Of a stretch of 64,000 bases of DNA, positions 1-64,000 are shown piece after piece. The DNA is from an uncultured Pelagibacteraceae bacterium (lineage in GTDB: Bacteria; Pseudomonadota; Alphaproteobacteria; Pelagibacterales; Pelagibacteraceae). The notes beneath the pieces are model-generated. The model ran no database searches, was not told where the DNA came from, and was given only the letters and a program-made list of their open reading frames with translations. The DNA lies in assembly GCA_902519945.1 (NCBI GenBank), contig CABYLY010000002.1, positions 45,356 to 109,355 of the forward strand. The letters are read 5' to 3'. Each line of letters starts with the position of its first letter. Positions within the stretch are counted from its first letter, which is position 1. The position numbers and the translations under genes are program-made.

Positions 1-833
1 CAAATAGTGTCTCCAACCTTTGTTTCTGATAAAACTTTTATTCCAGTAGTAATAAAACCAATCTCACCGGCATTTAATTCATTTACGTCTTTAGGCTTAG
101 GTGTGAATACACCAACTTTTTCAATGACATAATCTTGATTAGTTGAAAGCATTTTGATTTTCATATTTTTAGTTATTTTACCGTTTATAACTCTTACTAA
201 TATTACTACTCCAAGGTATGTGTCATACCAACTGTCTACTAATAAACATTTTAAATCTTGATCTAAATTACCTTTTGGTCCAGGTAATTGATTTATTATT
301 TGTTCTAATATCTCATCAATTCCTTCTCCAGTTTTTCCAGAGCACGGAATTGCATTTTCAGTATCAATCCCAATCACATCTTCAATTTGTTTACTAGTTC
401 TCTCTAAATCTGATGCGGGTAAATCAATTTTATTGAGAACTGGAATTATTTCATGATTAATATCTAAAGCCTGATAGACATTGGCTAATGTTTGTGCTTC
501 AACACCCTGGGTACTATCAACTATTAGAATAGATCCTTCGCACGCATAAAGAGATCTACTGACCTCATAACTAAAATCAACATGCCCTGGAGTATCTATT
601 ATATTTAATATATATTCTTTTCCATTTTTGGCCTTATAGTTTAATTTTACTGTTTGTGCTTTAATTGTTATTCCTCTTTCTCTCTCAATATCCATAGAAT
701 CTAAAACTTGGGCTTTCATTTCCCTCTCTGTTAAACCTCCACATCTATGAATAATCCTATCTGCGATTGTTGATTTACCATGATCAATATGAGCAATAAT
801 GGAAAAATTTCTTATATTGTCGATAGTATTCAT
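1..833 (-). CDS. lepA: Elongation factor 4 (LepA), 3' end outside window
   Basis: Manual translation from ATG at 833: [22 protein letters not shown]...[18 protein letters not shown]...[17 protein letters not shown], the LepA GTPase motifs; not in ORF track. Confidence 0.97.
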
Positions 834-840
834 TTAGATA

Positions 841-3252
841 TTAAGATCGAATTTTAGCGCCTGTTTTATTTTCAACACTTTGAATTATTGAATTGTTAAT
901 TTTTTCTAAATCAGTTTCGTTTAATGTTTTTTCAGATGACTGAATAGTCACACTAATTGCGATTGATTTTTGATTTTCAGGAATATTATCTCCTTCATAG
1001 ACATCAAATATCTTAATATTGCTAAGTAAATCTTGATCCACACTTGAAACAGCATTAATCAAATCCTGAGCATTAACATCTTTATTTACAACAAATGCAA
1101 AATCTCTCTCGGATTTTTGATAATCTGAAAAAGAAAATTTTGTCTTTTGATCGTTTAATGTTTTGTTAGATAGTTTAAGATTATCTATGAAAATTTCAAA
1201 GCCGACTAAGGCATCTGTTTTAAGGTCAATCTTTTTTAAAATATTGGGATGAATTTCGCCAAAATAGGCCGCTATTTGATCTTTTCCTCTATTCAAAAAA
1301 ATTCTGCCTGATTTACCAGGATGGTAGTAATTAGGTGTTTTGTTATCAATAAAAAATTGATCAGAATTATAGCCAGCTTCAATAAGAGTTTGAATAACAT
1401 CTCTTTTAACATCAAAAACATCAACATTTCTCTCTTTTTCAATCCATGATAATCTAGATTTTTTTCCTGCTGACAATCCACAAACTACTGTATTTTGGTC
1501 GCCAGGATTAGAACCTGTAAAAATAGGACCTATTTCAAATATTGATAAATCTTTAAAACCTCTATCAAGATTTTTATTTATATACATAACTAAATTTGAA
1601 AATATAGAATTTCTTAAAACATCTAGCTCAGAACTTATTGGATTTACAATCTTAATTTCTTTTTTTGAGTCCTTAAAATGATTATTATAACTAGAGTCTG
1701 TGAAAGACCAAGTAATTGCCTCTAAATAACCTTTTGATGCAACTGATCTTTGCAAGAAATGGAATAATCTTTGAGATTTATTTAAAGTAGGTTTTTTTCT
1801 TTTTTTGATTGGATCTATAATTTTAATCTTATTATAGCCACTTATTCTTGCTAATTCCTCAACAATATCAATCTCTTGTAAAATATCCGGTCTCCATGAA
1901 GGAATAGTTAATCTTAAATTTTTCTTTTCATTTTTACATTTAAAACCTAGATCCTCTAAAATTTTGACCATCTCTTGAAGAGAAATTTTAAACCCAGATA
2001 TTTTTTCAAACAGATCTGGTTTAAATGATATATTTTTTAATTTAAATGTTTCAATTTTTTGAATATCAATTTTGCTAATTTCTCCACCACAAATTTCTTT
2101 AATTAGTTTAGCTGCTTTGTTAAGACCCTGTTCGATAGACAGAGGATCAATACCTCTTTCAAATCTAAACTTTGCATCAGTATCAAGATTCAATTTTTTT
2201 GCTGTGTTTCTTATTGATCTAGGATCAAAGTAGGCCGACTCTAATAATATATTTTTTGTATCAAACTCTGTGCTTGATCTTATTCCTCCAATAATTCCAC
2301 CTAAACCTAAAACTCCTTTATTATCACTGATAACACACATGCCTTTTTCTAATTTATATTTTTTATTATCAAGTGCAGTAAACTCTTCTCCTGATTTAGA
2401 ATTACGAACTATTATTCTTTTTTCAATTTTGTCTGCGTCGTATGCATGTAATGGACGATTAATGTCAAGCATAACATAATTTGTAATGTCAACTATTGCT
2501 GAAATTGGTTTTTGACCTACTGAAATCAATTTATTTTTAAGCCATTTAGGACTTTCAGTATTTTTAACATTTGTAATTAAACAACTTCCAAAAACACTAC
2601 ATCCTTGACCTTTTTCCTTAGTTATTTTTACTTTAAGAGTTTGTTTTATTTTTGAATTAAACTTTTTTTCTTTTTGATCTATTAATTTTCCAAAGCCTGA
2701 TGCTGAAAGATCTCTAGCTATTCCTCTGATACCAAGACAATCTGGTCTATTAGGAGTAATTGATAAATCAATTAAATTTGATTTTAATTTTGATTTTGAA
2801 AAGTAACTCTCTCCAATTTTTTTTTCTAATTTTGAAGATAATTCGATAATCCCCTCACTCTCATCTGATAAATTCAATTCAGACTCAGAACAAAGCATTC
2901 CATAAGAAGTAACACCTCTAATTTTTGCCACCGTTAACTTTGTTTCCGTTTTTGGAATGGTTGCATTGGGAGGTGCATAAACAGTAATTAATCCCTGTCT
3001 CGCATTATCAGCTCCACAAACGACTTTCTTTACATCTTTATTTCCAATATTTACATCACAAATTTTAAGTCGATCTGCATTTGGGTGTTTTTCAACTTTA
3101 ATTATTTTTGCTATTTTAAATAATTCTACATCAGCAGAAAGGCTTTCTACACTTTCTACTTCTAATCCAATATTTGTGAGATGTTCTAAAAGATCTTTTT
3201 CTTTTAAATTTGTCTTTAAATGATCTTTCAGCCAATCAAAGGTAATCTTCAT
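841..3252 (-). CDS. pheT: Phenylalanyl-tRNA synthetase beta subunit
   Basis: 803 aa; [22 protein letters not shown] and C-terminal anticodon-binding (ERDFAFVV) motifs; follows pheS. Confidence 0.98.
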
Positions 3253-4316
3253 CTACTTAAGCCTCTATAATTTGATGGTACGTCTAGTGGATCAAATCCA
3301 AAATGACTTAGCCATCTATAATCACAATCGAAGAATGCTCTTAAATCGTTTATGCCATACTTCAACATTGCAAGTCTATCAATACCGATACCAAATGCAT
3401 ACCCTTGATACTTCGCTGCATCTACATTTACATTTTTTAAAACATTGGGGTGAACCATTCCACATCCTAAAATCTCAAGCCATTGATCACCTTCACCAAC
3501 AATTATTTTTCCATCTTTCATCTCGTAACCAATATCAACTTCAGCTGATGGTTCTGTAAAAGGAAAATGACTAGGTCTAAATCTCATTTTAATTTTATCA
3601 ACCTCAAAAAACTCTTTTATAAAATAATTTAAACATCCTTTTAAGTGGCCCATATTAATGTCTTTATCTATATGCAAACCTTCAACCTGATGAAACATAG
3701 GAGCATGAGTTTGATCACTATCTGATCTATAAGTTCTTCCTGGTGCAATAATTTTAAAAGGTGGTTTATCTTTTATCATTGTTCTGATTTGAACTGGAGA
3801 TGTATGTGTTCGTAATAAATTTTGTTTTTTTTCATCTAAATAAAATGTGTCGTGCATATCCCTTGCTGGATGATTTTCAGGAGTATTTAAAGCTGTGAAA
3901 TTGTTATATTCATTTTCTACATCTGGACCTTCCTCGACACTAAAACCTATTTCAGAAAAAATAGATGATATTTCATCGATTGTTTGGGACACAGGATGAA
4001 TCTTTCCTCTTACAAAAGATCGCTCAGGTAAAGTAATATCTATTCTTTCTTGCTCTAATTTTTTGTTTATTTCTGTGTTTTCAGCCTCATTTATTTTAGA
4101 ATTAATTAAGCTTTGTAGTTCATCTTTGATAATGTTTAAGTCGGAAGCAAATTTTTTTTTTTCACTCTCAGCAATTGTTCCTATTTTTTTAAATTGTGTT
4201 GAAATCAGTCCATTTTTTCCAAATAGCTCTGATTTAATTTGATTTATTTCTGAGAGATTTGATTTCCCTCTTAGTTTTGAAAGAAACTCATCTTTTAATT
4301 TTTTAAGATCAGACAT
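3249..4316 (-). CDS. pheS: Phenylalanyl-tRNA synthetase alpha subunit
   Basis: [43 protein letters not shown] class II motifs. Confidence 0.98.
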
Positions 4317-4359
4317 TTTTACAGATTATTTCTTCACAGAAATAAAACAATAGTGAAGA

Positions 4360-4716
4360 TTAATTTAAAGCAGATTGTGCTTTTTGGACAATAGATTTAA
4401 AGGCTTCTGGGCTATCATATGCTATTTCTGCTAAAATTTTTCGATCTAGTTTTATTCCACATTTATTAAGACCATTAATAAATTTAGAATATGTAAGCCC
4501 CTCCGCTCTTACGCCAGCATTAATTCTTTGGATCCATAGAGATTTAAAATCTCTTTTTTTATTTCTACGATCTCTGTAGGCATATTGCATTGCCTTTTCC
4601 ATTGCTTGCTTAGCAACTCTAATAGTATTTTTTCTTCTACCCCACTGACCTTTAACAGCTTTTAAAACCTTTTTATGCTTAGCTTTACTTGTTACACCTC
4701 TTTTAACTCTTGCCAT
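4360..4716 (-). CDS. rplT: 50S ribosomal protein L20
   Basis: MARVKRGV...YAYRDRR...LWIQRINA signature. Confidence 0.98.
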
Positions 4717-4717
4717 T

Positions 4718-4924
4718 TTAACCTCTTAAACTATAAGGCATGTACGATTTAACAATTTTTCCATCTTGTTTTGACATCGTAGTTGTACCTCTTAATTTTC
4801 TTATTTGAGAATTCGATCTTTTAATCATTCCATGCCTTTTACCAGCTTGAGCCATAATCACTTTGCCTTTAGCTGATATCTTAAATCTTTTTTTTGCTGA
4901 GCTTTTTGTTTTTAGTTTAGGCAT
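4718..4924 (-). CDS. rpmI: 50S ribosomal protein L35
   Basis: [15 protein letters not shown] signature; between infC and rplT. Confidence 0.97.
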
Positions 4925-4935
4925 AATTTTGCGAG

Positions 4936-4964
4936 TTTATACTAGGAAGGATGAAAATTTACAA
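4936..4964 (-). promoter_or_regulatory. Putative sigma70 promoter for rpmI-rplT
   Basis: TTGTAA (4964-4959), N17, TATAAA (4941-4936), 11 nt before the rpmI ATG. Confidence 0.5.
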
Positions 4965-4977
4965 CAAATATTAAAGC

Positions 4978-5523
4978 TTATAAAGGCTGAATAACCATTA
5001 TCATTTGTTTTCCATCAAATTTTGGGTGTAACTCTACCTTACCTATTTCTTTCATATCTTCTTTAATTTTAGTCATTAATTCATTGCCTAAATGGGAGTG
5101 CTGAAGTTCACGACCTTTAAATCTAATGGTGAATTTTACTTTATCGCCTTTAGCAATAAATTTTTTTGCATTCTTTACTTTAAACTCATAATCGTGAGTT
5201 TCTGTAACTGGCCTCATCTTAATTTCTTTTAAAGCAATAATCTTTTGTTTCTTTTTAGCTAAATTAGCTTTTTTTTGAGCATCATATTTAAACTTACCCA
5301 TGTCCATAATCTTGCAGACAGGCGGGTTTGCATTTGGCGCTATTTCAATTAAATCTAATCCTTGATTTTTTGCTTTTGATATCGCCTCATTAGTGTTCAA
5401 AACACCAAGATTCTGACCATCACTAGCTATAACTTGAACTTCAGGAGATGAAATTCTATTGTTAGATCTAGGTCCACGATCTTTAGTTCTTTTTTGAAAA
5501 TAATTTTGTTTAAAATCTGCCAC
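4978..5523 (-). CDS. infC: Translation initiation factor IF-3
   Basis: LDLIEIAPNANPPVCKIMDMGK, DKVKFTIRFKGRE; GTG start abutting the thrS stop. Confidence 0.97.
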   Translation of the reverse strand: MADFKQNYFQKRTKDRGPRSNNRISSPEVQVIASDGQNLGVLNTNEAISKAKNQGLDLIEIAPNANPPVCKIMDMGKFKYDAQKKANLAKKKQKIIALKEIKMRPVTETHDYEFKVKNAKKFIAKGDKVKFTIRFKGRELQHSHLGNELMTKIKEDMKEIGKVELHPKFDGKQMIMVIQPL

Positions 5524-7443
5524 TTATTTTGATGACGCTTTGTTTAAAGCAGAGAAAGTTTTTAAAAATGTTTTTAATTCCATATTTTCTTGTTTATTAG
5601 AGTCTAATCTTCTAATGGTTACAGAATTGGAGTCAACTTCTTTTTTACCACAAATCAGTAGAATTGGTATCTTGGCTAAAGAATGATCTCTTATTTTATA
5701 ATTTAAATTGTTATTTTTTAAATCTACTGAAGAACTCATGCCTGAATTTTTAATTTTTTCACAAACTTTAATAGCATAGTCGTTGAATTCCTCGGATATA
5801 GGAATCACCATTGTTTGTAATGGAGATATCCAGAAAGGAAACTTTCCTGCATAATTTTCAATTAATATACCTATAAATCTTTCTAAAGAGCCAAATAAAG
5901 CTCTATGAAGCATAACCGGCACTTTTTTTGTTCCATCTTTATCTACGTATGAGGCACCTAGTCTACCTGGCAAATTAAAGTCGACTTGTAAAGTTCCACA
6001 TTGCCAATCTCTTCCAATAGCATCTCTCAAAACAAATTCAATTTTAGGTCCATAGAACGCACCTTCACCTTTATTTATACTATATTCTAATTTAGTTGCT
6101 TTAACTGCTTCCAATAAAGCAGATTCTGCTTTATCCCATACACTATCATCTCCAACTCTTAACTCAGGTCTATCAGAATATTTTAAAATAACATTTTCAA
6201 AACCTAAATCTTTATAAATTTCTAAAATAAGATTCGTTACTATCAAGCACTCTTGGGTAATTTGATCTTCGGTACAAAATATATGAGCATCGTCTTGAGT
6301 GAAGGCTCTTACCCTTAACAAACCATGCAATGCCCCTGAGGGCTCATAACGGTGAACTTTTCCAAACTCTGACATCTTTAAAGGTAAATCTTTATAGCTC
6401 TTGAGGCCTTGATTAAAAACTTCAATACAACCTGGGCAATTCATAGGCTTTACTGCAAAAATTTTTTCATCTGGAGTAGTTGTAGTATACATATTCGCCC
6501 CAAATTTCTCCCAGTGTCCAGATTTTTCCCACAAACTTCTGTCTAAAACTTCTGGAGTATTTATTTCTTTATAACCAGCAATATTTTGTTTCATTCTCAT
6601 ATAATCGATTAATTTTTGAAATAAAGTCCAACCTTTTTCATGCCAAAAAACTGAGCCTGGACTTTCCTCTCTAAAATGAAATAAATCCATTTCTTTTCCT
6701 AATTTTCTATGATCTCTTTTTTCTGCTTCTTCAATCCTATTTAAATAATCATCCAACTCTTTTTGATTAGCCCAGCCTGTTCCATAAATTCTTTGGAGCA
6801 TTTCATTATTTGAGTCTCCACGCCAATAGGCTCCCGAAACTTTTGTTAGTTTAAATGCTTTACCAATTTTGCCAGATGATACTAAATGAGGACCTCTGCA
6901 TAAATCATGCCATGTTTCACCATGATGATAAACAGAAAGCTCTTCGGTCTCTGGAATACTCTCAATTATTTCAGCCTTATATTTCTCACCAATTTTTTTA
7001 AAATGGCTTATTGCTTTATCTCTTTCCCAAACCTCTCTTCTTGTTTTGACATCTTTATCAATAATTTCTGACATTCTTTTCTCTATTTTTTTTAAATCAT
7101 CCTCTGTAAAAGGTTCCTTTCGAGCAAAATCGTAATAAAAGCCATTTTCAATTACTGGCCCAATAGTTACCTGAGTTCCTGGATACAATTCTTGAACAGC
7201 CATGGCCATTATATGTGCAGTATCATGTCGTATAACTTCTAAACCCTCAGGATCTTTTGAGGTAAAAATTTTAACTGAGCAATCTTTATCAATAGAAAAA
7301 TATAAATCTTTTAATTGACCATCTACACTCATAATTAGTGCTTGTTTTGAGAGAGATTTACTAATCTTATCTGCAATTTCCAATCCAGTAACTTCTTTTT
7401 GGAAATTTAAAGTTTTTCCGTCAGGTAATGAAATTATAGGCAT
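5524..7443 (-). CDS. thrS: Threonyl-tRNA synthetase
   Basis: DLCRGPH, RDHRKLG, KPMNCPG, WQCGTLQVDF motifs. Confidence 0.98.
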   Translation of the reverse strand: MPIISLPDGKTLNFQKEVTGLEIADKISKSLSKQALIMSVDGQLKDLYFSIDKDCSVKIFTSKDPEGLEVIRHDTAHIMAMAVQELYPGTQVTIGPVIENGFYYDFARKEPFTEDDLKKIEKRMSEIIDKDVKTRREVWERDKAISHFKKIGEKYKAEIIESIPETEELSVYHHGETWHDLCRGPHLVSSGKIGKAFKLTKVSGAYWRGDSNNEMLQRIYGTGWANQKELDDYLNRIEEAEKRDHRKLGKEMDLFHFREESPGSVFWHEKGWTLFQKLIDYMRMKQNIAGYKEINTPEVLDRSLWEKSGHWEKFGANMYTTTTPDEKIFAVKPMNCPGCIEVFNQGLKSYKDLPLKMSEFGKVHRYEPSGALHGLLRVRAFTQDDAHIFCTEDQITQECLIVTNLILEIYKDLGFENVILKYSDRPELRVGDDSVWDKAESALLEAVKATKLEYSINKGEGAFYGPKIEFVLRDAIGRDWQCGTLQVDFNLPGRLGASYVDKDGTKKVPVMLHRALFGSLERFIGILIENYAGKFPFWISPLQTMVIPISEEFNDYAIKVCEKIKNSGMSSSVDLKNNNLNYKIRDHSLAKIPILLICGKKEVDSNSVTIRRLDSNKQENMELKTFLKTFSALNKASSK

Positions 7444-8598
7444 TTAATTTAATAATCTTTTATACTCTGAATAAGTAGAAAAACACATTTTTTCAACATT
7501 AAATTTTTTAATTATGTTTTTTCTAGCTTCTTCACCTATTAATTTAATTGTTGCCTCATCCATAGTTAATGCTTGTATAATCTTTTTACTAAGTGAAGCC
7601 GCATCTCCAGAGTCAAATAAAATACCAGTTTTCCCATTAATAATTGTTTCATTCGATCCACCAATATTGCTAGCAATTATTAATTTTTTCATTGATTGTG
7701 CTTCAACAGCAACTCTACCAAATGCCTCTGGTTCAATTGATGCAGAAACAACAATATCGGATACTTTGTAAGCCAATGCCATATCTTCACAATGATCAAT
7801 GAATTTTATTTGATTAGAAAGATTGTATTGTTCTGTCAAATTAACTAATTTTTTTTTATATAAGTCTCTGCCTTGTTCGCTCCCAAGGATTACTACATGA
7901 AAAGCCTCATAACCTAACTCAGTTTTTACTAAGTGAATTGACTTTAAAAATAACTCTTGTCCTTTCCACGAAGTTAACCTACCTGGCATCAATATAATTT
8001 TCTTTTCTTTATTAATCTCCCATTTTTGAAGAAGTTTTTTTTCTTCTTCCTCTAATTTTGTTGAGCAATCAAAATAATCAACATTAATTCCTCTAAAAAT
8101 TACTAAAAATTTTTTTGATGATTTCAAAAATTCAGAATAATTTTCATTTATGTGCGAAAAAATAAAATTAGAACCCGCAATTATCAGGTCTGATCGCACC
8201 ATAACTGAATTATAAAATTTTTTAATTTTTCCTTTAAAGTTGTATGTTCCGTGAAATGTTGTAACAAACTTTCTTCGTGTCAGTTTTGTAGCTAACAAAC
8301 AAGACCACGCAGGTGCTCTACTTCTTGCGTGAACAATTGTAATATTATAAAGCAAAATAATTCCAACTAATAAAAAACTATTCAATAAAATTAATATAGG
8401 ATTTTTGCTATGGACAGGTAGCTTTATTAATTTTACCTTTTTTTTATCAACAAATTTTGTCAATTCGCCACCGCTTGTGACTATGAATGATTTACAATTA
8501 TTTTCTGGTAAATAGTGAGCAATATCATAACAACCAGTTTCTGCACCACCATATCCCAACTTAGGGATCACTTGTAAAACTTTTATATTAGACGTCAT
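7444..8598 (-). CDS. Glycosyltransferase family 4 (GT-B)
   Basis: GGAE, HARSRAPAW, EPEAFGRVAVEAQ motifs; start re-called at MTSNIKVLQV (8598) to avoid overlap with the divergent gene. Confidence 0.88.
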   Translation of the reverse strand: MTSNIKVLQVIPKLGYGGAETGCYDIAHYLPENNCKSFIVTSGGELTKFVDKKKVKLIKLPVHSKNPILILLNSFLLVGIILLYNITIVHARSRAPAWSCLLATKLTRRKFVTTFHGTYNFKGKIKKFYNSVMVRSDLIIAGSNFIFSHINENYSEFLKSSKKFLVIFRGINVDYFDCSTKLEEEEKKLLQKWEINKEKKIILMPGRLTSWKGQELFLKSIHLVKTELGYEAFHVVILGSEQGRDLYKKKLVNLTEQYNLSNQIKFIDHCEDMALAYKVSDIVVSASIEPEAFGRVAVEAQSMKKLIIASNIGGSNETIINGKTGILFDSGDAASLSKKIIQALTMDEATIKLIGEEARKNIIKKFNVEKMCFSTYSEYKRLLN

Positions 8599-8639
8599 TT
8601 GAAAGATTATATAATAATAGATTAAACTAATAAACTTTA

Positions 8640-9386
8640 ATGACAAATTTCAATTATTTCAAAATTTCTAAATCAAAAAAAATCAGGTATTTAAAATATT
8701 TTAGAAAAAAAGCTACTTACATAGTTTTTTTGCACGGATTTATGTCAGATTTAGAGGGTAGCAAACCAAAAGCATTTTATGAATTCGCAAAAAAGAACAA
8801 TCTTGGATTTTTAGCACTTGAATATTCTGGTCATGGCAAGTCATATGGTAAATTTATTGATGGTAACATTTCCTCATGGAGTAAAGACGTTAAAATTCTT
8901 ATAAAAAAAATTGTCAGAAACAATAAAATGATACTAGTTGGCTCAAGTATGGGGTCGTGGATTTCCTTAAATCAATTTAAATATTTCAAAAAAAAAATTT
9001 GTGGATTTTTAGGAATAGGCTCAGCTCCAGAATTTTTAGAACATCTCATGTGGAAAAAATTTTCAATAAGAAAGAAAAAGGAAATAGTAAAAAAAGGTAT
9101 AATTAATTTAAAACATGGGGATTATGAATACCCTATTACCTATCAATTAATCAAAGATGGTAGAAAAAATAAAATTTTAAATAAGAAAATAAATCAAAAT
9201 ATAAAAGTAACGATGATTCATGGAAGTAAAGATAAATCTGTTCCTGTGATTTATTCTAAAAAAATTTTGGAAATTTTTAAATCAAAAAAAAAGAAATTGG
9301 TGATTATTAAAAATGGTGACCACAGTTTATCCTCACCTAAATGGTTAAATATATTAAAGAAAGAATTAGAATTGATAACTAACTAA
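8640..9386 (+). CDS. Alpha/beta hydrolase
   Basis: FLHGFMSD, GSSMG nucleophile elbow, HGSKD, GDHSLS. Confidence 0.88.
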   Translation: MTNFNYFKISKSKKIRYLKYFRKKATYIVFLHGFMSDLEGSKPKAFYEFAKKNNLGFLALEYSGHGKSYGKFIDGNISSWSKDVKILIKKIVRNNKMILVGSSMGSWISLNQFKYFKKKICGFLGIGSAPEFLEHLMWKKFSIRKKKEIVKKGIINLKHGDYEYPITYQLIKDGRKNKILNKKINQNIKVTMIHGSKDKSVPVIYSKKILEIFKSKKKKLVIIKNGDHSLSSPKWLNILKKELELITN

Positions 9387-12300
9387 CTTTTTGTATTTTT
9401 GTTTTTGTTGAGATTGGATGATTGAGCTTATCTACCATTTCTTTAGGACAAACCTGTACAAAGTTTTTTAACTCATTTTCAAAATTATCAGCAATCTGTT
9501 TAGACAAATTTGATCCAGTTTCTTCACTATGTTCTAATACTAATTTTTTTAAGAATGCTGACCAATAGTCAGTTTCAATATTTTGCCATACAACTGAGTC
9601 TGGGTTAACTTTTTTCTCAAATTCTCTAGATTTATCATAAATAAAAGCCATTCCTCCTGTCATCCCAGCCGCAAAATTATCTCCAACATCGCCAAGAATA
9701 ACTGCTGTACCACCGGTCATATATTCACAACCATTAGAGTCACATCCTTCTATTACAGTAATGGCACCAGAATTTCTTACTGCAAACCTATCTCCAGCTT
9801 GACCGGCTGCGAAAAGTTTACCAGATGTTGCACCATATAGGACTGTATTTCCAATTATAGTATTCTCATTAGAGATCAAATTACTTTCATCAGGAAGTTT
9901 TATTGAGATAGTTGCTCCTGACAAACCTTTTCCAACGTAATCATTTGCATCGCCTTTAAGTTTAAGTTTAAGTCCTTTTGCAGCAAATGCTCCAAAAGAC
10001 TGTCCAGCAGAACCTTTAAAGTTTAAGGTTAAAAAATTCTCTTCTAATTTTTCATAACCATATTTTTTATACAAGTGATGTGAAATTCTTGTACCCACAG
10101 CCCTGTTTGTATTTTTTATTAAGAATTCATTATCTATTTTTCCCAAATTATCTAAAGCATTTTCAATTTCAGGCCAAATTTCTTGATCTAGTGTATCAGG
10201 AACTTGATTAATTTCTGTAACCTCACAGTATCTTTTATTGTTACCTGGGTCTGCTTGCACAAACAATGGGTTAAGATCTAAATCATCTAGATTAGGAGAG
10301 GCTTTGCTTACTTGCATCAATAAATCTGTTCGACCGATCACATCGTTTAATGATTTAAAACCAAGTTCAGCTAAGATTTCTCTAACTTCTGTAGCAATAA
10401 ATGTAAATAAGTTTACTATTTTATCTGGAGTACCTGTAAATTTTTCTCTCAGTTTTTCATCTTGAGTGCACACTCCAACAGGACAAGTATTGGAGTGACA
10501 TTGTCTTACCATGATACATCCCATCGCTACTAAAGCAGTAGTTGCTACGCCATATTCTTCTGCACCCATCATAGCTGCAATAACAACATCTCTTCCTGTC
10601 TTAATACCTCCATCAGTTCTTAAAGTTACTTTATGTCTTAAATTATTTAAGGTTAATACTTGATTAGCTTCAGTAAGACCCATTTCCCAGGGTATACCTA
10701 CATATTTGACACTAGTTTGTGGTGTAGCACCAGTTCCCCCATTATGTCCTGAAATTAGAATTATATCTGCTTTTGCTTTCGCAACTCCAGCTGCAATAGT
10801 ACCAACACCAGAAGATGCAACAAGCTTGACACCGATTCTTGCTTTTGGATTGATTTGTTTTAAATCATAAATAAGTTGAGCTAAATCTTCAATTGAGTAA
10901 ATATCATGATGTGGAGGTGGGGAAATCAAAGTAACTCCTGGAGTTGAGTGTCTTAATTTAGCGATTTCATCTGTTACCTTAAATCCTGGCAATTGACCAC
11001 CCTCACCAGGTTTTGCACCTTGAGCAATTTTAATCTCAATTTCATTACAATTATTTAAATAATTTACAGTCACACCAAATCTTGCTGATGCTATTTGTTT
11101 TACTCTCGAATTGGCACTATCCCCGGAGCTCATTATCTTAAATCTACTTTCATCTTCACCACCCTCTCCACTACAAGACGCACCTTTGATTCTATTCATA
11201 CCAATAGCCAATGTTTCGTGAGCTTCCTTAGAAAGTGCTCCATGAGACATACTTCCGCTTCCGAATCTCCTCAATATCTTTTCTATTGGTTCAACCTCAG
11301 AAATTTGAATTGATGGACCTAATTTCTTTTTTCTAAAATCTATTAAATCTCGTAAATTAATTGGAGGTAAATTATATATTCCTTCAGCGTATTTTTTATA
11401 TGCAGAGTAAGAATTTGAACCAACAGCACTTTGTAATAAATGAATCAATCTCCCTTGATATTGGTGTGTTTCTCCATTCTTTCTATATCTATAAATACCA
11501 CCGATTGGTAAAACTGTGTCGGTACTCTCAAAAGCCTCTTTGTGAATTGCACGTATTTTTTTTTCAATTCCTGACAATCCAATACCAGATATTTTTGAAG
11601 TCACCCCTGGAAAATAATCATCGACTATTGATCTGCTTAAGCCAACAGTTTCAAAGTTGCAACCTCCTCGGTAAGAACTTAGAACTGAAATTCCCATTTT
11701 TGACATGATCTTTAAGAGCCCTGCATTAACTGACTTAATGTATCTTTCTACACATTCATCGAAACTATATTGACCAAACAGTTTCTTTTCATGTCTTTGG
11801 TATAAGCTATCAAATGCAAGATATGGATTTACAGTTGTTGCACCAACTCCTATCAATGTTGCAAATGAATGCGTATCTAAAGCTTCACCAGATTGAACAT
11901 TAATTGAAACATATCCTCTCAATTTTTTCTCTATTAAAAATGTATTAATTGCTCCAACACACAATAGCATTGGCATAGGCATTCTTTTATTTGAAATATC
12001 TTTATCACTTAAGATTAGTTGAGTTACACCCTGTCTAACAGCAATTTCTGACTCCTTTTGAATTCTCTCAATTGAATCAAATAAGTTTTCCTCAGCTAAA
12101 AAAGTACAATCGATAGAAACAGAGTTCTTTCCAAAAAAGTTTATAAACTTATTAAATTGTGAATTTGATAATATTGGACTATTCAATACATAAATATTTT
12201 CTTTCGTTAAGGTATCAAAATCTAAAATATTGCCAAGATTACCAAATCTTGTTTTTAAACTCATAACCTTGTTTTCTCTTAAAGAGTCAATTGGTGGATT

Positions 12301-13884
12301 AGTAACTTGACTAAAATTTTGTCTAAAAAAATGATATAGAGGCCTATATTTATCTGATAAAACTGCTAAAGGAGTATCATCTCCCATAGAACCAGTTGCT
12401 TCTTTGGCATCCTCCGCCATTGGATGCAAAATTAACTCGAGATCTTCAAGACTTATTCCAAAAGAATACTGACGTCTTCTTAAATCTTCACCAGCAAAAT
12501 TATGCTTCTCATTAGAGATAGATAATTTTTCATCTAAATCAATTATCTGAGAATTAAAATGTTTATATTCTTTTGCCAAAAAATCTTTGATTTGATTATT
12601 TGAAAATACTTTGCCTTTTTCAATTCTTACCCCAATGATTTCACCAGGTCCAAGTCTACCTTTTGATAAAATCCTTTTTTCATTTAACTCAATCATTCCA
12701 GTTTCAGATCCAGCAAAAAGAAATTTATCTTTTGTTATTGCGTATCTAAGGGGTCTTAAACCATTACGATCATTTGCTGCTATTACCCATTCATTATCTG
12801 TTGCAGCAATTGCAGCTGGTCCATCCCACGGCTCCATAGTACTATTTAAGAAATTAAATAATTGTTGGTGACTTTTCGACAAAGTTTTATTTTTTTTAGA
12901 CCATGCATCTGGAATCATCATTAATTTTGCTAAAGGCGCAGGTTGTCCTGATTTATTTAATAATTCAAAAACATTATCTAATGCTGCAGAGTCAGAAACT
13001 CCTTTTTGTATAACTGGTTTTAAATTTTCAACGTTTTCAAAAAATGGGCTGCTCATTTCTTGCTCATGTACTCTCATCCAGTTTTTGTTTCCTTTATATG
13101 TATTAATTTCACCATTATGAGCAACAGCTCTAAACGGTTGGGCCAAGCTCCAGCTTGGAGCTGTATTAGTTGAAAATCTTTGATGGAAAATTGCATATCT
13201 TGAAACAAATCTTTCATCTTTTAAATCTAAAAAAAAATCTGAAATAGCTTCAGCTAAAAACATGCCCTTATAGATAATTGATTTAGAGCTTATCGAACAA
13301 ATATAAAAATTATTTAATGACAGATTAAATGCTTTATTTTCAATTTTTTTTCTTGTCTCATAAATTTTTCTCTCAAGATCTTTATCAATTAAATTTTTGT
13401 CATTTGATTTAAAGAGTACTTGAATTATCTCTGGCATTGTTTGAAAAGCTTTTTCCCCTAAAACTTTTGGGTTAACAGGTACTTGTCTCCAACCATATAT
13501 ACTAAAATTATTCTTTGTTAACTCGCTTTCAACAATAGTTTTGCAGCTCTCCTGGGAGGCATAATCATTTCTAGGTAAAAAAATCATTCCAACACAAATA
13601 TCAGAACCATCATGAATGTGGCCAGTAACTTCAATTTTCTCAATAAAGAAATCTTTTGGTATTTCTAAATGTATTCCAGCACCATCTCCAGTTTTTCCGT
13701 CAGCATCAACAGCTCCTCGATGCCAAACAGCCTTTAAAGCCTCAATTCCATATTCTACAACCTCTCTTGATTTTTTTCCCTCTGTTGATGCAATCAATCC
13801 TACTCCACATGCATCATGTTCCATCTCTTTTGTGTAAACATTGTTTTCCGTAAGTAAGTCTAAATTTTTTTTATAAATATTCAT
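9379..13884 (-). CDS. gltB: Glutamate synthase large subunit
   Basis: 1501 aa; EHDACGVG Ntn Cys, HQRFSTNT, CIMVRQCHSNTCPVG 3Fe-4S motif. Confidence 0.98.
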   Translation of the reverse strand: MNIYKKNLDLLTENNVYTKEMEHDACGVGLIASTEGKKSREVVEYGIEALKAVWHRGAVDADGKTGDGAGIHLEIPKDFFIEKIEVTGHIHDGSDICVGMIFLPRNDYASQESCKTIVESELTKNNFSIYGWRQVPVNPKVLGEKAFQTMPEIIQVLFKSNDKNLIDKDLERKIYETRKKIENKAFNLSLNNFYICSISSKSIIYKGMFLAEAISDFFLDLKDERFVSRYAIFHQRFSTNTAPSWSLAQPFRAVAHNGEINTYKGNKNWMRVHEQEMSSPFFENVENLKPVIQKGVSDSAALDNVFELLNKSGQPAPLAKLMMIPDAWSKKNKTLSKSHQQLFNFLNSTMEPWDGPAAIAATDNEWVIAANDRNGLRPLRYAITKDKFLFAGSETGMIELNEKRILSKGRLGPGEIIGVRIEKGKVFSNNQIKDFLAKEYKHFNSQIIDLDEKLSISNEKHNFAGEDLRRRQYSFGISLEDLELILHPMAEDAKEATGSMGDDTPLAVLSDKYRPLYHFFRQNFSQVTNPPIDSLRENKVMSLKTRFGNLGNILDFDTLTKENIYVLNSPILSNSQFNKFINFFGKNSVSIDCTFLAEENLFDSIERIQKESEIAVRQGVTQLILSDKDISNKRMPMPMLLCVGAINTFLIEKKLRGYVSINVQSGEALDTHSFATLIGVGATTVNPYLAFDSLYQRHEKKLFGQYSFDECVERYIKSVNAGLLKIMSKMGISVLSSYRGGCNFETVGLSRSIVDDYFPGVTSKISGIGLSGIEKKIRAIHKEAFESTDTVLPIGGIYRYRKNGETHQYQGRLIHLLQSAVGSNSYSAYKKYAEGIYNLPPINLRDLIDFRKKKLGPSIQISEVEPIEKILRRFGSGSMSHGALSKEAHETLAIGMNRIKGASCSGEGGEDESRFKIMSSGDSANSRVKQIASARFGVTVNYLNNCNEIEIKIAQGAKPGEGGQLPGFKVTDEIAKLRHSTPGVTLISPPPHHDIYSIEDLAQLIYDLKQINPKARIGVKLVASSGVGTIAAGVAKAKADIILISGHNGGTGATPQTSVKYVGIPWEMGLTEANQVLTLNNLRHKVTLRTDGGIKTGRDVVIAAMMGAEEYGVATTALVAMGCIMVRQCHSNTCPVGVCTQDEKLREKFTGTPDKIVNLFTFIATEVREILAELGFKSLNDVIGRTDLLMQVSKASPNLDDLDLNPLFVQADPGNNKRYCEVTEINQVPDTLDQEIWPEIENALDNLGKIDNEFLIKNTNRAVGTRISHHLYKKYGYEKLEENFLTLNFKGSAGQSFGAFAAKGLKLKLKGDANDYVGKGLSGATISIKLPDESNLISNENTIIGNTVLYGATSGKLFAAGQAGDRFAVRNSGAITVIEGCDSNGCEYMTGGTAVILGDVGDNFAAGMTGGMAFIYDKSREFEKKVNPDSVVWQNIETDYWSAFLKKLVLEHSEETGSNLSKQIADNFENELKNFVQVCPKEMVDKLNHPISTKTKIQKVS

Positions 13885-15323
13885 TAGGCAACTTTAGATT
13901 TTTTTAACTCAATATTTTCTAAATAAGACTTGATTGATGAAGCAGCATCTCTACCATCTTTGATAGCCCAGACAACTAAAGATGCACCTCTAACAATATC
14001 TCCAGCAGCAAAAACACCTCTGATATTTGTTTCCATGGTGTCAAAGTCAGTTTTAATTGTTCCCCACTTTGTAACTTGTAATTCTTGTGCATCAAATAAT
14101 GATGGCAAGTTCTCTGGATCAAATCCTAATGCTTTAATTACCATGTCTGCTTTGATTTCAAATTCAGATCCTTGTTTTATTTCGGGTCTTCTTCTACCTG
14201 ACTCGTCAGGATCTCCAAGTTGAATTTGATCAACAACTAACTTTTCAATTTTATTTTTCCCTTTAAATTCTTTTGGGCTAGATAACCAAACAAACTCAAC
14301 ACCTTCTTCTTCAGCATTGGCTACTTCTCTTGCAGATCCGGGCATGTTGTCTTTATCTCTTCTATATAAGCATTTGACTGAATTAGCTTTTTGTCTAATT
14401 GAGGTTCGAACACAATCCATTGCAGTATCTCCGCCTCCAATAACTACAACATCTTTGCCTTCAGCGTTTAATACACCTTTGTCAAATAACTCAACTTTGT
14501 CTCCTAATCCTTTTTTATTTGATGCAGTTAAAAACTCCATTGCAGGAAAAATATTATCTAAGTCATTACCAGGTAAATTAACTTCACGTGGTTTATAAAC
14601 CCCAGTAGCAATTAAAATTGCATCATGTTTTTTTCTTAATTGCTCTAAAGTTGCATCTTTACCAACCTCAAAATTCTGCTCAAATTTAATTCCTCCATCC
14701 TTCAATAATTTTGTTCTTCTCTCTACAACATGTTTTTCTAATTTAAAATTTGGGATCCCATAAATTAACAAACCACCTGCTCTATCATATCTATCGTAGA
14801 CAGTAATTTGATATCCATTTTTCCTAAGTTGTTCAGCAGCTGCCAGTCCAGCAGGTCCAGCACCAATTATTCCAACGCTTTGTTCCTTCTCATGATTAAT
14901 TGAGATAGGTTTTACCCATCCATTCTCCCAAGCGCTGTCTGTGATATATTTTTCGACTGATCCAATCGTTACTGTTCCATGACCTGACTGCTCAATAACA
15001 CAATTCCCCTCACATAATCTATCTTGAGGGCAAATTCTGCCACAAACCTCTGGCATATTATTTGTGCTTTGAGATAATTCATAAGCTTCTTTTAACCTTC
15101 CTTCGGCAGTTAATTTGAGCCAGTCTGGGATGTTATTACTTAATGGACAATGAACTTGGCAGAATGGAACACCACATTGAGAGCATCTACTTGACTGCTC
15201 TTGTGCTTTTTGAGTGATAAATTCATCATAGATTTCATTAAAGTCATCTTTTCTATTATCAACTGCCCTTTTAGGTGGAGTTTGTTGACCTATTTTCACG
15301 AATTTTAGCATTTTATCAGTCAT
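13884..15323 (-). CDS. gltD: Glutamate synthase small subunit
   Basis: RCSQCGVPFCQVHCP, CGRICPQDRLCE, GAGPAG, GGGDTAMDC; gltD-gltB order typical of Alphaproteobacteria. Confidence 0.97.
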   Translation of the reverse strand: MTDKMLKFVKIGQQTPPKRAVDNRKDDFNEIYDEFITQKAQEQSSRCSQCGVPFCQVHCPLSNNIPDWLKLTAEGRLKEAYELSQSTNNMPEVCGRICPQDRLCEGNCVIEQSGHGTVTIGSVEKYITDSAWENGWVKPISINHEKEQSVGIIGAGPAGLAAAEQLRKNGYQITVYDRYDRAGGLLIYGIPNFKLEKHVVERRTKLLKDGGIKFEQNFEVGKDATLEQLRKKHDAILIATGVYKPREVNLPGNDLDNIFPAMEFLTASNKKGLGDKVELFDKGVLNAEGKDVVVIGGGDTAMDCVRTSIRQKANSVKCLYRRDKDNMPGSAREVANAEEEGVEFVWLSSPKEFKGKNKIEKLVVDQIQLGDPDESGRRRPEIKQGSEFEIKADMVIKALGFDPENLPSLFDAQELQVTKWGTIKTDFDTMETNIRGVFAAGDIVRGASLVVWAIKDGRDAASSIKSYLENIELKKSKVA

Positions 15324-15379
15324 AAATTTTATAAATTTATCGCAAATTATACATTGTTTTTATTAGTGAAAGAAATATA

Positions 15380-15400
15380 TAGGTCAATAACTATTACCTA
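15380..15400. promoter_or_regulatory. Imperfect palindrome, candidate operator between gltD and uppP
   Basis: TAGGTCA-N7-TTACCTA; comparatively GC-rich arms in an AT-rich divergent spacer. Confidence 0.4.
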
Positions 15401-15506
15401 ATTTAAACAATATTTAGCTAAAAACCTGATAAATTTAATTTCTGCATATCTAATATGATTAAATCGAATTGTTTAAAATGAATATTTTTTAAGTTACGAC
15501 AGTTGT

Positions 15507-16274
15507 ATGGTTCGAGATTTTATAGAAATTTTAATTCTTTCTACAGTTCAAGGAATTTCCGAATTTTTACCTATAAGCTCATCAGCACATTTAATTTTAG
15601 TATCAAATTTTTATGATTTAGAGACAAGTTCTTTAATGATAGATATAAGTTTGCACTTAGGATCATTAGTTGCAGTAATTTTTTATTTTAGAAAAGATCT
15701 GTTTAATCTAAGGAATAATGGAAAATTATTAAGTTTAATAATTATTGGTTCTCTGCCTCTAATATCATTTGGATATATTTTATATACAACTGAATTTATT
15801 CATCTTTTAAGAAACACAAAAGTAATTGCCTCAACAACTTTATTTTTTGGGTTTATACTTTTTTTTGCTGATCAGAGAAAAACAGAAAAGAATATTGCCA
15901 CAGATCTAAATTTTAAATCAATTTTGATAATAGGTCTGTTTCAAATATTAGCTCTGATACCAGGAGTTAGTAGAGCAGGAATAACAATTACGGCAGCAAG
16001 ATTTTTAAATTTTAATAGAATAGATTCTAGTAAAATTTCCTTTTTATTATCTATACCTGCGTTAGCAGGAGCTAGTTTTCTTGGTTTAAATGAGGCTTTT
16101 GAACAATCAATAGAATTAAATTCTCTATTAATAATTGCAGTTCTTTTATCTTTTACGTTTTCATTTTTTACAATCAAATATTTCCTAAAATTTATAAACA
16201 AAATTTCTTTTAATATATTTGTAATATATCGAATAATTCTTGGCTTTATTTTATTTTTAATAATATATGCTTAG
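15507..16274 (+). CDS. uppP: Undecaprenyl-diphosphate phosphatase (UppP/BacA)
   Basis: QGISEFLPISSSAH and IPGVSRAG motifs; multi-pass membrane protein. Confidence 0.95.
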   Translation: MVRDFIEILILSTVQGISEFLPISSSAHLILVSNFYDLETSSLMIDISLHLGSLVAVIFYFRKDLFNLRNNGKLLSLIIIGSLPLISFGYILYTTEFIHLLRNTKVIASTTLFFGFILFFADQRKTEKNIATDLNFKSILIIGLFQILALIPGVSRAGITITAARFLNFNRIDSSKISFLLSIPALAGASFLGLNEAFEQSIELNSLLIIAVLLSFTFSFFTIKYFLKFINKISFNIFVIYRIILGFILFLIIYA

Positions 16275-17161
16275 GCTGTTTTCTTAATTAACGGAACTAA
16301 TTGGGATAATAAAACTCCACTAAGTATAAAAAAACAACCAAGTAAATTATTAATACCTAATATTTGATTTAAAATAAACCACGCAGCAATTGTTGCAAAA
16401 ACACCCTCCAAAGAAAAAATTATTGCAGCAGGTGCTGGTGTGATATTTCTCTGGGCATAAATTTGTAAAACAAACGCAAAACCACCTGACAAAATGCCAG
16501 CATATAAAATTGAGTCAATTTCATTTAAAATGTTGTCAAGAACGAATTCTTCTGAAAATAATCCTATTATAAATGAAAATAGCGCAACGAGTAATGTTTG
16601 GATTGCACCAATTGTTAATGGAAGGTTATACTTTTTAACAATCATACCAGTAAAAATAATGTGTGTGCTCCAAAATAAAGCTCCCAATACTACAAGTGTA
16701 TCCCCCAGTCTTACAGTTGCATCCTGAAAATTAGTCAATAAATATCCACCAATCAAACATAAGATTACTGATGGCCATACACTCCAATGTAAAAAATCTT
16801 TTTTAAAGATAAAAATAATTATGGGGACCATTGGCACATAAAAAATTGTAAAGAAAGCTGCATTTGCAACATCAGTATAAAGCAATGCAACTTGTTGTAA
16901 TGCAGAGCCTAGGAACAATGATAATCCGATTAAAAAGGATAAAATAATGAATGTTTTTAAATCAAATCTAAATTCTTTTTTCAATTTCTTTGCTTCAAAT
17001 ATTAATGCTAAAGGGATTATTGCTAAAAAACCAACAAAAAATCTCACTGCATTAAAAGTGAACGGTCCAATATCATCCATACCTGTGTCTTGTGCAATGA
17101 ATGTAGTTCCCCAAATAAAAGTGCACAACAGTGCACTAAATAAAGAGAGGGTTTTAGACAT
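16271..17161 (-). CDS. DMT/EamA family transporter
   Basis: IWGTTF, about 10 hydrophobic segments, AAIIFSLEGVFA. Confidence 0.85.
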   Translation of the reverse strand: MSKTLSLFSALLCTFIWGTTFIAQDTGMDDIGPFTFNAVRFFVGFLAIIPLALIFEAKKLKKEFRFDLKTFIILSFLIGLSLFLGSALQQVALLYTDVANAAFFTIFYVPMVPIIIFIFKKDFLHWSVWPSVILCLIGGYLLTNFQDATVRLGDTLVVLGALFWSTHIIFTGMIVKKYNLPLTIGAIQTLLVALFSFIIGLFSEEFVLDNILNEIDSILYAGILSGGFAFVLQIYAQRNITPAPAAIIFSLEGVFATIAAWFILNQILGINNLLGCFFILSGVLLSQLVPLIKKTA

Positions 17162-17166
17162 ATTTT

Positions 17167-18441
17167 TTATACTGCTAATTTATAAGCAAAATTTTTGCCT
17201 AAATTGTCTTTTAAATCGTTGTTAAATCGGGCTGCCTCTGCTCCATCAATTATTCTATGATCATATGAAAGAGATAATGGTAACATTGTTCGTGTTACGA
17301 ATTTTCCATTAATAAAAATTTGTTTTTTTTGAGATTTACCAACTCCTAAAATTGCAACTTCAGGATAATTAATTATAGGTGTAAAAAAAGAACCACCAAT
17401 ACCTCCAAGACTTGTTATTGTCATAGAGCCACCAAATAACTCTTTTTTATCAATTTTAAGATTCCTGCATTGATCACTTAATTTTTTTAATTCGCTGCCT
17501 ATTAGAGATATATTCTTATTATCAGCATTTCTTAATTTTGGAACCATAAGGCCATGCTTCGTATCTACAGCTATTCCAATATGATAATACTTCTTTAAGG
17601 TCATTTTTCCTTTATCAATTTCATCTATAGAAGAATTAAAATTTGGAAATTTTTTAAGTGATGCAGTTAACGCTTTGACAATAAAAGCTAAAGGTGTAAT
17701 TTTCTTTTTTTCTCCTGTATAAATATCTGTGAGAGATACTCTAAACTCCTCTAATTCTGTTATATCTGCTTCATCATGATTCGTCACATGAGGAATATTG
17801 GTCCAAGAATTCATTAGATATTTAGATGAAAGTCTCTTAACTCTTGGAATATCTTTAAATTCTATTTGACCAAATTCTGAGTGAGGATATTCTAATTCTA
17901 TTATTTCATCTTTCTTTAATACTTTTTCAATATTTCTTAGAGATTTTTTTGCAACAAACGACTTAATATCACTTTCTGTTACTCTTCCTAATCTTTCACT
18001 ACCCTCAACTTTACTGATATCTACACCTAGTTCTCTTGCAAATTTTCTGACTTTTGGTGAGGCTGCAGTTTTTTTAGAAAAATCTGTTACAATAATATTT
18101 TTTGACCTGATATCTGTTTCGATTTCTATTTTTTTTTGTTTAGTATCATCTTGTTTGGGAAATTGTTTTTCATTAGTTTCTATTATAGTTTCTTCTTGAT
18201 TATCTTTTAACTCAATTTCTAAAATTTGATCACCCTCTGAAACCTTATCACCAATATTTAAGTTTATTGCTGTTACTTTTCCATCATGAGATGAGGGTAT
18301 TTCAACACTCGATTTATCACTTTCAATTGTTATCAAAGGATCATTTTTTTTAATTTCTTGACCCTTTTTGACTATTATTTCAATTACCTCTACATCTTTA
18401 AATTCACCAATATTTGGGACTTTTATATCTTTTTTAGACAT
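17167..18441 (-). CDS. aceF: Pyruvate dehydrogenase E2, single lipoyl domain
   Basis: Lipoyl motif IESDKSSVEIPS, PSBD ASPKVRKFARELGVD, catalytic DHRIIDGA; start re-called at MSKKDIK (18441). Confidence 0.93.
   Translation of the reverse strand: MSKKDIKVPNIGEFKDVEVIEIIVKKGQEIKKNDPLITIESDKSSVEIPSSHDGKVTAINLNIGDKVSEGDQILEIELKDNQEETIIETNEKQFPKQDDTKQKKIEIETDIRSKNIIVTDFSKKTAASPKVRKFARELGVDISKVEGSERLGRVTESDIKSFVAKKSLRNIEKVLKKDEIIELEYPHSEFGQIEFKDIPRVKRLSSKYLMNSWTNIPHVTNHDEADITELEEFRVSLTDIYTGEKKKITPLAFIVKALTASLKKFPNFNSSIDEIDKGKMTLKKYYHIGIAVDTKHGLMVPKLRNADNKNISLIGSELKKLSDQCRNLKIDKKELFGGSMTITSLGGIGGSFFTPIINYPEVAILGVGKSQKKQIFINGKFVTRTMLPLSLSYDHRIIDGAEAARFNNDLKDNLGKNFAYKLAV
18296..18330. repeat. 35-bp exact repeat, copy in aceF lipoyl domain
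   Basis: ggtatttcaacactcgatttatcactttcaattgt, identical to 21336-21370. Confidence 0.9.
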
Positions 18442-18442
18442 T

Positions 18443-21400
18443 CTATAATTTTGTAGGCATAGGTTTATCTGTATCAATCTTGTACTTTTTTATAGCATCT
18501 AAAGCATGTTTGGACGCGATAAGCTGTTCCTTAGCTAAAATGCTCAATCCATAAGTTGTGATGTGTTCCTTATCAACTTCAAAAAATTTTCTTAATTCTT
18601 TTCTTGTATCACTTCGTCCAAATCCGTCAGTTCCTAGCGAGTAAAAACTTTTATTTACATATGGTCTTATTTGATCAGAGTTCATTCTCATATAATCAGA
18701 GGCTGCCAAAATTGGTCCTTCGGTGTTTCCTAAACATTTTTCTATATAGGTTTTTTTAGGTTCTTTGTCAGGGTTTAGAAGATTGTATCTTTCTACCTCA
18801 AGACCATCCCTTCTTAATTCATTAAAGCTTGTCACGCTCCAAATTTCACTATCAATCTGATACTCATTTTGCAATATTTCTGCTCCAGCTATCATTTCTC
18901 TTAAAATTGTTCCAGACCCAAGAAACTGAATTTTAGTTTTTTTATATTTATTAAATTCCTTTATTTTATACATCCCCTTTAAAATGCCTTCTTCGCACAA
19001 CTTATCTTTTGGCATTTCTGGATGAGGATAATTTTCATTCATTGTTGTTATATAATAAAATATATTCTCTTTTTTTTCATGCATTCTTCTTAAACCTTCT
19101 CTAAATATAACAGCAAGTTCATAATGGAATGTGGGATCATATGATCTACAATTTGGGATAGTCGACGCCATTAAATGACTATGACCATCCTGATGTTGTA
19201 AACCCTCTCCAGCAAGAGTCGTTCTTCCAGCGGTAGCTCCAATCAAAAACCCTCTTGATTGACTATCTGCGCCTGCCCAAGCAAAATCTCCAATTCTTTG
19301 AAAACCAAACATAGAATAAAAAAGATAAATTGGAATCATTTCTATATCGTGGTTAGTGTATGAAGTTCCAGCAGCTATCCATGATGACATTGCTCCAGCC
19401 TCATTGATCCCTTCCTCTAAAACTTGACCACTCTTCTCCTCTTTATACGAACTTAATTGAGCAGAGTCTTCTGGCTCATATTTTTGACCTTCATGAGCAT
19501 AAATTCCAATCTTTTGGAAAAAACCCTCCATTCCAAAAGTTCTAGCCTCATCGGGGATAATAGGAACCAGTCTTGGTGCAACATTTTTATCTCTTAAAAG
19601 ATTGGTCAGCATTCTAACTAATGCCATTGTTGTAGACATCTCTTTTTTCTCAGTTGAAACTTTCATGTTATCAAAAATATCTTTTGGAGGCGCCTTAACA
19701 GATTTTGCATAAGTGGTTCTTTCAGGGATAAAGCCTCCTAATTGAATTCTTCTTTCTTTTAAATATTTTATCTCAGGCGAATTTTGATCTGGTTTATAAT
19801 ATTCAATATTTTTCACTTGTTGATCTGTTAATGGTACATCAAACCTGTCTCTGTAATACATAAGGTCATCAATATCTAGTTTCTTAGTTTGGTGTGTTGT
19901 ATTAACACTTTCACCACTTTTACCCATTCCATAACCCTTGATAGTTTTTGCAATGACAACTGTAGGACTTCCAACATTTTTAGATGCTTTATCATAAGCT
20001 GCAAAAACTTTGTGAGGATCATGACCACCTCTATTCAATCGCCAGATATCTTTGTCTGAAAGACTGGATACTAATTCTTTTGTTTCTAAATATTTACCAA
20101 AAAACTTATCTCTAACATATGCACCGTCTCTTGCTTTCATAGCTTGATATTCACCATCAACAGTTTCGTTCATAGTTTTAACTAAATGACCTGTCTTGTC
20201 ATTTGCAAGTAATGGATCCCAATACGAACCCCAAATAACTTTTATAACATTCCAACCAGCACCTCTGAAAATTCCCTCTAATTCTTGTATTATCTTTCCA
20301 TTGCCACGAACTGGTCCATCTAATCTTTGAAGATTACAGTTAACAACAAATATTAAATTATCTAATTTTTCTCTTGCAGCTAAACCAATTGCTCCAAGAG
20401 ACTCTGGTTCATCCATTTCTCCATCACCTAAAAATGCCCAAACTTTTCTTCCTTCATCTTTAATCAAGCCTCTATTTATTAAATACTTCATAAACCTTGC
20501 CTGATAAATTGCCAACATTGGACCTAGTCCCATTGACACCGTTGGAAATTGCCAAAAATTTGGCATTAACCATGGATGAGGATATGACGAAAGACCACCA
20601 GGATTCACCTCTTGTCTAAAACTATCTAATTGTTTTTCATTAAGTCTTCCTTCTAGAAAAGCCCTAGCGTACATACCTGGTGCGCTATGTCCTTGAAAAT
20701 ATATTAAATCCCCACCAAATTTATTATTTTTTGCTCTCCAAAAATGATTCATGCCAACGTCGTAAAGAGTTGCAGCAGATGCAAAAGTTCCAATATGTCC
20801 TCCAAGTTCTGGAAATTTTTTATTAGCTCTTACTACCATAGCAGCAGCATTCCATCTTATTAAAGATCTAATTCTCCTTTCTATATTTTGATCACCATTT
20901 GATTTTTTTTCTTCATTTACAGGTATAGTATTTATGTAAGGAGTATTTTGTGTATAAGGAATATTAGCACCTTCCATGTAAGCTTTATTAATAAGTTCTT
21001 TGATTAAATAATGAGCTCTATGGTTTCCATCTTTTTCAATTACTGCTGATAAAGACTCCAACCATTCACTAGTTTCTAACGGATCAATGTCTCCTTCATT
21101 AATCACTTCAATTTTTTGATCTTTTTCTTTTACAATATTTTTTAATGGTGCATTTTGATCTTGAGTCTTTTTTAGAGAACTTTCAGCTTCTTGAATCAAA
21201 TTTTCAGTTTCCTTTGGAAGAGACTCGTTTTTAGATACTATGTTCTTTGAGGATATATTTATTAGCAAGTCTCCTTTTGATACCTTGTCTCCAACTTTAA
21301 CACTGATGGACTCAACTTTGCCCGAAAATATTGATGGTATTTCAACACTCGATTTATCACTTTCAATTGTAACGACAGGGTCATTTTTTTTTATCTCTTG

Positions 21401-21478
21401 GCCTTCCTTAACCAAAAGCTCAATTACCTCTACGTTCTCAAAGTCACCTATGTCAGGAACTAATAATTTTTCAGTCAT
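18443..21478 (-). CDS. aceE: Pyruvate dehydrogenase E1, homodimeric AceE type, with fused N-terminal lipoyl domain
   Basis: DIDPLETSEWLESL, GGHIGTFAS, GDGEMDEPES...NCNLQRLDGPV ThDP motif; first ~76 aa form a lipoyl domain (TIESDKSSVEIPS). Confidence 0.95.
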   Translation of the reverse strand: MTEKLLVPDIGDFENVEVIELLVKEGQEIKKNDPVVTIESDKSSVEIPSIFSGKVESISVKVGDKVSKGDLLINISSKNIVSKNESLPKETENLIQEAESSLKKTQDQNAPLKNIVKEKDQKIEVINEGDIDPLETSEWLESLSAVIEKDGNHRAHYLIKELINKAYMEGANIPYTQNTPYINTIPVNEEKKSNGDQNIERRIRSLIRWNAAAMVVRANKKFPELGGHIGTFASAATLYDVGMNHFWRAKNNKFGGDLIYFQGHSAPGMYARAFLEGRLNEKQLDSFRQEVNPGGLSSYPHPWLMPNFWQFPTVSMGLGPMLAIYQARFMKYLINRGLIKDEGRKVWAFLGDGEMDEPESLGAIGLAAREKLDNLIFVVNCNLQRLDGPVRGNGKIIQELEGIFRGAGWNVIKVIWGSYWDPLLANDKTGHLVKTMNETVDGEYQAMKARDGAYVRDKFFGKYLETKELVSSLSDKDIWRLNRGGHDPHKVFAAYDKASKNVGSPTVVIAKTIKGYGMGKSGESVNTTHQTKKLDIDDLMYYRDRFDVPLTDQQVKNIEYYKPDQNSPEIKYLKERRIQLGGFIPERTTYAKSVKAPPKDIFDNMKVSTEKKEMSTTMALVRMLTNLLRDKNVAPRLVPIIPDEARTFGMEGFFQKIGIYAHEGQKYEPEDSAQLSSYKEEKSGQVLEEGINEAGAMSSWIAAGTSYTNHDIEMIPIYLFYSMFGFQRIGDFAWAGADSQSRGFLIGATAGRTTLAGEGLQHQDGHSHLMASTIPNCRSYDPTFHYELAVIFREGLRRMHEKKENIFYYITTMNENYPHPEMPKDKLCEEGILKGMYKIKEFNKYKKTKIQFLGSGTILREMIAGAEILQNEYQIDSEIWSVTSFNELRRDGLEVERYNLLNPDKEPKKTYIEKCLGNTEGPILAASDYMRMNSDQIRPYVNKSFYSLGTDGFGRSDTRKELRKFFEVDKEHITTYGLSILAKEQLIASKHALDAIKKYKIDTDKPMPTKL
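21336..21370. repeat. 35-bp exact repeat, copy in aceE lipoyl domain
   Basis: Identical to 18296-18330. Confidence 0.9.
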
Positions 21479-21575
21479 TTCTTTAAAGTTTTATACACTA
21501 AAAAAATACACTTAATCTCTAATTTTAACACATTCTACACAATATTTTGACACTCTTTTTCTACATACTTCAAAA

Positions 21576-21692
21576 ATGATTAAAAAATTATTAAATCTAT
21601 TTACTCAACCAAAATTAAGCACATATAAAGATACCAATATGTGGATCCAAAAAATTTTGTTAGAGGAAAAATACGGAAAAATTAGTTCTTAA
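21576..21692 (+). CDS. Putative 38-aa small protein
   Basis: MIKKLLNLFTQPKLSTYKDTNMWIQKILLEEKYGKISS; fills the aceE/thiolase gap; its stop overlaps the thiolase stop (TTAA); no obvious SD. Confidence 0.4.
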   Translation: MIKKLLNLFTQPKLSTYKDTNMWIQKILLEEKYGKISS

Positions 21693-22864
21693 ATTTTTTC
21701 AACACATAAAGCAATCCCCATGCCGCCACCTATACAAAGAGCTGCACAACCTTTTTTTTTATTTTGTCTCTCCATTTCGTGTATGAGTGTCACTAGTATT
21801 CTTGCCCCAGATGCTCCTATAGGATGACCCAAGGCAATAGCTCCACCATTAACATTTACCTTATCCTCATCAATGGCCAATTCACTTATTACAGCAATAG
21901 CTTGAGCTGCAAAAGCCTCATTAATTTCAAATAGGTCAATTTCATCTAAATCCCAATTAGCTTTTTTTGTTGCTTGCCGTATAGCTTCAATTGGACCAAG
22001 ACCCATCAAGGAAGGGTCTAGTCCAACTGATGCCCATGAAACAAGTTTTGCAAAAGGTTTAATTGAATTTTTTTCAGCCTCTTTTAATGTAGTTAGTAAT
22101 AAAGCAGCCGCTCCATCATTGATACCAGACGAGTTTCCTGGTGTAACTGTTCCATCGTTTTTAAAAACTGTTCTAAGTTTTTCTAAATCAGATAATTTTA
22201 GATCTTTCCTAAAATGTTCGTCTCTATCTAAATAAGTTCCATTATAGTCTATGTTTATAATTTCATTATCAAATTTATTATTTTTAATTGCTATTTCTGT
22301 TTTTCTTTGCGAGAGAAGAGCAAACTCATCTTGTTGTTGTCTAGAAATATTAAATTTTTTTGCAACATTTTCAGCTGTAACTCCCATATGGTAATTATTG
22401 AATGCATCAATTAATCCATCGTGAATCATTGTATTAATTAACTGATCTTTCGAAATTTCTTTTTCCTCAGAATAAAAATATGTATGAGGTGTCATTGACA
22501 TATTTTCTTGACCTCCACAAATAATATAATCTGCATCTCTCAATTTTATTGATTGATAACCTGAAATAACAGCTCTTAATCCTGAACCACAAACTTGATT
22601 AACTAAGTGAGCAGGTTTTGATATAGGTATCCCAGCGTTTACTGCCGCTTGTCTGGCAGGATTTTGCCCTCCTCCTGCAGTCAAAACTTGTCCCATTATT
22701 ACTTCATCAATTTGATTACTAGAAATTTTACCTCTTTTTAAAACCTCACTTATTACAATGGTACCAAGCTGATCCACTCTCAAATCTTTTAATGATCCTT
22801 TATAAGTGCCTATAGGAGTTCTAACTGCACTTATAATCACAACATCAGTAGATTTATTATTCAT
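21689..22864 (-). CDS. Acetyl-CoA C-acetyltransferase (thiolase)
   Basis: NQVCGSGL, EINEAFA, GHPIGASG, LCIGGGMG motifs; ATG at 22864 preferred. Confidence 0.93.
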   Translation of the reverse strand: MNNKSTDVVIISAVRTPIGTYKGSLKDLRVDQLGTIVISEVLKRGKISSNQIDEVIMGQVLTAGGGQNPARQAAVNAGIPISKPAHLVNQVCGSGLRAVISGYQSIKLRDADYIICGGQENMSMTPHTYFYSEEKEISKDQLINTMIHDGLIDAFNNYHMGVTAENVAKKFNISRQQQDEFALLSQRKTEIAIKNNKFDNEIINIDYNGTYLDRDEHFRKDLKLSDLEKLRTVFKNDGTVTPGNSSGINDGAAALLLTTLKEAEKNSIKPFAKLVSWASVGLDPSLMGLGPIEAIRQATKKANWDLDEIDLFEINEAFAAQAIAVISELAIDEDKVNVNGGAIALGHPIGASGARILVTLIHEMERQNKKKGCAALCIGGGMGIALCVEKI

Positions 22865-22934
22865 AAATTTTAAATTAATCTTATCATTAAAATACACTAA
22901 AAATTGATATACTATAAATAATATATTTATAAAT

Positions 22935-23011
22935 GCGCCTGTAGCTCAATTGGATAGAGCGCTTGGCTACGGACCAGGAGGTTCTGGGTTCGACTCCTAG
23001 CAGGCGCACCA
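22935..23011 (+). tRNA. tRNA-Arg(ACG)
   Basis: GCGCCTG acceptor, AGCTCAATTGGATAGAGC D arm, CTTGG-CT-ACG-GA-CCAGG anticodon arm, GTTCGAC T loop, encoded CCA. Confidence 0.97.
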
Positions 23012-23026
23012 TTAAAAGGAAATATT

Positions 23027-23125
23027 ATGTTTAAATGGTTAGAAAAAATATCCCTTCAAATGTCAGTAATATATTTTTTTATTTTTATTTTTATAGTTAT
23101 ATTAATTTTAACTTTTACATTATAA
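23027..23125 (+). CDS. Putative 32-aa single-pass membrane protein
   Basis: MFKWLEKISLQMSVIYFFIFIFIVILILTFTL; AAAGGA SD upstream; stops 6 nt before the next ATG. Confidence 0.5.
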   Translation: MFKWLEKISLQMSVIYFFIFIFIVILILTFTL

Positions 23126-23131
23126 AAAATT

Positions 23132-23542
23132 ATGTCTACTGAATTTGAACAAATAAGTGTTAATCCAGGTTTCATGAAACACAATGGGGGAGTTTTATTT
23201 AGAAATATTTCTGAAAATGAGTATGAATTCAAATCAATAATAAATAAAAATCATCTAAATGCTGCTGGTATTACTCATGGAGGTTATTTATCGGCATTAA
23301 TTGATGCTGGCGCAGGTACAGCAGCACATAGATCTGTTCAAAATGCCCCTTGTGTAACAATTTCTTTAGACATACAGTTTATTGGTTCATCAAAAATTAA
23401 TGATGAAATTAATGGTAAAGTTAGAATATTAAAAAAAACAAAAACGCTTGTATTTTTGTTTTGTGAGCTGAGCTGTAATGGTAAAATAATTACCTCAGCT
23501 TCAGGAATTTGGAAGATTTTAAAAGTCAAAACATCTAATTAA
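23132..23542 (+). CDS. PaaI-family hotdog thioesterase
   Basis: HLNAAGITHGGYLSALID motif. Confidence 0.9.
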   Translation: MSTEFEQISVNPGFMKHNGGVLFRNISENEYEFKSIINKNHLNAAGITHGGYLSALIDAGAGTAAHRSVQNAPCVTISLDIQFIGSSKINDEINGKVRILKKTKTLVFLFCELSCNGKIITSASGIWKILKVKTSN

Positions 23543-23728
23543 AGACTTTTATAATAAAATTTTTTCAATAATTTAAATTAGAGAAGTTAATCTTATTGTG
23601 TTAAATTAAATTATTAATATTAAAATGAGAACTTTTTATCTTACGATTCGGTCATGTTTTAGTCTATATTTGTTCTTTAGCGATAACTACATCTGGTAGA
23701 TAAAAATTTTAGTATACCAAAAGTAGAA

Positions 23729-26206
23729 ATGATAAAAAATAAAATTACAGCTGTCCTTGGCCCAACAAATACGGGCAAAACCCATCTAGCTATTGAGACT
23801 ATGCTGTCTTTTGATTCTGGAATGATAGGTTTTCCATTAAGGTTACTAGCTAGAGAAGTTTATGACAAAATTATAAAAAAAGTCAATTTAGACAAAGTTG
23901 CTTTAATCACTGGTGAGGAAAAAATAATTCCTTCTAATGCAAAATATTTTTTGTGCACTGTTGAGTCGATGCCGATTGATAAACAGCTAGATTTTGTGGG
24001 TATAGATGAGATTCAAATGTGTGCTGATCATGAACGTGGTCATATTTTTACCGATAGATTATTAAATTTAAGAGGAACAAAGTTAACAATGTTAATGGGT
24101 TCAAATACTATAAAAAATATTATCTCAAATTTAAAGGATGATATTGAATTTATAAACAGAAATCGATTATCTAAACTTGTTTATGAAGGACACAAAAAAA
24201 TTTCAAGAATACAGAGAAAAACAGCCATCATAGCATTTTCGGCAGAAGAAGTTTATGCCATCGCTGAATTAATCAGAAGACAAAAGGGGGGAGCAGCTAT
24301 TGTAATGGGATCTTTAAGTCCTAAAACAAGAAATTCACAAGTTGAATTATACCAATCAGGAGATGTAGATTTTTTAGTTGCAACAGATGCTATAGGAATG
24401 GGGATAAATATGGATCTTGATTATGTTTATTTTTCTAATTTAAAAAAATTCGATGGAAGGAAATTAAGAAAACTCAATCTATCAGAAATTGGCCAAATCG
24501 CAGGTAGAGCAGGAAGATATCTAAATAATGGTGGGTTTGGAATAACTGGTCAATGTAAAGAAATTAATTCCGAAGAAGTTGAATTATTAGAGAATCACAA
24601 ATTTGAGGAAATTCAATCTTTATATTGGAGAAACTCAAATTTGAATTTTAATAACCCTACCTCTCTTATAAGATCTTTAGATGAAAAACCTGATCAAAGA
24701 TGGTTGAGAAAAATTTATGAACGAGAGGACGAAAAAGCTCTTAAATTTTTTTTAAGAGAGAAGAACTTTCAAATTAATGAATTCAACAAAGGAAAATTAG
24801 AGTTATTGTGGGAATGTTGTCAAATACCAGATTTTGTTAAAAAAACTTATGGAAATCATTATGAAGTTATAGAAAATGTTTTCAAATTTCTTATTTCCGG
24901 AAATCAAAAAATACCTGAGGATTTTATGCGTCAGCAGCTAATGAAACTTGATAAATTAGAGGGAAATGTAGATTCTCTGTCAAATAGAATTGCAAATGTA
25001 AGAACTTGGTCTTATGTTTCGAATAAAAATAATTGGGTAAATAATCAAAATTATTGGATTGAGAAAACAAAAATATTGGAAGACAAATTATCAGATAGAC
25101 TTCATGAGGAGCTTACAAAAACTTTTATTGACAAAAGAGCAAGTGTATTAGCAAGAGGCTTAAAACAAGATATGGAATTTGAAACAAAAATTTTGGAAAA
25201 CAATGAGGTAATGATTGACAATCAATTTATTGGAAAAATTAATGGATTAAAATTAGAATTAGACCTAAAAAAAGGAGCGCTAGAGACTGACATAAAATCT
25301 TTAAAAAAAGCAGCAAGACAAACTATTGGTCCAGAACTTCAAAGAAGAATTAAAGTTATAACTGAAACAGGATTGATTAATTTAATTGATGATTTTAAAA
25401 TTTATTGGAATAAAGCACAAATTGCAAAAATAATCCCGGGTAAAGATTATTTAAATCCAAACATTGAACTGATAGTCGATGACATGTTAGAACAAGAGCA
25501 GAGAAATGAGTTGACCAATTTTTTAGAGAAATGGTTAAAAAATAAAATTAATACAATTTTAAATAGTTTGATTGAACTAAAAAATTTAAAAGATAAAAAT
25601 TCTTCAGTAAAAGCACTTGCGTATCAACTTTATGAAAGTAATGGTGTTTTAAAAAGAGATCAAGTTGGTGAATATTTAGAAGATTTGGGACAAAGTGAAA
25701 GAAAGATACTCAGAGATCTTGGTGTAAAATTTGGCAGATATCATATTTATTTACACAAATTAATTAAGCCAGAGGCAGTATCATTAAGAACTTTGCTATG
25801 GAAAAATTTTCATCAAAAATTTTATAATTTAAAACCACCTACTTTTGGTTTGAACTTTGTAAATGACAATAAGATAACAAATAGGAACTTTATGTTACTT
25901 TGCGGGTTTGAAAAATTCGAAAATATTTATATAAGAATTGATATTTTAGAAAGATTATTTGTACAAATCATTAATTCAAAAACTGAGAGTAAAAAAGAGA
26001 TCAAAATGACTGCTGAAATGTTAAATTTACTTGGTTGTAGTAAAGATAATTTTAAAAAGCTTATAAAGAATATGAATTATAATGTTATCGAAAAAGAAGA
26101 TAATCTTTTTTTTAAATATAAGCCCATAAAAAGCTTTAAAAAAAAAAATAAGAAAATTTCAAAAGAAAGTCCTTTCAACGTCCTTAAAAATTTGAATTTA
26201 AATTAG
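23729..26206 (+). CDS. SUV3-like SF2 ATP-dependent helicase
   Basis: GPTNTGKT, PLRLLA, DEIQ, ATDAIGMGIN, QIAGRAGR motifs. Confidence 0.92.
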   Translation: MIKNKITAVLGPTNTGKTHLAIETMLSFDSGMIGFPLRLLAREVYDKIIKKVNLDKVALITGEEKIIPSNAKYFLCTVESMPIDKQLDFVGIDEIQMCADHERGHIFTDRLLNLRGTKLTMLMGSNTIKNIISNLKDDIEFINRNRLSKLVYEGHKKISRIQRKTAIIAFSAEEVYAIAELIRRQKGGAAIVMGSLSPKTRNSQVELYQSGDVDFLVATDAIGMGINMDLDYVYFSNLKKFDGRKLRKLNLSEIGQIAGRAGRYLNNGGFGITGQCKEINSEEVELLENHKFEEIQSLYWRNSNLNFNNPTSLIRSLDEKPDQRWLRKIYEREDEKALKFFLREKNFQINEFNKGKLELLWECCQIPDFVKKTYGNHYEVIENVFKFLISGNQKIPEDFMRQQLMKLDKLEGNVDSLSNRIANVRTWSYVSNKNNWVNNQNYWIEKTKILEDKLSDRLHEELTKTFIDKRASVLARGLKQDMEFETKILENNEVMIDNQFIGKINGLKLELDLKKGALETDIKSLKKAARQTIGPELQRRIKVITETGLINLIDDFKIYWNKAQIAKIIPGKDYLNPNIELIVDDMLEQEQRNELTNFLEKWLKNKINTILNSLIELKNLKDKNSSVKALAYQLYESNGVLKRDQVGEYLEDLGQSERKILRDLGVKFGRYHIYLHKLIKPEAVSLRTLLWKNFHQKFYNLKPPTFGLNFVNDNKITNRNFMLLCGFEKFENIYIRIDILERLFVQIINSKTESKKEIKMTAEMLNLLGCSKDNFKKLIKNMNYNVIEKEDNLFFKYKPIKSFKKKNKKISKESPFNVLKNLNLN

Positions 26207-26211
26207 TAAAT

Positions 26212-26625
26212 ATGTTCTTCAAAAAAAATAAAAAAGAAGATGAAGATAAAAATTTTGTTAAGATAGCTTCATTATTAATCCATGCTGCAAAAATTGATGA
26301 AAATTTTTCAAAAACTGAGGAAAAAATAATCACAGAAGCTCTTTTGAAACTTGGTGCCAAAAATGAAAGTTTAGAAAGTATCATTAAAGCTGGCAAATTA
26401 ATGGAGGAAAATTCTAATCAAATTTTAGATTTCACTAGAGAAGTTAAAAACATGGATGAGAATAAAAAAATTCAAATAATTGAGACATTATGGCAAATAA
26501 TTTACTCTAACAAAGAAGCAGATATATACGAGACAAATTTAATGAGAAGACTAGCTGGATTATTATATATTGACAACAAGACCATGGGCGATATCAAAGA
26601 AAAAATCAAAAAAGAAAATTCATAA
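26212..26625 (+). CDS. TerB-family protein
   Basis: [11 protein letters not shown]...E; LWQIIYSN...[13 protein letters not shown] resembles TerB-like fold proteins. Confidence 0.75.
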
Positions 26626-26951
26626 TGACATATATAGTTAATGAAAAGTGTATTAAATGTAAATTGATGGACTGTGTTGATGTCTGTCCTGTTGATTGTT
26701 TTTATGAAGGAAAAAATATGCTTGTAATTAAACCGGATGAGTGTATAGATTGTGGCGTTTGTGAGCCAGAGTGTCCCGTTGATGCAATCAAAGCAGACAC
26801 AGAGCCAGGAATTGAAAAATGGCTTAAGATTAATAAGGAATATTCTGAAATCTGGCCAAACATAAGTGAGAAAAAAGATCCACCATCGGATCATGAGAAA
26901 TACAAAGATGAAAAAAATAAGTTTGAAAAATATTTTAAAGAAAACGTTTAA
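26625..26951 (+). CDS. fdxA: Ferredoxin, 7Fe FdxA type
   Basis: [18 protein letters not shown]...[13 protein letters not shown]. Confidence 0.95.
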
Positions 26952-27780
26952 ACCTAAAAAAAAAGTAGCTAAGAAAAAAACCGCTAAAAAAAAAATAACT
27001 AAAATTAAAAAGACAAAAAAAGAAACACAAAAATCAAAAGTAATTAAATCAAGAAAGATTAAATCAAAAAAATTAGATAAGAAAATAACTTCAAAAAAAA
27101 CTGAAAATAAAACTGAAAATTTAAGAATTGCCAAATCAAACGAGATAAAACCTGAGATCAAAAAAATTAAAAAACAGGAAACTGAAAAAAGAGAATATAA
27201 AATTAAAGATTATATAGTTTATCCAAAACATGGCGTTGGCCAAATAACAGAATTTAAAAAAGTCAGTATTGGAGGAATAGATGTTGAAACGTATGTAATT
27301 AAATTTGAGAAAGATAAAGCATTTGGTATGGTCCCAGTAAATAAGCAATTACATTTAAGACCTTTAGCAACTATAAACCAAGTAACAAAATGTATATCGA
27401 TACTTAAAAGTAAACCTAAGATTAAAAGATCAATGTGGAGTAGACGAGCACAGGAATACGAAGCAAAAATTTCTTCTGGGAAAATCTATGAGCTTGCCGA
27501 AGTCGTAAGAGATTTAAATAAAGGAGATGATCTTATGGTTGACCAATCTTATAGCGAAAGGCAACTGTTCGAAAAGGCTTATGAAAGAATACTTACTGAA
27601 TTTCAAATTATCTTAAACCTATCATTAGAAGATACACAAAAAAAATTAGATAAAGCATTAAAAAGAAATCAAGAAAACATAAGTAAACCGCAAGCTGTTC
27701 CTCCAAAAAATGAGGAGACAAATACTAATCTACCCGAGGAAGAGCCTTTAACAGAGCCAGATGAAAATTTAGACGAATAA
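26908..27780 (+). CDS. carD: CarD/CdnL-family RNA polymerase-binding regulator with Lys-rich N-terminal extension and acidic tail
   Basis: [25 protein letters not shown]...[19 protein letters not shown]; start uncertain (ATG 26908 preferred, overlapping fdxA). Confidence 0.9.
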
Positions 27781-27781
27781 A

Positions 27782-27821
27782 AAAAACGCCTCTCACACAT
27801 AAAGTTATGAGAAGCGTTTTT
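27782..27821. terminator. Bidirectional intrinsic terminator between carD and the small basic gene
   Basis: AAAAACGCCTCTCA...TGAGAAGCGTTTTT; the single mismatch is a G-U pair on the minus-strand RNA; A/T tracts on both sides. Confidence 0.8.
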
Positions 27822-27840
27822 AATAAAGAATACTAAGTTA

Positions 27841-27918
27841 CTATCTTCTTCTTCTTTTCTTAGCTTTTTTCTTAGCTTTTTTCTTAGCCTTCTTTGCTTT
27901 TTTTCTTCTCTTAGGCAT
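27841..27918 (-). CDS. 25-aa protamine/histone-H1-like basic peptide
   Basis: MPKRRKKAKKAKKKAKKKAKKRRRR; AAGGGAG SD; tandem stops TAG-TAA; own promoter and terminator; not in ORF track. Confidence 0.8.
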   Translation of the reverse strand: MPKRRKKAKKAKKKAKKKAKKRRRR

Positions 27919-27942
27919 CTTTAGCTCCCTTTTTTAGTTAAA

Positions 27943-27999
27943 CGAATCAAAATGATTCGCTGTTATGTTATTTTTATTTTTTTATACGCGTTATGTCAA
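27943..27999 (-). promoter_or_regulatory. Promoter and 5' hairpin of the basic peptide gene
   Basis: TTGACA (27999-27994), N17, TAAAAA (27976-27971); hairpin CGAATCA-N3-TGATTCG at 27943-27959. Confidence 0.6.
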
Positions 28000-28118
28000 T
28001 TCTTTAATTAATGTTAAAATTTTCAAAAATTAATTTTAATTAAAATTAATTTATTTAAATTTAAAAGCTTAAAAAAGTTAATATTTACGCGCTTTATAAT
28101 CATATAACTTGGTAAAAT

Positions 28119-29819
28119 TTAATAAAGTTTTTCTAAATCTTCTTTATATTTTTCTAAAATTTTTTTTCTTTTTAATTTTAAAGTTGGTGTTAACATTCCA
28201 TTTTCAATCGTAAATTCCTCAACAATTAATTTAAATTTTTTAACTTTTTCGACTAATGATAAATTTTTATTTAATTTTTCCAAATAAATTTCAATTTCGT
28301 TTTTATTTTCTAAACTTTCACTTACAATTAATGCTACTAGATAAGTTTTTTTGTCTCCATAAATAAAACTTTGTTTAATTTTATCATTTAAACATAATAA
28401 ATTTTCAATTTTTGATGGAGAAATATTATCACCACCAAGATTAACAATAATTTCTTTCTTTCTATCTGTTATTTTTAAATTTCCATCTTTAGTAATTTCT
28501 CCTATATCTCCTGTGTGTAGCCATCCATCTATAATTATATCTTTGGTTTCTTTCTTCATGTTCCAATAGCCAAGCATGACATTTTCTCCTTTAACTAAAA
28601 TTTCCCCATCACGAGCGATTTTAACTTGGTTAGTTTTAAAAGGTGGGCCTACTGTCTCAATTTTAATCTTTCCTGGTATATTGCAACTAACAACTGGAGA
28701 GGTCTCTGTTAATCCATAGCCTTGTAGTGTTGGTAAACCTACTGAGTTCAAAAATTCACCAATTTTTTGATCTAAAGCACCACCCCCAGAAACAAATGCT
28801 TTCAATTTACCTCCAAATTGTTTTTTTATTTTTTTTCTGACTGTTATTTCACATATAAAATTAATGATTTTTTGCCTAAAATTTAATCTCTCATTTTTCA
28901 ATATTTTTGTTCCAAATAAAATGGTATTTTCAATCAACTTTTTTTTTAAACCTTTTTGTTTTGAAAAATTGTTAGAAATTTTTATAAACAAATTTTGGTA
29001 AAATCTTGGGACGGCCGTCATAATTGTAGGCTTTGCGATAGACATATTTGAAAGTAATTTTTCCAGACTTTCAGCATAAAAAACTTTTGCACCTAATGAA
29101 ATTTGAACATATTGAACAGTATGTTCATATGAGTGAGATAATGGAAGCCAAGTTAAAAATACTGGCTTATCTTTTTTTACTAATGAATTTAAAATTTCTT
29201 GAGCACCTTCGCAATTAGATAAAATACCTCCATGGCTTAGCATTACGCCTTTTGGATTACCAGTTGTCCCAGATGTGTAAATTATGCATGCAAGATCCTC
29301 TCTATTAATTTCTTGATTAAAGTTGAAACGAGCTTCTAAATTCTCTTTTTTTTCATACCTAAGAAAAACACTTTCAATATTTTCAATTTCGTTACTAATA
29401 TTGTCAATTGATAATATTTTTATTTTATTAGAAATAAATTTTTTTATTTTTTGTAATTGAACATCATTAGAAACAATACATATTTTTGGGTTGCAATCTT
29501 TAATAATATATTCGTAATCTTTTTCCGAATAAGTTGTAAACAGTGGAACAGTAACTCCACCAGCATTCATTATTGCCAAGTCTGCAATTAACCATTCTGG
29601 TCGATTTTCAGATAACAAAACACATCTATCCCCTTTAGATAAGCCTTTTTTTAAATAATCAGATAGGGCTATAACTTTCATCACAACCTCTTTCCAAGTT
29701 AAAAACTTTTTTTTATTATCTTTTAACCACTTTAAAAATTGTTGATCCGAAGTCCTATTTATTTCCTCGTATTTTTCAAAAAAAAGTTCTACTAAACTGT
29801 TAATTTTATTTAGTTCCAT
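28119..29819 (-). CDS. Long-chain fatty acid-CoA ligase (AMP-binding)
   Basis: IYTSGTTGNPKG, QGYGLTET, WLHTGD, TPTLKLKR. Confidence 0.92.
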   Translation of the reverse strand: MELNKINSLVELFFEKYEEINRTSDQQFLKWLKDNKKKFLTWKEVVMKVIALSDYLKKGLSKGDRCVLLSENRPEWLIADLAIMNAGGVTVPLFTTYSEKDYEYIIKDCNPKICIVSNDVQLQKIKKFISNKIKILSIDNISNEIENIESVFLRYEKKENLEARFNFNQEINREDLACIIYTSGTTGNPKGVMLSHGGILSNCEGAQEILNSLVKKDKPVFLTWLPLSHSYEHTVQYVQISLGAKVFYAESLEKLLSNMSIAKPTIMTAVPRFYQNLFIKISNNFSKQKGLKKKLIENTILFGTKILKNERLNFRQKIINFICEITVRKKIKKQFGGKLKAFVSGGGALDQKIGEFLNSVGLPTLQGYGLTETSPVVSCNIPGKIKIETVGPPFKTNQVKIARDGEILVKGENVMLGYWNMKKETKDIIIDGWLHTGDIGEITKDGNLKITDRKKEIIVNLGGDNISPSKIENLLCLNDKIKQSFIYGDKKTYLVALIVSESLENKNEIEIYLEKLNKNLSLVEKVKKFKLIVEEFTIENGMLTPTLKLKRKKILEKYKEDLEKLY

Positions 29820-29823
29820 AATT

Positions 29824-29908
29824 TGGTGGGCGAAGAGAGAATCGAACTCTCACTTCTTGCGAAACACGATTTTGAGTCGTGCGCGTCTACCAGTTCCGCC
29901 ATTCGCCC
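29824..29908 (-). tRNA. tRNA-Leu(CAA)
   Basis: Reverse complement GGGCGAATGGCGGAACTGGTAGACGCG-CACGA-CT-CAA-AA-TCGTG, long variable arm, GTTCGA, ends CCA; 85 nt. Confidence 0.97.
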
Positions 29909-29968
29909 TTAATTATTTAATAATTTATTAAATAGTATAAGAACTAAAATTATATTAAAACAAAAAAA

Positions 29969-30565
29969 ATGTTTAATGATCTTTACAAAAAATGTTTAGA
30001 TTTGGCAGGTCACAAAAGTTCTAAATACTATTTAGCGATAGTATCATTTATTGAAAGTTCTTTTTTTCCAATTCCTCCAGATGTAATGATAGTTCCTATG
30101 GTAATATCGAAAAAAAATGATTTCTTAAAAATCTTTTTTATTACAACAATTTTTTCAGTTATGGGCGGTATACTTGGTTATTTTATTGGTGCATTTTTTT
30201 TTGAGTTTGGATCAAATATTATGAATTTCTATGGTTATGAAGATAAATTATCTAAAATTAAAGAAAATTTAATTAATAGTGATAGTTTTTATGCTTGGCT
30301 AGGAATACTTTTTTTAGCAGGTTTTACACCTCTTCCTTATAAAGTTTTTACTATTGCCAGTGGCATAATAGGGTTTAACCTTTTAATTTTTATTTTTATT
30401 AGTTTTATTTCAAGAGGGTTAAGATTTTTTATTGTATCTTACCTCTCCTATAAATTTGGAGATTTATTTAATCGGTTTATGGATAAACATGGGTCAAAAT
30501 GGTTTACAGTAGTCGGGATGTTAATTGTTATTATTGGAATATTAATTTATCTGAATTTAAAATAG
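29969..30565 (+). CDS. YqaA/DedA-family membrane protein
   Basis: SFIESSFFPIPPD and FTPLPYKVFTIASG motifs. Confidence 0.88.
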   Translation: MFNDLYKKCLDLAGHKSSKYYLAIVSFIESSFFPIPPDVMIVPMVISKKNDFLKIFFITTIFSVMGGILGYFIGAFFFEFGSNIMNFYGYEDKLSKIKENLINSDSFYAWLGILFLAGFTPLPYKVFTIASGIIGFNLLIFIFISFISRGLRFFIVSYLSYKFGDLFNRFMDKHGSKWFTVVGMLIVIIGILIYLNLK

Positions 30566-30566
30566 C

Positions 30567-31055
30567 ATGTTTAAATTAAAAGTTGAGTTTTATCTTAAAA
30601 CAATTTTCTTATTTAGTGTTATCGCTTTAAGTACTGCTTTTTTCATAGAATATATATTAGGACATCAGCCTTGCAATTTATGTATATTAGAAAGAATTCC
30701 TTATGGGTTAAGTTTGGTTTTAATATCCACAATATTCATTTTAAGAAAAAATGAAAAATTCTTTATTTTATTGTTAATTATTACTTTTGTATTTTCTCTG
30801 GCAATTTCCTTTTATCACTATGGCATTGAACAAGGTTTTTTCAAAGAATCAGCAGTTTGTGGTGTAAAAGATTTTACCGAGAATATTACAAAAGAGGATC
30901 TACTTAAACAATTAAGTGAAAAAACTGTAAGCTGTAAAGATGTGACATTTAGAATTTTGGGATTATCTCTTACAAGTATTAATATTGTAATTAGTATAAT
31001 ATTTATTATAACCCTTACGAAAATTTATAACAATTATGAAAAAAACAAACAATAG
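30567..31055 (+). CDS. dsbB: Disulfide bond formation protein DsbB
   Basis: PCNLCILER and a second Cys pair; four TM segments. Confidence 0.88.
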   Translation: MFKLKVEFYLKTIFLFSVIALSTAFFIEYILGHQPCNLCILERIPYGLSLVLISTIFILRKNEKFFILLLIITFVFSLAISFYHYGIEQGFFKESAVCGVKDFTENITKEDLLKQLSEKTVSCKDVTFRILGLSLTSINIVISIIFIITLTKIYNNYEKNKQ

Positions 31056-31566
31056 AGTTGAAGAATTTATTAGAGTTGATCATGCTGGTGAAAGAGGTGC
31101 TGTCAAAATATACGAGGGCCAACTATTAGCTTTAAATACTATTGTAAAAAATGATAATTTGAAAAAAACAATTGAAGATATGAAAGAACACGAAATTGAA
31201 CATTGTCAATTTTTTGAAGAAGAAATTAAAAAAAGAAACATTGAACCAACAAAGTTTTTACCTTTGTGGGATCTTCTTGGAATAGGTTTAGGTTTTGGAT
31301 CTACAATACTTGGTAAAAAAGCTGCAATGTTGTGCACAGCTTCTGTTGAAGAAGTTATTGATAAACATTACCAGGATCAAATTAATCAACTTGGTCCAGA
31401 TGAAAAAAATCTCAAAAAAAAAATTATAAAATTTAGAGATGATGAATTACATCATAAGAATATAGCTTATGAAAAAGGTGCTACAAAAAAAGGGCTCTAC
31501 TCTATTATGGACAAAATTATTAAGACAGGATCAAAAATAGCAATTCGTATTTCAGAAAAAGTTTAA
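31036..31566 (+). CDS. coq7: Demethoxyubiquinone hydroxylase (Coq7, di-iron)
   Basis: IRVDHAGERGA, EIEH, VEEVIDKHY, DELHH. Confidence 0.92.
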   Translation: MKKTNNRVEEFIRVDHAGERGAVKIYEGQLLALNTIVKNDNLKKTIEDMKEHEIEHCQFFEEEIKKRNIEPTKFLPLWDLLGIGLGFGSTILGKKAAMLCTASVEEVIDKHYQDQINQLGPDEKNLKKKIIKFRDDELHHKNIAYEKGATKKGLYSIMDKIIKTGSKIAIRISEKV

Positions 31567-31568
31567 AT

Positions 31569-32138
31569 TTAAGGCTCTAATTCAACATCCCAATATAAAT
31601 AGTCCATCCAGCTTTTGTGTAAGTAATTTGGTGGAAAATTTTTTCCATTACGGTGTAAATCTTCAGTAGAAGGTTGGTAGGGATATTGTGTAAGTTTCAT
31701 TCCAGAAGATTTCAATAACTTTCCTCCTTTTTTGACATTACAAGATGAACATGCTGTAACGACATTATCCCAGTTTGTTTCACCACCTTTAGACCTTGGT
31801 AATAAGTGATCAAAAGTTAATTCATCATTACTACCACAATATTGACATGAGAATTTATCTCTTAAAAAAACATTAAATCTTGTGAAACTAGGTTTTGATT
31901 GCGGTACAATATAATCTTTCAAAGCTATTACGCTTGGCAATTGCATGTCAAATGACGGGCTTCTTACTACTCTGTCATAACTGCTAACTATAACAACACG
32001 GTCTAAAAAGACAGATTTTACTGTATCTTGCCATGACCATAAAGATAAAGGATAATAGCTTAATGGTCTGTAATCTGCATTTAAAACTAGCGCAGGACAT
32101 CTTTCTAAAGACACATCTTGTTCAGTAAAACTATTCAT
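31569..32138 (-). CDS. HNH endonuclease, conserved alphaproteobacterial type
   Basis: PALVLNADYRPLSYYPLS; RDKFSCQYCG...TFDHLLPRSKGG...NVVTACSSCN. Confidence 0.9.
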   Translation of the reverse strand: MNSFTEQDVSLERCPALVLNADYRPLSYYPLSLWSWQDTVKSVFLDRVVIVSSYDRVVRSPSFDMQLPSVIALKDYIVPQSKPSFTRFNVFLRDKFSCQYCGSNDELTFDHLLPRSKGGETNWDNVVTACSSCNVKKGGKLLKSSGMKLTQYPYQPSTEDLHRNGKNFPPNYLHKSWMDYLYWDVELEP

Positions 32139-32181
32139 ATTTAAACATTAGCTTAAATAAAAAAATATTTCAATCAAGCGT

Positions 32182-32835
32182 TTAATTAAGTTTTTTTAAA
32201 ATATATTTTAAAGCTATACTCGAAGCCTCTGATGGAATGAAATGATCACAATTTTTAATTAAATGTGTCTCAATTGATACATCATTTCTAATCAAAAAGT
32301 CTTTAGCCTCTAACAAAAAATTAGGTGAGACAACTTGATCAGAGTCTCCATGAATTAATATTGTACTTGTTGAAACTTTCTTTCTTGATTTTAAATCGCT
32401 TTGATTTATTATTTTGCCAGAAAAACCTACTATACAATTGAATTCTTCATTAGCAGTCAAACCTATGTTTAAGGACATCATACACCCCTGACTAAAACCA
32501 GATAGACAAATTTTTTTATTTTCAATTTTAAATTCATCTTTAATTTGGTTAATAAAATTATTCAATTTTTTTTCTGCTCTTAAAGACTGCTCAAGAATAT
32601 AATTTGGATCATCTTTTGTTAAATCAAACCATTGGAAACCAGAAGGATTAATAGGACAAGGCTCATGGCCATTTGGACATAAAAAAATTGTATTGGGCAA
32701 AAATCTTTTCCAATTCATGGTTAGCATACTAATATCTTTGCCATCGCCACCATAACCATGAAGAAGGATGATCGCATTTTTTATTTCTTTTCCCTCTTCA
32801 GGTTTTATGATAATTGAGTCTAGACAAAATGTCAT
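32182..32835 (-). CDS. Phospholipase/carboxylesterase
   Basis: LHGYG, GFSQG nucleophile, HGDSD. Confidence 0.88.
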   Translation of the reverse strand: MTFCLDSIIIKPEEGKEIKNAIILLHGYGGDGKDISMLTMNWKRFLPNTIFLCPNGHEPCPINPSGFQWFDLTKDDPNYILEQSLRAEKKLNNFINQIKDEFKIENKKICLSGFSQGCMMSLNIGLTANEEFNCIVGFSGKIINQSDLKSRKKVSTSTILIHGDSDQVVSPNFLLEAKDFLIRNDVSIETHLIKNCDHFIPSEASSIALKYILKKLN

Positions 32836-32890
32836 ACTATTACTATATAAGTTATGTTTTTTTATTTTAAAAAGAATCTACATTAAAATT

Positions 32891-33094
32891 ATGATTTCTG
32901 GAATATTAGTTAAGATATTATCTATAGTTTTGCTTTTAACAGTGGGTATTGTGCTGATACTTGGTATTGGTACTTTATTTAAAGGTGGTGAAACAAGTAA
33001 AAAATATTCTAATAAACTTATGCAATTAAGAGTGTTGTTACAATTCTTAGCAATAATAGCTTTAGTCTGTTTTGCTTATTTTTTTAAAGATTAA
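32891..33094 (+). CDS. Twin-transmembrane small protein (HIG1-like)
   Basis: SNKLMQLRVLLQ motif, two TM helices; start re-called at MISGILV. Confidence 0.8.
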   Translation: MISGILVKILSIVLLLTVGIVLILGIGTLFKGGETSKKYSNKLMQLRVLLQFLAIIALVCFAYFFKD

Positions 33095-33600
33095 TTATAT
33101 TTACTTAACCACTGAATAAATTTTTGACTTTCAAAATCAATGGATCCAATAATTCTAGCAAATTCGTACCCATCTTTATTGATCAAAATCGTAGTTGGTA
33201 TACCTCTTAACTGGAACTTTTTTGCTAATGTTATCGTTGTATCAAAATAGATATTTAAAGTTTGAATATCTAGTTCTTCAAAAAAATCTTTAGCTTTTTT
33301 TTTGTTATCCTGACCAACATTTATCGGAAAAATTTGAAGATTATTCAAATTTTTATTCGATTGTAGTGAGTCTAAAGAAGGCATTTCTTCTTTACATGGA
33401 GCACACCAGGAAGCCCAGAAATTCAATAAAACAAGTTTCCCTCGATAATCATCTAAATTAACTTGTTTTTTGTCAGAATCTAGAAATGATAAATCTTCGT
33501 ATTTTTTTTGGTCTTTTTTAATTATAAGATTTTTAAAATCAGTTGTTTCATCAGCAAATGAGTTAGACAACAAAAAAATAAGTATTATTAATATTCTCAT
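33091..33600 (-). CDS. tlpA: TlpA-family thiol-disulfide reductase
   Basis: LNFWASWCAPCKEEMP, GIPTT; N-terminal signal. Confidence 0.88.
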   Translation of the reverse strand: MRILIILIFLLSNSFADETTDFKNLIIKKDQKKYEDLSFLDSDKKQVNLDDYRGKLVLLNFWASWCAPCKEEMPSLDSLQSNKNLNNLQIFPINVGQDNKKKAKDFFEELDIQTLNIYFDTTITLAKKFQLRGIPTTILINKDGYEFARIIGSIDFESQKFIQWLSKYN

Positions 33601-33623
33601 GTTAAAAGATATAATTAAATATC

Positions 33624-35015
33624 ATGTCAAAAATTAAAAACAACCAGTCAATATGGAGCACTAGAATAAAAAAAAATAATTCTAGTTTATTTCAAAAAGT
33701 TGGAAATTCCATAGACATTGATAAACGTCTTTACAATGAGGATATTAAAGCTTCTATCGTTCATGTTGAAATGCTTTTTAAACAAAAAATAATTTCTTTT
33801 AAAATCAAAAACAAAATTGTTTATGGTTTAAATAAAATTCAAAAAGAAATAACAAATAAAAAATTTGAATTTAACAAAAAATACGAGGATATTCATATGA
33901 ATATTGAAAAAAGACTATTTCAAATTATAGGTGAAGATGCGGGTTATGTTCACACGGCAAGATCAAGAAATGATCAAGTAATTACTGATTTTAAAATTTG
34001 GATAAAAAATTCAACCTATGACATTAATGACAATATTAGTAAAATTATAAGAAGCACAATTAAGTTAGCTGAAAAAAATATCGAAACTATTATGCCAGGT
34101 TTTACACATCTTAAAAATGCACAAGTCATATCTTTTGCACATTATTTAATGTCTTATGTAGAAATGTTTAATAGAGATAAAAAAAGATTTTTTAATAATC
34201 TAGATAATTTAAACGAAAATCCTTTAGGTGTTGCTGCTTTAGCTGGTACATCATTTAATATAGATAGAAATTTCACATCAAAAAAACTTGGTTTTCAAAG
34301 ACCAACTAATAATTCTATCGACACAGTTTCAGATAGAGATTTTGTTTTAGACTTTTTATTTGCTGCCTCCTTATGTGCGATGCATATTTCTAGAATAGCT
34401 GAAGAACTTATTATTTGGAATTCTGATGGTTTTAATTTAATAAAACTGTCAGACAAAGTTGTGACTGGATCATCTATAATGCCTCAAAAAAAAAATCCTG
34501 ACCTTTTAGAATATCTTCGAGGAAAATCAGGAACCATTTACGGAAATTTATTTTCTATGCTTACAATATTAAAAGGTTTACCATTGTCTTATTTTAAAGA
34601 TTTACAGGATGATAAAGAAATTCTTTTCAAATCTTATGATAATTTAAATAATTGTCTTAAAATTTTTGATGAAATTCTTAAAAATTTTTCACCAAATAAA
34701 AACAAAATGTTAGAACTTGCTAATTCAGGATACACAACAGCGACTGATTTGGCAGATTATCTTGTTCAAAATCATTCAATGTCATTTAGAAAGGCATATC
34801 AAAAAACTGCAGCTGTAGTTAACTATGCGGAAAAGAAAAAAAAGAAATTGAATGAGCTGTCTATTGAAGAATTAAAAAAGATCGAGCCTAAACTTAAAGA
34901 TGATGTTTTGAAAGTATTTAATTTAAAAAATTCAATTAATTCAAAAAAATCATATGGTGGAACTTCTTTTGATAATATTAAAAAAATGATAATGAAATAT
35001 AAAAAAGAAAAATGA
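33624..35015 (+). CDS. argH: Argininosuccinate lyase
   Basis: EDIH, HTARSRNDQ, GSSIMPQKKNPD. Confidence 0.97.
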   Translation: MSKIKNNQSIWSTRIKKNNSSLFQKVGNSIDIDKRLYNEDIKASIVHVEMLFKQKIISFKIKNKIVYGLNKIQKEITNKKFEFNKKYEDIHMNIEKRLFQIIGEDAGYVHTARSRNDQVITDFKIWIKNSTYDINDNISKIIRSTIKLAEKNIETIMPGFTHLKNAQVISFAHYLMSYVEMFNRDKKRFFNNLDNLNENPLGVAALAGTSFNIDRNFTSKKLGFQRPTNNSIDTVSDRDFVLDFLFAASLCAMHISRIAEELIIWNSDGFNLIKLSDKVVTGSSIMPQKKNPDLLEYLRGKSGTIYGNLFSMLTILKGLPLSYFKDLQDDKEILFKSYDNLNNCLKIFDEILKNFSPNKNKMLELANSGYTTATDLADYLVQNHSMSFRKAYQKTAAVVNYAEKKKKKLNELSIEELKKIEPKLKDDVLKVFNLKNSINSKKSYGGTSFDNIKKMIMKYKKEK

Positions 35016-35143
35016 TAAAAAAAATTGCTTTAATTATATTATTATTTTGCGCGGTTATTTCTTGTGGCAAGAAAGGTGATCCCGAGTATATAGATCCTAA
35101 CAAAAAAGTAATGTCACAAAAAATTTTAACTAGTGTATCTTAA
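35012..35143 (+). CDS. 43-aa lipoprotein, LptM/YifL/LppL-like
   Basis: MIKKIALIILLFCAVIS-CGKKGDP...; lipobox-like Cys with CGxKG; ATGA overlap with argH and TAATG overlap with lysA; not in ORF track. Confidence 0.8.
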   Translation: MIKKIALIILLFCAVISCGKKGDPEYIDPNKKVMSQKILTSVS

Positions 35144-36357
35144 TGAAATATAAAAATAAAAAACTAACAATAGAAAAGGTTAATTTCCAAAAAATTGCGA
35201 ATAAATTTGGGACACCTTTTTATTCATATTCATATTCAAAATTACAAGAAAATGTTGCAAATTTTAAAAATTCATTCAAAACATTTTCTCCATTAATCTG
35301 TTTCGCAATAAAATCTAATACGAATATAAATTTAATTCGAGAAATAAGAAAACTTGGATTAGGAGCAGATGTCGTCTCGATTGGAGAGCTAATGTTGGCC
35401 CTAAAGGCTGGAATAAAACCAAAAAAAATAGTGTTTTCCGGAGTTGGTAAAACATCAACCGAAATAAGTTTTGCAATCGAAAAAAAAATTTTACTTATTA
35501 ATGCAGAATCATTAAGTGAAATAAAGGAAATAAACAGAATTGCAAAATCTAAAAATAGAAGAATAAAAATTGGTGTAAGACTAAATCCTAACACAGACGC
35601 TAAAACACTTAATCAAATCTCTACTGGTAAAAAAGAAAATAAATTTGGTGTAAACAAAAACACATTATACCAAATTGTAAATTATTGTAAAAATTCAAAA
35701 AATGTTGATTTAAAATGTTTGAGTGTTCATATAGGCAGTCAAATTTTAGACAATAAGCCATACGAAAAAATGCTGAGAGCTGTGAGTAAAATTTTAAGTC
35801 AAATTAATTACGACTTTGAATTTGTAGATTTAGGTGGAGGTATGGGCATTAAATACTCAAATAATAATAAAAAACTAAATTATAAAAAATATAATTCTTC
35901 TATATGTAAATTTCTAGATAAGCATAAAGTTAAAATTATATTTGAACCAGGTAGATCAATTATAGGCAATACTGGAACATTGGTTACTAAAGTGATTTAT
36001 ATAAAAGACAGTGGAAGAAAAAAATTTATAATTTTAGATGCAGCAATGAATGACTTGATGAGACCAGCTTTATATGGTGCATTACATAAAACTTTGCCTG
36101 TAACAAAGTCTAATCTAATGTCAAAAAAAACATATGAATTTGTTGGGCCTATCTGTGAAAGTACAGATAAATTTATTACATTAAAAAGATTTCAAAAATT
36201 AGAGGAAAAAGATCTAATTGCTATATGTGATGTAGGAGCTTATGGGATGTCACTTAGCTCAAATTATAATTTAAGACCAAAACCAATAGAGGTGTTAATT
36301 AAAGGATCCAAAATTATAGTAATAAGAAAAAGACAAAAGCATAAAGATATAATTTAG
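35143..36357 (+). CDS. lysA: Diaminopimelate decarboxylase
   Basis: FAIKSN, HIGSQ, DLGGG, EPGR, GPICESTD, GAYG. Confidence 0.96.
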   Translation: MKYKNKKLTIEKVNFQKIANKFGTPFYSYSYSKLQENVANFKNSFKTFSPLICFAIKSNTNINLIREIRKLGLGADVVSIGELMLALKAGIKPKKIVFSGVGKTSTEISFAIEKKILLINAESLSEIKEINRIAKSKNRRIKIGVRLNPNTDAKTLNQISTGKKENKFGVNKNTLYQIVNYCKNSKNVDLKCLSVHIGSQILDNKPYEKMLRAVSKILSQINYDFEFVDLGGGMGIKYSNNNKKLNYKKYNSSICKFLDKHKVKIIFEPGRSIIGNTGTLVTKVIYIKDSGRKKFIILDAAMNDLMRPALYGALHKTLPVTKSNLMSKKTYEFVGPICESTDKFITLKRFQKLEEKDLIAICDVGAYGMSLSSNYNLRPKPIEVLIKGSKIIVIRKRQKHKDII

Positions 36358-36360
36358 CTT

Positions 36361-37071
36361 TTGATAAAAATGATAAGAAATTTTTTATTTTCATTAATTT
36401 TTTTTACTGGAATTATTTTAATTTCAATAATTTTTTTGCCCTCTTTTTTTTTACCTAAACAGGTTGTGTTGATAGGTGGAAAATTAATGGGTTATTGGGC
36501 AGGGTTTTGTTTAAGATTTATTCTATCAGTTAAAATTTCTATTAAAGGAAAAGAAAATATTGTTACTAATGAAAAATTTTTTATTGCAGCATCTCATCAA
36601 TCAATGTTTGAAACCTTCTATTTACAAACAATATTTAAATCACCTGTATTTATTCTTAAAAAAGAATTGTTATGGATTCCAATATTTGGTTGGTATTTGA
36701 AAAAAATAGGATCAATATCAATAAAAAGGAATCAAGTTACAAAAGATAATTTAGGTTTTTTTGATCATATTTCAAAAATTGTAAATCAATCTGATAGACC
36801 ACTAATTATATTTCCTCAGGGAACTAGAGTTCTTCCAAACGAGAGGCCACCGTTTAAAAAAGGTGCATTTAGGATATATGAACAACTTAATATAGTCTGT
36901 CAACCAGTTGCTATTAACTCTGGATACGTTTGGCCAAAAAAAGGTCTTAAAAATAGAAATAAAGATATTGTAATCTCTATTTTAAAACCAATTCCAGCAG
37001 GATTAGATCGAGAAAATTTTATTCAAATTCTTGAAAAAGCTATTTATTCAGAGTTAGACACACTTAATTAA
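36361..37071 (+). CDS. plsC: 1-acyl-sn-glycerol-3-phosphate acyltransferase
   Basis: SHQSMFE, KKEL, IFPQGTR motifs; start may be ATG 36370. Confidence 0.85.
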   Translation: MIKMIRNFLFSLIFFTGIILISIIFLPSFFLPKQVVLIGGKLMGYWAGFCLRFILSVKISIKGKENIVTNEKFFIAASHQSMFETFYLQTIFKSPVFILKKELLWIPIFGWYLKKIGSISIKRNQVTKDNLGFFDHISKIVNQSDRPLIIFPQGTRVLPNERPPFKKGAFRIYEQLNIVCQPVAINSGYVWPKKGLKNRNKDIVISILKPIPAGLDRENFIQILEKAIYSELDTLN

Positions 37072-38180
37072 CCTTTCATAGGCATCACGACAAAGATACT
37101 ATCAAAATCTCCTGGGTCTTTGATCAACGCTGGAGAACTAGTATCATTAAAGTATATTTCCACCTTTTCTCCATCTAGTTGGGTTACTACATCAATTAAA
37201 TATCGTGAATTAAAACTAATTTCTAAATCATGATCAAACTTCACACTTAGACTCTCTTTTCCATCACCGCTGTTGGTGTTATTTACTGACAAATCTAGGT
37301 TACTTTTTGTTAAATTAAACTTTACGCCATCTTTTTTGTCAGATGAGACTGAGGCGACACGATCGACTGAATCTAAGAATAATTTTAGATCCACCTCTAA
37401 TTTTTTTTGATTATTTTTTGGTATTACTTGTATGTAATTAGGAAATTTACCATCTATTAACTTTGATATTAAAATACTTTTATTAAGCTCAAATTTTATT
37501 TTAGATTTAACATTCGAGATTAATACTTCTCCATCGTAATTATCTAATAAAGAACACAATTGAAAGATTGTTTTCTTAGGTAATATAATTGGTTCAAAAT
37601 CTATTTTTTGATCTAATCTTATCTTGGAAATTGACATCCTGTGACTGTCTGTAGCAACTGCTGTCAAATAATTTTTATCCTCTACTTCTGTTTGGTGAAA
37701 ATAAATCCCACTTAAATAATGTCTTGTTTCATCATTTGAGATCGAGAATTTACATTTATTGAGTAATTTTAAAAGATGTTTTGATTTTATTGAAAATTGA
37801 CTTTTATTAAAATTTTCCTCATTTAAAGGGAATTCAGAAGCTGGCATACAATTTAAATTAAAAAAAGATTTTTCAGACTCCAAATGGAGTTTACTTGAGT
37901 TTGTCAAGTTTAAACTAATTTTTTTTCCAGAGGAAAATTTTCTTACTATATCATACATAACTGATGATGTTGTTGTTGTTTTTCCTTCCTCTAAAATTTC
38001 AATATTATTGATTTCGTGAACAAATATTAAGTCTAAATCTGTAGCAGTTATTGTAAGTTTTGAATTTTGAGCATCTAATAGGATATTTGATAATATTGGT
38101 AATGTATTTCTTTTTTCGATAACACCCTGACAAAAATTTAACGCCTGCTGTAAGTCTTGTTGATTTATGTTAAATTTCAT
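37068..38180 (-). CDS. dnaN: DNA polymerase III beta clamp
   Basis: TLPILSN, ATDSHRM, GKFPNY, VVMPMK. Confidence 0.97.
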   Translation of the reverse strand: MKFNINQQDLQQALNFCQGVIEKRNTLPILSNILLDAQNSKLTITATDLDLIFVHEINNIEILEEGKTTTTSSVMYDIVRKFSSGKKISLNLTNSSKLHLESEKSFFNLNCMPASEFPLNEENFNKSQFSIKSKHLLKLLNKCKFSISNDETRHYLSGIYFHQTEVEDKNYLTAVATDSHRMSISKIRLDQKIDFEPIILPKKTIFQLCSLLDNYDGEVLISNVKSKIKFELNKSILISKLIDGKFPNYIQVIPKNNQKKLEVDLKLFLDSVDRVASVSSDKKDGVKFNLTKSNLDLSVNNTNSGDGKESLSVKFDHDLEISFNSRYLIDVVTQLDGEKVEIYFNDTSSPALIKDPGDFDSIFVVMPMKG

Positions 38181-39585
38181 TTTCTTTATAATTGTACAAT
38201 ATTTGATTTTTTAATTTATTTATATTCTCAACCATCTCAGGATCTTTGTCTTTCAATTTTTCGATTGTTTTAACTGAATGAATTATTGTTGTGTGATCTC
38301 TATTTGAAAATTCACGACCAATTTCAGGTAGTGACTTAGAGGTCAAAATCTTTGTCAAATATATAGCGGTTTGTCTGGGTCTCACTAAATATCTTGATCT
38401 TCTTGATGAAAGCATTTCATTTTTGCTAATCTTAAAAAATTTACAAACTAATGTTTGAATTAAATCAATCGTAACTTTATTTTCTGCAAGATTAAGTAGA
38501 TCCTTTAAAACAATTTTTATTTCTGCAAGATTTGGCATTTTGTTATAAATCCTTGAGAATGATACTGTTCTATTAATTGCACCTACCAATTCTCTTACGC
38601 TCGCAGTTATTTCTAAACTGATGAAATCTTGTATATCTTTTGAAATTTTGATTTGATCTGGGTATAAAGTGTTTAGTTCATCTATTTTTTTTTCAACTAT
38701 TTTTTTTCTTAATTCAAGATCTGGTTTTTGAATATCTACAACTAATCCTCCTGAAAATCTTGATTTAATCCTTTCTTGAATTCTAGATAGTTTATTTGGA
38801 GCTCTGTCTGCTGAAACAATAATTTTTGAGCCTTTATCAAGTAATGCATTAAAAGTATGAAAAAACTCCTCTTGCATTGCCTCTTTGCCATTCATAAATT
38901 GTATATCATCTATTAATAAAACATCTGTATTTCTGAAATATTCCTTAAATTTTACCATATCATTTGATTTAATAGATTTTACAAATTGATACATAAAGCG
39001 CTCCGCTGAAATAAACATAACTTTATTGGCTTTCTTTAATTCAATTCCTATAGAATTCAAAAGATGAGTTTTTCCCATCCCAACTCCCCCGTAAATATAA
39101 AGAGGGTTATAATTGGTTATATTTTCTGATGCTTTAATTGAAGCTTCATAGGCAAGTTTATTACTTGACCCTGTTATAAAATTATCAAACCTTTTATTAG
39201 GATCTATTCGATTATATTGAAGATATGAGTCTTTTATAAATGATACATTTTCTTTTTTTTCTAAAGATTTAAAATTTGAATTATTGTCATTTTTTTCATT
39301 AATTTTTTCGTCAATTTTAAACTCTATTCTCACAATTTCTTTTTTATGATTCTTAACAGCTGTAAGTATCTGATCTAAATATCTTGATGTAATCCAGTCT
39401 CTAATAAATCTTGTTGGTACAGATAATAATAAATAATTACTAAATTCTTCCACAAAAATAATCTTTTTTAACCAACTTTCATAAATCTCTACACCCAATT
39501 TATTTTTCATTTCAGATTGAATTTCAGTCCATTTAATTTTTTCGGATTTTATTTCTAAATTATTATTTATTTTTGAATTATTCAT
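38170..39585 (-). CDS. dnaA: Replication initiator DnaA
   Basis: NPLYIYGGVGMGKTHL, LLIDDIQF, RDHTTIIH. Confidence 0.98.
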   Translation of the reverse strand: MNNSKINNNLEIKSEKIKWTEIQSEMKNKLGVEIYESWLKKIIFVEEFSNYLLLSVPTRFIRDWITSRYLDQILTAVKNHKKEIVRIEFKIDEKINEKNDNNSNFKSLEKKENVSFIKDSYLQYNRIDPNKRFDNFITGSSNKLAYEASIKASENITNYNPLYIYGGVGMGKTHLLNSIGIELKKANKVMFISAERFMYQFVKSIKSNDMVKFKEYFRNTDVLLIDDIQFMNGKEAMQEEFFHTFNALLDKGSKIIVSADRAPNKLSRIQERIKSRFSGGLVVDIQKPDLELRKKIVEKKIDELNTLYPDQIKISKDIQDFISLEITASVRELVGAINRTVSFSRIYNKMPNLAEIKIVLKDLLNLAENKVTIDLIQTLVCKFFKISKNEMLSSRRSRYLVRPRQTAIYLTKILTSKSLPEIGREFSNRDHTTIIHSVKTIEKLKDKDPEMVENINKLKNQILYNYKENEI

Positions 39586-39808
39586 ATAACTGGAAGAAGT
39601 TCAGTTAGAACTATAATAGAAAATTTTTCAACAAATAATTTTAGAAATTAAAAAAAATATAAAATCTAGGATTGTTCAACTGACGTTATATAAAAAAAAT
39701 TTATTTTTTTTTATTAATAAAATTTATAATTGAATAAAATATATTTATTTATTTACTAAGTCTAAATATAGTATTTAAAAATACAATGATGTCAGATTGT
39801 GTAGCTCT

Positions 39809-39833
39809 AAAAGTTGTATCTCTAAACAACCTT
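39809..39833 (-). terminator. Putative rpsT terminator
   Basis: Minus strand AAGGTTGT-N8-ACAACTTTT just after the rpsT stop. Confidence 0.4.
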
Positions 39834-39839
39834 GAGAAA

Positions 39840-40100
39840 CTATAAAGACGCTATCTTTTTAGAAATTCTTGAGACATTCCTTGAAGCGTTTTTCTTTTTT
39901 ATTATTCCTGTCTTCGCTATTTTCATAAGTTCAGAATTCAACTTAGGTAAGAATTTAATCGCTTCAGACTTCTTTTTTTTTTCAATTAAAAGTTTCATTT
40001 TTTTTATTGCATTTTTGTATCTGCTTTTTCTGATTTTATTAACGGCAGTTTGTTTTGATATTCTTCTAATTCTTTTAATTGCAGACTTTGTATTGGCCAT
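39840..40100 (-). CDS. rpsT: 30S ribosomal protein S20
   Basis: MANTKSAIKRIR; true start 40100, not 40163. Confidence 0.96.
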   Translation of the reverse strand: MANTKSAIKRIRRISKQTAVNKIRKSRYKNAIKKMKLLIEKKKKSEAIKFLPKLNSELMKIAKTGIIKKKNASRNVSRISKKIASL

Positions 40101-40109
40101 GATTGCAGG

Positions 40110-40138
40110 GGTATAACTCTTGAATTTATATCGGTCAA
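40110..40138 (-). promoter_or_regulatory. Putative rpsT promoter
   Basis: TTGACC (40138-40133), N17, TATACC (40115-40110), 9 nt before ATG. Confidence 0.6.
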
Positions 40139-40150
40139 TCAAATAATTTA

Positions 40151-41014
40151 TTATTTTTGACAAATATTACAAAAAAAAGAGGATCTGTTGGAAATCATTT
40201 TTTTATTTATAATTCCTCTACAATCAGATCGCATACAATTTAATCTATTTCTTTCATAAACATTAAAATTTTTTTGAAAATTTCCAGATTTACCTAATGT
40301 ATTTTTAAAATCTCTAATACTTGAACCACCCTTTTTAATTGCATTAATCAAAACCTTTTTTGAATTTAATATTATTTTTTTACAATCTTTCTTGCTAAGA
40401 AATGATGCTTTTTTTTCTGGATTAATTTTACTTAAAAATAAGATTTCACTTGCATAAATGTTTCCTATTCCTGATACAAAACTTTGATCTAATAAAAAAT
40501 TTTTAATACTCTTTTTTTTTCCTTTAAAAAAAGAAAATACATAATCTAAATTAAACTCTTTTTGAAAAGGCTCAGGTCCGAGATGAGAAAATCTTTTTTT
40601 TAAAAGATTTTCATTAACCAAAAATTCAAAAAACCCAAATCTTCGAGGATCATTGTATACAATTTTAAAATTATTGAAGAAAATTTCTACATGATTATGT
40701 TTTTTTGGTATCTGAGGTGAACTATAAAAACTTGTGTTTGTTACTAAATTTTTTTTCTTTTTATTCAATAGATGAACTGTTCCAGACATACCAAGATGTA
40801 AAAGACAGTAACTTTTGTCTGATAAGCAAATAATCAAATATTTTGAAAACCTTTTTACTTTAATTATCTTTTTTCCTTCGATGTGTTTTGCGAAATTTTG
40901 AGGAATTTTAAATCTTAAATTTCTATTTCTAACTAATACTTTTTTTACCTTTTTTTGTCTGGTTCTTTTGTCAAGAGATTGACGGACAATTTCTACTTCT
41001 GGTAATTCTGGCAT
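40151..41014 (-). CDS. mutM: Formamidopyrimidine-DNA glycosylase
   Basis: MPELPEVE, HLGMSG, GIGNIYASE, C-terminal zinc finger. Confidence 0.97.
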   Translation of the reverse strand: MPELPEVEIVRQSLDKRTRQKKVKKVLVRNRNLRFKIPQNFAKHIEGKKIIKVKRFSKYLIICLSDKSYCLLHLGMSGTVHLLNKKKKNLVTNTSFYSSPQIPKKHNHVEIFFNNFKIVYNDPRRFGFFEFLVNENLLKKRFSHLGPEPFQKEFNLDYVFSFFKGKKKSIKNFLLDQSFVSGIGNIYASEILFLSKINPEKKASFLSKKDCKKIILNSKKVLINAIKKGGSSIRDFKNTLGKSGNFQKNFNVYERNRLNCMRSDCRGIINKKMISNRSSFFCNICQK

Positions 41015-41046
41015 TTAATACTATATTGATTATATATTTTTGAATT

Positions 41047-41751
41047 ATGCAACAATACTTACAAAATAAAAAAGGACTAGTCCAAAATGTTTTTAATCAA
41101 GTTTATAATCGCTATGATCTAATGAATGATTTCATGTCATTAGGTATTCATAGATTGTGGAAAAAAAGTCTTTTAACTATGATGAATCCTTCATCCAACC
41201 AAAGTTTGATTGATGTAGCTTGCGGTACAGGGGACATTGCCAAACTTTTTTTAAAACATGTAAATAGATCAACTCAAGTCACGTGTGTAGATCCTAACAA
41301 TGCAATGATTAGCAAAGGTAAAGAAAAATTATCTAAATTTAAAAACATAAACTGGATCATCTCTCCAGCTGAAAAAATTCCTCTGCAGGACAATTTATTC
41401 GATTTTTATACTATAAGTTTTGGTTTAAGAAACACTGCTAACATTGCTAAAGCTTTGTCAGAAGCCTATAGGGTTTTAAAGCCTGGCGGTCGCTTTTTAT
41501 GTTTAGAATTTTCAAAAATACAAAATATAAATTTGGAAACACTTTATAAAAATTATTCTAAGCTAATACCATATATTGGAAAACTTGTTGTTGGCGAAAG
41601 ACAGCCTTATGAATATCTTGTCAAAAGTATAGAAAATTTTCTAAATCAAGAGGAATTAATCGATGCAATGGGAAAGAGTAATTTTGAAAAATGCACTTAT
41701 AGAAATTTATCTGGTGGTATTGTCTCTATTCACAGTGGTTGGAAAGTTTGA
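41047..41751 (+). CDS. ubiE: Ubiquinone/menaquinone C-methyltransferase
   Basis: YDLMNDFMSLGIHRLWK, DVACGTGD, ISFGLRN. Confidence 0.95.
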   Translation: MQQYLQNKKGLVQNVFNQVYNRYDLMNDFMSLGIHRLWKKSLLTMMNPSSNQSLIDVACGTGDIAKLFLKHVNRSTQVTCVDPNNAMISKGKEKLSKFKNINWIISPAEKIPLQDNLFDFYTISFGLRNTANIAKALSEAYRVLKPGGRFLCLEFSKIQNINLETLYKNYSKLIPYIGKLVVGERQPYEYLVKSIENFLNQEELIDAMGKSNFEKCTYRNLSGGIVSIHSGWKV

Positions 41752-43319
41752 TGATTAAAAAATTAATAATTCTTTTTAAACTTGGAAGAAAAGTAGCTTG
41801 TTCTGATATACTAAATATCATTTCAAAATTTAAGGAACCGCCATTAGCCATTAAAATTATATTTAAATTATTATCCTTTTCTTTTTCAAAAAAGAAACAA
41901 ACAAATATTAGCAAAAATGACGGAGAAAAATTATCTCAATCATTAGAGTCAATGGGAACAACATTTATCAAGCTTGGTCAATTTTTAGCTACAAGACCCG
42001 ATATAATTGGTGAGGAGCTTTCTAAGGAACTTGAGAATCTTCAAGATAGGTTACCACCTTTTTCTTTATTGCAAGCGAAAGAAATTATTAGAAATGATTT
42101 AGGTAATGAAACCTATAACTCTATAATAAATTTGACTGAACCAGTTGCTGCTGCTTCAATAGCTCAAGTCCATAAAGCTCAAATAGATGATAATGGAGTT
42201 ATCAAAGATGTAGCAATTAAAATTTTAAGGCCAGACATAAAAAAAATATTTAACGAGGAAATTGATGCAATTATGCTTTTTGCCTTTTTAATTGAATCAT
42301 TCATTAAAAAAACAAAACGGCTTAAATTAGTAGAGGTTGTTTTTTTGCTAAAAGAAATCACAAACTTAGAAATGGATCTGAGATTTGAAGCTGCTGCTGC
42401 AAATGAATATGCGGAAAATACAAAAAATGATGTTGGATTTAGAGTTCCACAAATTTATTGGAATTATACTAGCGAAAATGTGATGACTTTAGATTGGGTT
42501 GATGGAATATCTATTAGAGAAACGGAGGAGTTAAAAAATAAAGAATTTAATACTGAAAAAATAGCTGAAGATATTATACAAAATTTTTTAAGACATGCTG
42601 TAAGAGACGGATTTTTTCATGCGGATATGCATCAAGGAAATATATTTATAGATAATGACGGTCAAATTGTTCCGATTGACTTTGGAATAATGGGTAGATT
42701 AGATAAAATGAGTAAAAGATTTTTAGCTGAAATATTGTTTGGTTTTATTCAAAGAGATTATCGTAAAGTTGCTGAAGTTCATTTAATTGCAGGTCTAGTG
42801 CCTAAAGAAGTTCCAATAGATGATTTAGCTCAAGCCTTAAGATCTATTGGAGAACCGATTTTTGGGCAAGCTGTAAAAGATATTTCTGGCGGAAAATTAT
42901 TAAAGCAACTATTTGATGTAACAGAAAAATTTAATATGCAAACCCAACCACAGCTTTTAATGTTACAAAAAACAATGGTTGTAGTAGAAGGGGTTGCAAG
43001 AAAATTAAACCCTAACACAAACATTTGGACGACCTCAAAACCTGTTCTTGAAAGTTGGCTTAAAGAAACGAAAGATCCAATGACAAAGCTTAACGAAACA
43101 TTCCAAAACACAACCGAAGTGATCAAAAGATTGCCAGAATTTCCAGAAATAATGGATAAAGCTAATCAAGCTCTTACTTATTTGGCTAGTGGACAAATCC
43201 CACAAAACTCAAACTCCTACACGGCTTTAAATACTCAAAAATCAGAAATGATAGCTTTTAGAAATCAATCTATTATTGGTTTATTAGTTCTTGTAATTTT
43301 TGGTCTTTTAATATTTTAA
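41751..43319 (+). CDS. ubiB: UbiB kinase-like ubiquinone biosynthesis protein
   Basis: FIKLGQFLATRPD, AAASIAQVH, FFHADMHQGN, DFGIMG. Confidence 0.95.
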   Translation: MIKKLIILFKLGRKVACSDILNIISKFKEPPLAIKIIFKLLSFSFSKKKQTNISKNDGEKLSQSLESMGTTFIKLGQFLATRPDIIGEELSKELENLQDRLPPFSLLQAKEIIRNDLGNETYNSIINLTEPVAAASIAQVHKAQIDDNGVIKDVAIKILRPDIKKIFNEEIDAIMLFAFLIESFIKKTKRLKLVEVVFLLKEITNLEMDLRFEAAAANEYAENTKNDVGFRVPQIYWNYTSENVMTLDWVDGISIRETEELKNKEFNTEKIAEDIIQNFLRHAVRDGFFHADMHQGNIFIDNDGQIVPIDFGIMGRLDKMSKRFLAEILFGFIQRDYRKVAEVHLIAGLVPKEVPIDDLAQALRSIGEPIFGQAVKDISGGKLLKQLFDVTEKFNMQTQPQLLMLQKTMVVVEGVARKLNPNTNIWTTSKPVLESWLKETKDPMTKLNETFQNTTEVIKRLPEFPEIMDKANQALTYLASGQIPQNSNSYTALNTQKSEMIAFRNQSIIGLLVLVIFGLLIF

Positions 43320-43327
43320 TTCAGCCA

Positions 43328-44533
43328 ATGGAAAATTTATCAAATAAAAAAATTCTTTTTATAATATGTGGTGGCATTTCTGCTTACAAAAGTCTTGAAA
43401 TTATAAGATTGTTTAAAAAGAATAATGCTGAAATAAAAACAATTCTAACAAAAAATGCTAAGGAGTTTGTAACCCCATTATCTGTAGCCTCTTTATCTCA
43501 AGGCAAAGTTTATGATGACTTATTTAGTTTAGAAAATGAGACAGAAATGGATCATATCTCTCTTTCAAGATGGGCAGATGTAATAGTTATTGCTCCTGCA
43601 ACTGCAAACACTATTTCCAAGCTGAGTCAGGGTTCCTCAGATGATTTGGCTTCAACTGTCACACTAGCCTCTAACAAACAAATTTTTTTGGCTCCTGCAA
43701 TGAATGTTAGAATGTGGGAACACCAGTCTACACAGAAAAATCTAAAATCGCTGAAAAGTTATGGTTACAAAATTATTGGTCCCGAAATAGGCGATATGGC
43801 TTGTGGTGAATATGGCGAGGGTAAAATGTCAGAACCCTTAAGTATTTATAATGAAATTCAAAATTTTTTATTAGAAAAAATCAAAAGTAATAAACTCAAA
43901 GCCCTTGTAACTGCAGGTCCAACTAATGAATATATTGATCCAGTAAGATTTATCACAAATAAATCAAGCGGGAAGCAAGGTTACGAAATTGCAAAATCTC
44001 TTCATAAAAGAGGCTTTGATACAACCCTGATATCAGGACCTACAAGTCTAAAAGTCGATGACGAAATTAAATTAATCCAAGTTGAAACAGCCGAGGAAAT
44101 GTTTAAAGCTACACAAAAAAATCTACCAACAGATATAGCTGTATTCGCAGCAGCTGTTGGTGATTTTAAAGTAAGCCACAATAAAAAAGAAAAGATTAAA
44201 AAATTAGATAATTTTACATTAATACTTGAGAAAAATGTTGATATTTTAAGCTATGTTTCAAATCATAATTTTATGAGGCCAAAAATTGTCGTAGGTTTTG
44301 CAGCTGAAACAACAAATATAGAAGAAAATGCCCTTCAAAAGTTGAAAAATAAAAATTGTGATTGGATTATTGCTAATGATGTGTCAAAAAATGAAACCGG
44401 TTTCGACAGTGAAAATAATGAAGTCATGATTTTCTATAAAAATAAAAATATGGAAACAGAAAGACTTTCATTAAAAAAAAAATCAGAGATATCAGAAGAA
44501 ATTGTAGATAGATTAGTTGCTCAATTAAACTAA
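43328..44533 (+). CDS. coaBC: Phosphopantothenoylcysteine decarboxylase/ligase
   Basis: GGISAYK, APAMN, TAGPT..IDPVRFITNKSSGKQG, GFAAET. Confidence 0.96.
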   Translation: MENLSNKKILFIICGGISAYKSLEIIRLFKKNNAEIKTILTKNAKEFVTPLSVASLSQGKVYDDLFSLENETEMDHISLSRWADVIVIAPATANTISKLSQGSSDDLASTVTLASNKQIFLAPAMNVRMWEHQSTQKNLKSLKSYGYKIIGPEIGDMACGEYGEGKMSEPLSIYNEIQNFLLEKIKSNKLKALVTAGPTNEYIDPVRFITNKSSGKQGYEIAKSLHKRGFDTTLISGPTSLKVDDEIKLIQVETAEEMFKATQKNLPTDIAVFAAAVGDFKVSHNKKEKIKKLDNFTLILEKNVDILSYVSNHNFMRPKIVVGFAAETTNIEENALQKLKNKNCDWIIANDVSKNETGFDSENNEVMIFYKNKNMETERLSLKKKSEISEEIVDRLVAQLN

Positions 44534-44970
44534 TGGTGAAAGTTTTAATAAAAAAACTTGATCCATTAGTAAAATTACCTGAATATAAAACAAGTGGTGC
44601 ATCAGGTTTAGACCTGATGGCATTTATAAAAGGGCCTATTGAAATAAAACCAAAAACTTCATATTTAATACCTACTGGCTTATCAGTTGCATTTTCAGAG
44701 AATTATGAAATTCAAATAAGACCAAGATCCGGTTTAGCAGCAAAAAAGAATATTACAGTTTTAAATACTCCTGGGACAATTGATAGTGATTACAGAGGTG
44801 AAATTAAAGTTATCATATACAATCATGGAAATGAGAAATTTTTAGTAAATAATGGTGATAGAATTGCACAAATGATATTAGCACCAGTAGTCAAAATGGA
44901 GTTAGAGGAAGTAAATAATTTGCCTGAGTCTATTAGAGGAAAGGATGGGTTTGGTTCAACAGGTAAATGA
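44533..44970 (+). CDS. dut: dUTP diphosphatase
   Basis: RPRSGLA, GTIDSDYRGE, GFGSTG. Confidence 0.97.
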   Translation: MVKVLIKKLDPLVKLPEYKTSGASGLDLMAFIKGPIEIKPKTSYLIPTGLSVAFSENYEIQIRPRSGLAAKKNITVLNTPGTIDSDYRGEIKVIIYNHGNEKFLVNNGDRIAQMILAPVVKMELEEVNNLPESIRGKDGFGSTGK

Positions 44971-45704
44971 GAATAAAATTAAATAAAAATCAAATTGAAA
45001 TGTTTTCAAGACAAATTGTTCTTAAAAATATTGGAATTATTGGTCAAGAAAAAATCATTAAATCTAAAGTATTAATAATAGGAATGGGGGGATTGGGATG
45101 TCCTGTGGCAGAGTTTCTAGTGAGAGCTGGTGTCGGTACCATAGGAATAGTAGACTCTGACAGTATTGATTTATCTAATATTCATCGACAAAGTCTTTTT
45201 AATATTTCTGACCTTAAGAAATCTAAAGTTGATGTAGCGAAAAAAAAATTAAAAAAAATTAATTCAAAGGCAAAAATAGATTGCTACAAAACAAGATTTA
45301 ATAAAAAGAATTGCAATAGTATGGTCAAAAAATTTAACTTTATTGTAGACGGCTCTGACAATTTTGAAACGAAATTATTAATTAATGACACATGCAAAAA
45401 AGAAAAAAAATTTCTTGTCACGGCTGCTATCAGTAAATTTGATGGACATATTTTTACATTTGATTTTAAAGATAAGAAATCTCCTTGTCTAAGAAGTTTT
45501 TTTCAAGAGGATGAAATTTTAGATGATGTTTTGGATTGTCAATTTGAAGGAGTTTTAGGAACAGTTGCTAACATCGTTGGTACCATACAAGCTAATGAAA
45601 TTTTAAAAAAAATATTGAAAATTGGTAAAAGTCTCAATGGTAAAATTTTAATAATTGATTTACTAAATTTAAATTTTAGAAAAGTAAATTTGAGAAAAGT
45701 GTGA
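44967..45704 (+). CDS. MoeB/ThiF/HesA-family adenylyltransferase
   Basis: GMGGLG, SNIHRQ, DGSDNF. Confidence 0.88.
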   Translation: MRIKLNKNQIEMFSRQIVLKNIGIIGQEKIIKSKVLIIGMGGLGCPVAEFLVRAGVGTIGIVDSDSIDLSNIHRQSLFNISDLKKSKVDVAKKKLKKINSKAKIDCYKTRFNKKNCNSMVKKFNFIVDGSDNFETKLLINDTCKKEKKFLVTAAISKFDGHIFTFDFKDKKSPCLRSFFQEDEILDDVLDCQFEGVLGTVANIVGTIQANEILKKILKIGKSLNGKILIIDLLNLNFRKVNLRKV

Positions 45705-45705
45705 A

Positions 45706-46164
45706 ATGAAAGAAAAAAATACAATTAAATTCATATTAATAATATCTATTTCATTGTTTTTTTTTTCGATAAGCCCTGCACAAGAAATTTATCTATCTCT
45801 AAAAAAAAGTAAAGTTAATGTAAGATACGGTCCAGGTTTCGACTCTCCTATTAAGTTTGTTTACAAAAAAGTAAACCTGCCTTTAAAGCAAATAGATAAA
45901 AAAGAAAATTGGAGAAGAGTAATTGACTTTAAAAATAATAATGGATGGATACACTGGTCACAACTTAAACCAATAAATTCTATTATACCAATTGAGGATA
46001 AAATCCTTTTTAAAAAACCATCAAACTTTTCAAAACCAGTGGCTAAAATTAAAAAAGGGAGAGTGTTAATTTTAAAAGAATGTTTAAATAATTGGTGTGA
46101 AATTAAAACTAATGAATTTACGGGATGGATAAAAACGGGCAATATTTGGGGATTGTCAAACTAA
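45706..46164 (+). CDS. Secreted bacterial SH3-domain protein
   Basis: Signal peptide, VNVRYGPG, two SH3_4-like repeats ending GWI. Confidence 0.82.
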   Translation: MKEKNTIKFILIISISLFFFSISPAQEIYLSLKKSKVNVRYGPGFDSPIKFVYKKVNLPLKQIDKKENWRRVIDFKNNNGWIHWSQLKPINSIIPIEDKILFKKPSNFSKPVAKIKKGRVLILKECLNNWCEIKTNEFTGWIKTGNIWGLSN

Positions 46165-46403
46165 GAGTTTTTAGATTTACTCGTCCACCACTTATCTAAA
46201 ATAAAATACCAAATAGAGTTAGCTATCGGCTCCACAATTGCATCTGTAAGCGCAATCATAAAAGAAACATTAGCTACAAGCATTAAGACTGTTATAGCGA
46301 TTACAAAGTGTCCAATCGTATAAATAAACGTTCTTAAAAGCGAACCTTTGTTATTTGAATAAATTTGTCCAGCAGCTTTGAATATGCCAGATGTTAACTC
46401 CAT
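46161..46403 (-). CDS. Small membrane protein, DUF2061-like
   Basis: RTFIYTIGHFVIA...VEPIANSIWYFILDKWW; TAATG-coupled to the upstream gene. Confidence 0.65.
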   Translation of the reverse strand: MELTSGIFKAAGQIYSNNKGSLLRTFIYTIGHFVIAITVLMLVANVSFMIALTDAIVEPIANSIWYFILDKWWTSKSKNS

Positions 46404-46999
46404 TATTTTTTAAACGGACTTTCAAGCACACATGCTACTAAGTGAACTCTAGCCTGTTCCCCACCATTAAAAAAATTATGATATTTCGTGTTATTTGTTA
46501 TCCATACTTTACCATCAGCCGGAAGATGTTTTGCTACATTTTCAATAACCATAGAACATCCTTTATTAGTAATAATAGGTATATGTAACCTACATTCAGG
46601 ATCTTTGTGCCAGCTTAATGTTGATCTTGGTTCTTTTAACAAAAGTCTTACTCTGCCTAATTTAAACCTTTTACTTAATTCTGCATAAACTTCTTTAAAA
46701 TATGTTTTTTCAAATTCAGGAACTAATTGTGTGTATCTAGACTCATCTATTTCAACATCTCTGGAAACTTCTTTTCCAGTTTCATCTGCAATAGTCCAAT
46801 ATTTTCCTCTTATGTTATTTCCTTCAATAGAACTTTTATCATTTGGGATTTGGTTTAATGGTATAGCACCAAAATGTGTAACACCAGGGGAATTAAATTT
46901 TTTGTTTTTTAAAATTTGATCTAAGTCGTTTCTTAATCTTGAGATATCAAAATTTAGATTGGGAACCTGATAAAAATCTTCAAAATTTGTTGTTGCCAT
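46403..46999 (-). CDS. Fe(II)/2-oxoglutarate oxygenase, aspartyl/asparaginyl beta-hydroxylase-like
   Basis: WHKD...RLHIPI...HNFFNGG..RVHLV: HxD...H triad plus a 2OG-binding Arg. Confidence 0.72.
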   Translation of the reverse strand: MATTNFEDFYQVPNLNFDISRLRNDLDQILKNKKFNSPGVTHFGAIPLNQIPNDKSSIEGNNIRGKYWTIADETGKEVSRDVEIDESRYTQLVPEFEKTYFKEVYAELSKRFKLGRVRLLLKEPRSTLSWHKDPECRLHIPIITNKGCSMVIENVAKHLPADGKVWITNNTKYHNFFNGGEQARVHLVACVLESPFKK

Positions 47000-47023
47000 G
47001 TTTTTTTTCTCTCTAAATAAAAT

Positions 47024-49261
47024 TTAGTTTAATCTTAAATCAAATCGATCAGAATTCATAACTTTTACCCATGCTGCAATAAAATCTTTAACGAATTTAT
47101 CACCTGAGTCCTCACATGCATAGACTTCTGCTAGAGCTCTTAATTGAGAATTTGAACCAAAAATTAAATCAACTCTTGTTGCTTTCCATTTTGTTTTTTG
47201 TGTTTTTCTATCTTTTCCAACAAATGTTTGCTCTGATTTATCTTCTTCTTTCCAAGTAGTGTTCATATCTAAAAGATTTACGAAATAATCATTTGTAAGA
47301 GAACCAGGTCTATTTGTGAAAACACCATGTTTCGAGCCATCATAGTTAGTGTTTAATACTCTCATTCCACCAACAAGTGCAGTCATTTCTGGTGCAGTTA
47401 AGCCCATCAATTGAGCTTTATCTACCAATTTTTCCTCTGCAGAAACATTTGAAGCTCCTCCATTTAAATAATTTCTAAAACCATCTGCATTTGGCTCAAG
47501 TAGACTAAATGAGTGAATATCAGTTTGATCTTGTCTTGCGTCCCCTCTCCCCGCAGAAAATGGAACCTGAACTTTGTAACCAGCTTTTTTTGCGGCCATT
47601 TCGATACCCACACCTCCGGCTAGCACAATTAAGTCAGCCATTGAAACGTTTCGCTTTTTATTATCAAATCTGCTTTTTATTTTACTTAGAGCTTTGGTTA
47701 CTATTGATAATTTTTTTGGATTATTTACTTTCCAATTTTTTTGTGGTTCCAACATCACTCTTGCACCGTTAGCACCACCTCTTTTGTCTGATCCTCTAAA
47801 AGTAGAGGCTGATGCCCATGCAGTAGATACTAAATCTGAAATTGATATTTTGGACTTAAAAATCATATTTTTTAAATCTTTAATATCTTTTGATTTAAGT
47901 TTGTATTTTGGTTTATCAATTGGATCTTGCCAAATTAGTTGTTCTTTTGGTACCTCATTCCCAAGATAGCAAACTCTAGGGCCCATATCTCTGTGAGTTA
48001 ATTTAAACCAAGCCCTAGCAAATGCATCATGAAACTCTTTCGGGTTTTGATGAAAATGTTTTGTTATAGGTCCATAACTTGGATCAACTTTCATTGAGAT
48101 ATCAGTCGTTTGCATCATTGGTGGATGCATAACACCTTTTTTGTGTGCATCTGGAACCATTTTGATTTCTTGACCATTTTTCTTAGGCGTCCATTGATGA
48201 GCACCTGCTGGACTTTTTGTAAGCTCCCACTCATGACCATATAGACAATCCAAATAACCCATATCCCATCTTGTAGGATTTTGGGTCCAAGCACCCTCAA
48301 TACCACTGCTTATTGTATCAACACCTTTACCAGATTTATATCCACTATTCCATCCAGTAGACTGATCTTGAAGTCTTGAAGCTTCAGGGTCAGGACCTTT
48401 GTATGATTCAGACGCTGCACCATGTGATTTTCCAAATGTGTGCCCTCCAGCTACCAATGCCGCTGTTTCATAATCATTCATAGCCATCCTTCCAAATGTC
48501 TCTCTAATATCATGTGCTGCAAGTTTTGGATCTGGATTAGCGTCAGGACCTTGCGGATTTACATATATTAAACCCATATGTGAAGCTCCTAAAGGTTGTT
48601 CTAAATCTCTTTTTCCACTATACCTTTCCACACCTAACATTTCTTTTTCTGAACCCCAATAAATATCATCCTCTGGTTCCCAGATATCAGTTCTACCAGC
48701 TCCAAAACCAAAAGTTTTAAAACCCATTGAGTCTAAAGCTACATTTCCAACAAGTATGAATAAATCTGCCCATGAAATTTTTCTTCCATACTTCTTTTTA
48801 ATCGGCCATAAAAGTAATCTAGCTTTATCTAAGTTAACGTTATCTGGCCAGGAATTAAGTGGTGCAAATCTTTGATTTCCAGTTCCAGCTCCTCCTCTGC
48901 CATCACCAGTTCTGTAAGTGCCCGCAGCATGCCACGCTAATCTAATAAACAATGGACCATAATGACCGTAATCAGCAGGCCACCATTCCTGGGAGTCTGT
49001 CATCAACTTTTTTAAATCTTTTTTTAATGCTTTATAATTCAGTTTTTTAAATTCTTTAGCATAGCTAAATTTTTTATCCATAGGGTTAGATAAGTTCGAG
49101 TGCTGACTAAGGATCTTAAGATTTAAACTGTTTGGCCAAAAATCTCTTACAGTTTGACCTCTGCCTGCAGAAAACTTTGCAGGTGTTCCTGCTCCAGTAA
49201 ATGGGCATTTGCTCATTTGATTAGCTTTAAAAGATTTATCTTTGTAATTTTCAGTACTCAT
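47024..49261 (-). CDS. katG: Catalase-peroxidase
   Basis: [46 protein letters not shown]. Confidence 0.98.
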
Positions 49262-49290
49262 TAATATCCCCTATATTGTTGATTTTTCGT

Positions 49291-49319
49291 AGTTTATAAT
49301 GATTCTAAAAAGGTGTCAA
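49291..49319 (-). promoter_or_regulatory. katG promoter overlapped by an Irr ICE/PerR-like box
   Basis: TTGACA (49319-49314), N17, TAAACT (49296-49291); TTTATAA-TGA-TTCTAAA at 49293-49309. Confidence 0.72.
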
Positions 49320-49354
49320 TTGGTTTAAAATGACGCTTTAATGAAAGAAAAAAA

Positions 49355-49753
49355 TTAGTCCTCTAGCTTTACAAGAACCTCAACAGATTTAATTTTTTTC
49401 CCGTTAATTTTTTTTCGAATATTTATTGGACCAACATCTTCATTATCTAAATCTATCAACTTTTCCTCATTCAAATCATAGAAATGATGATGATCAGTAA
49501 TATTTGTATCAAAATAAGTTTGATTTGAGTTAATAGGGATTTGTTTTAAATAACCTTTTTTTTCAAAGGCGCGAACAGTATTATAAATTGTTGCTAGCGA
49601 GATTTTCTTACTTATTTGTTTCTTTATTCTCAAATCTAAATCGTTAATTGTAAAATGAAATGTTTTGTCAGTATTAAATAGTACTTCGCATATTTGAAGT
49701 CTTTGTTTTGTAGGACGCAATCCAGAATTTCTTAATTTTTCAATATATTTCAC
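49355..49753 (-). CDS. irr: Fur-family regulator, Irr type
   Basis: GLRPTKQR, SLATIYNT, FDTNITDHHHFY (HHH motif); divergent from fabA as in other Alphaproteobacteria. Confidence 0.85.
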   Translation of the reverse strand: MKYIEKLRNSGLRPTKQRLQICEVLFNTDKTFHFTINDLDLRIKKQISKKISLATIYNTVRAFEKKGYLKQIPINSNQTYFDTNITDHHHFYDLNEEKLIDLDNEDVGPINIRKKINGKKIKSVEVLVKLED

Positions 49754-49771
49754 TATTTAACCATATTGTTA

Positions 49772-49788
49772 TTTAAAATTATTCTAAA
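49772..49788. promoter_or_regulatory. ICE-like box upstream of irr
   Basis: Minus strand TTTAGAA-TAA-TTTTAAA, one mismatch to TTTAGAA-N3-TTCTAAA. Confidence 0.6.
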
Positions 49789-49847
49789 CTAGTGTTAAAT
49801 GTATATTATATAGTGGTAAAATCAAGTAAATAAGAGTACTCAATTTT

Positions 49848-50348
49848 ATGAAAAAAAACTCTTACTCATATGATGAGCTTATCAATTGTGGAGAGGGTAA
49901 ATTGTTTGGTCCAGGGAATGCAAAATTACCGCTTCCACCAATGCTCATGTTTGATAGAATTACAGAAATTAATGATGACCAGGGTGCTTTCAAAAAAGGA
50001 TCACTAAAAGCAGAACTTGAAATAAAAAAAAACCTTTGGTTTTTTGATTGTCATTTTAAAGAGGATCCTGTTATGCCTGGTTGCCTTGGTTTGGATGCTA
50101 TGTGGCAATTAGTTGGTTTTTATTTAGGCTGGATTGGAAATCCAGGAAAAGGAAGGGCTTTAGGCGTTGGAACGGTAAAATTTACAGGGGAAGTTTTACA
50201 AGATGTGAGGTTAGTAAAATATGAAATTGATATGAAAAAAATTATGTCTCCTGGTGGTACAACTGTGGGCCTTGCAAATGGAGTAGTTTTAGCTGATGAA
50301 AAAAAAATATATTCAGCAGACAATTTAAAAGTAGGATTATTTAAATAA
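49848..50348 (+). CDS. fabA: 3-hydroxyacyl-ACP dehydratase/isomerase
   Basis: [31 protein letters not shown]. Confidence 0.97.
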
Positions 50349-51559
50349 TGAGAAGAGTCGTAATTACGGGATTAGGAGTAGTGTCCTGTTTAGGGAACAA
50401 TCAAGATGAAGTTCGTCAATCATTATTAAATTCAAAATCTGGAATTTCATTTGCTGAGGAATACAAAGAACATAATTTAAAAAGTCATGTACATGGCAAA
50501 CCTAATATAAAACTTGAAGATCATATAGATAGAAAAACAATACGGTTTATGGGTTCAGGTTCTGCATATAATTACATAGCAATGAAAGAGGCAATTAAAG
50601 ACTCTGGCCTAGAAGAAAAAGAAGTAAGTAATTTTAAAACTGGAATAGTTATGGGTTCAGGAGGGCCTTCAATTGAAAATGTAATTTTAGCAGCAGATAA
50701 AACAAGAGCAAAAACTCCAAAATTAATGGGGCCTTTTATCGTTCCAAGAACTATGGCAAGTACTGCATCTGCAACTTTAGCTGTTCCATTTAAAATTAAA
50801 GGGACTAACTATACAATGAGTTCTGCGTGCGCTACTAGTGGCCACTGTATTGGTAATTCAATGGAATTAATTCAAATGGGAAAACAAGATATTATTTTTG
50901 CTGGGGGTAGTGAAGAAATACACTGGGCTATGACTGCTATGTTTGATGCAATGACTGCATTGTCGTCTAAATATAACGAAACTCCTGAAACTGCCTCTAG
51001 AGCATATGATAAAACAAGAGATGGATTTGTAATTGCAGGAGGAGCTGGGGTTTTAGTGCTTGAAGAGTATGAACATGCCAAAGCTAGAGGAGCTAAGATA
51101 TATGCAGAATTGACTGGTTATGGAGCAACCTCAGATGGATATGATATGGTGGCACCATCAGGCGAGGGGGCTGTAAGATGTATGAAAATGGCTATGGCAA
51201 CTGCCAAAAATAGAATTGATTATATAAATACTCATGGAACATCTACTCCTGTTGGAGATATTACAGAACTAAATGCTGTCAAAGAAACATTTGGATCTAA
51301 TATTCCAAAAATAAGTTCAACAAAATCTTTATCAGGTCATCCATTAGGTGCCGCTTCAGTTCATGAGGCTATTTATTGTTTAATTATGATGAAAAATAAT
51401 TTTATTGCTGGATCAGCGAATATTTATGAAATGGATGAAGAAGCTAAAAAATTCCCAATAGTTGCAAAAACAGAAACTGGAGTTACATTAAATACGGTTA
51501 TGTCTAATAGTTTTGGTTTTGGTGGAACTAATGCTGCTTTAATTTTTGAGAAGGTTTAG
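50348..51559 (+). CDS. fabB: Beta-ketoacyl-ACP synthase I
   Basis: [29 protein letters not shown]. Confidence 0.96.
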
Positions 51560-51562
51560 TTA

Positions 51563-52348
51563 ATGAATTTAATGAAAGGCAAAAAGGGTTTGATCATGGG
51601 CGTTGCCAATGAGAGATCTATCGCGTGGGGTATTTCACAAAAATTAGCTGAAGCTGGTGCTGAGCTTGCCTTTACATATTTAGGAGATGCTTTAAAAAAA
51701 AGAGTTATTCCTTTAGCAGAAAAATTAAATTCAAAAGTTACATTTAGTTGTGATGTCGAAAAAAAAGAAGAAGTAGTAAAATTATTTGAAGATATTAAAT
51801 CTCAATGGGGTGAAATCGATTTTGTAGTTCATGCAGTAGCATTTTCAGATAAATCAGAATTATCAGGTGAATATTTAAATACAACTAGAGAAAACTTTTT
51901 AAGAAGTATGTTAATTTCATGTTTTTCATTCACAGAAGTTACAAAAGAAGCCTCAAAGGTAATGAAACAAGGTGGTAGTCTTCTGACATTAACTTACGAG
52001 TCAACTAAAGCTATTCCAAATTATAATGTAATGGGTGTTTGTAAATCAGCTTTGGAGGCTAGTGTTAAATACTTAGCTAGAGATTTGGGGGCTAAGGGGA
52101 TCAGAGTGAATGCAATAAGCGCTGGACCTATTAAAACTTTAGCTGCCTCAGCGATTGGTGATGCAAAATTTTTGTATAAGTGGAATGAAGACCACTCATT
52201 TCTAAAAAGAAACGTAGATATTCATGATGTTGGTAATTCAGCGTTATATCTATTAAGTAGTCTTGCAAATGGTGTCACAGGTGAAATTCACTATGTAGAT
52301 GCTGGGTACAACAAGGTTGGGATGCCAGATCCAAAAAATATTACCTGA
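51563..52348 (+). CDS. fabI: Enoyl-ACP reductase
   Basis: GVANERSIAWG, YNVMGVCK, SAGPIKTLA. Confidence 0.96.
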   Translation: MNLMKGKKGLIMGVANERSIAWGISQKLAEAGAELAFTYLGDALKKRVIPLAEKLNSKVTFSCDVEKKEEVVKLFEDIKSQWGEIDFVVHAVAFSDKSELSGEYLNTTRENFLRSMLISCFSFTEVTKEASKVMKQGGSLLTLTYESTKAIPNYNVMGVCKSALEASVKYLARDLGAKGIRVNAISAGPIKTLAASAIGDAKFLYKWNEDHSFLKRNVDIHDVGNSALYLLSSLANGVTGEIHYVDAGYNKVGMPDPKNIT

Positions 52349-52396
52349 AATTTAGTTAAATTTAGTTAAATATAAATTTAATTATTTTAAATACTA

Positions 52397-54469
52397 TTAT
52401 TCAGCAGCTTGTTTCATAGAGAGTTTTACTTTACCTCTATCGAATCCAATTACTTTAACTTTAACCTCATCACCTTCTTTCACAACATCAGTAACCTTAG
52501 CTACCCTTTTATCTGCAAGTTCTGAAATATGAACAAGTCCATCTTGTTTTCCTAAAAAGTTTACGAATGCACCAAACTCCATAATCTTCATAACTTTTCC
52601 TGAATAAATCTTGTTTAATTCAGCTTTGGCTGTAATGTCTTTAATCATCTGCATAGCAGTGTTTCTTGAAGCTTCATCTGGAGCAGCAACTGTTACTATG
52701 CCCTCATCATTTACATCTACTTTTGCACCTGATTTTTCAACTATTTCTCTTATTGTTGCACCACCTTTTCCAATTACAGCTGCAATATCTTTTTTATCCA
52801 CATTTATCTTTTCCATTTTTGGAGTATGTTTTCCAACGTCAGATCTTGAAGCTGATAATGCTTTATTCATTTCCCCTAAAATATGAACTCTTCCATCTTT
52901 GGCTTGACTTAATGCCTGTTCCATTATTTCAAATGTTATCCCTGTAATTTTGATATCCATTTGTAGAGAAGTAATTCCATCTTTGGTTCCAGCGACTTTG
53001 AAGTCCATGTCTCCTAAATGATCTTCATCACCTAAAATATCTGATAGGACACTAAAATCATCGCCCTCTTTTATTAAACCCATTGCAATACCTGCAACTG
53101 GTTCTTTAATTGGTACTCCAGCATCCATTAATGCTAAAGATGTTCCACAAACAGTAGCCATTGAGGATGAACCATTAGACTCTGTAATCTCTGAAACTAC
53201 TCTAAAAGTATAAGGAAATGACTCTTTTGATGGTAATGAAGAATGAATTGCTCTCCACGCTAATTTACCATGTCCTATTTCTCTTCTACCAGTTCCAATT
53301 CTTCCTGTTTCTCCTACTGAAAAAGGGGGGAAATTATAATGAAGCATAAACCTTTCTCTTTGTAATCCATCTAAGCTCTCAATTCTTTGTTCATCATCCG
53401 ATGTACCTAAAGTAGCTGTGACTATTGCCTGTGTTTCTCCTCTTGTAAATAAAGCAGATCCATGCGTTCTTGGTAAAATACCAACTTCACAAGAAATAGG
53501 TCTTACATCAGAAAGTCCTCTACCATCTATTCTATTTTTATTTTTTAAAATATCTGTTCTGACAATTGACTTTTCAAGATTCTTTAGTTCAGAGTTCACA
53601 TCAAGATCAGTATAGTTTTCATCTTCCTCATAAAGCTTTTTAGCTTTATCCGTAATTTCTGATATTTGATTTGATCTGTCTTGTTTGTCTCTAGTAGCAA
53701 ATGCTTTTTTAAGATCTTCTGTAAAAGTATCTTCAAGTTTCTTTTTAACCTCAGATAGGTCTTTCTTTTCAACAATCCATTCAGGTTTTCTGCATTCTTT
53801 AGCTAATTGCTCTATAATTTGAATCACCGGAACAAAACCTTCATGACCAAATTTAACTGCATTTAACATTTCTTCCTCAGTTAATCCGCTCGCCTCAGAC
53901 TCAACCATAAGCACAGCATCTTTTGTGCCAGCAACCACTAAATCTAATTTTGATTTTTCAAGTTCAACTTTTGAGGGATTTAAAACATATTTACCATCAA
54001 TATATCCAACTCTTGAAGCTCCCACGGGACCCATAAATGGCATTCCTGATATAGCTAAAGCTGCAGACGATGCAATAATTGACAAAATGTCTGCTTCATT
54101 TTCTTTATCATAAGAAATTACAGTTGGTAATAACTGAACTTCATTTTTAAATTCATCAGGAAACAATGGTCTGATCGGTCTATCAATTAATCTTGAGATT
54201 AATGTTTCACTCTCAGTTGGTCTTGCTTCTCTTTTAAAATATCCGCCAGGAATTTTTCCTGCTGCATAATATTTTTCCTGATAATTCACAGATAATGGAA
54301 AGTAATCCATGTCTGGATTTACTTTTTTTGCTCCAACGACTGTTGCTAAAACAACTGTCTCCCCACATGTTGCGATGATTGCTCCGTCTGCCTGTCTTGC
54401 TACTTTACCTGTTTCTAAAATTATTTTCTTTCCTGCTACTTCAACTTCCTTCTTGTATACTTTAAACAT
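52397..54469 (-). CDS. pnp: Polyribonucleotide nucleotidyltransferase
   Basis: [29 protein letters not shown] and S1 domains. Confidence 0.98.
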
Positions 54470-54512
54470 TTCATTTCCATTTCGTTTCGTTCGTTTCGTT
54501 CCATTCCGTTCT
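54468..54512 (-). repeat. Degenerate GAAC/GAAAC/GAAAT tandem repeat in the pnp leader
   Basis: Minus strand AGAACGGAATGGAACGAAACGAACGAAACGAAATGGAAATGAAATG. Confidence 0.75.
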
Positions 54513-54526
54513 ATCTATCTTGATAC

Positions 54527-54775
54527 TTATTTTCTCAAATTCAATTTCGACAGGACATTTTTGTAAGAGTCTACCTTATTTCTTTTAAGATAATCTAACA
54601 ATTTTTTTCTTCTATTGACCGCTCTCAACAATCCAACAGATGAATGTTTATCTTTTTTGAATTGTTTAATGTGCTTTGATAGCGTTTCAATTTTTTCTGT
54701 CAACAAAGCAATCTGTATCTCTGATGATCCAGTATCTTTTTCATGCGTTGCTAACCTTTGTGCTTTTTTATTCAT
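54527..54775 (-). CDS. rpsO: 30S ribosomal protein S15
   Basis: DTGSSEIQIALLT, KDKHS..GL. Confidence 0.95.
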   Translation of the reverse strand: MNKKAQRLATHEKDTGSSEIQIALLTEKIETLSKHIKQFKKDKHSSVGLLRAVNRRKKLLDYLKRNKVDSYKNVLSKLNLRK

Positions 54776-54784
54776 ACTTTTTTC

Positions 54785-55153
54785 CTACTTATTAGCTTGT
54801 TTTATTAAATTTTCAATTTTTTCTGCATACTCAAAAGATTCATCTTTTCTAAAAAGTAATTTTGGTAAAAATTTCATAACCACTTTCTGCGATAAAATTT
54901 TTCTAATTAAAAATGAGTACTCTTTTAAAATATTAATTGTTTCTTCTGCATTCTTCCCACCAAGTGGTAAGACATATGCCTTAGCTATTTTTAAATCTTG
55001 ACTCATTCTAACCTCAGTAACCGTTATCTTATTAGTTTCTAAATTTGGAACTTTAGCCTCATTTCTTATAAAAATCATGCTTAAAGACTGCTTAATCATT
55101 TCACCAACTCTTAATTGTCTTTGTGATATTGGTTTTCCTATTCTATCTGTCAT
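54785..55153 (-). CDS. rbfA: Ribosome-binding factor A
   Basis: RQLRVGE, TVTEVRMSQDLKIAKAY, PKLLFRKDES. Confidence 0.95.
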   Translation of the reverse strand: MTDRIGKPISQRQLRVGEMIKQSLSMIFIRNEAKVPNLETNKITVTEVRMSQDLKIAKAYVLPLGGKNAEETINILKEYSFLIRKILSQKVVMKFLPKLLFRKDESFEYAEKIENLIKQANK

Positions 55154-57363
55154 TATATCGTCCTCTCTTTTGATGTAACACTAAAAGCCTCTATTGTATC
55201 ATTTTTTTGAAAATCCATGTAATCTTTAAGTGCAATTCCACATTCTTGGCCATTGTTTACTTGCTTCACTTGGTTTTTTTCCCTGAACAAGCTTCCGACC
55301 TTTCCTGTAAATATAATTGATCCGTCTCTTATTACTCTCACATCTGAATTACTGTTGATTTCTCCATCTGTTACTTTTGAACCTGCAACTTTACCTGCAC
55401 CCGAAACCTTAAAGATTTCTAAAATTTGTGCTGTGCCTATTATTTTTTCTTCAACATCAGGTGCTAACAAACCCGACATTCTTTTTTTTACAAAATCTAA
55501 AACTTCATAGATTATATTATATGATGAAATATTTATCTTTTCATTTTCTGCAAGTTTTTTTGCTTCCTTACTTGGCTTAACATTAAATGCTATTAAAACA
55601 GCATCTGAGGCCTTTGCCAATGTGACATCCGTCTCAGTTACCATACCTATATCTGCTAAAATAATTTTTGGTTTTACTTCCTCATGTTTAATTTGACTTA
55701 TTGCACTTTTAATCGCTTCTGAGGAACCATGAACATCAGATTTAATTATTAAATTTAATTCCTCAGTAGATTTATCAGAAAAAGCCGATTCTTTTGTCGC
55801 AAATGTTAAAGGATTTTTACCTTCTTTGCTTTCTTGAGCTCTGTTTTCACTTAAAGTTTTGGCTTCTTTCTCATTATCTAAAACTATAAAATCATCCCCT
55901 GCTTTTGCTGCTCCATTAATTCCTAAGATCTCAACTGGTGTTGATGGTAATGCTTCGTTAATGTTTTGTCCTTTGTCATTTATTATAGCTCTTACCTTTC
56001 CCCATCTCAATCCACTGACAAAAAAATCTCCTTTTTTCAAAGAACCTGTGGTAACAATAATTGTAGCGACGGGTCCTCTTCCCACATCGATTTTAGACTC
56101 TAGAACAATTCCAGTTGCTTTAGACTCAAAATCTGTTTTTAAATCTAATATTTCAGCTTGTAAAACTATTGCTTCAATCAACTTGTCTAAATTTAATTTT
56201 GTTTTTGCAGACATCTCAACCATGAGTGTATCTCCTGATAAATCCTCAGAAATTAACTCATGTTCTAATAATTGATTTTTAACTTTTTGAGGGTCAGCCT
56301 CAGGTAAATCACATTTATTTATCGCAACTACAATTGGAACATTCGCAGCTTTTGCATGTTTAATTGACTCAATAGTTTGTGGTTTTACACCATCATCAGC
56401 GGCAACAACTAAGACCACAATATCAGTCAGTTTAGAACCTCTTGCTCTCATTTCAGTAAAAGCAGCATGACCCGGTGTATCAATAAAAGTTAATTTATTT
56501 GATTGATTTTCAATCTGATAAGCTCCTATATGTTGGGTGATTCCACCAAATTCACCTGATACTACGTTTGTACTTCTTAGAGTATCTAACACTGAAGTTT
56601 TTCCGTGATCAACATGTCCCATGACAGTTATTATTGGTGGTCTATTCTTTAGATTTTCAGACCTTGAGGCTTTTATTTTTTGAATAATTTCCTCTGCTTT
56701 TTCTTCCCTGATAGGATTATGGCCAAATTCTTTTACCAAAAATTCTGCAGTATCAGCTGCTAAACTCTGATTTATAGTAACTGTTACCCCCATACCAAAT
56801 AAATATTTGATAACATTGCTTGATTGCTCGGCCATTCTATTAGCAAGCTCTCTTACCGTTATCGACTCAGGAATATTGATATTCCTTTTTATTGGTTTTA
56901 AATTTTCTTGGTTTTCCTCTTTAGATAAACTTTTATTTTCTTTTTGTCTTGCCCTTTTAACTGAAGCCAAACTTCGTTCACGAGCTTCAATTTGATCACT
57001 CAAAGCTCTAGAAACAGTTAATTTCATCTCCCTTTTTTTTGAACCAATTTTTGAGCTTTTTTTCTCTTTATTTTCATTTGATCCTTTTAATCTTTTTGTG
57101 GCTCTTTGTTCAGCTAACTTACGTTTTTCAAAATCATTTATTTGAAAGTTTTGCTTAGGAAAGTTTTTTTGTAATGTATTTCTTGATAATGTACTACCTT
57201 TTTGCTTAAAATTGCTTTGTTTTTGAAAAGTAGCTTTGCTAGAAAATTTATTTGTTTTTTTTTCTATTACTCTTGAATTTGTTCCTTGAGTTTTAGCAAT
57301 TTCTATATTTCTTATCGACTTTTTTGCTCCACCAGATATTGTCAATTTTGTTTTTTTTTCCAT
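55153..57363 (-). CDS. infB: Translation initiation factor IF-2
   Basis: MGHVDHGKT, GGITQHIGAY, DTPGHAAF. Confidence 0.98.
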   Translation of the reverse strand: MEKKTKLTISGGAKKSIRNIEIAKTQGTNSRVIEKKTNKFSSKATFQKQSNFKQKGSTLSRNTLQKNFPKQNFQINDFEKRKLAEQRATKRLKGSNENKEKKSSKIGSKKREMKLTVSRALSDQIEARERSLASVKRARQKENKSLSKEENQENLKPIKRNINIPESITVRELANRMAEQSSNVIKYLFGMGVTVTINQSLAADTAEFLVKEFGHNPIREEKAEEIIQKIKASRSENLKNRPPIITVMGHVDHGKTSVLDTLRSTNVVSGEFGGITQHIGAYQIENQSNKLTFIDTPGHAAFTEMRARGSKLTDIVVLVVAADDGVKPQTIESIKHAKAANVPIVVAINKCDLPEADPQKVKNQLLEHELISEDLSGDTLMVEMSAKTKLNLDKLIEAIVLQAEILDLKTDFESKATGIVLESKIDVGRGPVATIIVTTGSLKKGDFFVSGLRWGKVRAIINDKGQNINEALPSTPVEILGINGAAKAGDDFIVLDNEKEAKTLSENRAQESKEGKNPLTFATKESAFSDKSTEELNLIIKSDVHGSSEAIKSAISQIKHEEVKPKIILADIGMVTETDVTLAKASDAVLIAFNVKPSKEAKKLAENEKINISSYNIIYEVLDFVKKRMSGLLAPDVEEKIIGTAQILEIFKVSGAGKVAGSKVTDGEINSNSDVRVIRDGSIIFTGKVGSLFREKNQVKQVNNGQECGIALKDYMDFQKNDTIEAFSVTSKERTI

Positions 57364-57373
57364 ATCTCATCTC

Positions 57374-58927
57374 TCAATCTTTATAAACAATATTTCTCGC
57401 TGACATAATTAATGTATCAGCTTCCTCTTTTGACAAAGCGAAATCTTCCAGATAACCATGAATTTTAACTCTCTCTCCTTTAATTACGTCATAGCCTCCT
57501 GTGAGTTCGTCTGAGGCCAAATCAGCAAAATCTTCTAATTTTAGAATTTTTTGTTCGCCTAAAGTAACTAACATTCCAGGTGTTAATCCTTGTAATTTAA
57601 TTAATGCGTCTTCTAGACCAAGTTCTTTTATTCTCTCAGAAATATCCTCTTGATCTTTTTGATGAAATTCTTTAGCTCTTTCTATAAGAGCCATAGCGGT
57701 ATCTTCTTCGATACCTTCAATTTTAGTTAAATTTTCTAAAGTGCTATCCTTGATATCATCAATTGTTGAAAAGCCCTCTGCTACGAGCAATTGTCCAAGT
57801 GTCTCGTCTAATTCTAAATTCTTAACAAAATTTTCTGTTTTTTCTTTAAATTCTAACTGCCGTCTTTCTGAATCTTCTGCATCAGTCATTATATTAATTT
57901 CAAAATTTATTAACTTAGTCGCAAGCCTAACATTTTGACCTCTTCTACCAATCGCTTTGCTTAAGTTTTCCTCAGTTAAAATAACATCAAGTTTTTTTCT
58001 ATCGGTATCAACGTTTACCCTTTGAACTTCAGCAGGAGAAAGTGCATTTGATACTAAAATAGCTGGGTCCTCAGACCAATTTACTATATCAATTTTTTCA
58101 CCTTGTAATTCATTAACGACAGCTTGAACTCTTGAACCTCTCATACCTACACAAGCTCCAACTGGGTCAAGTGAGGTATCGACTGCTTTTACACAAATTT
58201 TTGCTCTACTTCCTGGGTCCCTTGAAGATGATTTAATTTCAATCAATCCATCATAAATTTCTGGTACTTCTTGAAAAAATAATTTTTCCATAAATTTTGG
58301 ATGAGCTCTTGATAAAAAGATTTGTTGTCCACGTTGCTCTCTTCTTACATCATAGCAGTAAGCTTTTATTCTATCACCTGCCTTAATATTTTCTCTAGGA
58401 ATTAACTCATTTTTTTGAATAATTGCCTCTGTCCTTCCTAGATCAACTATCACGTTTCCAAACTCTAATCTTTTTACTATACCACTTAAAATTGAATCCT
58501 TTTTATCTATAAAATCATTATATTGTCTTTCTCTTTCAGCTTCCCTTACATTAAAGCTGATAACTTGTTTAGCAGTTTGAGCAGCTATTCTTCCAAAATC
58601 GAAAGATGGTAATGGTTGTAAAACCTCGTCGCCAATGTTTTTATCTTTATTTGTTTCATTTAAAATAATTGCATCCTCTAATTTAATTTCAGTATTGGAA
58701 TTCTCTGGATTCTCCGAAACAATTAATTTTCTGAAAATTTCTATGTTACCATTATCTCTGTTTATAGAGACCTTTATCTCATTGTCTTGACCAAATTTGG
58801 ATTTAGCAGCTTTTGCTATTCCTGTTTCCATCGAAGCAATAATTAACTCTTTATCTATAGATTTCTCTAAAGCAACTGCCTCAGCTATTCTCAATAATTC
58901 AAGTTTATCGGCTCTTTTATTTAACAT
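57374..58927 (-). CDS. nusA: Transcription termination factor NusA
   Basis: FGRIAAQTAKQ, DPVGACVGMRGSRV, AIGRRGQNVRLA. Confidence 0.98.
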   Translation of the reverse strand: MLNKRADKLELLRIAEAVALEKSIDKELIIASMETGIAKAAKSKFGQDNEIKVSINRDNGNIEIFRKLIVSENPENSNTEIKLEDAIILNETNKDKNIGDEVLQPLPSFDFGRIAAQTAKQVISFNVREAERERQYNDFIDKKDSILSGIVKRLEFGNVIVDLGRTEAIIQKNELIPRENIKAGDRIKAYCYDVRREQRGQQIFLSRAHPKFMEKLFFQEVPEIYDGLIEIKSSSRDPGSRAKICVKAVDTSLDPVGACVGMRGSRVQAVVNELQGEKIDIVNWSEDPAILVSNALSPAEVQRVNVDTDRKKLDVILTEENLSKAIGRRGQNVRLATKLINFEINIMTDAEDSERRQLEFKEKTENFVKNLELDETLGQLLVAEGFSTIDDIKDSTLENLTKIEGIEEDTAMALIERAKEFHQKDQEDISERIKELGLEDALIKLQGLTPGMLVTLGEQKILKLEDFADLASDELTGGYDVIKGERVKIHGYLEDFALSKEEADTLIMSARNIVYKD

Positions 58928-58942
58928 ATTTTAGTTTACTCC

Positions 58943-58970
58943 AAAAAAAAATGGGCTTAAGCCCATTTTT
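58943..58970 (-). terminator. rimP-leader-type terminator/attenuator directly upstream of nusA
   Basis: AAAAATGGGC-TTAA-GCCCATTTTTTTTT followed immediately by the GGAG SD. Confidence 0.75.
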
Positions 58971-59025
58971 GAAATGCAATAATGTATCGTGAATATAGTA
59001 AAGTTTTTCTTTAATTCAACTGAAA

Positions 59026-60195
59026 CTATTTAGAAAAAACACCTATTTTATCAATTTTTTCCCAAGAAAATGAGCCACTATCATCTGGAACTCTTCCAAA
59101 ATGTCCATATGCTGATGTTTTTTCGTAAATTGGTTTATTTAACTTTAACATTTCTCTTATACCTCTTGGACTCAAATCAAAGTTTTCTTTAATTTTATCA
59201 ACAACAAATTTGTTTTTATCTAAATCATCATCAAATAAATCAACATAAATAGATAATGGCTTAGAAACTCCTATAGCGTATGACAATTGCATTAAACACT
59301 TATTTGCAATTTTTGATGCAACAATATTTTTTGCAATATATCTAGCTGCATAAGCTGCGGATCGATCTACCTTCGTAGGGTCCTTTCCAGAAAATGCTCC
59401 TCCTCCGTGTGGGGCAGCTCCTCCATAAGTATCAACAATAATTTTCCTTCCTGTTAATCCACAATCTCCATCAGGCCCCCCAATTACAAAATTACCTGTT
59501 GGATTAACATAAAAATTATTTTCATTGAAATCTTCTAAAAAGTTTTCTGGGATGGATTTTGAAATGTAAGGTCTTAATAAATCTCTAACCTGTGATTGAT
59601 TTATATCTGGCGAATGTTGAGAAGATATAACAATAGATTTTACTTTTGCGGGTTTACCGTCGATGTACTCAAATGTAACTTGGCTTTTAGAGTCTGGTTC
59701 AATATTATCTAGATTACCTGACTTTCTATCTTCTGCCATCAATCTTAGAATTTTATGTGAATAATGAATTGGAGCTGGCATTAACAAATCAGTCTCGTTG
59801 CAAGCGTAACCAAACATAATTCCTTGATCACCAGCACCTTCATCCTTGTTACCAGATGAGTCTACCCCAATTGCAATATCAGAAGATTGGGAGTGTAAAT
59901 GACTTTCAATTTTTGTAGCTTCTCTCCAAGTAAAACCTTCTTGATCATAACCAATATCTTTTATGCAATTTCTCACTTTACTTATTAATTCATCTTTCTT
60001 GATTTCTGGTCCTCTCACTTCTCCTGCCAAAACAACTTTATTTGTTGTAGTTAGAGTTTCACATGCAACTCTTGAGAATGGATCGCTGGAAAGGTATGTA
60101 TCAACAACCATATCAGAAATTCTATCCGAAACCTTGTCTGGATGTCCCTCCGAAACTGACTCACTTGTAAAAAGAAAATTTTTTAAACTACTCAT
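59026..60195 (-). CDS. metK: S-adenosylmethionine synthetase
   Basis: [28 protein letters not shown]. Confidence 0.98.
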
Positions 60196-61753
60196 CACTG
60201 CTTCTATTAAATGAAATAGCTAGAAAAATATACAATAAAATCAGTATCATAAAAATTTTATTTCCATATGTAGAGAAAATTGTTTTACCAAAGTCTTTCC
60301 TTTTTTCGAAATCAATATAATTAGAATTTCCATAATCGATTTTTTTTTCTATTTGACCCAAAGGATTTATTATTGCTGCCATTCCATTATTTGAAGATCG
60401 TAAGACATATTTTCCATTTTCTATTGCTCGAAATATACTATGAGAGAAATGTTGTTTTGGCCCAATAGATTTTCCGAACCATCCATCTTCGGAAATATTA
60501 AGTATAAAATCAAAATCTGAACTATTAGTTAAACTACCACTATAAATTATCTCATAGCAAATGAGCGGCAAAAATTTTAATTCCTTTCCATCTTTTTGTA
60601 TCTTTAAAATTTTTCTTTCATCTCCACTTGTAAATGATCCAATATTTCCAGTGATAGTTTTCAATCCAATTTTATTAAGAATGTTTTCTATCGGCAAGAA
60701 TTCACCGAACGGGACAAGGTTAATTTTATCATATTTGCTTATCAAGTTTAAATTATTATCAAATAATGAAAAAGAGTTATAATAATTATATTTATCGTTT
60801 CTACTTTCTCTTCTTGTAATTCCTAATCCAATTAAATGATTTTCATCAAAAGATTTTATAATAATATCCTTATATAAATAAAATTCATCCTGATAAGTGT
60901 CAGGTATAATTCCTTCTGGCCATATAAATAGAATATTTTTTTTTTTTTCTGGTGAACTTATTTTAATCAATTCATCTATTACTTTTTCAGTTTGAGCACT
61001 TTTGTAGTATCTTTCTAGACTAATATTTGAAGCAATAATTCTTATTAGGTAAGGATTTTCTTTTTCTATATTACTTAAAAATTCTTTTTTTTGAAAATTT
61101 CCATTTGTAAAAAATAAAATTGGTAATAATAAAAAAAAAATACAAACCGATATTTCTCTATTAGTTTTTCTTAAGATATATAAAGCAGGTAAAGTAAAAA
61201 AACTTATAACAATTAAATTTAACGAATATGTGCCAATGATGGAAATTATGCTTATAAAATTTAAATTTTCAGAAAAACTATAAACAAAAAGATTCCATGG
61301 AAATCCTGTTAAAATTATTCCTCTTATAAATTCAATAGATCCAAATATAAGAGAAAAAGAAAAAAAGGCGCTTAAAATATTTTTTGGATTAAACCAAAAA
61401 AATAAGGAGGTTATTATTCCATAAAATAAAGCCAATGAGGCAGGTATCAAAATTAAAGACACTGGAATCAGGTAGCTGTAACTAACATCAAAACTCAAAG
61501 ATATTGTTATCCAATAAAGATTTGTTAGAAAATAACTAAAACCAAAAAGCCAACCAAAATAAAAAAAAGATCTGATTGTTTTTTGTTGTATTAATTTTTT
61601 AAATAAAAAACTAAAAAAAAAACTTAATGTAAAAAAATTTATAAAAAAAAAGTTTAATGGTGGCAGACTTAAAGATGACAAAGATCCTAGTGTGAGGACT
61701 AAAAATGACTCTAATAAAAAATTTTTTTTCAATTTAATTAAATAATTTTTCAA
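60188..61753 (-). CDS. lnt: Apolipoprotein N-acyltransferase
   Basis: [26 protein letters not shown]. Confidence 0.94.
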
Positions 61754-62195
61754 CAGATTTAAAAATTTTTTTTTCTTCTTTTAACATTTTTTCAAAATCT
61801 TTATTTTTATGATGGTCATAACCCAGTAAATGTAAAAATCCATGTATAAAAATTTTTATTGTTCTTTTTTTGAAATTATCCTTATCTAAGTTTTTTGGAT
61901 TATTCATGTAATTAAAACTTATTATAATGTCACCAAGGTAAATTTCTTTTTTATTACTAATCTTTTTTTCAAACGGAAAAGATAAAATATCGGTATGCTT
62001 ATTTTTTTTTCTAAATTTTTTATTTAAAATTTTTATCTTTTGGTTATTAGAAAGTAATAAAGTTAAATATACTTTTTTGTTGATGAATTTGAATTTTTTT
62101 GGAAAATTTTTACAAACTTTATTAAATAATTCCTCACTTTTGGTTATTTTCTTTGCCCAAGAATTTTCTTCGGAGAGTACATTAACTTTTATCAT
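61734..62195 (-). CDS. ybeY: rRNA maturation RNase YbeY
   Basis: TDILSFP, LGDIII, HGFLHLLGYDH; ATG 62195 preferred. Confidence 0.94.
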   Translation of the reverse strand: MIKVNVLSEENSWAKKITKSEELFNKVCKNFPKKFKFINKKVYLTLLLSNNQKIKILNKKFRKKNKHTDILSFPFEKKISNKKEIYLGDIIISFNYMNNPKNLDKDNFKKRTIKIFIHGFLHLLGYDHHKNKDFEKMLKEEKKIFKSVEKLFN

Positions 62196-63183
62196 TATTG
62201 TTGTAAGCCTTAACAATTTTTGAAACTAATGGATGTCTAACTACGTCTGAATGATCAAAATCTACTACAGCAATCTCATTTAAATGAGATAATAGTTTTT
62301 TTGATCTATCTAAACCAGACATGTTTTTATTTGGTAAATCTATCTGGCTAGGATCTCCGTTTACGACAATCTTCGAGTTTTCTCCTATTCTGGTCAGGAA
62401 CATTTTTATTTGTGTGTCTGTCGCGTTTTGAGCTTCATCTAAAATTGCAAAGGAATTTTTTAATGTTCTACCACGCATAAAAGCTAAAGGTGCTATTTCA
62501 ATGTCTCCAATTTCAATCATTCTTTGTATCTTCTCAAAATGAAACAGATCATACAAAGAGTCGTATAGAGGCCTTAAATAAGGGTCAACTTTCTCTTTCA
62601 TGTCTCCAGGTAAAAAACCTAATCTTTCACCTGCTTCAACCGCAGGTCTTGATAAAATTATTCTCTCAATCTTTTTTTCTAATAACATTGTTAAACCGAT
62701 AGCAACAGCTAAGAATGTTTTTCCTGTTCCAGCAGGACCAGCAGAAATTATTATTTCATTTTGTCTTAACGCTCTAACATATTCTTTTTGTTTTTCTGAC
62801 CTTGGAATAATAGACTTTTTTGGAGTCTTGATTATATCAGTTACATTAGTATTTTTAACTTTTTCATTTATCATAAACTGATCAACTGAAGATAAAATAT
62901 CTTTTTGTTCGATTGAACCATTATTTATAAACTGATTTGCCAAAAATTGAATAGCATTTTTTAATACTTCATTTTTTTCAGGTGTAGATTTAATTAAAAT
63001 AGAATTCCCTCTAGAATAAATATTTGATAATGTAATTTTTTCTAATTCTTTTAAATTTTTATTAAACTCCCCTACAACTCCCATAAGCAAATCATTCTCA
63101 TGAAAAATCACGCTTATAGAGTTGTTGTCTGAATAAACAAATTTTAGCGTAGATTGGATATCTTTTTTAATAGTACTAGTCAA
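62182..63183 (-). CDS. PhoH-family ATPase (YbeZ-like)
   Basis: GPAGTGKT, RPAVEAGERLGFLPG, RGRT, DEAQN. Confidence 0.94.
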   Translation of the reverse strand: MTSTIKKDIQSTLKFVYSDNNSISVIFHENDLLMGVVGEFNKNLKELEKITLSNIYSRGNSILIKSTPEKNEVLKNAIQFLANQFINNGSIEQKDILSSVDQFMINEKVKNTNVTDIIKTPKKSIIPRSEKQKEYVRALRQNEIIISAGPAGTGKTFLAVAIGLTMLLEKKIERIILSRPAVEAGERLGFLPGDMKEKVDPYLRPLYDSLYDLFHFEKIQRMIEIGDIEIAPLAFMRGRTLKNSFAILDEAQNATDTQIKMFLTRIGENSKIVVNGDPSQIDLPNKNMSGLDRSKKLLSHLNEIAVVDFDHSDVVRHPLVSKIVKAYNNNDKS

Positions 63184-63185
63184 AT

Positions 63186-64000
63186 TTATGCTACTCTAAG
63201 TTCAGACTTACTCATATTTTCACCGAATAATGTATTTTGATTGCTTTTGTTAACTTTCACTTTAATTACTTTACCAACATCATGCAAACTACCATTAAAT
63301 ATAACAGAAGTCATGTGTTCTGATCGACCAAAAAACTTATCATCACCATCTATTTTATTTTCAACTAAAACATCTATCTCATTGTTTTCAAGTGACTTAT
63401 TCATAGAAATTTGGTTATCAAATAATTTCGTCTGAATTTTTTTTAGCCTCATTAAAGATATTTTTTCATCAATAAGTTTAAAATTCGAAGCTTTTGTACC
63501 TGGTCTTGGACTAAATATAAATGAGAAAGAATTAATAAATTTAATATTATTTATCAGATCGTAAGTTGCCTCAAAATCTTTTTCATCTTCACCAGGATAA
63601 GCAATAATAAAATCACTTGAAAATTGGATCTTTGGATTGATGGTTTTAAGTTTTTCGTAAATCTTTATATAGTCACTAATCAAATGTTTTCTGTTCATCA
63701 ATTTTAAAATTTTATCAGAGCCACTTTGAACAGGTAAGTGAACTAGTGGCATTAGCTTTTTTGAATTCTTATAAACATCAATTAAATCCTCTGACATATC
63801 TCTTGGGTGTGATGTTGTATATCTAATTCTTTTAATCTCAGGTATTTTTTCTATTTCCAAAATTAAATCGGATAATCTAAATTTTTGATTATTGTAAGCA
63901 TTTACGTTTTGCCCAAGCAAAATTATTTCACGAGCACCATTTTCAGACAATATTTTCGCTTCATGAATTATCTCATTGAAAGGTCTTGAGTATTCGGGCC
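63186..64000 (-). CDS. miaB: tRNA-i6A37 methylthiotransferase MiaB, 5' end outside window
   Basis: LLGQNVNAY, RYTTSHP, HLPVQSGS, SPRPGT, C-terminal TRAM domain; miaB-phoH-ybeY-lnt order. Confidence 0.93.
   Translation of the reverse strand, partial: PEYSRPFNEIIHEAKILSENGAREIILLGQNVNAYNNQKFRLSDLILEIEKIPEIKRIRYTTSHPRDMSEDLIDVYKNSKKLMPLVHLPVQSGSDKILKLMNRKHLISDYIKIYEKLKTINPKIQFSSDFIIAYPGEDEKDFEATYDLINNIKFINSFSFIFSPRPGTKASNFKLIDEKISLMRLKKIQTKLFDNQISMNKSLENNEIDVLVENKIDGDDKFFGRSEHMTSVIFNGSLHDVGKVIKVKVNKSNQNTLFGENMSKSELRVA

What the first reader, a model, noticed from the sequence alone, without database searches (positions are those of the whole stretch)
27782..27999. Hidden stand-alone gene for a 25-aa protamine/H1-like peptide facing carD: candidate nucleoid- or ribosome-binding microprotein system
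Seen: the minus-strand ORF 27918-27841 encodes MPKRRKKAKKAKKKAKKKAKKRRRR (13 Lys, 6 Arg, 4 Ala, net about +19), built on a GCTAAGAAAAAA 12-mer repeat. It has every part of a transcription unit: a perfect TTGACA -35, a 5' hairpin, an AAGGGAG SD (among the strongest in the window), a double stop and a terminator whose G-U pair favours this strand. A genome that otherwise overlaps its genes spends about 340 bp on it. It converges on carD, whose N-terminal arm has the same AKKK units (same 12-mer at 26968-26979). Known: AKK-rich and poly-Arg peptides condense DNA (H1 tails, chlamydial Hc1/Hc2, protamines), and basic peptides of 25-33 aa are also ribosomal proteins (eL41/eS32, bS22, bTHX). Such a peptide is missed by gene callers and destroyed by trypsin. 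Inference: a highly expressed, overlooked DNA-compacting or ribosome-binding factor in an ultra-small cell, possibly working with or regulated by the H1-tailed CarD.
Basis: partly seen in the sequence, partly recalled or inferred. Interest (0 to 1): 0.8.

Follow-up and report, generated by a model that had tools for sequence, protein, structure and literature searches.

The report
Hidden polycationic mini-protein gene of SAR11
This is a real, single-copy gene, almost never annotated, found in every SAR11 (Pelagibacterales) genus examined. It encodes a 25-residue peptide made almost only of lysine, arginine and alanine, which most likely coats DNA or RNA. In the genus Pelagibacter its ribosome-binding site exactly complements the loop of the orphan 'rhtB' RNA, so that RNA probably controls how much peptide is made.

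Summary
The ORF at 27918..27841 (minus strand) is a real gene.

**Conservation.** In 76 loci from 10 genera and 2 families of the order, the same unit always faces carD. The unit is a consensus -35, a 5' hairpin at fixed spacing, a strong SD, ATG, a Lys/Arg/Ala ORF of 17-91 aa, and a terminator. The 50 distinct ORF sequences have 22 different lengths and none is frame-broken. Synonymous changes predominate. Lys codons are chosen so that long A-runs are broken up.

**Annotation and relatives.** Protein catalogues almost never hold it. No family model matches it. Nothing like it turned up in about 395 other alphaproteobacteria.

**The rhtB RNA.** The 13-nt apical loop of the orphan rhtB RNA (Rfam RF01814) is the exact reverse complement of the gene's SD, spacer and start codon. 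That RNA lies just upstream of a LysE-type exporter gene. The mini-gene's start region is the best non-self target of the loop in the whole genome. The loop occurs once in 70 of 73 near-complete Pelagibacter genomes.

**Function.** Untested. A non-specific polyanion binder like a histone H1 tail or a protamine fits best. The repeat-driven length variation argues against a fixed ribosomal slot. No expression data could be obtained.

**Earlier notes.** The scan found this gene family, and the rhtB link, before on other SAR11 genomes. I retested both here.

The parts
27994..27999 (-). -35 promoter hexamer (perfect sigma-70 consensus)
   Evidence: Present in all 76 orthologous loci: identical in 74, with its last base changed in L084 and L085. 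Part of the pattern found once per genome in 202/226 and 24/27 genomes.
27970..27976 (-). A/T-rich -10 region, 17-18 nt after the -35. The transcription start is inferred a few nt upstream of the hairpin.
   Evidence: The block is conserved across the genus. The start site is inferred from spacing, not measured.
27942..27960 (-). 5'-proximal stem-loop of the mRNA, probably a stabiliser at the extreme 5' end
   Evidence: A hairpin starts 34-36 nt after the -35 in all 10 genera. Its 5' arm is conserved but its pairing partners and register differ between genera, so the structure is kept while the sequence changes.
27926..27932 (-). Shine-Dalgarno sequence, unpaired, 6 nt before the ATG
   Evidence: The six-base core plus spacer plus ATG is invariant in the genus loci examined, except one (L079) that has one G fewer.
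27907..27930 (-). Translation-initiation region complementary to the apical part of the rhtB RNA. The first 14 nt pair perfectly, then 1 mismatch, then 7 more pairs.
   Evidence: Duplex energy is -33.9 kcal/mol, the best non-self site among 251,776 genome windows.
27841..27918 (-). Coding sequence of the 25-aa Lys/Arg/Ala peptide, including the first stop codon
27838..27840 (-). Second in-frame stop codon
27782..27821 (.). Bidirectional intrinsic terminator shared with carD, more stable on the mini-gene strand
   Evidence: The stem changes by compensatory substitutions between genera.
26866..27780 (+). Convergent carD/cdnL gene with a Lys-rich N-terminal tail. It is an invariant neighbour; a functional link is not shown.
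   Evidence: carD is convergent in 76 of 76 loci, even where the upstream neighbour differs.
27891..27957 (+). Weak sub-threshold Rfam 'rhtB' match on the opposite strand. It mirrors the antisense complementarity and is not a second rhtB gene.
   Evidence: (26.8 bits against a gathering score of 55).

Best explanation
The ORF is a real, translated, single-copy gene of the order Pelagibacterales (SAR11).

**The transcript.** It is about 190 nt and compact. It has a consensus -35 promoter, a hairpin at the very 5' end (inferred to protect the mRNA), an unpaired strong SD, a 17-91 codon ORF (25 here), two stops, and a terminator tuned to this strand.

**The product.** A peptide of charge about +19 with no hydrophobic core. 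Its conserved features are a basic N-terminal motif, a variable number of Ala-Lys-Lys-Lys-type units, and an Arg-rich end.

**Most likely mechanism (inferred).** It binds polyanions through charge alone: chiefly DNA, and possibly RNA. It would neutralise and compact them as histone H1 tails, protamines and chlamydial Hc1/Hc2 do. This would suit a cell with very little volume.

**Control in the genus Pelagibacter.** The 13-nt apical loop of the rhtB RNA is the exact complement of the SD, spacer and start codon. That RNA is a terminator-like hairpin sitting 11 nt before the start of a LysE-type exporter gene. The RNA most likely pairs with the mRNA and blocks ribosome binding, so that peptide synthesis is gated. 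IhtA does this for hctA in Chlamydia.

**Shown here:** the sequences, their conservation, their single-strandedness in predicted folds, and their complementarity.

**Inferred:** transcription, translation, binding targets, and the direction and sign of the RNA control.
For: **It is a gene.**
- 76 loci in 10 genera and 2 families keep promoter, hairpin, SD, ATG, a Lys/Arg-rich ORF and convergent carD.
- The 50 distinct ORF sequences have 22 lengths differing by single codons. None has a frame break, although the sequence is rich in A-runs that are prone to slippage.
- In same-length pairs, synonymous codon differences outnumber non-synonymous ones 33 to 22. About one fifth synonymous would be expected (my own estimate from the codon composition).
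- AAG makes up 46% of Lys codons, against 13.7% genome-wide (P about 0.004). The longest A-run is 7, against 9.35 expected (P about 0.05).
- The SD is unpaired and strong SDs of this type are rare in the genome.
- The terminator is stronger on this strand in 47 of 50 sequences.

**Polyanion binder.**
- Composition and charge.
- Length changes by repeat gain and loss, as in Hc2 (PMC2848022).
- The nearest Pfam-labelled Atlas cluster (score 0.90, which the tool flags as often chance) has the Hc2 family on 23% of its members. This likeness reflects composition only.

**RNA control.**
- rhtB RNA scores 83.4 bits at G000 C1:129767-129849.
- Its loop, which is also the Rfam consensus loop, is the exact reverse complement of the initiation region.
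- The 12-mer core occurs only at these two places in the genome.
- The mini-gene site is the top non-self target of 251,776 windows.
- The loop is present once in 70 of 73 near-complete genomes of the genus.
- The RNA was not found in 10 genomes of the 9 other genera, and their initiation regions differ.
- In one genome, a G lost from the SD is matched by a C lost from the loop.
- Precedent for such control: PMC4355289.
Against: - There is no expression or protein evidence of any kind. The one SAR11 start-site table I found was truncated in storage.
- The binding target is inferred from composition alone. PPK1 is present, so polyphosphate is another possible partner.
- HU/IHF genes are present, so the cell is not short of classical nucleoid proteins.
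- Covariation between loop and initiation region is weak. There is one compensatory case, and three genomes carry the shortened loop with an unchanged SD. Those pairs remain compatible.
- The gene is conserved in nine genera where no rhtB RNA was found. The RNA link is therefore a genus-level layer and not part of the core function.
- The direction of control could be the reverse, with the mRNA acting on the exporter leader.
Confidence: 0.55

Rival explanations
1. It is a ribosome-associated microprotein, a lineage-specific counterpart of eL41, bL37, bS22 or bTHX, that fills an rRNA groove.
For: Its size, extreme basicity and strong expression signals resemble those proteins. Such peptides are routinely missed by annotation.
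Against: - Length varies from 17 to 91 aa by repeat gain and loss, even within one genus. That does not fit a fixed rRNA pocket.
- No match to any Pfam, NCBIfam or PDB sequence at permissive thresholds.
- It is not in a ribosomal-protein operon.
- L36 and an L34-like ORF are present, so nothing is being replaced.
- Trans-RNA control of one ribosomal protein would be unusual.
Confidence: 0.15
2. The ORF, its mRNA, or both are mainly a regulatory or sensing device for basic amino acids. A Lys/Arg-rich reading frame would report Lys/Arg supply, and its initiation region would pair with the leader hairpin of the LysE-type exporter gene. Alternatively the peptide serves as a small Lys/Arg nitrogen store.
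For: - 76% of codons are Lys or Arg, as in attenuator leader peptides.
- There is exact complementarity to the terminator-like leader, which lies 11 nt before the LysE-type gene and has no SD of its own.
- From general knowledge, LysE-family carriers export lysine and arginine.
Against: - The gene, its strong SD, its stabilising hairpin and the peptide termini are conserved in nine genera where no rhtB RNA was found.
- Pairing is confined to the loop and inner stem, and leaves the 9-bp lower stem and the U-run intact. An effect on termination is therefore not obvious.
- Nothing lies downstream on the mini-gene strand that could be attenuated.
Confidence: 0.12
3. It is a polyphosphate-binding polycation, working like the H1-like protein AlgP of Pseudomonas, that organises polyphosphate granules and not DNA.
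For: PPK1 is encoded. Lys/Ala-rich H1-like AlgP associates with polyphosphate granules (PMC9239181). Charge-driven binding does not distinguish between polyanions.
Against: No specific evidence. PPK2 was not found. There is no synteny with phosphate genes.
Confidence: 0.08
4. The ORF is not translated. The conserved unit is a small non-coding RNA whose purine-rich body only happens to be open.
For: No protein evidence exists. The repeat unit is 12 nt, so repeat slippage alone would keep the frame. The RNA has conserved structure at both ends.
Against: - Lengths differ by single codons, never by 1-2 nt.
- There is a synonymous excess and biased Lys codon choice.
- An invariant, optimally spaced, unpaired SD and ATG, with tandem stops in this genome.
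- The peptide's N- and C-terminal motifs are conserved across families while the DNA has diverged.
Confidence: 0.05

Closest known systems
Chlamydial histone-like proteins Hc1 (HctA) and Hc2 (HctB), with the small RNA IhtA that represses hctA translation (PMC4355289, PMC2848022)
   Same: - A Lys/Ala-rich bacterial polycation.
- Length polymorphism by gain and loss of Lys-rich repeat units, as in Hc2.
- A trans-encoded RNA whose loop is complementary to the translation-initiation region, as with IhtA and hctA.
   Different: - No sequence homology: the Pfam Hc1 and Hc2 models do not match.
- The size is 17-91 aa. Hc2 is 165-237 aa (PMC2848022).
- The complementarity is 13-14 nt and covers the SD as well as the AUG. 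IhtA pairs over 6-7 nt around the AUG only.
- The organism is free-living with no developmental cycle.
- The RNA lies in the leader of an exporter gene.
C-terminal tail of eukaryotic linker histone H1, and protamines (PMC11331069)
   Same: Composition (Lys, Ala, some Pro/Thr; an Arg cluster), intrinsic disorder, and protamine-like size. The expected charge-driven condensation of DNA is also shared.
   Different: There is no globular winged-helix domain and no homology. It is a bacterial gene with its own promoter. The similarity is convergent composition and not membership.
Bacterial H1-like repeat proteins: AlgP of Pseudomonas (PMC9239181) and, from general knowledge, BpH1 of Bordetella and the Lys-rich tail of mycobacterial HupB/MDP1
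   Same: Lys/Ala(/Pro) repeats with variable repeat number, binding to polyanions (DNA or polyphosphate).
   Different: Those are much larger proteins or tails on folded domains. Here the repeat tract is the whole protein.
Very small basic ribosomal proteins (eL41, bL37, bS22, bTHX)
   Same: 20-35 aa, extremely basic, often unannotated.
   Different: As I recall, those have fixed lengths and conserved sequences. This peptide varies five-fold in length and matches none of the family models available.
rhtB RNA motif, Rfam RF01814 (Meyer et al. 2009, PMC2704228)
   Same: The RNA partner proposed here is a bona fide member (83.4 bits). It sits in the published context, next to a LysE-type translocator gene.
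   Different: The paper left its function open and noted that the loop is well conserved. No target was proposed there. The mini-gene is a candidate target.

Membership tests
Chlamydial Hc1 / Hc2 histone-like proteins (Pfam PF07432, PF07382) | Significant match to the family profile | tested here: not met
   hmmscan at E up to 10 gave no such hit for the 25-aa peptide or for the 40-, 85- and 89-aa orthologues. The only link is an Atlas feature likeness to a cluster where 23% of members carry HC2.
Chlamydial Hc1 / Hc2 histone-like proteins (Pfam PF07432, PF07382) | DNA binding and nucleoid condensation | not testable with these tools
   Needs the peptide and binding or condensation assays.
Linker histone H1 | Globular winged-helix domain flanked by basic tails | tested here: not met
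   The whole product is 25 aa of low-complexity basic sequence with no domain hit.
Small basic ribosomal proteins (eL41, bL37, bS22, bTHX) | Match to a ribosomal family model or to a chain in a solved ribosome | tested here: not met
   No Pfam, NCBIfam or PDB sequence hit at E up to 10. Composition filters may hide weak matches.
Small basic ribosomal proteins (eL41, bL37, bS22, bTHX) | Constant length and sequence among relatives, as expected for a fixed rRNA site | tested here: not met
   22 different lengths, from 17 to 91 aa, among 50 distinct orthologous ORFs.
Small basic ribosomal proteins (eL41, bL37, bS22, bTHX) | Stoichiometric presence in purified ribosomes | not testable with these tools
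   Needs ribosome purification, mass spectrometry or cryo-EM.
Trans-acting antisense RNA / target pair (IhtA-hctA type) | Complementarity between an exposed RNA loop and the SD/start region of the mRNA | tested here: met
   The 13-nt apical loop plus its closing base pairs with 14 nt of SD, spacer and start codon. Both are unpaired in predicted folds. The site is the top-ranked target genome-wide.
Trans-acting antisense RNA / target pair (IhtA-hctA type) | Co-occurrence and co-variation of the two sites across genomes | tested here: inconclusive
   Both sites are near-invariant in the genus and the RNA was not found in other genera. There is one compensatory change (G118). Three genomes have a shortened loop and an unchanged SD; those pairs remain compatible.
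Trans-acting antisense RNA / target pair (IhtA-hctA type) | The RNA is expressed and changes translation of the target | not testable with these tools
   No read data could be obtained. Needs toeprinting or reporter assays.
rhtB RNA motif (Rfam RF01814), for the partner RNA | Score above the curated gathering threshold and the published genomic context | tested here: met
   83.4 bits against a threshold of 55 at G000 C1:129767-129849. It lies immediately upstream of a LysE-type translocator gene (PMC2704228).

The most novel reading that the evidence does not exclude
SAR11 may run a minimal chromatin-like switch. A protamine-sized polycation, present in every genus examined, would set the compaction or charge balance of the nucleoid (and perhaps of RNA). 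In Pelagibacter its synthesis would be gated by the leader RNA of a Lys/Arg-type exporter gene, so that basic-amino-acid or growth status is coupled to genome compaction. This would give the orphan rhtB RNA, known since 2009 from about 1,250 marine metagenome copies, its first target and function.
Probability: 0.2. Interest if true: 0.85.

Novelty: new variant of a known kind. Interest (0 to 1): 0.68.

Why it matters
SAR11 is among the most abundant organisms in the ocean, and its streamlined genome has been annotated and mined for two decades. This gene has one of the strongest ribosome-binding sites in the genome yet is absent from protein catalogues, so part of the SAR11 proteome has been invisible. 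Trypsin-based proteomics would also miss it, because it would cut the peptide to pieces.

If the peptide is an abundant polycation, it bears on several open questions:
- how a very small cell packs and neutralises its DNA and RNA;
- nitrogen budgets, since Lys and Arg are nitrogen-rich;
- how far bacterial "histone-tail-like" proteins can be reduced.

The exact antisense match offers a directly testable function for an orphan conserved RNA. It also links that RNA to an amino-acid exporter gene.

Tried and rejected
- I did not run structure or complex prediction. The window's peptide is below the size limit, and a helix prediction would not separate the hypotheses.

**Searches that found nothing**
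- Rfam at a permissive threshold gave only sub-threshold hits around the locus.
- Pfam, NCBIfam and PDB sequence searches gave nothing for the peptide or its longer orthologues.
- Exact look-ups of 12 orthologous peptides in the 15-billion-protein collection all missed.
- A word-seeded search with the 85-aa form found only 2 called proteins. An exhaustive phmmer search of 1.84 billion representatives found none. The ESM Atlas does hold the 85-aa form, as a 'hypothetical protein'.
- A class-wide pattern search in about 395 other alphaproteobacteria gave one hit, which proved to be chance. The pattern recovers only about half of the genes inside the order, so this is 'not found', not 'absent'.
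- Literature searches linking SAR11 with H1-like, lysine-rich or small proteins found no description of this gene.
- The Red Sea start-site study has a Pelagibacter table, but the stored supplement is cut before it.

**Leads that dissolved**
- I searched for SD variants to test covariation. Most extra hits were chance matches inside coding genes such as the PRPP synthetase gene.
- A poorly chosen repeat pattern for paralogues found nothing. A composition scan of the own genome showed a single such ORF.
- I considered that the SD of this genus derives from former N-terminal codons of the longer sister-family form. The alignment places SD on SD, and a simple 8-codon insertion or deletion after the start codon explains the difference, so I dropped the idea.

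Full report
**1.

The minus-strand ORF 27918..27841 encodes 25 residues: 13 Lys, 6 Arg, 4 Ala, 1 Pro and the initiator Met. Around it are:
- a perfect consensus -35 at 27999-27994, with an A/T-rich -10;
- a 17-19 nt stem-loop at 27943-27959;
- a purine SD at 27932-27926, 6 nt before the ATG;
- two stop codons in tandem;
- a long hairpin plus T-run at 27821-27782.

The SD-plus-ATG combination is the only one of its type in the window and one of 15 in the 1.0-Mb genome. The 12-nt repeat unit occurs twice in the ORF and once in the carD tail, against 0.09 expected. The spacer between carD and the acyl-CoA synthetase gene is 338 bp.

The window is contig 2 of a 1.0-Mb, 78%-complete genome with 29% G+C. 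The coordinates of the rhtB element in one relative match those published for Pelagibacter ubique HTCC1062 (PMC2704228). The genus is therefore Pelagibacter.

**2. It is a gene under selection for its reading frame.**

A DNA search of 60 relatives brought back 30 loci of the same genus. 28 of them had an ATG-initiated ORF of 22-33 codons with the same start and end motifs, convergent with carD; in three or four loci an upstream in-frame start lengthens the listed ORF, and the SD-proximal ATG gives 21-30 codons. The other two loci were cut at contig ends.

The sister family has, at the same place, a 40-91 aa form with eight extra N-terminal residues and more repeats. The six other genera of the same family have 21-50 aa forms.

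In total, 76 loci from 10 genera carry the full unit, and carD is convergent in all 76. This holds even in the sister family, where the upstream neighbour is a tRNA-binding-domain gene and not the acyl-CoA synthetase gene.

Coding signatures:
- The 50 distinct ORF sequences have 22 lengths that differ by single codons and never by 1-2 nt, although the sequence is made of A-runs.
- Same-length pairs show 33 synonymous against 22 non-synonymous codon differences. From the codon composition I estimate about one fifth would be synonymous by chance.
- AAG supplies 46% of Lys codons here, against 13.7% in 695 long ORFs of the genome (simulation P about 0.004). The longest A-run is 7, against 9.35 expected (P about 0.05). 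This fits selection against slippage.

**3. The transcription unit is conserved as structure.**

The promoter-plus-hairpin pattern occurs once per genome in 202 of 226 genomes of the genus and 24 of 27 of the sister family. The reversed control pattern gives almost no hits.

In every genus a hairpin begins 34-36 nt after the -35, which by spacing puts it within a few nt of the transcript's 5' end. Its 5' arm is conserved. Its 3' partner and register differ between genera. From general knowledge, 5'-terminal stem-loops protect bacterial mRNAs such as ompA from 5'-end-dependent decay, so I infer a stabiliser.

In this genus the SD is unpaired. In the sister family and two other genera, a short pyrimidine element upstream can pair with the SD.

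The terminator stem changes by compensatory substitutions between genera. It is more stable on the mini-gene strand in 47 of 50 distinct sequences, with means of -23.2 and -17.8 kcal/mol.

**4. It is invisible to catalogues and confined to the order, as far as searched.**

- Twelve orthologous peptides are absent from the 15-billion-protein collection.
- The 85-aa form finds two called proteins by word search and none by exhaustive phmmer.
- The ESM Atlas holds the 85-aa form as 'hypothetical protein'.
- No Pfam, NCBIfam or PDB match exists.
- A start-motif pattern found nothing real in about 395 other alphaproteobacterial genomes. Its sensitivity inside the order is only about one half.
- The own genome holds one such ORF.
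- Papers linking SAR11 with such a protein were not found.

**5. The rhtB RNA.**

Earlier notes of this scan claimed that the ribosome-binding site complements the loop of the rhtB RNA. I tested this here.

I had already seen, independently, that the 14-nt SD-spacer-ATG string occurs at only one other place in the genome. That place is a bona fide rhtB RNA: Rfam RF01814, 83.4 bits against a threshold of 55, at G000 C1:129767-129849 on the plus strand.

Structure and context:
- In the Rfam structure the RNA is a 9-bp lower stem, an internal loop, a 4-bp inner stem and a 13-nt apical loop.
- That loop, in this genome and in the family consensus, is the exact reverse complement of the mini-gene's SD, spacer and first two bases of the start codon. 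The closing base pairs with the third.
- The hairpin is followed by nine T. Two bases after that T-run comes the ATG of a LysE-type translocator gene (PF01810), which has no SD of its own. A DUF2805 gene diverges upstream.

Strength of the match:
- I slid the apical 26 nt over both strands of the whole genome, 251,776 windows. The mini-gene site is the best non-self duplex, at -33.9 kcal/mol (14 perfect pairs, one mismatch, seven more pairs). The genome mean is -7.25 with sd 3.63.
- The next sites, at -30.6 and weaker, are gapped duplexes and none is at a gene start; two lie on a contig that looks like rRNA and two read as coding sequence.
- The 12-nt core occurs only at these two places.

Distribution:
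- The loop occurs once in 70 of 73 genomes of the genus that are at least 97% complete. 65 have the full loop, 4 have one C fewer, and 1 has a C-to-U change.
- The Rfam model finds nothing in 10 genomes of the nine other genera, and their SD-spacer sequences differ.
- The initiation region is identical in the genus loci examined, except in G118, where one G is missing from the SD. G118 is also one of the four genomes with one C missing from the loop.
- Three other genomes have the shorter loop with an unchanged SD. Covariation is therefore suggestive but weak.

Meyer et al. noted that the loop is well conserved and left the function open.

**6. What it most likely does.**

The steps shown are sequence, conservation, complementarity and predicted accessibility. 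The rest is inference.

A peptide of charge about +19, with no hydrophobic or aromatic residue, can hardly do anything but bind polyanions. The repeat number changes freely within a genus and five-fold across the order. This fits a non-specific coat (DNA first, possibly RNA or polyphosphate) better than a fixed site in the ribosome.

The genome has three HU/IHF-type genes and PPK1. GapR and PPK2 were not found, though the genome is incomplete. L36 and an L34-like ORF are present.

Overproduction of such a polycation should be harmful. That makes tight translational control plausible, and an exposed C-rich loop covering the SD and AUG is a classical way to achieve it. The chlamydial histone-like Hc1 is controlled in the same manner by IhtA.

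The partner RNA is the leader of a LysE-type exporter gene, and from general knowledge this family includes lysine and arginine exporters. That suggests a tie to basic-amino-acid status, but this is speculation. The reverse direction of control, with the mRNA acting on the exporter leader, cannot be excluded.

**7. Comparison and novelty.**

By composition and presumed action it belongs with bacterial H1-like polycations and protamines. By sequence it is a member of none (membership table).

What is new:
- the extreme reduction, since the repeat tract is the whole protein;
- its presence in every genus examined (10 genera, 2 families) of a globally dominant lineage;
- its absence from annotation;
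- the candidate RNA partner.

I class it as a new variant of a known kind.

**8. Limits.**

No expression data could be obtained. All function is inferred. The covariation test has one informative case. The sister family could not be searched for its own antisense partner.

The same gene family and the rhtB link were noted earlier by this scan on other SAR11 genomes. Here they were retested on this genome and on independent samples of relatives.

Noticed in passing
G000 contig C1:129767-129849 (locus L089:1501-1583), outside the window: The orphan rhtB RNA (RF01814) is a hairpin followed by nine T. Two bases after that T-run comes the start codon of a LysE-type translocator gene with no SD of its own. 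It looks like a leader or attenuator that could also release a short RNA. Its antisense strand carries an SD, an ATG and a 24-codon ORF, which I take to be a by-product of the complementarity.
   Followed up: partly
Loci L031-L050, L083, L084 (5' leaders of the orthologous gene in other genera): In the sister family and in two other genera, the leader holds a short pyrimidine element that can pair with the SD in predicted folds. This is a possible cis translational switch. The window's genus lacks it and has the rhtB RNA instead.
   Followed up: partly
window 26866-27190 (+): carD/cdnL starts with about 100 residues of Lys-rich low complexity ahead of the CarD domains and ends in an acidic tail. 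The tail contains the same 12-nt unit as the mini-gene (26968-26979). The sister family's CarD is of similar length with its domains at the same offset (about 100 residues ahead of them), but I did not read that stretch.
   Followed up: no
G000 contig C1, about 121800-123600 (+), outside the window: A large ORF of more than 410 aa ends in about 130 residues of Lys/Ala/Thr/Pro repeats. It accounts for the extra DNA matches to the mini-gene repeat elsewhere in the genome.
   Followed up: no
Loci L036, L037, L042, L044-L046, L048, L049 (sister family): The 85-aa form is identical in amino-acid sequence across many species-level genomes, while flanking DNA differs. The +1 frame of the repeat tract is also open, which is a composition effect.
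   Followed up: no
Locus L070:1827-3056: In the sister family the upstream neighbours are a tRNA-binding-domain gene and a sigma-70-family gene, not the acyl-CoA synthetase gene. Only the carD side of the synteny is invariant.
   Followed up: partly
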